Positions 1 to 16,483 of a DNA stretch of 16,483 nt are shown piece by piece. The DNA is taken from IMG/VR virus record IMGVR_UViG_3300012983_000313, positions 1 to 16,483 of that record, one strand, 5' to 3'. A model generated the notes under the pieces. The model had not been told where the DNA came from. It did not search any database and saw only the letters and a program-made list of their open reading frames with translations. The DNA comes from a virus. Taxonomy: Duplodnaviria; Heunggongvirae; Uroviricota; Caudoviricetes. The position numbers were made by a program, and so were the translations under genes. Positions within the stretch are counted from its first letter, which is position 1. Every line of letters starts with the position of its first letter.

Positions 1-750
1 CTCAAGAATCAGCGCGCCTCCCTTCTTCCTGGCGACATCACGTATATCGATCAGATTACTGGTCAGGATGGTTTCAGGCCTGCTTATCTGGTTAACCCTA
101 GTACAGCAGATCTGGTGGCAGACATTCAGGACACTCGCCAAATCATTAACAGCGCCTACTTTGTCGATCTGTTCATGATGTTGCAGAACATCAATACCCG
201 CTCGATGCCTGTTGAAGCAGTGATCGAAATGAAAGAAGAAAAACTTCTGATGTTGGGTCCGGTTCTGGAGCGTCTGAACGACGAATGTCTTAATCCTCTC
301 ATTGACCGCGCTTTCTCGATGATGGTGCGTAAAAACATGCTGCCGCCACCGCCTGACGCGATGGAGGGTATGCCCCTGAAGGTCGAATACATTTCCGTCA
401 TGGCTCAGGCGCAGAAGTCTATCGGCCTGTCCAGTCTGGCGTCTACGGTCAACTTCATTGGTCAACTTGCGCAAGCGAAACCAGAAGCTCTCGACAAACT
501 CAACGTTGATCAGGCGATCGATGCATTCGCTGATATGTCCGGAGTGTCTCCAACCGTCATTGTTCCGCAGGAACAGGTTGAGCAGGCTCGCCAGCAACGG
601 GCACAGCAGCAACAGCAGCAACAAATGATGGCGATGGGGATGGCGGCGGCACAGGGTGCCAAGACGCTAAGCGAAGCTAAAACTTCGGATCCGAGTGTTT
701 TGTCAGCTATGGCGAATGCAGTTAGTGGTCAGGGTGGGCAATCACAATGA
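1..750 (+). CDS. Portal (head-to-tail connector) protein, C-terminal part; gene begins upstream of the window
   Basis: Frame 1 is open from base 1 with no stop before the GTG at 115 used by the ORF track, so the CDS is 5'-truncated by the window edge. Stop TGA 748-750 overlaps the next ATG (ATGA). Sits immediately upstream of the scaffold and major capsid genes. C-terminal Gln/Ala/Met-rich low-complexity tail. Product assigned by synteny and composition only. Confidence 0.45.
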   Translation, partial: LKNQRASLLPGDITYIDQITGQDGFRPAYLVNPSTADLVADIQDTRQIINSAYFVDLFMMLQNINTRSMPVEAVIEMKEEKLLMLGPVLERLNDECLNPLIDRAFSMMVRKNMLPPPPDAMEGMPLKVEYISVMAQAQKSIGLSSLASTVNFIGQLAQAKPEALDKLNVDQAIDAFADMSGVSPTVIVPQEQVEQARQQRAQQQQQQQMMAMGMAAAQGAKTLSEAKTSDPSVLSAMANAVSGQGGQSQ

Positions 751-1043
751 CAGATTACGAAGACGATCAACTGAAAGAAGAAAACGCCCGTAAGCAACGT
801 GACATGGCGCAGCGTGAAATTGATGACATTCGCTTTGTCATGAGCAGTGAACAGGGGCGTCGCGTTGTCTGGTCTGTGCTGGAGAAAGGCCGGGTGTTTT
901 CCGCTATCTCTCCGATGGACGCTATGGCAATGGCATTTAATGAGGGGCAACGCAATCTGGCGCTGGAACTGTTTCAGCGCGTTATGGCGCATTGCCCTGA
1001 ACAGTATTTGAAGATGGCCAAAGAGGCCAGTGAACAGGAGTGA
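747..1043 (+). CDS. Small conserved head-module protein of unknown function (98 aa), between portal and scaffold
   Basis: ATG 747 overlaps the upstream stop (ATGA), indicating translational coupling. Charged, helical-looking protein. I have a vague recollection of a similarly placed small protein family in Bordetella phage BPP-1-like head modules, but cannot verify it. Confidence 0.5.
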   Translation: MTDYEDDQLKEENARKQRDMAQREIDDIRFVMSSEQGRRVVWSVLEKGRVFSAISPMDAMAMAFNEGQRNLALELFQRVMAHCPEQYLKMAKEASEQE

Positions 1044-1045
1044 TC

Positions 1046-1708
1046 ATGAATTTATTTGAGCGTTTGCTGTATCGCCGTCTTTGCAATGAGCAACCAGTCG
1101 ATGGTGGAGCAGCTCCGGCTGCGTCAGAACCGTCAGCGCCTGCAGGTGATAACCCTGCTCCAGTTGGTGATCCATCACAACAGGAAGGTGATAAGCCACA
1201 ACCTGTTGCTGATGGCGATAAGCAGGGTGAAAAAAAGGACGGCGATAAACCGGATGGTGCGCCGGAGAAGTACGAGTTTCAGGCTGCCGAAGGCGTAGAG
1301 CTGGATACAGAAGCGTTAAAGGAATTCGAGCCGGTGGCGCGAGAACTAAACCTGACCAACGAGCAAGCGCAAAAGCTGGTTGATGCTTATCCGAAGATTC
1401 TGGCAGGTGTTCAGCAGCGCCAGGCAGAAGCCTGGCAGAAAACAACCGAGCAGTGGGCTGCGGATGTAAAAGCTGACAAAGAAATCGGTGGCGACAAGTT
1501 GATTTCTAACCTTAGCGCCGCACAGCGTGCGCTTGACCAGTTCGGGACACCTGAACTCAAAGAATATCTGAACACCACCGGGCTGGGTAATCACCCTGAT
1601 CTGGTCAAAACGTTCGTGAAAATCGGAAAGGCGATGTCTGAAGATGGCATGGTCACCGGTGGTAATGAAGGCCAGCGTAGTGCGGCCGAAGTGCTCTATG
1701 GCAAATAA
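1046..1708 (+). CDS. Scaffolding protein (putative)
   Basis: ATG 1046 preceded by GGAG (1036-1039, 6 nt spacer); the ORF track's GTG at 1040 is less likely. Acidic Pro/Asp/Lys-rich N-terminal low-complexity region with GDK repeats, then a helical region. Located directly upstream of the major capsid gene, the canonical scaffold position. Confidence 0.55.
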   Translation: MNLFERLLYRRLCNEQPVDGGAAPAASEPSAPAGDNPAPVGDPSQQEGDKPQPVADGDKQGEKKDGDKPDGAPEKYEFQAAEGVELDTEALKEFEPVARELNLTNEQAQKLVDAYPKILAGVQQRQAEAWQKTTEQWAADVKADKEIGGDKLISNLSAAQRALDQFGTPELKEYLNTTGLGNHPDLVKTFVKIGKAMSEDGMVTGGNEGQRSAAEVLYGK

Positions 1709-1722
1709 GAGAGGAAATGACA

Positions 1723-2709
1723 ATGGCTGTTAAAGGCTTAACTGCGCTAACGCTGGCTGACTGGGGTAAGCGCGTCGATCCAAACGGGAAAGTCGATAAG
1801 ATTATCGAGCTTCTCGGTCAAACTAACCCGATCCTTCAGGATATGCCTTTTGTCGAAGGGAACCTTCCTACCGGACACCGAACCACCATTCGTTCTGGTT
1901 TACCTTCAGCTACCTGGCGTTTGCTGAACTATGGCGTACAGCCAAGTAAATCAACCACAGTGCAGGTAACCGATTCCGTTGGCATGCTGGAAACCTATGC
2001 TGAAGTCGATAAGTCACTGGCTGATCTTAACGGCAATACTGCCGAATTCCGCCTGTCTGAAGACCGCGCATTTATTGAAGCGATGAATCAGCAGATGGCG
2101 CAGACGCTGTTTTATGGTGATTCCAGCGTTAACCCTCAGCAGTTTATGGGACTGTCCTCCCGCTATTCCAGCCTGTCTGCGGGTAATGCTCAGAACATCA
2201 TTGATGCTGGTGGCACGGGTACAGATAACACCTCAATCTGGTTAGTGGTGTGGGGAGAAAACACCGTGCATGGCATCTTCCCGAAAGGGCAGAAGGCTGG
2301 CATCCAGATGGAAGATAAAGGCCAGGTGACACTGGAAGATGCTAATGGCGGCAAGTACGAAGGCTATCGCACCCATTACAAATGGGATAACGGACTTGCT
2401 CTGCGTGACTGGCGTTATGTTGTTCGCATTGCAAACATCGATGTCAGCAATCTTTCAGAACCTTCCTCTGCCGCAAATATTGCGAAGTTGATGGTTAAAG
2501 CACTGCATCGCATTCCAAACCGTGGCATGGGTCGCCCGGTGTTCTACATGAACCGCACTGTAGGCCAGGCTCTTGATCTGCAATCTCTGGAGAAAACATC
2601 TCTGGCGATCAGCGTAAAAGAGACAGAAGGCGAGTGGTGGACTTCATTCCGTGGTGTACCAATCCGTGAAACTGATGCGCTTCTGGAAACAGAAGCCCGC
2701 GTGGTGTAA
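1723..2709 (+). CDS. Major capsid protein (putative, about 328 aa)
   Basis: Largest head-region ORF directly after the scaffold. GAGGA (1710-1714) lies 8 nt before ATG 1723; ATG 1717 is also in frame but too close to the SD. Followed by a stem-loop at 2726-2745, as is common after highly expressed capsid genes. The sequence is not T7 gp10-like by eye; the size and context resemble the roughly 330-aa capsid proteins of BPP-1-type podoviruses (from memory). Confidence 0.65.
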   Translation: MAVKGLTALTLADWGKRVDPNGKVDKIIELLGQTNPILQDMPFVEGNLPTGHRTTIRSGLPSATWRLLNYGVQPSKSTTVQVTDSVGMLETYAEVDKSLADLNGNTAEFRLSEDRAFIEAMNQQMAQTLFYGDSSVNPQQFMGLSSRYSSLSAGNAQNIIDAGGTGTDNTSIWLVVWGENTVHGIFPKGQKAGIQMEDKGQVTLEDANGGKYEGYRTHYKWDNGLALRDWRYVVRIANIDVSNLSEPSSAANIAKLMVKALHRIPNRGMGRPVFYMNRTVGQALDLQSLEKTSLAISVKETEGEWWTSFRGVPIRETDALLETEARVV

Positions 2710-2725
2710 CGCCTGTTATTAACCT

Positions 2726-2745
2726 GTGGGTCGTAACAGACCCAC
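2726..2745 (+). promoter_or_regulatory. Stem-loop immediately downstream of the major capsid gene (possible attenuator or RNA-stability element)
   Basis: GTGGGTC-GTAACA-GACCCAC perfect 7-bp stem, 17 nt after the capsid stop. No U-tract follows, so it is unlikely to be a full terminator. Confidence 0.35.
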
Positions 2746-2760
2746 TAATGGAGAAAGAAG

Positions 2761-3198
2761 ATGATCACCGACAAACTGTTGATGTTCTCCGAAGCTCAGG
2801 CGGTTACGAATACCGCGGCTTCTACTGACGTAATCGATCTCGGTCCAATTGACGGAAAACATCGTGATATCGGCGTGGGTTACCCGCTTGAGTTTTGGGC
2901 GCTGGTTAACACAGCCGCCGCGGCAAGCGGTGATGCAACTGTAAACATCCAGTTGCAGACGAGTGAGAATAACAGCTCATGGACCACTATTTATGATAGT
3001 GGCGCACTGGCAAAGACCGCCCTGACAGCAGGTAAACGAGTTGTTTCTGCAAAGGTGCCTGCCGGTGTTCAGCGATATCTGCGTGTTAACTACTCCGTCG
3101 CAACTGGCCCACTAACGGCTGGCGAATTCACTGCTGGTATCAGTCTTGATGTTGATGCCAATACGCCGTATCCGATCCGCTCAAAAGTAACTGGTTAA
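2761..3198 (+). CDS. Hypothetical virion protein; possible capsid decoration/cement protein
   Basis: ATG 2761 preceded by GGAGAAAGAAG. 145 aa, Ala/Thr/Gly/Val-rich and beta-rich in composition. Lies immediately after the major capsid gene. Function inferred from position only. Confidence 0.4.
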   Translation: MITDKLLMFSEAQAVTNTAASTDVIDLGPIDGKHRDIGVGYPLEFWALVNTAAAASGDATVNIQLQTSENNSSWTTIYDSGALAKTALTAGKRVVSAKVPAGVQRYLRVNYSVATGPLTAGEFTAGISLDVDANTPYPIRSKVTG

Positions 3199-3208
3199 GG
3201 TGATATCG

Positions 3209-3544
3209 ATGTCAGGTGAGAAACCAAGATACCGCGTTCTGCGCCTCTCTCATATCCATAACACTCTGTGGCCGGAGGGGGCAGAAATCGAATACGAAGG
3301 TGAGCCTGGTAGCGCACTGGAACCTGTTAACGATGCAGCCAGACAGGCAAAAGCAAAAGTTGCAGGAAAGGTGTCAATGGCAGCAACCAGCACCAAAATC
3401 ATCAACGATGTGTCAGATGATGGTGAACTGGATAAGCTCCGTGAAGAGTACGAATTGCTCTTTAACGAGAAGCCACACCATAACGCCAAAGCCGAAACGC
3501 TCCGCGAGAAGATCGCAGATAAGCGTAAAGAACTGGGCGTGTAA
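3209..3544 (+). CDS. Hypothetical head/neck protein (111 aa)
   Basis: AGGTGA (3197-3202) lies 6 nt before ATG 3209; the ORF track's GTG at 3200 sits inside the SD. C-terminal half is strongly charged and helical (DELDKLREEYELLFNEK...). Followed by a terminator-like hairpin with a UUCG loop. Confidence 0.45.
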   Translation: MSGEKPRYRVLRLSHIHNTLWPEGAEIEYEGEPGSALEPVNDAARQAKAKVAGKVSMAATSTKIINDVSDDGELDKLREEYELLFNEKPHHNAKAETLREKIADKRKELGV

Positions 3545-3560
3545 GCCTCGCGAATCAGAC

Positions 3561-3584
3561 AAGGGGCTTCGGCCCCTTTATTGC
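3561..3584 (+). terminator. Terminator-like hairpin with UUCG tetraloop inside the late operon (probably partial/leaky)
   Basis: AAGGGGC-UUCG-GCCCCUU 7-bp stem followed by TATTG, 17 nt after the stop of the 111-aa gene. The next gene's SD follows directly, so read-through is expected. Confidence 0.4.
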
Positions 3585-3594
3585 AGGAGTGTAT

Positions 3595-3918
3595 ATGGAA
3601 CTCGTAAACCTCAAAACAGGCACTGACATCTACCAGGATGAGAGCGGAGAAACCAGAACTCGCGATGAATACCCGTGGGGGCTGTGCATCACGCTGAATA
3701 ACGACACATTGAATAAGCTGAAGGCGCAACCTCAGGGCGTCGGAACAGAAGTGATGATAACTGCAAAGGCTGTTATTCGAGGCCTGTCTGCCAGAGAAAC
3801 TGACGATGGTGTTAATCGCAGCGCCGATCTGCAGATCACTGATATGGCTATCGCTCCTGTTTCCGGTGATGTAGGAAAATCAGCGGCTGAAACTCTGTAC
3901 GGCAATGGGGGGGAGTAA
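3595..3918 (+). CDS. Hypothetical virion protein (107 aa) sharing a C-terminal SAAE[VT]LYG motif with the scaffold protein
   Basis: GGAG (3585-3588) lies 6 nt before ATG 3595. Stop TAA 3916-3918 overlaps the next ATG (TAATG). C-terminus ...GKSAAETLYGNGGE resembles the scaffold C-terminus ...QRSAAEVLYGK. Confidence 0.45.
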   Translation: MELVNLKTGTDIYQDESGETRTRDEYPWGLCITLNNDTLNKLKAQPQGVGTEVMITAKAVIRGLSARETDDGVNRSADLQITDMAIAPVSGDVGKSAAETLYGNGGE

Positions 3919-4523
3919 TGGCCTCTGTAGTAGAGATCTGCAATTGCGCGCTGTCCAATATTGGCAATAGCCGCAGCATTAACAGCCTGACGGAAGCCAG
4001 CAAGGAAGCGGGGGAATGTTCGCTGCACTTTGAGGCCTGCCGTGATGCTGTGCTTTCTGATTTTGACTGGAACTTTGCTACCAAACGCGTGGCGCTTGCA
4101 GATACGAGCAATCCACCGCCTGACTGGGAATATGCGTACCAGTACCCGTCCGATTGTCTGCGCATTACTGAAATTATGCTTCCTGGTGTACGCAATCCAG
4201 CAGCACCAATGCGCGTTCAGTACGAAGTTGGTGCAGACACCAACGGAACAGGAAAGTTGATCTACACAGACCAGCCTCAGGCATGGCTCAAGTATGTCTC
4301 TCGCGTTACAGATGTGAACATGTTTGATGCCATTTTTATGGAGGCGTTAGCCTGGCGTCTTGCGGCAGCTATTAACATGGCGCTGACTGGGAATGCAGAC
4401 CTCGGTACGTTTGCCCTCAATATGTACAATCGCGTGATTCTTAGTGCTGGCTCGCATAGCCAGAATGAATCACAGGAACCACAGCCACCGGTTGACGAGT
4501 TTACCATTGCGAGGTTGTCCTGA
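3918..4523 (+). CDS. Tail tubular protein A / adaptor (T7 gp11-like)
   Basis: 201 aa against 196 aa for T7 gp11. The N-terminal pattern (...ALSNIGNSRSINSLTE...FDWNF...) resembles T7 gp11 (...ILASIGEPPVSTLEG...RGWTFN...) as I recall it. Directly precedes a roughly 800-aa gp12-like gene with a TGATG overlap. Confidence 0.6.
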   Translation: MASVVEICNCALSNIGNSRSINSLTEASKEAGECSLHFEACRDAVLSDFDWNFATKRVALADTSNPPPDWEYAYQYPSDCLRITEIMLPGVRNPAAPMRVQYEVGADTNGTGKLIYTDQPQAWLKYVSRVTDVNMFDAIFMEALAWRLAAAINMALTGNADLGTFALNMYNRVILSAGSHSQNESQEPQPPVDEFTIARLS

Positions 4524-6988
4524 TGGCTATCAGTTGGATCCAGCCCAGCTTTGCCGGTGGTGAGATTGGACCGTCGTTGTACGGTCGTATCGACATGGCG
4601 AAGTACCAGGTGGCATTGCGCAAGTGCGATAACTTTATCGTGCGGCAGTATGGCGGCGTTGAGAATCGACCTGGTACGCGTTTTGTCGGTGCCGCCAAAT
4701 ACCCAAATCGGAAATGCCGCCTGATCCCGTTCCAGTTCTCGACGGTTCAGACTTATGCTCTGGAGTTCGGACACCAGTACATGCGCGTTATCAAAGATGG
4801 TGCGTTGGTGCTGAACAGCAGCAATGTTATTTATGAAATTGCCACGCCATATACTGAAGCCGATCTGTTCCGAATTAAATTCACGCAAAGCGCAGACGTG
4901 CTTACGCTGGTTCACCCGGCATACCCGCCGAAAGAGTTGCGCCGCTATGCGCATGACAACTGGCAACTGGTTGATGTGGTAACGAAGAACGGGCCATTTG
5001 AAGATATCAATATTGACGAGTCAGTGACGGTTTATGCCAGCGCCAGCACCGGGACAATTACGTTAACGGCAAGCGCCTCTATTTTTGGCGCGGAGCAGGT
5101 AGGCAAATTGTTCTATCTGGAACAGCCTGCAGTGGATTCTGTGCCGGTATGGGAAACCAGTAAGAGTACGTCGATTGGCGATATTCGCCGTGCAGACAGT
5201 AACTACTATCGCGCCGTTACAGCAGGCAAAACAGGTACTTTGCGCCCTTCGCATACAGAAGGCACATCATGGGATGGCTGGGGCGGATCCGGTGATGATG
5301 ATACTGGCATTGAGTGGGAATATCTGCACAGTGGTTTTGGCATTGCCCGTATCACTGCTGCAAATGGAACTACTGCAACTGCCGAGGTGATTTCCTATAT
5401 CCCTTCGCAGGTAGTTGGCGAGGATAATGCCAGCTATAAATGGGCTAAATATGCCTGGAACAGTGTTAATGGTTATCCTGGCACTGTTGTTTATTATCAA
5501 CAACGTCTTTACTTCGCCGCATCGACTGCGTTCCCTCAGACTATCTGGGCCAGCCGTACTGGGGATTATAAGGATTTTGGCAAAAGCAATCCTACGCAGG
5601 ATGATGACAGAATTATCTACACCTATGCCGGGCGTCAGGTTAATGAGATCCGTCACCTGATTGATGTTGGTTCGCTGGTGGCGCTGACTTCCGGAGGTGA
5701 GTACGTCATCACCGGCGACCAGAACAAAGTGTTAACCCCATCATCATTTGCATTCAGCTCTCAGGGATCAAATGGCTCAAGCAACGTCCCGCCAATTGCC
5801 GTGGCGAATATTGCTTTGTTCGTCCAGGAGAAAGGCAGCGTTGTCCGTGATCTGGCCTACTCATTCGATGTTGACGGCTATCAGGGGAACGACCTGACCA
5901 TCCTTGCCAATCATCTTTTTCAGAAGCACAGCATTGTTGACTGGTGCTTCTCGATTGTCCCTTACTCCAGCGCCTTCTGCATTCGTGATGACGGTAAATT
6001 ACTGGTGATGACCTATTTGCGTGATCAGCAGGTTTTTGCATGGGCACCACAATCCAGTACCGGAAAATATGAAAGCACATGCAGTATCAGCGAAGGCAAT
6101 GAAGATGCGGTGTATTTCGTCGTTAACCGAACCGTTAACGGGCAAACAGTGAGATACATCGAGCGACTGTCCAGCCGTTTATTTACCAGCGATGAAGATG
6201 CTTTCTTTGTTGATTCTGGCCTTAGCTATGATGGAAGAAATACGTCTGACAGAACGATGATCATCACTGGTGGTTCTGGCGAATGGGATTACCGCGCGGA
6301 ATATACAATCAGTGTTTCTGGTGGTGCGTACTTCACCAGTAGTGATGTCGGTGCTCAACTACAGTTCCCTTATACCGGAACTGATCCTGGCGATGAAGTG
6401 TCAAAAGAATTACGTTGCGACATCATTTCTGTAACCAGCAATACCGCTGTAGTGGTTCGTGCTAACAGGAACGTCCCGCCATCCCTCAGGAATGTGGCCA
6501 CCACGAACTGGCAGATGGCGCGCCGGACATTTGGCGGTTTGTCTCATCTTGAAGGTCAGACCGTAAACATCCTCTCTGATGCGAACGTGGAACCACAGAA
6601 AGTGGTTTCCGGAGGTGCCGTCACGCTGGAATCACCTGGGGCTGTAGTGCACATCGGCCTGCCAATAACTGCTGAATTCGAAACACTGGATATCAACATT
6701 AACGGACAGGAAACGCTGCTGGACAAAAAACAGGTGATCCCGTCCGTTACTCTGGTTGTGAATGCCAGTCGCGGCATCTTGGCTACTACGCCCGGCGGTA
6801 AATGGTACGAATATCCACAGCGTGAATTCGAGTTCTACGATGATCCTGTTGATGACGCTACCGGAAAAGTAGAAGTGAAACTGGACAGTAACTGGGGCAA
6901 AAACGGACGTGTAAGAATCCGTCAGCTTGACCCGTTGCCGCTGTCTGTTCTTGCCGTTATTCCTCGCCTTACTGTTGGGGGATTCTGA
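4523..6988 (+). CDS. Tail tubular protein B / nozzle (T7 gp12-like)
   Basis: 821 aa against 794 aa for T7 gp12. Sits in the gp11-gp12 synteny position. N-terminal GG-x-I...RPGT pattern is loosely like gp12. Start ATG 4523 overlaps the upstream stop; GAGG lies 8 nt upstream. Confidence 0.6.
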   Translation: MAISWIQPSFAGGEIGPSLYGRIDMAKYQVALRKCDNFIVRQYGGVENRPGTRFVGAAKYPNRKCRLIPFQFSTVQTYALEFGHQYMRVIKDGALVLNSSNVIYEIATPYTEADLFRIKFTQSADVLTLVHPAYPPKELRRYAHDNWQLVDVVTKNGPFEDINIDESVTVYASASTGTITLTASASIFGAEQVGKLFYLEQPAVDSVPVWETSKSTSIGDIRRADSNYYRAVTAGKTGTLRPSHTEGTSWDGWGGSGDDDTGIEWEYLHSGFGIARITAANGTTATAEVISYIPSQVVGEDNASYKWAKYAWNSVNGYPGTVVYYQQRLYFAASTAFPQTIWASRTGDYKDFGKSNPTQDDDRIIYTYAGRQVNEIRHLIDVGSLVALTSGGEYVITGDQNKVLTPSSFAFSSQGSNGSSNVPPIAVANIALFVQEKGSVVRDLAYSFDVDGYQGNDLTILANHLFQKHSIVDWCFSIVPYSSAFCIRDDGKLLVMTYLRDQQVFAWAPQSSTGKYESTCSISEGNEDAVYFVVNRTVNGQTVRYIERLSSRLFTSDEDAFFVDSGLSYDGRNTSDRTMIITGGSGEWDYRAEYTISVSGGAYFTSSDVGAQLQFPYTGTDPGDEVSKELRCDIISVTSNTAVVVRANRNVPPSLRNVATTNWQMARRTFGGLSHLEGQTVNILSDANVEPQKVVSGGAVTLESPGAVVHIGLPITAEFETLDININGQETLLDKKQVIPSVTLVVNASRGILATTPGGKWYEYPQREFEFYDDPVDDATGKVEVKLDSNWGKNGRVRIRQLDPLPLSVLAVIPRLTVGGF

Positions 6989-7458
6989 TGATCGATGTTC
7001 GAATTATTCCCGCTACCGAAGAGCATCTTCAGATGATTTTGCCGGATGTTCGTCAGGCTGATATTGACGAACTGTATGCGGTATCGCTGATGACTACCGA
7101 AGATGCGCTGCTTGTTGGTCTTCGCACTGCGACTATGGCCTGGTCAGGGTTCGCGAACGGAGAACTGGTAACCATGTTTGGTGTATCTCCGGCGTCAATG
7201 ATCGGTGGCAATGGTACGCCATGGCTGGTAGGAACCAGCCGTATTGAAAAATATCAGAAGACATTTCTTCGCCACTGCCGCCCTGTATTGCAGCAGATGC
7301 TGGCAGTTTATCCGCGTCTGGAAAACTACGTCGACGAGCGAAACCATGTTGCCAAAGCATGGCTCCACTGGCTTGGATTCAGGCTTGAAGAAGCCGCGCC
7401 TTATGGTGCTCTTGGTCTTAATTTCCACAGATTTCACATGGAGAGAAAAAATGTGTAA
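6988..7458 (+). CDS. Hypothetical protein in the gp13 (internal virion protein A) position
   Basis: 156 aa. ATG 6988 overlaps the gp12-like stop (TGATG); its stop TAA 7456-7458 overlaps the next ATG. Function inferred from synteny only. Confidence 0.5.
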   Translation: MIDVRIIPATEEHLQMILPDVRQADIDELYAVSLMTTEDALLVGLRTATMAWSGFANGELVTMFGVSPASMIGGNGTPWLVGTSRIEKYQKTFLRHCRPVLQQMLAVYPRLENYVDERNHVAKAWLHWLGFRLEEAAPYGALGLNFHRFHMERKNV

Positions 7459-7990
7459 CCCAGCCATAGCTTTGGTTGCCGTCACAGTGGCATCCACAGC
7501 CGCGTCAATGTACAGCCAGAGCAAGCAGGCAAAATACCAGTCAGCCATAGCTGATCGGAATGCTGAAATTGCTGAAGCTCAGGCACAGGATTCAATCAAT
7601 CGTGGGAATATTGAAGCGGATCAGCGTCGTCGTGAAATGCGTCAACGCTCAGGCACTATGGCGGCCACTATGGGGGCTACCGGTGCGGAATTAAGTAGCG
7701 GAACAGCTCTTGACGTTTTTGCGGATAATGCTCAGTTCGGCACTCTTGATGCGTTAACGACAGTGAATAATGCTCAGCGTGAGGCATATGGGTATCAGGT
7801 ACAGGGAATGAATGCTCAGGCACAGGGGGCTGCTGCTCAGTCGGCTGCTAAATCATCGATGACCAGCACTTTGTTAACGGCACCACTAAAAGCATACGGT
7901 GCATACCAGATGGGCGGCGGAACGTGGAGCCCGTTCTCTCAGAAGGCTGCGCCGATTTCTGCTGCTGTTGGCACTCCAACCGGTCGATAA
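7451..7990 (+). CDS. Internal virion protein B (T7 gp14-like), 179 aa
   Basis: GGAGAG (7439-7444) lies 6 nt before ATG 7451. Begins MC + hydrophobic helix + Q/A-rich region and ends ...KAAPISAAVGTPTGR, closely mirroring T7 gp14 (MCWAAAIPIA......KAPIVAAKGTKTGR) as recalled. The ORF track's 248-aa version starting at 7244 is an artefact of upstream in-frame readthrough into the previous gene. Confidence 0.6.
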   Translation: MCNPAIALVAVTVASTAASMYSQSKQAKYQSAIADRNAEIAEAQAQDSINRGNIEADQRRREMRQRSGTMAATMGATGAELSSGTALDVFADNAQFGTLDALTTVNNAQREAYGYQVQGMNAQAQGAAAQSAAKSSMTSTLLTAPLKAYGAYQMGGGTWSPFSQKAAPISAAVGTPTGR

Positions 7991-8002
7991 GGGGATAATA
8001 AG

Positions 8003-10516
8003 ATGCCAGTTGTACCAACAACATCGGGCCGTCAGGTTCAGAGCAGAGGGATTTCGACGCAGGGATTCTCATCGTTTCAGACACCAAATGTCGGTAATGT
8101 ACTTGGCGATGTTGCAGAGCAATATGCAGGTATTATTGCGCAGGCAAAACAGCGTGCGAATGTTGCTATGGCTCAGGATGCTTCTCTTAGCTTAAGCCAG
8201 ATAAGCAGCGATCTGCTGAATAACCCTGAAACAGGTTTGCTTAACCTGAAAGGGAAAAATGCTATTGGAAAAGGTCAGGAGTATACGCAGCAGTTTGATG
8301 CTCAGATCGAACAACTGGCTATGTCGCTGCCGGATGAACAGGCTCGTAATGCTTTCATGCAGCAGGCGCAGCAGCAGCGTATTCAGTTCACTATGCAGGC
8401 CGGGCGGCACGAGATAGGGCAAATAAATGCCTACGAAGAAGGCCAGTTTCAGGCGACGCTGCTGAACAATGGTAAAAATGCCGCAGCATTGTATGGCGAC
8501 AACGCCGCATACGTATTGGCTAATAAGCAAACTTTCCAGCAAATTGAGGATTATGGCATTGCGCATGGCTGGAGCGACGAGCAAATACAGGCCAAGAAAA
8601 TCGAGTTTAAAGAGAAGGTTGCTGATGCCGCATTGTCCCAGTGGTCGGCAAACAATGCGACCGCATTCATCCAAAGTAATGGCGAGTTAAGTGATATTGC
8701 TGCTGGAGCTCGCCGTGCTGTAGCAGATAGTGACTCTTCCGAGCGTGCCCGTGGCATACGCAACAATAACCCAGGAAATCTCGAATACAGCAAAACTAAT
8801 CCGTGGGTAGGCCAGACCGGTGATGATGGTCGATTTGCTAAATTCGAAACACCTGAACACGGGATTCGTGCATTAGGGCGGAACCTGATGTCGTATCAGA
8901 GGCAGGGTATTGATACCGTCAGCGAGATAATTAATCGCTGGGCACCGCCTACTGATAAAAATGACACTATGTCGTATATCAAAGCAGTGTGCGAACAACT
9001 TGGCGTTTCTGCTGATGAGCCTCTCGATGCATCTAATCCTGATACCCTGAAGGCGCTTTGTGCAGCCATTATCCATCATGAGAACGGTAGCCAGCCATAC
9101 AGTGATCAGCAGTTAACTGCTGGTGTCAGTGCAGCACTTGGTTTATCAACAATTCCAACCAACACCAAACGCTATACCGGTAATGCAGCATTCGATGCGG
9201 CATCTCCTGAGGCGCAGGCAAGTTTTATGCGACAGGCGGATCAACTGCGTCGGCAGCAGCAGGCTGAATATAAAACGATGATTGACAGCCAGGTTCGCGA
9301 TGCGACAGCTGCGTATATGCGTGGCGTTGAATTTCCTAACCCACCTGGTGAGGCTGATTTTATTGCAGCTTATGGAGTCAGAGAAGGAAACCTGCGATAT
9401 ACCGAGTTCAGAAATACGCAAATCGCCGGACAGTATATAGGCTCTTTCCGCAACATGCCGACAAGCAGCATTACAGCATATGTTGAGCAATTACGCCCGG
9501 ATACTGGTGAGACAGGGGAGGGTTATGCGGCACGAGCCGCTCTTTATGACAACGTTGTGTCGGCTGCAAGTCAGGTGATAAAGCAGCGACAGGCTGATCC
9601 TGTACAGTTCTCTCTTGCCGCCGGACAGGCAAAGCCTATCGACATGAGCAATAAGGATAACTTTGGACAGAGCGTTGCCTTGCGAGCTGCTCAGGTCAGT
9701 GACCTTGCTAAGTCATATGGCACTCCACTGACGTTCTTTTCCAAAGACGAGGCCAATCAGATCGGTGTTTTCTTTCGTGATGCGCCCGTTTCCCAACAGG
9801 CAGCATATCTCGATACCATCAGGCAGAGCACTGGTGGTGGGCAGGTGTATATGTCAGCACTACAGCAGATCAGTGCCAACGCTCCATCTGCTGCCGTTGC
9901 CGGGATACTGATGGATAAGCCAGGTGGTATTTTGGCAGAAAAAAACTGGTTTAATCCGGATGTTTCCGTGTCTCCTGAAACCGCTGCGCAGACAATTCTT
10001 GCTGGCGCGGCGGCTCGTAAAGGTACTGATGACGCGAAAGGTATTCCGATGCCTAAAGATGCTGATCTTCGCTTTGAGTTTTCTGACATGGTGAAGGATG
10101 CATTTGCTGGTGACGCTCAGGGAGCATCAATGGCATACGAGATCGCAAAGGATTATTACGCTGGTGTGATGGCGAAAAAAGGCGTGGTATCAGGCGAAAT
10201 TGACAATGATGTCTGGAAACAGGCTGTTAACGTAGCTACAGGTGGCGTGCATGACTATAACGGAATGGGGAATGTCCTTTTGCCGTGGGGAATGTCTGCA
10301 GAGCAATTCGATAAGCAGGTTAATCAGGCTTGGAATGAACAAGTTGTCGGCTCCGGGATAAAAACACCGCCTGGTCAGTATGGTTTGCAAAGTTACGGCG
10401 ATAGTCAGTACCTGGTGAAACTTGGTACTGGTTATCTACTGAAAGATGATGGTTCTCCCGTTGTTCTTAATCTGACACAGAAGCGTCAGAGATTCTCCGG
10501 AGATATTCCGCAATGA
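8003..10516 (+). CDS. Large internal virion/core protein (gp15-position, 837 aa) with an internal conserved-looking NNPGN block
   Basis: ATG 8003 lies 12 nt after the upstream stop with a GGGG-rich SD. Gln/Ala-rich helical protein typical of podovirus core proteins. Contains a block RGIRNNNPGNLEYSKTNPWVGQ...HHENGSQPY (about nt 8750-9100). Confidence 0.55.
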   Translation: MPVVPTTSGRQVQSRGISTQGFSSFQTPNVGNVLGDVAEQYAGIIAQAKQRANVAMAQDASLSLSQISSDLLNNPETGLLNLKGKNAIGKGQEYTQQFDAQIEQLAMSLPDEQARNAFMQQAQQQRIQFTMQAGRHEIGQINAYEEGQFQATLLNNGKNAAALYGDNAAYVLANKQTFQQIEDYGIAHGWSDEQIQAKKIEFKEKVADAALSQWSANNATAFIQSNGELSDIAAGARRAVADSDSSERARGIRNNNPGNLEYSKTNPWVGQTGDDGRFAKFETPEHGIRALGRNLMSYQRQGIDTVSEIINRWAPPTDKNDTMSYIKAVCEQLGVSADEPLDASNPDTLKALCAAIIHHENGSQPYSDQQLTAGVSAALGLSTIPTNTKRYTGNAAFDAASPEAQASFMRQADQLRRQQQAEYKTMIDSQVRDATAAYMRGVEFPNPPGEADFIAAYGVREGNLRYTEFRNTQIAGQYIGSFRNMPTSSITAYVEQLRPDTGETGEGYAARAALYDNVVSAASQVIKQRQADPVQFSLAAGQAKPIDMSNKDNFGQSVALRAAQVSDLAKSYGTPLTFFSKDEANQIGVFFRDAPVSQQAAYLDTIRQSTGGGQVYMSALQQISANAPSAAVAGILMDKPGGILAEKNWFNPDVSVSPETAAQTILAGAAARKGTDDAKGIPMPKDADLRFEFSDMVKDAFAGDAQGASMAYEIAKDYYAGVMAKKGVVSGEIDNDVWKQAVNVATGGVHDYNGMGNVLLPWGMSAEQFDKQVNQAWNEQVVGSGIKTPPGQYGLQSYGDSQYLVKLGTGYLLKDDGSPVVLNLTQKRQRFSGDIPQ

Positions 10517-12315
10517 GTTACTTTGGCCTTAATCCAGTAAACCAGAATCAGCAGCTTGACGAAGCAGCATCAAATCCAGCTGGCTTTAACAGCGATGTTG
10601 GTTTTTTCGACAATGCTGTAGGAGCGGCATTGTCTGGTTTGTACTCCGGGCTGGTGGCAAAGCCAGATCAGTTGCTATGGGCAGGGATGGATAAAATCGT
10701 ATCCCCGATTGCTCAGTTTATTAACGAAAACACCTCGCTCAATGATACTTCAGTTTCATACATTGCCGAGCAGAGAAAACTAGCAGAGCAGCAGGTTAAG
10801 CGGCTGACGCCTGATGCCGCGACAACCGGAACCGCCGGGCAGGTTCTTTATGGGTTGTTCGATATGGGCGGGCAGGCTGTTGTTGGTACAACGCTCGGTG
10901 GTCCTGTCGGAGGTGCAGCGGCGGTAACTTCGCTACAGGGTTTTTCTGAGTTTGAACGGTTGACAGCACAGGGTGTTGATTTCAGGACGGCGCAGGAAGC
11001 GGGATTAGTGCATGGTATTACTGCTGGTGCCGGAACACTGATCCCTATGAGCCTCGGGTTACGTGCTGGTGGTGCGCTGGCGGAAGGTGTGGCGGCTCAG
11101 CTTGCGCGGACGGGTGAGAGTTCAGTGCGACGCGCCGCAGCAACAGCAGTACGTGCAACGCCAGATATTGCCTATGCCGCAGGTACAAATATTGCGTTCG
11201 GTATGGCACAGCGTGGGCTTACTGCAAAAACGCTTCGTGATGGTGGCTATAGCGAAATGGCTAACCAGTATGATGTGTTGGATCGACAGGCAATTGCTAT
11301 TGATGCTGTTCTTGGGGTGGCGTTTGGTGGTGTCGGCAGATTTATTAACTCTCGCGGCGAGTCTACAAGCGCACCAAATTTTTCACCAGTTGATATTGAT
11401 GCTGCACTGGCGGCGAATGCCGCTCATCATGCTGAAATTGATATTGCTCCCGGCGTTCCGATCAACGTGCTTTCGCGTAATTCGCACATTCAGGCTCTGC
11501 GAAAAGCCATGTCTGATGTTAGCCAGGGGAGACCTGTAGACGTTGCCAGCATTGTTGAGTCTGCATCTTTCAGTGAAATTCCTGGGCGCAAGAGTCTGCT
11601 ATCTCAGGCAGTTAATGAGGCTCTGTCATCTGTAGATGATGGAGTAACGGCGCGCGCTATAGAAAATCGGTTGCTTGAAGAACAGGCCGCGCAGCTTTTG
11701 TCGCGTGGCGATAGACAGGTTTACCAGTCTGAAATCGCTAATAGCCAACGAATTATTGAAAATCTCACTGAACAGCGCGCACAAATTCTTGCAGAAGAGC
11801 CAACCGGTAGCGGTAAGGCTTTATCTCGTGCTCGATCAGATAAACAGGCCAGACTTCGCGATATTGACCAACGAATCCGGCAGGCACAAGAACGCCTGGA
11901 ATTTTCTCGTAACGCGTTGGCGCCGCACGAGCCTGGAGGTCAGTTTTTTGAAGCTCGAGCAGAACTGGCACGACGACAGCAGGCAGAAAGTGAACTTAAT
12001 GCTCAGGCTGTTTCATTCTATAAAACAGCAGAGGTCAGGACGCCAGACGAAGTAGCTCCTTTTGAGCCCGGTAAGATATTGCAACAGACAGAACAAAAAA
12101 TGATGGCAGATCCGGCAGGAGATATTGATCTGCGTATAGCTGAAGACTCGCTGCTTGAATCTCCGGACATGATAATCACCGTGCTGGATGATGATGGTAA
12201 TCCACAATCGCGCAGTGCGCGTGAAGTACTGGATGAAGCGAACAGGGAAAGTGAGCAGGCAATACAGGATTCCAGCCTGTTTGATGTCGCTGTGGCGTGT
12301 TTCTTGAGAGGTTAA
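10513..12315 (+). CDS. Internal virion/ejection protein (600 aa) with Gly/Ala-rich hydrophobic segments
   Basis: ATG 10513 overlaps the upstream stop (ATGA). N-terminal half carries several Gly/Ala-rich hydrophobic stretches (GTTLGGPVGGAAAVTSL, GITAGAGTLIPMSLGL, AIDAVLGVAFGGVG) compatible with membrane insertion. C-terminal half is charged and helical. Confidence 0.5.
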   Translation: MSYFGLNPVNQNQQLDEAASNPAGFNSDVGFFDNAVGAALSGLYSGLVAKPDQLLWAGMDKIVSPIAQFINENTSLNDTSVSYIAEQRKLAEQQVKRLTPDAATTGTAGQVLYGLFDMGGQAVVGTTLGGPVGGAAAVTSLQGFSEFERLTAQGVDFRTAQEAGLVHGITAGAGTLIPMSLGLRAGGALAEGVAAQLARTGESSVRRAAATAVRATPDIAYAAGTNIAFGMAQRGLTAKTLRDGGYSEMANQYDVLDRQAIAIDAVLGVAFGGVGRFINSRGESTSAPNFSPVDIDAALAANAAHHAEIDIAPGVPINVLSRNSHIQALRKAMSDVSQGRPVDVASIVESASFSEIPGRKSLLSQAVNEALSSVDDGVTARAIENRLLEEQAAQLLSRGDRQVYQSEIANSQRIIENLTEQRAQILAEEPTGSGKALSRARSDKQARLRDIDQRIRQAQERLEFSRNALAPHEPGGQFFEARAELARRQQAESELNAQAVSFYKTAEVRTPDEVAPFEPGKILQQTEQKMMADPAGDIDLRIAEDSLLESPDMIITVLDDDGNPQSRSAREVLDEANRESEQAIQDSSLFDVAVACFLRG

Positions 12316-12320
12316 ATTAA

Positions 12321-14795
12321 ATGAGACAGGAATGTATACAAGCGGTCCAGCAGGCGGCGCAGCGCACGTTAACGGCGCGAGAAATACAGAACATTGAAGA
12401 CCGCATTTATCGAAATATGCGCTCCATTGCTCGTGATGACCCGATGTCGTGGAGACAACTTTCCGAATCAGAGCGGCTATATCGTGCAGCACAATTGGCA
12501 TCTGAAGAATTACAGCGAGAAGCGGCATTAAAGAAACGTCGTGTGGCCATCACTATAGCCGCACGTCAGAGATTGGATAAATTTATCAATAGCTATCAAG
12601 GGGCTGATGGGAAACTTGGCGCTCTTAACCGTACTATTGCTTTTAATGCAGACGGTAAATCGAATTTCCTCTCTGTTGAGTCCAGAACAAAAGCCACTCG
12701 TGATTATGCATTGAGTCAATTGCAGGAGGCATTCGAAGCAGTTGATCCTCGCTTTTTTGGTCTGTTTGAAGATGAAGCGGGCGTACGTGACCTGGTATAT
12801 GAAATGCGAGGGCAAAATACTGGCAATGCTAAAGCAAGAAAAGGTGCTAAGGCGTGGAGAGAAGTGACAGATCTACTGCGCCGCCGGTTTAATGATGCTG
12901 GTGGGGACATTGGCTATCTCGAAAACTGGGGGATCCCTCAACATCATTCTATGGAAAAGGTTGGGGCGGTATCAAAGGATAAGTGGGTTAGCGATGTTAT
13001 AGGTAAGCTGGATCGCAAATATTATATCCGAGCCGATGGACAACTGATGAATGATGCCGAGTTGTCTGCATTTCTTGGAGAGGCTTATAACACGATCGCT
13101 ACTGGTGGGCTGAATAAGCTTACTGATACCGGAATGCGAATTTCCGGCGCACGTGCTAACCGTGGTAATGCATCACGACAGATACATTTCAAAGATGCAG
13201 ATTCCTATCTGCAATATCAGCAACTTTATGGCGATCGCTCTCTATGGGAAATCATGGTCGGTCACCTGGAAGGTATCAGTAAAGATATTGCACTGGTGGA
13301 AACATATGGCACAAACCCCGATCATGTTTTCCGCTCTCTTCTTGATCAGGTGAAGGCAGAAACGGCAACAGCTAACCCGAGTAAAACCGGTAAAGTCGAG
13401 CGGCTGGCGAACAACACAGAGAATCTGTACAACTTTATTTCCGGAAAGACACAGCCTGTAGCGAATCCGCACATCGCGCGATGGTCTGACAATATCCGCA
13501 ACTGGCTGGTTGCCAGCAGACTCGGATCCGCGTTGCTATCATCGTTCTCTGATCTTGGAACCATGTATCTGTCTGCGAAGGTGACCAACCTTCCAATGAA
13601 CCAGTTATTCCGCAACCAGCTTGAAGCTATGGACCCAACGAACCGTACAGAACTTGCGCGGGCGCGCCGCGCTGGTCTGGCGATGGAATCTCTACTTGGC
13701 AGCGTTAACCGCTGGGCGATGGATAATATGGGGCCGTCAGTGTCTCGTTGGGCGGCAACGGCTGTAATGCGTGCCAGTGGGCTTACAGCATGGTCAGATG
13801 CGCACAAGCGCGCCTATGGCGTAACCATGATGGGAAGCATGGGGGAAGTAGTGTCACGGACACCAGACCTTCGTAGCCTCGATGACTCTGATTTTCGTAT
13901 CCTGAAAAGCAAAGGGATTACTGACACAGACTGGAGCGTATGGAAGCTGGCGCAACAGGAGGACTGGGGGAACGGTAATAATACGATGCTGACACCGGAA
14001 AGCATTATGCGTATCCCTGATTCAGCAGTTAAACATCTTGGTGAGCCTGAACGCGTGAAATTTGAGGCAATGCGTAAACTGCTCGGTGCCGTAACTGAAG
14101 AAGTTGATATGGCTGTTATTACACCGGGAGCACGTGAGCAACTGATAACCGGTTCTGGTATTCAGCGTGGAACATGGAAAGGTGAATTAACGAGAAGTGT
14201 TTTCCTGTTTAAATCGTTCCCTATCTCGGTGGTTATGCGCCACTGGTCACGCGCTATGGGGATGCCGTCTGCTGGTGGGCGTGCGGCATATATTGCGACG
14301 TTTATTGCCAGTACGACCATTCTTGGCGCTTTGTCGCAGCAACTTAACGACCTTGCGTCTGGTCGGAATCCTCGAGATATGACAGGAGAAGATGCCGCAA
14401 AATTCTGGCTTGGTGCTCTACTGAAAGGTGGTGGTCTTGGCCTTTACGGTGACTTTTTATTGTCAGATCACACTAGGTACGGAAGCGGCGCGCTGGCGTC
14501 GATGCTTGGCCCGGTAGCTGGTCTGGTTGATGACGTTGTGAAGATTGCTCAGGGCATACCGTTAAATGCTGTGGAGGGGAAGAATGAGCAGACTGGTGGT
14601 GATCTGGTGAAGCTGGGGAAAGGTTTGATGCCAGGTGCGAATCTCTGGTACTTAAAGGCGGCTCTCGATCATATGATCTTTAACCAGATGCAGGAGTATT
14701 TTTCACCAGGCTATTTGCGTAAAATGGAGCAACGTTCGAAGAAAGAGTTTAATCAGACATACTGGTGGCGACCTCAGGATGTCACTCCGCAATAA
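12321..14795 (+). CDS. Large internal virion protein (gp16-position, 824 aa)
   Basis: ATG 12321 with GAGAGG about 9 nt upstream. Last gene of the rightward operon, stop TAA 14793-14795. No repeats or beta-helix signature that would suggest a tail fibre or tailspike. Confidence 0.5.
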   Translation: MRQECIQAVQQAAQRTLTAREIQNIEDRIYRNMRSIARDDPMSWRQLSESERLYRAAQLASEELQREAALKKRRVAITIAARQRLDKFINSYQGADGKLGALNRTIAFNADGKSNFLSVESRTKATRDYALSQLQEAFEAVDPRFFGLFEDEAGVRDLVYEMRGQNTGNAKARKGAKAWREVTDLLRRRFNDAGGDIGYLENWGIPQHHSMEKVGAVSKDKWVSDVIGKLDRKYYIRADGQLMNDAELSAFLGEAYNTIATGGLNKLTDTGMRISGARANRGNASRQIHFKDADSYLQYQQLYGDRSLWEIMVGHLEGISKDIALVETYGTNPDHVFRSLLDQVKAETATANPSKTGKVERLANNTENLYNFISGKTQPVANPHIARWSDNIRNWLVASRLGSALLSSFSDLGTMYLSAKVTNLPMNQLFRNQLEAMDPTNRTELARARRAGLAMESLLGSVNRWAMDNMGPSVSRWAATAVMRASGLTAWSDAHKRAYGVTMMGSMGEVVSRTPDLRSLDDSDFRILKSKGITDTDWSVWKLAQQEDWGNGNNTMLTPESIMRIPDSAVKHLGEPERVKFEAMRKLLGAVTEEVDMAVITPGAREQLITGSGIQRGTWKGELTRSVFLFKSFPISVVMRHWSRAMGMPSAGGRAAYIATFIASTTILGALSQQLNDLASGRNPRDMTGEDAAKFWLGALLKGGGLGLYGDFLLSDHTRYGSGALASMLGPVAGLVDDVVKIAQGIPLNAVEGKNEQTGGDLVKLGKGLMPGANLWYLKAALDHMIFNQMQEYFSPGYLRKMEQRSKKEFNQTYWWRPQDVTPQ

Positions 14796-14990
14796 GGAAG
14801 TGTTTTGTTTTTAATTATTTTGAGTGTGATAATTTCTGGTGGGTTGTTATTTATTGACCGCTACAAATATTTTCTTAACCCTCAGACTCAAGCTATTTGC
14901 TGGTTCATCTTTGTTGTGCAGGGAATAGTTCTTGTTGCAAGCCTTATTGAGGGGAGGCCTCTGATTTTTACTGGGTAAATAGGTGACTAC

Positions 14991-15287
14991 ATGCAAGCGA
15001 TAGGATTCATTGTTTATATCGTCGTTGGTCTTTTTCAGTTGGCAGCAATTATGGCTGGGCTTGAATCATGGTGGGGATTGCACTGGATAATTGCAGCCCC
15101 CATTGCTTTCATCGTGAGCTATATTCCATTTGTTGGAGCGATTGTTGGTATGGTTGGCGCTGTGGATGTATGGCGGTGGGAGTGGTGGCAGGCTGGCCTT
15201 CTCTTCTTTGGTGGGATCATCTTTGTTATTGTCTGCGGTGGAATGTCATCATTTTTCGAATGGCTATCATTCAGAAAAGGGACGTGA
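14991..15287 (+). CDS. Small integral membrane protein (98 aa, about 3 TM helices, Trp-rich); moron-like, possible holin or exclusion-type protein
   Basis: AGGTGA (14981-14986) precedes ATG 14991. Three long hydrophobic segments (residues about 4-24, 31-58, 66-85) and a WRWEWWQ motif. Separated from the phage operon by a 195-bp AT-rich gap and followed by its own intrinsic terminator. Confidence 0.5.
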   Translation: MQAIGFIVYIVVGLFQLAAIMAGLESWWGLHWIIAAPIAFIVSYIPFVGAIVGMVGAVDVWRWEWWQAGLLFFGGIIFVIVCGGMSSFFEWLSFRKGT

Positions 15288-15295
15288 CATGTCAC

Positions 15296-15321
15296 AGGCC
15301 GCTTTCGCGGCCTTGTTTTTA
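15296..15321 (+). terminator. Rho-independent terminator of the membrane-protein transcript
   Basis: Stem AGGCCGC (15296-15302), loop TTTC, stem GCGGCCT (15307-15313), then TGTTTTTAA. Begins 9 nt after the stop codon. Confidence 0.6.
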
Positions 15322-15480
15322 ACGAATGCCACCGCCGCCCGGGCGGGAATCCGCAGAACGCCCACCGCAGCGGGAGCCGTCAGCGGCAGTATCGCTGTCG
15401 TGCTGACAACGACCGGCAAAGGCCTGAGTTGAAGCTACCAGAGACAACAAAACGAACAGTGCAGCAAATGCTTTTTTCAT
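15319..15480 (-). CDS. Putative small secreted peptide (53 aa) with an N-terminal signal-peptide-like segment
   Basis: Minus-strand ATG at 15480: MKKAFAALFVLLSLVASTQAFA then a 31-aa Cys-containing tail, stop TAA at 15321-15319. Weak SD (GGAAA). Lies between two convergent terminators. It could be non-coding; no homology recalled. Confidence 0.25.
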   Translation of the reverse strand: MKKAFAALFVLLSLVASTQAFAGRCQHDSDTAADGSRCGGRSADSRPGGGGIR

Positions 15481-15492
15481 TTGAAATTTCCA

Positions 15493-15520
15493 TCTATAAG
15501 CCACCTCAATGTGGCGTCAA
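15493..15520 (-). promoter_or_regulatory. Candidate sigma70-type promoter for the small minus-strand ORF/RNA
   Basis: On the minus strand: -35 TTGACG (+15520..15515), 16-nt spacer containing the inverted repeat CCACATTGAGGTGG, -10 TATAGA (+15498..15493). The predicted start would give an almost leaderless mRNA, which weakens either the promoter or the ORF call. Confidence 0.25.
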
Positions 15521-15551
15521 TGAGTGTAGCACTGACTTTTGTTTCGTCCAC

Positions 15552-15572
15552 AAAAAAGCCCGCAGTGCGGGC
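15552..15572 (-). terminator. Rho-independent terminator of the minus-strand two-gene cassette
   Basis: On the minus strand: GCCCGC-ACU-GCGGGC perfect 6-bp GC stem followed by UUUUUUGUGG (A-tract 15552-15557 on the + strand). Starts at the TAG stop of the 181-aa gene. Confidence 0.65.
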
Positions 15573-16117
15573 TATTCCTTCCATTTATCAGAAAAAAGAT
15601 CTTCTTCTAAAGGCATTGGTTTTGTTTTTGTTTTCTCAAAGAATTGATAACTGATAGTGATTGCTGCCTCTTTAAACTCTTCTTGCTCAGTTATGTTGTG
15701 AGCATCTGCGTCAACAAAAAACATAACCAGCGCATCACGATTGTGATTTACCGAATAAACTAAAAAGCAATCACTTGTTGGTATGCATTTTACTTGTACA
15801 GACGCTATATTTTTCCATGCATCCCAGGATGATTTTTTACCAGTGTGTTTTTTATCACTATCTTCTGGAATATAGTCTTGGTTATCGACATGAGTATGCC
15901 TGACATTTAGTTTAAGCATTTCTGTCGGACGAGCAAATGCGGCATCTTTACCAAGAGATGGATGGTATCCCGTTTTCCAATACTGGGTAAATGCATCAGA
16001 TACTTTCTTCAGCTCAAGATCAGATGCACAAAGGGCCGAGAAATTTTGCGTATGCAATACTCGACCCTTATATCTGACAATTTGATTTTTATCATTCTGC
16101 GACGCAGACAAACTCAT
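15572..16117 (-). CDS. Hypothetical cargo protein (181 aa); candidate toxin or defence effector
   Basis: Minus-strand ATG at 16117 preceded by AAGGA, 7 nt upstream; the ORF track's longer version from 16144 lacks an SD. AT-rich: about 36% GC in a hand-counted 120-nt sample, against about 50% in a sample of the phage genes. Terminated by a strong intrinsic terminator. C-terminal segment SDCFLVYSVNHNRDALVMFFVDADAH is loosely reminiscent of RelE/ParE-type toxin cores, unconfirmed. Confidence 0.55.
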   Translation of the reverse strand: MSLSASQNDKNQIVRYKGRVLHTQNFSALCASDLELKKVSDAFTQYWKTGYHPSLGKDAAFARPTEMLKLNVRHTHVDNQDYIPEDSDKKHTGKKSSWDAWKNIASVQVKCIPTSDCFLVYSVNHNRDALVMFFVDADAHNITEQEEFKEAAITISYQFFEKTKTKPMPLEEDLFSDKWKE

Positions 16118-16271
16118 AATTTTCCTTATTGTTACGAGAATCAAAGAAAGCGCTGGATACGCGACTTGCGTGATCTTTTGTCATAGTAACTTTTACGTAC
16201 TCTACGCTTCCATTGAAAGAACGTCTTGCGGCAGCTTGCGCTCTACGCATCTGCAATTTTTCGTTTCGCAT
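16092..16271 (-). CDS. Small basic protein (59 aa) overlapping the start of the 181-aa gene; candidate antitoxin or regulator
   Basis: Minus-strand ATG at 16271 preceded by GAGGT (5-6 nt spacer). Translates to MRNEKLQMRRAQAAARRSFNGSVEYVKVTMTKDHASRVSSAFFDSRNNKENYEFVCVAE. Its 3' end overlaps the downstream gene by 26 nt out of frame. Below the ORF-track length cutoff, so not listed there. Confidence 0.35.
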   Translation of the reverse strand: MRNEKLQMRRAQAAARRSFNGSVEYVKVTMTKDHASRVSSAFFDSRNNKENYEFVCVAE

Positions 16272-16387
16272 GACATTACCTCATATCTCATAAGTTCATT
16301 ACACGGATTAATAAAAATGAAACCAATCCGTTTACCCTTGAGGTAATAGTACGCTATTCACCTGCAATCTGTACAGAATTATTTAAA

Positions 16388-16403
16388 GGCACATCCCTGT
16401 GCC
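16388..16403 (-). terminator. Terminator-like hairpin after a minus-strand gene that ends at 16412
   Basis: GGCACA-TCCC-TGTGCC (6-bp stem). On the minus strand it is followed by UUUAAAUAAUU, a weak U-tract. Lies 8 nt downstream of the minus-strand stop. Confidence 0.3.
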
Positions 16404-16411
16404 GCCGCCCG

Positions 16412-16483
16412 TCAGAAGAACCCTGCTTTGTCGTTGATATACTCCGCGTGAGTCTGGATATCACGCAGGCATTTGCTCACACC
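16412..16483 (-). CDS. 3' end of an unidentified minus-strand gene (C-terminal 23 codons; gene continues beyond the window)
   Basis: Minus-strand frame open from the window edge: ...GVSKCLRDIQTHAEYINDKAGFF, stop TGA at 16414-16412. Near-average GC, followed by a hairpin. Too short to identify. Confidence 0.3.
   Translation of the reverse strand, partial: GVSKCLRDIQTHAEYINDKAGFF

Follow-up and report, generated by a model that had tools for sequence, protein, structure and literature searches.

The C-terminal end of the phage P22 scaffold is its coat-binding element and contacts the N-arm of the coat protein. In phage lambda (C and Nu3) and in herpesviruses (UL26 and UL26.5), a second protein gains the coat-binding C terminus of the scaffold and with it passage into the procapsid, and in encapsulin cargo loading various proteins are brought to the inner face of an HK97-fold shell by one short conserved peptide at the C-terminal end of a flexible linker. 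The closest precedent for the locus described here comes from phage 80alpha, whose scaffolding protein and the otherwise unrelated CpmB protein of SaPI1 have in common a C-terminal helix-and-hook with an RIIK motif (PMC5644958; PDB 6B0X and 6B23). The 80alpha/CpmB peptide comprises ~16 residues, a short amphipathic helix plus a few residues, and its site in the procapsid is formed by the N-arm helix and the A/P cleft of the HK97-fold coat protein, for which the two proteins compete (PMC5644958).

We analyzed a stretch of 16,483 nucleotides of viral DNA (the window), which is the head module of an epsilon15/phiV10-like podophage and in which all features named below lie on the + strand. A scaffolding protein of 220 amino acids (1046..1708), homologous to epsilon15 gp6 and BPP-1 Bbp18, is encoded directly 5′ of the gene for the major capsid protein (1717..2709; GP7 family, BPP-1 topology; Pfam PF20911, E 2e-149), as in every related locus examined. 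These are followed by a Bbp16-type jellyroll cement protein (2761..3198; Pfam PF21190, E 5e-47), a gp9-like protein of 111 amino acids (3209..3544; phrog_590), a small protein of 107 amino acids (3595..3918) that belongs to the Gp10-like family PF21628 and bears the NCBI name 'capsid staple protein', and the adaptor, tail tubular protein A (3918..4523; phrog_394), whose ATG overlaps the small-protein stop codon (TAATG). The start codons that fit the homologues of the scaffold and the small protein are ATG 1046 and ATG 3595, as opposed to the upstream GTGs of the open-reading-frame list. Just 5′ of the small-protein gene is a GC-rich hairpin (3561..3578) with a UUCG loop followed by UAUU (RNA fold −16.9 kcal/mol, z = −1.5), which may be a weak terminator or attenuator; a simple terminator scan did not flag it, and the epsilon15 record has a rho-independent terminator annotated at the equivalent position. 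The scaffold and small-protein genes are separate, lying 1.9 kb apart in the window and 0.4–2 kb apart across related phages, with variable order: the small-protein gene is directly 5′ of the adaptor gene in the window, directly 3′ of the portal gene in BPP-1, BcepC6B, Jess A and many metagenomic loci, and 5′ of the portal gene in CP2.

A sequence-only reading of this DNA had noticed that these two proteins end in the same motif, and translation confirms it. Nucleotides 1679–1702 encode SAAEVLYG, residues 212–219 of the 220-residue scaffold, which ends ...GQRSAAEVLYGK (RSAAEVLYGK), and nucleotides 3880–3903 encode SAAETLYG, residues 96–103 of the 107-amino-acid protein, whose C-terminal end is ...GKSAAETLYGNGGE. 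Seven of the eight residues are identical, while the encoding DNA is identical at 15 of 24 bases; the codons for Ser (AGT or TCA), Ala, Leu and Tyr all differ. Where tail residues are identical, the same codon is used in 128 of 275 cases, compared with 111 expected from codon usage, and the earlier claim of protein-level conservation rather than recent DNA duplication thus stands. Shuffling the residues of the 14 real window proteins produced a seven-of-eight match within the C-terminal 16 residues in 1 of 3000 shuffles and a match anywhere in 64 of 300, so the significance of the match rests on its C-terminal position and not on the match alone.

Each motif is carried on a flexible linker. 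In the scaffold, GMVTGGNEGQR leads into the putative docking tail SAAEVLYGK (1646..1705), and in the small protein the linker leads into the tail KSAAETLYGNGGE (3859..3915). The AF2 model of the scaffold, with a mean pLDDT of only 59, is disordered over residues 1–71 and has an all-helical core at 88–200 (six helices over 88–218), a low-pLDDT linker at 201–212 and a short helix at 213–218 that covers AAEVLY. In the small-protein model, a beta-rich core that includes a long hairpin (53–88) is followed by a disordered linker at 89–96 (pLDDT below 50 at residues 92–96) and a helix at 97–102. Both models therefore place a short terminal helix over AAE[VT]LY after a disordered linker; both proteins are also strongly acidic, with a pI of ~4.5.

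The likeness to 80alpha and CpmB lies in a C-terminal, predicted-helical peptide that is common to a scaffold and a small second protein. The differences are that CpmB comes from a parasitic island that hijacks the phage, whereas both proteins here are the phage's own; that the motif sequences are unrelated (A-x-x-L-Y-G here, RIIK there); that the small protein has its beta-rich core and no helical dimerization domain; and that binding and competition have been demonstrated for 80alpha, whereas we only infer them here. The P22 element is a ~40-residue helix-turn-helix with basic residues, in contrast to a peptide of ~10 residues centered on Leu-Tyr that is common to a second protein. Like encapsulin cargo, the phage proteins combine a folded domain, a disordered linker and a short conserved peptide, but the two are unrelated in sequence, encapsulins assemble without a scaffold and usually enclose an enzyme as cargo, and loading of the small protein is conjectural. 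For lambda C/Nu3 and UL26/UL26.5, the shared end comes from in-frame overlapping genes and is identical in DNA. We rejected a nested-gene origin of this type for the window, where the genes are 1.9 kb apart and the motifs differ at nine of 24 bases, and where the second protein is not a protease.

The tail is retained in nearly all full-length homologues of both proteins. In the small-protein family, which comprises 3457 clusters at 50% identity, it was present in 132 of 137 representatives that were mutually <50% identical, and residues L101 and Y102 were invariant in 69 homologues. The tail tyrosine is invariant in both cross-lineage alignments (Tyr218 in the scaffold), and the motif on its flexible linker takes the form A-x-x-[LMF]-[YF]-[G/P] in both families, with Ala(−4) found in 49 of 54 unique small-protein tails and 43 of 47 unique scaffold tails. 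The resemblance is specific, in that across 80 loci 37 of the 80 small proteins resembled the scaffold tail of their own genome, as opposed to 2 of 11618 other ORF segments. The phages Ab31, Nsp-JY18, Ab9 and AF, in which the small protein was undetectable, retain the scaffold tail, which therefore has a role independent of the small protein. The peptide occurs twice in tandem in some small proteins, and some lineages have an extra C-terminal module. We found no description of the scaffold-like tail of the Gp10-like family in the literature that we searched.

The two tails also change in parallel from one genome to the next. In the order scaffold and small protein, they read SAAEVLYG and SAAETLYG in the window phage, SAFYPKK and DAFYPDG in epsilon15, ARRLYAASNMNP and AQRLYGASSMSA in BPP-1, RAAKLY and RAAKFY in BcepC6B, NRMYPD and ARMYAD in CP2, ADLLYPS and ADLLYPS in the genome L143, and AQRMYPNMNP and AQRMYANSNMNP in L137, and they match in most of 80 genomes. 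Flank identity, scored without the conserved hydrophobic-Tyr pair, was 2.85 within a genome and 1.66 between clades (p ≤ 2e-5 by permutation over 19–20 clades, which are not fully independent), and in 1489 of 3192 ordered genome pairs the two tails of one genome were more alike than either was to its own orthologue. Co-conservation in orthologues, which the sequence-only reading had named as its own check, is therefore strongly positive, with tails that are conserved and that co-vary genome by genome.

What the tails vary with is the capsid cassette. Between the window and epsilon15, the flanking portal (C-terminal part), adaptor (gp11) and nozzle proteins are 80%, 84% and 88% identical, respectively, and the C-terminal half of the scaffold body is ~85–95% identical, whereas the scaffold tail is identical at 6 of 18 residues and the capsid protein, cement protein, gp9 and small protein at 43%, 34%, 40% and 41%. 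Nucleotide identity falls at ~1630–1690 and recovers at ~3905; the diverging cassette spans the scaffold tail to the small-protein stop codon and contains the gp9-like gene, with the adaptor gene as a conserved flank outside it. The genomes L099 and L137 provide the second of only two independent mosaic events. From the portal through the scaffold body they are 85–98% identical in DNA apart from two islands, one being the small-protein tail and the other comprising the scaffold tail and the capsid gene (46% amino acid identity). The small-protein core and the scaffold body are 92% and 88% identical and the portal is ~90% identical in DNA, yet both tails change from RLY to RMY, so that the small-protein tail, a lone patch of divergence, changed together with a capsid gene that lies 1 kb from it.

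Across 666 pairs of genomes, identity in both tails was predicted best by the capsid-protein identity of the pair. For the scaffold tail the partial correlation was higher with the capsid protein (0.63) than with the scaffold body (0.41), as it was for the small-protein tail (0.44 with the capsid protein and 0.16 with the small-protein body); each tail tracks the capsid protein better than it tracks the body of the protein that carries it. The capsid region that best tracked tail divergence was the N-arm (residues 10–32), weakly (partial r 0.25). The cement protein and gp9 share the divergent cassette with the capsid protein, and comparative data alone do not separate the three as partner. Several lineages have DNA runs common to both tails, such as CGGCTGTACGCA in both tails of L099, and the tail island of L137 contains clustered synonymous and non-synonymous changes. 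Together with the slightly raised codon sharing, this clustering suggests that recombination or conversion of patches helps to keep the tails matched.

These comparisons reveal a real peptide that is conserved in both families, changes in parallel in each genome, is specific to the two proteins and is co-inherited with the capsid cassette. Because both tails travel with the cassette and not with their own bodies, the alignments suggest that both may use one docking site on the coat protein. The explanation that we favor, with moderate confidence, is that the C-terminal peptide common to the two proteins serves to dock them at the capsid shell, the target most probably being the major capsid protein of the procapsid, and that the small protein carries a copy that takes it to the same site, as an accessory assembly factor or cargo and not as an external staple. 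The core of the peptide, Ala(−4)-x-x-Leu/Met/Phe(−1)-Tyr/Phe(0)-Gly/Pro(+1), would form a short amphipathic helix on its flexible linker. The scaffold tail would hold coat subunits during assembly, and the linker-borne copy of the 107-amino-acid Gp10-like protein would direct that protein to the scaffold site, where it would share or compete for scaffold sites. The choice of the capsid protein as partner, over the other proteins of the cassette, is one part of this inference, as are binding inside the procapsid and the activity of the small protein once docked.

The small protein could instead be an external staple or decoration whose tail touches the surface of the mature capsid, a coat-binding peptide being re-used outside the shell. 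Its relatives carry this label: it matches PF21628 across profile positions 1–98 of 98 (E 3.4e-50), phrog_825 (E 2e-56) and chain N of PDB 3J40 (E 9.5e-21), in which epsilon15 gp10, a clear sequence homologue, is modeled as the staple. The sequence-only reading had missed both this family and the fact that the assignment had already been questioned. Epsilon15 gp10 was also 'putatively identified' in particles by proteomics, and a tail that follows the capsid cassette would be expected of an external binder too. However, the AF2 model of the 111-amino-acid gp10 misfits the staple density, whereas the 130-amino-acid epsilon15 homologue of Bbp16 fits it (Hryc and Baker 2022), and in the maps of BPP-1 (3.5 Å) and PhiXacm4-11 (3.16 Å) the capsid protein and the Bbp16-type cement protein suffice to explain the shell, with Bbp16 and its homologue modeled as cement dimers. 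The AF2 model of the 107-amino-acid protein, which had no structural relative in the PDB, is a long hairpin and not a jellyroll, and the Gp10-like family is missing from several relatives that retain a Bbp16-type gene. The staple function attached to the name of gp10 is therefore doubtful, the name 'capsid staple' is probably wrong for the 107-amino-acid protein, the Bbp16-type protein (2761..3198) is the probable external staple, and an external role for the small protein is unlikely. Evidence for its presence in virions conflicts between epsilon15 particles and BPP-1, in whose virions it is not a major band. No extra peptide density has been reported in the high-resolution mature capsids of BPP-1 and PhiXacm4-11, implying that the tail, if it binds, does so transiently or without icosahedral order.

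A partner at the vertex, with the scaffold tail recruiting the portal or another conserved vertex component and the small protein using the same site, seems to us improbable. Scaffold–portal contacts are known in P22, the small-protein gene adjoins the portal or adaptor gene in many phages, and between L099 and L137 the small-protein core shares the conservation of the portal and not the divergence of the capsid protein. But both tails differ between those two genomes in spite of portals that are ~90% identical in DNA, the tails are fully changed between the window and epsilon15 in spite of the well-conserved portal and adaptor, and tail identity follows that of the capsid protein.

We give similarly little credence to contacts of the tails with one another or with the scaffold body, in which case the small protein would be a scaffold partner or regulator that, for example, caps or releases the scaffold. 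Homotypic contact would likewise produce matched tails in each genome, the acidity of both proteins is in its favor, and the tandem copies in some small proteins would suit multivalent association. It is at odds with the retention of the tail by scaffolds of phages that lack the small protein, with the closer correlation of the scaffold tail to the capsid protein than to the scaffold body, and with the change of both tails between L099 and L137 while the scaffold body stayed 88% identical.

C-terminal tags commonly address proteins to proteases, and the scaffold, which matches phrog_458, belongs to a family that databases widely label 'protease' or 'peptidase', so the tails might mark both proteins for one processing or quality-control factor, for instance a protease of head maturation or of the host, or a chaperone. 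We rejected the scaffold itself as a prohead protease: it had no family match in Pfam (none above threshold) or NCBIfam and no match in the PDB with either the single sequence or a cross-lineage profile, its predicted fold is all-helical, and the AF2 model is that of a scaffolding-class protein, elongated, helical or disordered, and without an enzymatic fold. No protease family was detectable in any head-module protein, and the BPP-1 authors found the capsid and cement proteins uncleaved. Moreover, epsilon15 and phiV10-type phages infect closely related enteric hosts, yet their tails differ, in line with the phage capsid cassette, which suggests that the co-varying partner is encoded by the phage. 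A processing tag is thus highly unlikely. The interpretation offered by the sequence-only reading is partly supported: its co-conservation and protein-level likeness hold, its common docking site on the coat gains indirect support, and its alternative of a common maturation factor is disfavored.

Tail likeness without shared function, through occasional gene conversion between short stretches or as a relic of an old duplication, would fit the slight shared-codon excess, the common DNA runs of lineages such as L099 and the patch-like island of L137, but is very improbable given how few bases the window motifs share, a motif kept over 3457 clusters with an invariant aromatic residue, matching that persists despite widely varying gene order and distance, and the inability of conversion to keep tails matched to the capsid cassette without selection.

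If the peptide does dock at the capsid shell, a broader and more tentative idea, possible though less likely than the docking role itself, is that the epsilon15/BPP-1 group of phages uses a portable address peptide for the capsid, such that the last ~10 residues of the scaffold, attached through a flexible linker, would bring any protein to the inner face of the procapsid, with the Gp10-like family as the natural cargo. Such a peptide would explain how epsilon15 gp10 can be found in particles yet fit no ordered density, and tandem peptides or the extra C-terminal module would be a hint that docking peptides form a small modular code in head assembly. Encapsulin cargo loading would then have a counterpart, and possibly an evolutionary forerunner, among viruses.

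The 16.5-kb window represents the structural module of an Escherichia podophage of the phiV10/TL-2011b type (genus Uetakevirus, epsilon15 group), and from position 1000 to 4600 it was 97–99% identical to 14 phage records of this type. On the plus strand its genes begin with the 3′ end of the portal gene (115–750), followed by a Bbp19-like gene (747–1043), the gene for the 220-amino-acid scaffold (1046–1708), that for the GP7-family major capsid protein (1717–2709), that for a Bbp16-type protein (2761–3198), a gp9-like gene encoding 111 amino acids (3209–3544), and the gene for the 107-amino-acid small protein (3595–3918), with tail tubular proteins A and B and then internal virion proteins encoded downstream of 3918. 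The sequence-only reading had noted that the scaffold and small protein end in nearly the same octapeptide, encoded with different codons, and on each count it was correct: nucleotides 1679–1702 encode SAAEVLYG and nucleotides 3880–3903 encode SAAETLYG, each motif falls a few residues from the C terminus, and the two coding stretches have 15 of 24 bases in common. Shuffling produced a seven-of-eight match somewhere in the window's proteins fairly often (64 of 300 shuffles), but within the C-terminal 16 residues in only 1 of 3000 shuffles. The i, i+3, i+4 spacing places Ala, Leu, and Tyr on a single face of a helix, and the AlphaFold2 (AF2) models of the two proteins are alike in having a folded domain, a low-confidence linker, and a short terminal helix over AAE[VT]LY.

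The small-protein gene has three alternative locations across lineages (ahead of the adaptor gene, or on either side of the portal gene), and in the window its stop codon overlaps the adaptor start codon (TAATG, 3916–3920), which suggests translational coupling of the two proteins. Two GC-rich hairpins, one in the intergenic region after the capsid gene (2726–2745; −14.2 kcal/mol, z = −2.5) and one just 5′ of the small-protein gene (3561–3578; a UUCG loop and then UAUU, −16.9 kcal/mol, z = −1.5), may lower expression of the genes downstream of them; the epsilon15 record has a terminator annotated at the place equivalent to the second, and a simple terminator scan of the window flagged neither. 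After the last large internal virion protein gene, two very hydrophobic ORFs without a Pfam match (14805–14978, 57 amino acids; 14991–15287, 98 amino acids) may encode membrane proteins, for example for lysis or host modification. Where the GC content of the window is lowest (44% versus ~51%), a 190-amino-acid ORF on the minus strand (15572–16144) gave a hit to Pfam PF13957, the YafO family of type II toxins (25.7 bits, cut-off 25; E 1e-5), and is probably a phage cargo gene ('moron'); a 59-amino-acid ORF on the same strand (16092–16271), which overlaps it and lies upstream of it, might be its antitoxin.

Co-conservation of the shared C-terminal peptide, hereafter the tail, held up in the homologue sets that we examined, in which it was a family feature of both proteins. 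An exhaustive profile search gave 3457 clusters (50% identity) for the small-protein family, and a hydrophobic-aromatic motif followed the last strand in 132 of the 137 best full-length representatives; enteric homologues ended in K[ST]AA[EDQ]TLYG. Among the best 120 scaffold homologues, nearly all had an RSAAEVLYG-type C terminus, the clear exception being the epsilon15-type SAFYPKK tail. When 54 unique small-protein tails and 47 unique scaffold tails were numbered from the conserved Tyr as position 0, the shared core consisted of Ala at −4 (49 of 54 and 43 of 47, respectively), Leu, Met, or Phe at −1, Tyr at 0 (all 54 small-protein tails and 43 scaffold tails, with Phe in the other 4), and Gly, Pro, Ser, or Ala at +1. 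An apparent loss of the Tyr from the small protein in one group of loci (L096/L106) was rejected, as the canonical motif is present there and is followed by an extra C-terminal module. Such an arrangement, with the canonical motif (e.g., NDRASKLYGN) and then a second module, was found in several lineages (loci L096, L101, L106, L109, and L145; L087, L102, L121, L147, and L151). One form of the module, RAINNLQS[ST][LM]LGG, is similar to the ...TLLGG end of the gp3-like protein, and the other is a second copy of the putative docking peptide (SRINNLSNALYGGG), which in L121 is closer than the first copy to the scaffold tail (GLANALYSNQQN).

The gp3-like protein is a small protein encoded directly 5′ of the portal gene (epsilon15 gp3, L081:2333–2539), and in nearly every lineage it has a strongly conserved C-terminal pattern, ...S(T)MLTG...(8–12 residues)...LGK(S/N)TLLG[GQSA], which ends at the stop codon. 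Its ORFs were seen at ~40 related loci (e.g., L082:5831–6238, L171:1968–2222, and L173:2740–2955) and fall outside the window, whose start is inside the portal gene. Because this pattern, unlike the scaffold tail, is invariant between lineages, it probably addresses a different, conserved partner.

Locus searches with a single protein returned near-identical relatives only, and the scaffold and small protein were paired at 80 loci, from annotated phages and 80 divergent viral contigs. Outside the common core, the flanks of the tails were lineage-specific and matched within each genome. For example, the scaffold tail DLISAFYPKK of epsilon15 is paired with the small-protein tail LKDAFYPDGEDD, DARRLYAASNMNP of BPP-1 with AAQRLYGASSMSA, ARAAKLYDKS of BcepC6B with QRAAKFYANTPTT, WNRMYPDM of CP2 with YARMYADDPSMKD, TADLLYPSSSSK of locus L143 with AADLLYPSK, VAQRMYPNMNP of locus L137 with IAQRMYANSNMNP, and DRVSLLYPNDKTA of Vibrio phage 1.021.A with DRAEQLYGPKS. 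In a permutation test in which genomes were collapsed to 19–20 clades and the conserved hydrophobic-Tyr pair was left out, flank identity was 2.85 within a genome versus 1.66 between clades (p ≤ 2e-5 with both anchoring schemes, values that overstate independence, as the clades share ancestry). The tails of a single genome resembled each other more than either resembled its orthologue in the other genome in 1489 of 3192 ordered pairs, which is the mark of concerted change rather than of independent descent. This tail is also specific to the two proteins: 37 of 80 small proteins resembled the scaffold tail of their own genome, whereas only 2 of 11618 other ORF segments at these loci did so by that measure, both of them probably non-coding frames.

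Identical residues of the two tails used the same codon in 128 of 275 cases, against 111 expected, so the match is kept mainly at the protein level, as had been proposed from the window, where 9 of the 24 bases differ; patch recombination perhaps helps occasionally to keep the tails matched. One protein, P0228, seemed to join a phiV10-type scaffold to an epsilon15-type tail, but its contig is simply epsilon15-like and encodes a gp10 with the matching FYP tail.

Three lines of evidence point to a coupling of the tails to the capsid-shell cassette, away from the portal or the phage's tail. In the comparison of the window with epsilon15, the C-terminal part of the portal (80%), the adaptor (84%), the nozzle (88%), and the C-terminal half of the scaffold body (about 85–95%) were conserved, whereas the scaffold tail (6 of 18 residues), capsid protein (43%), cement protein (34%), gp9 (40%), and small protein (41%) were divergent. 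Nucleotide identity dropped at ~1630–1690, inside the scaffold gene just before the linker and tail, and came back up at 3905, at the small-protein stop codon, which places the scaffold tail, small protein, and capsid protein in one exchange unit. The cement protein and gp9 lie within the same divergent cassette as the capsid protein, and either is a possible partner of the tails. A second, independent pair of loci, L099 and L137, has the BPP-1 gene order (portal, small protein, Bbp19, scaffold, capsid) and 85–98% DNA identity from the portal through the scaffold body, with two exceptions only: an isolated 100-bp island over the small-protein tail (67–72% identity), and the scaffold tail running on into the capsid gene (46% protein identity). 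In both tails of this pair RLY gave way to RMY, and residues following the Tyr changed in parallel too; because ~1 kb of conserved DNA lies between the small-protein tail and the capsid gene, this is not accounted for by simple linkage.

The same association with the capsid protein was found over 666 genome pairs. Identity of the scaffold tail correlated more closely with that of the capsid protein (r 0.77, partial r 0.63) than with that of its own scaffold body (r 0.66, partial r 0.41), and for the small-protein tail the partial correlation was 0.44 with the capsid protein versus 0.16 with its own core. When capsid proteins were at least 85% identical, the 8-residue motif differed at 1.5 positions in the scaffold and 2.3 in the small protein; when capsid proteins were <60% but scaffold bodies at least 75% identical, the differences were 6.4 and 6.3, values that represent two independent events only. 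In a mirror-tree scan of the capsid protein, the N-arm (residues 10–32) tracked the tails best, albeit weakly (partial r 0.25). The mosaic cases, although two in number, are sturdier evidence than the permutation tests. The small-protein core itself does not track the capsid protein, as it is 92% identical between L099 and L137, compared to 46% for the capsid protein; this core may contact something conserved such as the portal, as suggested by the small-protein gene often adjoining the portal or adaptor gene.

Some relatives retain the scaffold tail without a detectable small protein (Pseudomonas phage Ab31, AERMYPNYPA; Nostoc phage Nsp-JY18, EERLYGKTT...; Acinetobacter phage Ab9, LDAFYGK; Pseudomonas phage AF, EAVLWPTMQQQ), which indicates that the tail belongs in the first place to the scaffold, and the small protein appears to be an accessory with a copy of it. 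The Ab9 adaptor (tail tubular protein A, L176:7392–7955) ends in ...FESQLYGAR and the Ab9 scaffold in ...KLDAFYGK; adaptors of the other phages examined had no such tail-like end, and the likeness may be a coincidence.

The scaffold is labelled 'protease', 'endoprotease', or 'peptidase' in many records, a label that in the epsilon15 record originates from similarity to a 'putative endoprotease' of Salmonella LT2. No protease family was detected in Pfam, NCBIfam, or the PDB, also when a profile built across lineages was used; the PDB returned nothing meaningful for either the scaffold sequence or the profile, and none of the five head proteins tested had an NCBIfam model. Because no protease family, fold, or solved relative was detected, this annotation looks like an inherited error. 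The AF2 model of the scaffold (mean pLDDT 59) has a disordered N-terminal third and then helices only, and this architecture, together with a position directly 5′ of the capsid gene, fits a scaffolding protein.

The small protein belongs to the Gp10-like family (Pfam PF21628, E 3e-50; epsilon15 gp10 in PDB 3J40, E 1e-20), which NCBI names 'capsid staple protein'. This name is probably a misnomer, as judged from two capsid maps and a re-examination of a third. In BPP-1 at 3.5 Å, the external two-fold cement dimers are formed by the jellyroll protein of Bbp16 type, whose gene directly follows that of the capsid protein (PMC3863775); in the CP2-like phage PhiXacm4-11 at 3.16 Å, they are likewise a Bbp16-type protein, and the Gp10-like homologue (gp18), given no label beyond hypothetical protein, is absent from the structural model. 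When Hryc and Baker looked at epsilon15 again with AlphaFold2, the staple assignment was questioned by its own authors. The real external cement or 'staple' is thus probably the Bbp16-type protein (2761–3198 in the window), and the doubted assignment appears to have been passed on by the gp10 chains of PDB 3J40, the Pfam description 'Major coat protein-like', and the NCBI name. Evidence on the presence of the small protein in virions conflicts: epsilon15 gp10 was, according to a second-hand statement, 'putatively identified' in particles, whereas in BPP-1 the small protein was not a major band, and a literature search for proteomics of relatives yielded nothing useful. In two metagenome proteins from the homologue search, P0020 (141 amino acids) and P0116 (159 amino acids), a ClpP-protease segment (Pfam PF00574) is fused to part of the small protein, with P0116 ending in the small protein's last 30 residues, tail included; their source contigs are short (1–2 kb), and they are probably assembly chimeras.

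From a sequence pattern whose co-variation, specificity, and linkage to the capsid cassette are shown here, we infer that the tail acts in the procapsid as a short helical peptide that docks onto the capsid protein. Through it the scaffold would engage coat subunits, and the small protein, by displaying the same peptide on a flexible tether, could reach the same site, where it would act either as a co-assembled accessory factor or cargo or as a competitor of the scaffold. Comparable mechanisms operate in encapsulins, through cargo-loading peptides, and in lambda and the herpesviruses, through nested scaffold/protease genes. The closest established precedent for a scaffold's coat-docking end in a second protein is that of the 80alpha scaffold and SaPI1 CpmB, which have a common C-terminal helix-and-hook and compete for one coat-protein site formed by the N-arm and the A/P cleft (PMC5644958). 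No extra peptide density was reported in the high-resolution mature capsids of BPP-1 and PhiXacm4-11, which fits a site that is used in the procapsid and that, once the shell has expanded, is lost or disordered.

It is already known that the coat-docking end of a scaffold can recur in a second protein. What is new here is that both tail-bearing proteins are phage-encoded, as separate genes, that the pattern extends across a very large family, that the tails, on sequence comparison, demonstrably co-vary with the capsid cassette, and that all this bears on a family whose present name is probably wrong; a literature search found no description of a scaffold-like tail in the Gp10-like family and no discussion of Bbp18 or Bbp20. 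The results provide a likely role for this large, misnamed family and a probable coat-binding element for a widespread scaffold family called a protease in databases. If the tail is a true addressing signal, the peptide could serve to bring foreign proteins into these capsids, of which that of BPP-1 has already been proposed as a display platform. The two tails would also illustrate cleanly, and with particular clarity in the L099/L137 island, how in nature a short linear motif and its receptor co-evolve in mosaic phage genomes.

Follow-up and report, generated by a model that had tools for sequence, protein, structure and literature searches.

Late region of the window

The window (the whole 16,483-nt stretch of DNA analysed here) was matched by DNA searches to epsilon15/phiV10-like temperate podoviruses (Uetakevirus) and to their E. 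coli prophages. As judged by these matches, it is the late region of an E. coli prophage of this type. A run of tightly coupled late genes was closed by the last internal virion (ejection) protein gene, whose 824-aa product was 99% identical to phiV10 p20 and epsilon15 gp17-like. Its end at position 14795 confirmed where a first, sequence-only reading had let the last virion gene of the late operon stop. In related prophages the same late run included a T7_gp14-like protein and an SLT-domain protein, which identifies the run as the ejection (internal virion) protein set.

Downstream of this gene the anatomy was, in order: a 9-nt gap, a gene for a 57-aa protein (ORF57), a 12-nt gap, a gene for a 98-aa protein (ORF98), and the late-operon terminator (Table 1). 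A near-identical E. coli prophage (L001) continued downstream with a small convergent gene, a YafO-family toxin gene, a Bro-N antirepressor gene, a tailspike gene, and a lysis cassette.

Table 1. Features at and beyond the end of the late operon, with positions in the window.
Feature	Position	Strand	Basis or remark
Last internal virion/ejection-protein gene, 824 aa	12321..14795	+	phrog_684, E = 0, full length
Shine-Dalgarno AAGGAAG	14794..14800	+	Sequence; overlaps gp17-like stop codon; 4 nt upstream of ORF57 start
ORF57, 57-aa two-helix membrane protein gene	14805..14978	+	TTG start; dN/dS, conservation
Shine-Dalgarno-like AGGTGA for ORF98	14981..14986	+	Sequence; in 12-nt spacer after ORF57 stop
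ORF98, 98-aa Trp-rich three-helix membrane protein gene (phrog_3075 family)	14991..15287	+	ATG start; profile, dN/dS, AF2
Late-operon intrinsic terminator	15296..15321	+	Stem-loop 15296-15313 plus T-tract
Convergent 53-aa signal-peptide protein gene	15319..15480	-	phrog_14503 'membrane associated protein, moron'; annotated in L001
Own terminator of YafO-like pair	15557-15573	-	
YafO-family toxin-like gene	15572-16144	-	Pfam YafO_toxin E 1.2e-5; phrog_1651
59-aa gene preceding YafO-like gene	16092-16271	-	phrog_6685; unannotated in RefSeq relative

A membrane protein gene upstream of ORF98

The interval between the ejection gene and ORF98 (14796-14990) had been described from the sequence alone as a 195-bp AT-rich non-coding gap. 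The AT-richness stood (37.4% GC vs 50.4% in the late genes). The non-coding status did not, given the dN/dS of ORF57, its Shine-Dalgarno sequence, and the presence of p21 in the same slot of phiV10. ORF57 started 10 nt past the gp17-like stop codon and ended 12 nt before the ATG of ORF98. Compared with Klebsiella-type relatives at about 75% DNA identity, dN/dS was 0.18-0.24 in the ORF57 frame vs 1.3-1.9 in the other two frames. Those two frames contained three to six stops across ORF57; the ORF57 frame itself stayed open in the relatives carrying it. Among the fetched loci that carry ORF57, protein identity was 73-98%.

In phiV10, identity to the window reached position 14798 and p21 began equally far from the gp17-like stop. 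On positional grounds, the AAGGAAG Shine-Dalgarno is the sequence that serves whichever gene occupies the slot. The annotated p21 (46 aa, two transmembrane (TM) helices) resembled ORF57 in slot, Shine-Dalgarno and two-TM hairpin architecture, but the two proteins had no significant sequence similarity (E 1.9). Its counterpart in the epsilon15 group, the product after gp17, was labelled 'putative integral membrane protein'.

The first description took the gap to be a regulatory non-coding spacer, in which case ORF57 would be a chance ORF. Its small size and TTG start could be read this way, as could its lack of annotation in the RefSeq and phage records inspected and its marginal PHROG match (E 0.064). 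Against it stand the contrast between the ORF57 frame and the other, stop-interrupted frames (dN/dS > 1.3), and the conservation of both the Shine-Dalgarno and the start position. In addition, the other lineages with an occupied slot held a tightly packed ORF there, and an Rfam scan of the gap matched no family. A chance ORF is thus hardly credible. The recognition of ORF57 corrects the annotation of the records examined, from which a conserved 57-aa membrane protein gene was missing.

Searches of ORF57 against Pfam, NCBIfam and PADLOC gave nothing significant; in PADLOC, no match at E up to 1 was found for ORF57, ORF98 or the three neighboring minus-strand proteins. In phiv142-3 (L098, 7094-7450) the ORF98 homologue was annotated as a 118-aa protein (Orf12) with its start inside the ORF57 region. 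This start is probably over-extended and hides ORF57.

ORF98 and its protein family

The ORF98 protein contained eight Trp residues, and its residues 61-67 formed the motif WRWEWWQ. Kyte-Doolittle analysis gave hydrophobic stretches at residues 1-25, 28-61, and 65-90. An AlphaFold2 (AF2) model built from a 28-sequence alignment (mean pLDDT 90.4) placed helices at 2-28, 32-42+46-59 (with a kink at the invariant Pro46), and 65-97. The 98-aa protein with three hydrophobic helices and a WRWEWWQ motif noted in the sequence-only reading was thus borne out by the ORF, the hydropathy profile and the structural model. The positive-inside rule predicts a cytoplasmic location for the basic C-terminus (FRKGT) and a periplasmic one for the N-terminus. 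Invariant residues included G13, Q16, A19, G29, P46, G49, G53, G56, A57, W63, A68, and L71-F72-F73. The dN/dS of 0.02-0.03 indicates that ORF98 is under very strong purifying selection.

ORF98 was a full-length member of phrog_3075 (residues 1-98 aligned to profile positions 1-98 of 98, E 3.8e-54), a family absent from Pfam, NCBIfam and PADLOC. Searches of ORF98 against these three databases gave nothing significant. A match to LrgA (E 0.092) fell below the cutoff and was put down to hydrophobic composition. A sequence profile search of the PDB returned a single chance match at E 5. The structure-based search that had been proposed for the protein produced no significant relative either, with the PDB and BFVD as targets of the fold searches.

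A word-indexed search found 52 close homologues, and the named sources among them were Enterobacterales. With clusters defined at 50% identity, an exhaustive profile search put the wider family at 748 clusters for an E cutoff of 1e-3, and 324 were left when the cutoff was 1e-10. These were mostly stand-alone proteins of about 100 aa. Some members were fused to DUF805, RDD, MORN or zinc-ribbon domains and one consisted of four tandem copies; the fusion partners were set aside as a functional lead because they are themselves uncharacterised. All names carried over from the sources were 'hypothetical protein' with the exception of one automatic JGI label. Repeating the IMG/VR scan with a divergent alignment brought up essentially no loci beyond the E. 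coli and Klebsiella ones already found, and tblastn of the phage collection found ORF98 in only six records. A membrane-domain family of this extent that is uncurated and has no Pfam model offers a tractable place to look for an entry-exclusion or membrane function.

Terminator and promoter search

The strong intrinsic terminator reported after the 98-aa gene was real. Its stem comprised 7 bp, including six GC pairs, and was followed by TTGTTTTT. The fold had an energy of -16.5 kcal/mol (z -3.65), none of 200 shuffled sequences folded as well, and the terminator was unidirectional on the + strand. Its assignment as the gene's own terminator did not survive comparison with relatives. In phiV10, which lacks ORF98, an identical terminator (ACATGTCACAGGCCGCTTTCGCGGCCTTGTTTTTAACGAATGCC) directly followed p21. 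The whole cassette was carried by 205 of 5,426 complete E. coli genomes, and approximately 256 further complete E. coli genomes matched the query with coverage below 80%. All of the sampled matches in this lower-coverage set covered the terminator segment only, at 100% identity.

In the gap (14796-14990), a consensus scan found no site resembling a sigma-70 promoter with a score of 9 or more out of 12. Under relaxed settings, a weak extended -10 (TGtGATAAT, 14825-14833) appeared inside ORF57 and was absent from the Klebsiella alleles. Candidates from the relaxed scan were no denser than the AT-richness of the region predicts. Since there was no convincing promoter and the terminator was common to phiV10, which is without ORF98, the cassette is probably not a self-contained promoter-gene-terminator moron.

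Exchange of the cassette and the variable slot

In phiV10, which lacks both ORF57 and ORF98, the gp17-like stop was followed by p21 and then by the shared terminator. Identity to the window broke at 14798 and resumed at 15283. The last ejection protein of another relative (L052) was about 26% identical to that of the window, yet the block 14976-15573 was 98.5% identical. Exchanged together with ORF98 were the 15 nt in front of it, the terminator behind it, and the convergent 53-aa gene with its signal peptide. Overall, ORF98 was 93-99% identical beside ejection proteins that were only 24-28% identical. The ORF98 allele did not follow the ejection-protein lineage (L065 compared with L003 and the window). 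The L065 ejection protein shared 88% identity with its Cronobacter prophage counterpart, and the L065 ORF98 had 93-97% identity to the E. coli/Klebsiella allele and only 58% to the Cronobacter one; in this case the allele might track the host. By these comparisons ORF98 is an accessory, horizontally exchanged gene. The accessory character implied in its first description as a moron therefore held, as it was absent from phiV10 and near-identical beside divergent ejection proteins.

The slot between the ejection gene and ORF98 contained six different membrane or secreted proteins across phages. Two-TM proteins occupied it in the window (ORF57, 57 aa), L076 (54 aa; 35% identical to ORF57, pairwise E 4e-7), L061 (103 aa), and L095 (112 aa). 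Signal-peptide proteins occupied it in L065 and L052 (123 aa), L097 (175 aa), and the Yersinia prophage L134 (147 aa, opposite strand). The slot was empty in Cronobacter and Kosakonia, where ORF98 started 2 nt past the ejection-protein stop (1-nt gap), and in Salmonella L006 (35-nt gap). Occupied slots held a tightly packed ORF with an envelope-targeted product that differed between phages. The end of the ejection operon in epsilon15-like prophages is thus a structured cargo site made up of a variable envelope-protein slot, a conserved ORF98 and a shared terminator.

Genomic position of ORF98 homologues

An ORF98 homologue followed the last ejection gene in five ejection-protein lineages that were less than 30% identical: the window and L012; L065, L003 and L135; L095; L006; and L134. 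In the Yersinia prophage (L134), the opposite-strand gene stood between the homologue and the ejection operon. In a sixth case (L132/L133, 4023-7312) the homologue lay 360 nt downstream of an 872-aa SLT-domain protein. That element encoded a DUF927 primase, SSB, AlpA and an integrase, with Abi_2 or SocA_Panacea domain proteins nearby, and it could represent either a small prophage or a satellite.

Not all homologues were near virion genes. Those of L009-L011 had an integrase and Bro-N genes as neighbors and 185 nt of upstream sequence of their own, the Buttiauxella homologue (L017) adjoined umuDC and host genes, others lay alongside recombinase genes in Microvirga, and an Aeromonas homologue (L131) was flanked by the trp operon and hipBA. 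These occurrences indicate that the protein does not need the ejection proteins. In two alphaproteobacterial elements (L014, 6308-6646; L016, 6304-6594) the ORF98 homologue was followed by a small membrane protein gene. The small membrane proteins of both elements shared the motif LAKxPYGYYxxLRIV...NPxxP, and the two genes may form a conserved pair.

Interpretation of the ORF57-ORF98 cassette

ORF57 and ORF98 are probably exchangeable terminal cistrons of the ejection-protein late operon, with a SieA-like role as the function proposed for ORF98. They are two translationally packed, non-essential genes for small inner-membrane proteins, placed last in the operon. As the anatomy suggests, they would be transcribed by read-through from the late operon, and transcription would be stopped by the operon's conserved terminator, unlike in an autonomous moron. 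Time and again, recombination has brought ORF98 to the site directly behind the final ejection gene, in many temperate podoviruses that are divergent from one another. Against this reading stand the Yersinia prophage, where an opposite-strand gene parts the homologue from the ejection operon, the family members located away from virion genes, and the lack of a PADLOC match; the weak extended -10 within ORF57 may also allow some expression in the lysogen. The cassette is ordinary accessory membrane-protein cargo at the end of a late operon and not a new mechanism. Its points of interest are modest: a gene that annotation had passed over, the structured site for cargo, and a membrane-domain family that is widespread but uncurated and has conserved synteny to ejection genes.

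The sequence-only reading had called the locus a classical prophage moron. This description was apt for the accessory and exchanged character and the lower GC. It was not supported for the promoter-gene-terminator unit, as the gap supposed to bear the promoter is a coding gene packed against both neighbors, only 15 nt travel with ORF98, and the terminator is the operon's. Under the moron definition of Juhala and Hendrix, comparison with phiV10 showed an insertion between elements that are adjacent in that relative, and base composition deviated (36.8% GC in ORF57 and 46.5% in ORF98 vs 50.4% in the late genes). An own terminator was lacking, as the same sequence follows p21 in phiV10. Like lambdoid morons (lambda lom, HK97 gp15), the cassette adds envelope-protein genes of atypical base composition between neighbors; it differs from them in having no detected promoter, a pre-existing terminator, and translational packing into the operon. 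In lambda, lom is a gene co-oriented with the late operon that can still be expressed in the lysogen.

A classical autonomous moron, in which ORF98, alone or together with ORF57, would be driven by a promoter of its own while the prophage is repressed and would serve lysogenic conversion or exclusion, is unlikely. The lom precedent speaks for such a unit, together with the insertion relative to phiV10, the low GC of both genes, the weak extended -10 within ORF57, and the family members that stand alone next to an integrase with an upstream region of their own. The gap, however, held no promoter reaching the consensus threshold, the weak -10 was not conserved in Klebsiella alleles, and little upstream DNA moves with ORF98. 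The 1-nt gap to the ejection gene in Cronobacter and Kosakonia and the occurrence of the terminator in phages without ORF98 weigh in the same direction.

A lysis function would make ORF98 a holin, an antiholin or a lysis-timing protein, and it is very improbable. ORF98 has the small size, the TM helices (at least one being expected of a holin) and the charged C-terminus of a holin, as predicted from its sequence. Class I holins of the lambda S type are likewise about 100 aa long with three TM helices and a basic C-terminus, and the predicted N-out/C-in topology of ORF98 matches them. A GxxxGxxG motif and the sub-threshold LrgA match could be added on this side. The holin possibility was nevertheless not supported: Pfam at E up to 1 gave no holin family for ORF98, and the phage type has its own lysis cassette. 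That no endolysin adjoins the gene had been held against a lysis cassette from the start, and this argument was strengthened. No endolysin gene was found within the window, and L001 carried a separate, complete cassette about 4.7 kb downstream, past the Bro-N and tailspike genes, with Phage_holin_8, Phage_holin_3_7, a GH19 endolysin, and a spanin. Thus, unlike a class I holin, ORF98 had neither a family match nor an adjacent endolysin, and the phage type already has two holin-family genes. An hhalign comparison of ORF98 with the phage's own Phage_holin_8 protein gave a probability of 0.1%. Family members were also found in non-phage contexts and as domain fusions.

The placement of ORF98 could also reflect a partnership with the ejection proteins, either as a membrane chaperone or immunity factor that shields the producing cell against the membrane activity of its own ejection proteins or as a small hydrophobic component of the virion or ejectosome. 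In keeping with it, homologues in five divergent lineages strictly follow the last ejection gene, some of them with translational coupling, and one recurs downstream of the 872-aa SLT-domain protein in the primase/AlpA/integrase element. ORF98 is dispensable, however, given that phiV10 lacks it and tblastn of the phage collection found only six records. Its allele, moreover, did not co-vary with the ejection-protein lineage, and its family occurred in chromosomal contexts without virion genes. An ejection-protein partner is therefore improbable, if less so than a holin.

Functional leads for ORF98

The most plausible guess for ORF98, and a tentative one, is a SieA-like block of DNA entry. ORF98 would act at the inner membrane on the DNA-delivery step and so exclude superinfecting phages. 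This action would be analogous to, not homologous with, the blocking of the ejection-protein conduit by P22 SieA. SieA, with three predicted TM helices, sits in the inner membrane and blocks the gp16/gp20 conduit for DNA delivery (PMC10883804). The gene order in P22 was: ejection genes 7-20-16, sieA, the antirepressor region, the tailspike, and O-antigen conversion genes. The order here was: ejection genes, ORF57 and ORF98, the Bro-N antirepressor, and the tailspike, with the downstream part taken from L001. Superinfection exclusion is a reasonable lead because P22 sieA sits in this equivalent genomic neighborhood. Both proteins are predicted three-TM inner-membrane proteins, and both genes directly follow the last ejection gene, ahead of the antirepressor region and the tailspike; for ORF98 this adjacency to the last ejection gene extended to the homologues of five lineages.

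The two differed in several respects. There was no sequence similarity between them (BLASTP E 19), SieA is longer (162-164 aa vs 98 aa), and the SieA cytoplasmic motif FxRYPxEAxxFNK was absent from ORF98. Relative to ORF98, P22 sieA is encoded on the opposite strand, and it is driven by a promoter of its own. ORF98 also varied far less than the ejection proteins that would be its targets, in contrast to SieA types, which are less than 30% identical. The lack of similarity, the strand and promoter arrangement, the high conservation and the non-phage occurrence all argue against equating ORF98 with SieA.

A bolder reading, which we consider doubtful, would have ORF98 found a new, widespread inner-membrane class that gates or blocks the T7/epsilon15-type ejection conduit, with the slot in front of it as a hotspot of anti-phage cargo. 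If true, SieA-like exclusion would have been reached by an unrelated, conserved three-TM Trp-rich domain that is also present in cellular genomes, and the variable slot would be a place to find further envelope-level anti-phage cargo. Beyond the SieA-like, ejection-partner and lysis roles, the probability that is left goes to some other membrane function of ORF98.

Genes downstream of the late terminator

The convergent 53-aa protein combined a clear signal peptide (MKKAFAALFVLLSLVASTQAFA...) with a tail rich in Gly and Arg. Its gene converges on the late terminator and moved with ORF98, as part of block 14976-15573, to a phage whose ejection proteins are unrelated. Beyond it, on the way from the late terminator to the Bro-N antirepressor gene, the YafO-like gene and the 59-aa gene preceding it look like a toxin-antitoxin-like moron. 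The pair was absent from phiV10; other relatives carried HicAB (Cronobacter) or other genes at that site.

The work on phiv142-3 concerned orf6 and orf10, not Orf12, the ORF98 homologue, and Orf12 was not among the genes up-regulated in serum in its supplementary table S1 (PMC7724020). In phiv142-3 (L098), orf10 lay at 6498-6656, in the same variable region as about 15550-16400 of the window. It was reported to raise the serum resistance of avian pathogenic E. coli (PMC7724020), which makes the slot neighboring the cassette a documented lysogenic-conversion site.

Follow-up and report, generated by a model that had tools for sequence, protein, structure and literature searches.

A long YafO-family protein and its 59-aa partner in an epsilon15/phiV10-type prophage: a probable toxin-antitoxin-like operon with a phage-wide palindrome at its promoter

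What is the function of a short AT-rich pair of overlapping genes, with signals of its own, that lies antisense to the structural genes of a temperate phage? The question is raised by a window of 16,483 nucleotides (the whole stretch of DNA that was analysed), which belongs to a prophage of the epsilon15/phiV10 type (Uetakevirus and relatives), i.e. a temperate podophage. A sequence-only reading of this window had proposed an undescribed toxin-antitoxin or defence module. What stands of this proposal is that the cassette is bicistronic, of toxin-antitoxin-like type, and belongs to the accessory cargo of an epsilon15/phiV10-like podophage: we conclude that the pair is probably a type II toxin-antitoxin-like operon, composed of a YafO-family toxin and a dedicated 59-aa partner. 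The toxin family, its annotation and the gene order, which is usual for YafO, are already known. Three points are new. The long YafO subfamily has an orphan family of very small partners, often unannotated; an antitoxin DNA-binding domain is absent; and the promoter is wired to a phage-wide operator.

Layout, setting and distribution of the cassette

The cassette consists of two overlapping minus-strand ORFs encoding 59 and 181 aa, which are listed with their signals in Table 1. The Shine-Dalgarno (SD) sequences GAGGT and AAGGA, the 26-nt overlap between the ORFs (16117-16092) and the GC-stem/T6 terminator described by the sequence-only reading were all recovered. The contrast in composition was recovered as well: the antisense cassette has 37-39 % GC against about 50 % in phage genes and, measured in 400-nt windows, 0.37-0.39 (15401-16400) against 0.45-0.59 over the plus-strand phage genes. 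A mechanical ORF list also contains an alternative 190-aa version of the large ORF, starting from TTG 16144; the 181-aa ATG was taken as the start, as in the homologues and in PGAP. In an alignment of the upstream region of 8 diverged loci, the TATGAGG...TGTCATGCG block, which holds the ribosome-binding site (RBS) and the start of the small ORF, is invariant.

Table 1. Features of the two-gene cassette and of its upstream region, in window coordinates
Feature	Position	Strand	Remarks
Small ORF (59 aa)	16092..16271	-	ATG 16271, stop 16092; putative antitoxin/partner
SD GAGGT of small ORF	16278..16282	-	six nt 5' of the ATG
Large ORF (181 aa)	15572..16117	-	ATG 16117, stop 15572; YafO-family toxin, by sequence
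SD AAGGA of large ORF	16123..16127	-	inside the small ORF; AAGG invariant in the alignment
Intrinsic terminator	15551..15573	-	7-bp stem (6 G-C), 3-nt loop, T run (T6); stem AGCCCGC-ACT-GCGGGCT at 15573-15557
Candidate -35 TTGCAG (16367-16362), TGTACA (16375-16370)	16362..16375	-	proposed from the consensus
Candidate -10 TACTAT	16346..16351	-	putative; position conserved in 8 diverged loci
Operator-like palindrome TTACCTCAAGGGTAA (TTACC-N5-GGTAA)	16332..16346	.	over the -10/+1 region
5' leader hairpin ACGGATT ... AATCCGT	16303..16331	-	read from the sequence

The sequence-only reading had made its case depend on the co-occurrence of the two ORFs. Among the IMG/VR loci that encode a toxin relative, 45 in number, this co-occurrence is complete: both ORFs are present in the same register in 45/45, and the small ORF is always intact, 55-63 aa long, and ends 17-26 nt inside the toxin ORF. 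This recurrence shows that we are not dealing with a chance pair of ORFs; a small partner gene that overlaps the toxin gene and is conserved with it as a pair corresponds to the layout of type II toxin-antitoxin systems. A terminator-like site on the plus strand (16158-16172) prompted us to consider an antisense RNA, a candidate that was rejected since no plus-strand promoter was found and the stem is weak.

The cassette DNA is 98 % identical to that of phage TL-2011b (gp45 for the small gene, gp44 for the large one) and 100 % identical to several E. coli chromosomes. At least 80 % of the cassette is present in 61 of 5426 complete E. coli genomes (~1 %); in other respects it is an ordinary, prophage-borne member of a known toxin family. 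Its location is an accessory region with Bro-N, Arc-like and Ant genes, bounded by the internal-virion/ejection genes on one side and the tailspike gene on the other, and it is absent in many relatives, including phiV10, ZX5 and phiv142-3. In the phage collection the cassette itself was found in TL-2011b only, together with a 30 %-identical homologue in EC.W1-9, a phage whose corresponding locus is occupied by a different YafO-like cassette.

Annotation of the two genes is uneven. In E. coli prophages and for TL-2011b gp44, the RefSeq/PGAP label of the large ORF is "type II toxin-antitoxin system YafO family toxin". The small ORF is a hypothetical protein in TL-2011b and is omitted in E. coli UTME-9 (RefSeq/PGAP). 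With the 59-aa gene missing from RefSeq E. coli prophages, the toxin seems to have no partner there, and a census of toxin-antitoxin systems would be misled.

The large protein and its small partner

The large protein had been presented as part of a candidate undescribed module. As regards the toxin this is not the case: it matches the Pfam family YafO_toxin (PF13957; 25.9 bits, E 1.1e-5, residues 46-148), a borderline match that exceeds the gathering score of 25 by 0.9 bit only, and it is already so named by RefSeq/PGAP. The same Pfam family is matched by 32 of 52 representatives of the protein family. This family is small: it forms 25 clusters when grouped at 90 % identity, a search of 1.84 billion proteins gave 61 representatives at 50 % identity, and the tail of its match list reaches canonical YafO-like proteins of 130-150 aa. 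In a 52-sequence alignment that includes K-12 YafO, the residues G56 (GKD), H76 (RHxH) and H140 (AH) are invariant, D58, S115 (TSD) and Y121 are nearly so, and F43, D58, P64, W98, S115 and Y121 are conserved in at least 90 % of sequences. Comparison of the close-family profile with a canonical YafO set including K-12 YafO gave a strong match (hhalign 99.6 %, E 5e-24, 130 columns), which is not fully independent since the canonical set was drawn from matches to the query profile. The single-sequence comparison of the 181-aa protein with K-12 YafO was insignificant, and no match was found in NCBIfam. Compared with K-12 YafO the protein has ~50 additional residues and carries an insertion that separates core strands two and three; the long subfamily is marked by the GKD, RHxH, TSD, Y and AH motifs and by a conserved PMPLxEDLFxxKW tail at the C-terminus. 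By these sequence characters the 181-aa protein is a long-form YafO-family toxin.

The structural model agrees with this assignment. The AF2 model of the 181-aa protein, computed from an alignment of 61 sequences built without K-12 YafO, has a pLDDT of 92 and a pTM of 0.86, and the protein has the RelE/ParE (BECR) fold. Foldseek searches of the PDB and BFVD returned no significant match, sequence searches of the PDB with both proteins and the family profile gave nothing useful, and no solved structure of K-12 YafO or of a relative was found by sequence search. YafO is one of 13 families of BECR-fold monodomain toxins, with the antitoxin gene preceding the toxin gene (PMC11980606). K-12 YafO is experimentally a toxic mRNA interferase, whose dependence on the ribosome is debated (PMC8546651). 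The 181-aa protein would thus act as a RelE/ParE-fold endoribonuclease, expected to cut mRNA and to arrest translation.

For the 59-aa protein, on the other hand, the statement that it is not a recognisable protein holds: the partner falls in no described family, the recognition of YafO being limited to the 181-aa protein. It has no match in Pfam, NCBIfam, PADLOC or the PDB. It does match phrog_6685 (PHROG 6685), whose function is unassigned, and a profile search for the small-protein family collected 23 clusters, all of them uninformatively named and lacking a Pfam domain. Toxin homologues at 37-45 % identity and beyond, from Arsenophonus, Yersinia, Pantoea-like and metagenomic sources, are preceded by small ORFs (55-84 aa) that align with the 59-aa ORF. 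These small ORFs share a helix motif, [ST]-K-E-x-A-x-x-[VI]-S-x-x-[FM], with a near-invariant Ser, and usually an N/D-x-E-F tail. A tail of the N-x-E-F type is kept at one locus (L053) where the two ORFs overlap by just 4 nt; overlap with the toxin frame does not therefore explain the tail. At another locus (L043) the toxin gene is broken by a deletion and the small ORF is intact.

Is the small ORF translated into a functional protein, or is it a leader or upstream ORF kept for RNA-level reasons, the large protein acting alone? In the same locus pairs, synonymous divergence is 0.3-1.2 for the small ORF versus 1.6 to saturation for the toxin gene, i.e. 2-5 times lower, and this difference could reflect an RNA-level constraint or a different recombination history. 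Nucleotide identity is highest at the start of the small ORF and in the overlap, which points to a constraint on the RNA, and the omission of the ORF by RefSeq in E. coli genomes goes in the same direction. RNAalifold predicts a hairpin over the start codons, in which all pairs are invariant and covariation is absent (covariation term +0.42), a result that speaks neither for nor against a conserved structure. The dN/dS ratio of the small ORF, calculated on non-overlapping codons, is of the order of 0.2-0.4, with a range of 0.16-0.50 over 28/28 locus pairs (0.04-0.12 for the toxin). The length of 55-63 aa and the integrity of the ORF in 45/45 loci, the strong and invariant SD and ATG, and the existence of protein relatives at 17-40 % identity upstream of distant toxins, where the DNA is unalignable, all argue for a functional protein. 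We consider the RNA-level explanation hardly credible; judged from its pattern of conservation, the 59-aa ORF is a real gene.

In the 59-aa protein the N-terminal helix is basic, a second helix (KDHASRVSSAFF) follows, and the tail, NYEFVCVAE, is acidic-aromatic. Its AF2 model, of low confidence (pLDDT 67), shows helices at residues 4-21 and 32-45 followed by a disordered tail; partial disorder is usual for antitoxins, and the model is likewise partly disordered. Its charge is a counterpoint to the toxin-antitoxin reading: typical antitoxins are acidic, whereas the small protein is basic overall (pI 9.7), with a strongly basic stretch of 22 residues at its beginning (pI 12) and a mildly acidic remainder. 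Pfam and NCBIfam detected none of the usual antitoxin DNA-binding domains (HTH, RHH, AbrB or Phd) in it; binding to nucleic acids through the basic N-terminal helix is possible. Under the toxin-antitoxin reading, the small protein would most likely bind directly to the toxin and so neutralise it, the contact being made by the second helix and the acidic-aromatic tail at the C-terminus of the small protein.

Homology of the small protein to YafN, the partner of K-12 YafO, was considered and rejected: the hhalign comparisons were non-significant (0.1 % and 1.8 %, the latter with E 0.027), and a search of 1788 ORFs with the small-ORF profile HMM did not retrieve YafN. The best local YafN alignment (the one at E 0.027 and 1.8 %) places the second helix and the tail onto the C-terminal 25 residues of YafN, and is to be read as a resemblance only. 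Homology to the partners of canonical-size YafO genes was rejected as well, the HMM E-values being non-significant (> 4); the EC.W1-9 partner, of 139 aa, scored E 0.02 against the small-ORF HMM. The same kind of C-terminal helix is visible in the partners of canonical-size YafO genes and in the EC.W1-9 partner.

The promoter palindrome and the control of the cassette

In the alignment of the 8 diverged loci, the upstream region of the cassette shows, in this order, a -35-like TTGxxx, a spacer of 17 nt, a -10-like TAATAT or TACTAT directly followed by the palindrome, a hairpin of variable sequence and the invariant RBS/start block. The leader hairpin occupies the same place in relatives with a different sequence (GGGTAAA...TTTACCC). 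In the window, a 7-nt deletion, also found in two viral loci, reduces the TTGCAG spacer, otherwise 17 nt long, to 10 nt. The sole -35 with a plausible spacing is then TGTACA, at 18 nt, and the deletion may weaken the promoter of the window. The promoter scan did not score the cassette promoter. Both arms of the palindrome are invariant in the 8 diverged loci, and the last base of the candidate -10 is its first base, a position that suggests repression. This single promoter, under the control of the putative operator, would drive both genes, and transcription is predicted to stop at the intrinsic terminator. The overlap probably couples translation of the two ORFs, as the SD and the AUG of the toxin are included in the small ORF; the RNAalifold hairpin, which lacks covariation, lies over these two signals.

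The palindrome is present in a single copy within the window. It is not a signal of the cassette alone: exact copies number 10 in TL-2011b and 8 in phiV10, which is without the cassette, for 0.05 expected from shuffled phiV10 sequences. A cassette-specific autoregulatory operator was rejected on the basis of these 8 copies. In TL-2011b the copies flank the gene of the HTH repressor (gp10, p40 in phiV10), with two at PL and one at PR, plus a copy with one mismatch in the PR region; the others are located at the promoter that follows the replication genes (two), before the terminase/head genes and at the promoters of Bro-N and of the cassette. The phiV10 copies are found at equivalent places. 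At several sites the -10 shares its final base with the palindrome, and paired copies are 62 bp apart.

In phages of the phiV10/ZX5 type, the repressor has been shown experimentally to silence the lytic genes (PMC9782041). No definition of the operator of this repressor was found in the literature covered, which did not include the epsilon15 genome paper. From the distribution of the copies, the most economical reading is that the palindrome would be the operator of the phage repressor and the cassette promoter a part of its regulon. Type II antitoxins are expected to have a DNA-binding domain and an operator of their own; here no such domain was detected and the sole palindrome of the promoter is the phage-wide site. 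Transcription thus looks tied to the phage repressor circuit, not to classical antitoxin autoregulation: as the small protein has no DNA-binding domain, transcriptional control is apparently left to the phage repressor. Since the same palindrome is found at the repressor gene and at other lytic promoters, repression in the lysogen is predicted, and transcription would probably be weak as long as the prophage is repressed and increase upon infection or induction. We regard gating of the cassette promoter by the repressor as an evenly balanced proposition.

Silence in the lysogen does not fit the usual roles of a toxin-antitoxin operon in addiction or abortive infection, and it is a counterpoint to our preferred explanation. 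The point also bears on the picture of prophage cargo given by the sequence-only reading: the structure fits (candidate promoter and terminator of its own, low GC), and expression from the prophage is complicated by the phage operator, which argues for lysogen repression. Pushed further, this picture gives a moron expressed in the lysogen, which would act in anti-phage defence, in abortive infection or as an addiction module, its toxin being freed by host shut-off or by loss of the prophage. The build of the cassette is moron-like, with a GC content 12 points under that of the phage, and distant members of the family are found in defence-island-like settings, adjoining either a ZorA-like/OmpA pair or BrnTA and a reverse transcriptase. 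A lone operator without a cooperative partner could moreover permit basal expression, even though an operator common to PL/PR and other lytic promoters predicts the contrary. The idea of a known defence system was not confirmed with PADLOC-DB 2.0, in which neither protein matches any defence-system model at E <= 1, and the presence of the cassette in just ~1 % of complete E. coli genomes also speaks against a lysogen-expressed moron, an explanation that we find unlikely.

If operator control means expression on infection or induction, the large protein could also be a lytic-phase RNase of the YafO fold, used for host shut-off or for the exclusion of co-infecting phages, with the small protein as a timer or modulator instead of a classical antitoxin. 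The location of the cassette among the antirepressor genes of the lysis-lysogeny switch (Bro-N, Ant, Arc) is consistent with this, as is the different YafO-like cassette at the same locus of EC.W1-9, again behind an operator-like site (a copy of the palindrome with one mismatch, after a TAGAAT -10). This explanation is purely inferential, and it has to accommodate two difficulties: an indiscriminate mRNA cutter would also hit the phage transcripts, and the absence of the cassette from most relatives, including phiV10, ZX5 and phiv142-3, indicates that it is dispensable. We hold it to be improbable, more so than the lysogen-expressed moron.

The type II toxin-antitoxin-like operon remains our preferred explanation. 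A more daring version of it, which we put forward tentatively and consider doubtful, is a toxin-antitoxin module without self-regulation, in which the antitoxin would be cut down to a 59-residue toxin-binding peptide lacking a DNA-binding domain and the operon gated by the master repressor of the phage. Such a module would keep the YafO-type RNase silent in the lysogen and deploy it only on induction or infection, e.g. for host shut-off or the sabotage of competitors, and the small partners of the long YafO proteins would form an antitoxin family of their own, a new one. Should the pair function in the proposed way, the YafO branch of the RelE/ParE superfamily would gain a very small, uncharacterised family of antitoxins. 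It would also provide a concrete case of a toxin-antitoxin operon under the operator of a phage repressor and not of its own antitoxin, which bears on when and why temperate phages deploy such toxins.

Comparison with known systems

The closest known system is YafN-YafO of E. coli. The two have in common the toxin family with its motifs (GxD, HxH, S/N-D, Y and AH) and the gene order, a small partner gene being located immediately upstream of the toxin gene. They differ in several respects. The toxin has 181 aa here, with a strand insertion and a C-terminal tail, versus 132 aa in YafO; the partner, of 59 aa, lacks a Phd/YefM-type domain and is not significantly similar to YafN; and the genes overlap by 26 nt, compared with a 2-nt gap in K-12. 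The cassette is also phage-borne, behind a phage operator, whereas the K-12 pair is part of the dinB operon, which according to the literature is under SOS control.

Similarity to other RelE/ParE toxins is limited to 4-17 % identity, with non-significant Foldseek E-values, for HigB2 (5mje), HigB1 (7nbu), RelE (1wmi), YoeB and YafQ, and the 181-aa protein exceeds these toxins in length by ~70 residues. In most HigB systems the order of the two genes is inverted (PMC11980606).

Among phage elements, the cassette resembles the morons and the immI unit of P22 (arc, ant): it is a small autonomous unit with a deviating GC content and its own terminator, located between virion genes and the tailspike gene, beside Arc-like, Ant and Bro-N genes. 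It differs from morons in that its promoter carries the general operator of the phage, which makes expression in the lysogen, the hallmark of morons, doubtful. The distribution of this operator-like site recalls the "stoperators" of mycobacteriophage L5, which are genome-wide repressor sites of a temperate phage. In both cases one short site of the repressor type is repeated at many transcription units, here including the cassette promoter. Unlike in L5, the site is here a symmetric palindrome of 15 bp, located at promoters and often in pairs 62 bp apart, to which the phage repressor would bind.

Distribution of an operator-like palindrome

The distribution of the 15-bp palindrome TTACC-N5-GGTAA was analyzed in the genomes of phages TL-2011b, which carries the cassette, and phiV10, which is devoid of it. 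Eight to ten copies are present per phage genome, compared to about 0.05 expected by chance. These sites occupy PL and PR, which flank the gene of the HTH repressor, as well as four or five further promoters; they frequently overlap the -10 and are frequently paired, 62 bp apart. This collection looks like a genome-wide set of repressor operators in Uetakevirus-type phages. Positions are listed below together with those of genes near the cassette.

Operator-like palindrome copies and genes near the cassette
Feature	Genome	Position	Strand	Remark
Operator palindrome	Window	16332-16346		
Operator palindrome	TL-2011b (L055)	5172, 5234, 5946, 8227, 8289, 11590, 14819, 33333, 34385, 34478		
Operator palindrome	phiV10 (L056)	87, 3252, 20497, 31953, 32015, 32727, 35070, 35132		
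53-aa protein, signal-peptide-like N-terminus (MKKAFAALFVLLSLVASTQAFA...)	Window	15319-15480	-	Directly downstream of cassette terminator
Two small hydrophobic ORFs	Window	14805-15287	+	After 824-aa virion protein gene

The cassette promoter of the window differs from that of TL-2011b and of 26 other loci by a 7-nt deletion, ACTGTGG, which is also found in two loci with toxin relatives (L003 and L004). This deletion sits between the -35-like TTGCAG and the -10-like TACTAT and reduces the spacer (16352-16361 in the window) from 17 to 10 nt; the cassette promoter may therefore be weakened in the prophage lineage of the window.

Synonymous divergence and cassette variants in relatives

When the same locus pairs are compared, the small ORF (16092-16271) has diverged 2-5 times less at synonymous sites than the toxin gene (15572-16091). 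An invariant stretch at codons 14-17, GCCGCAAGACGT, could pair with the start region of the small ORF; this pairing shows no covariation that could speak for or against it.

On the viral contig L043 (4001-4560), a short deletion breaks the toxin ORF by a frameshift after residue 100, so that it ends at 112 aa, and the 59-aa ORF is intact. Such a pattern of decay is as expected if the large protein were harmful and the small one protective. In a distant cassette (L045:1630-2056), whose toxin is 44% identical, the toxin is preceded by two tandem small ORFs (71 aa and 55 aa). Each of them terminates in a tail of the N-x-E-F type, and the partner may therefore be duplicated. Finally, in one metagenomic database protein of 143 aa (P0099), the last ~50 residues correspond to the C-terminal ~50 of the small ORF, with 77% identity across 88% of the latter. 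The basic N-terminal helix of the small ORF is absent from this protein, and an unrelated N-terminal part of ~90 residues is fused to the matching region. This architecture reflects either a fusion that arose naturally or an error of gene calling.

Neighbourhoods of the cassette and of its relatives

The 53-aa protein has a match in phrog_14503, which is annotated as "membrane associated protein" and placed in the moron category. No operator palindrome was found in front of its gene in the window, and the gene is followed by a terminator-like hairpin (15296-15313) which could serve both strands. One hydrophobic ORF (57 aa) has a TTG start; the other (98 aa) matches phrog_3075, with a weak LrgA-like match. 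A "putative integral membrane protein" is found at the equivalent place in phiV10.

Two distant family members adjoin, respectively, a ZorA-like/OmpA gene pair (L054:1131-2581) and a BrnT/BrnA pair with a reverse-transcriptase gene (L060:143-2792). Both neighbourhoods resemble defence islands; the Pfam matches behind these gene assignments are faint or weak.

In phage EC.W1-9 (L062, PP445227; 2059-2974), the same accessory locus, the interval from Bro-N to the tailspike, is occupied by another, distinct YafO-like gene, whose product has 168 aa and is 30% identical. Its upstream partner of 139 aa overlaps it by 11 nt, and residues 105-125 of this partner resemble the small-ORF helix (E 0.02). 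Ahead of this cassette, a TAGAAT -10 is followed by a copy of the operator with one mismatch.
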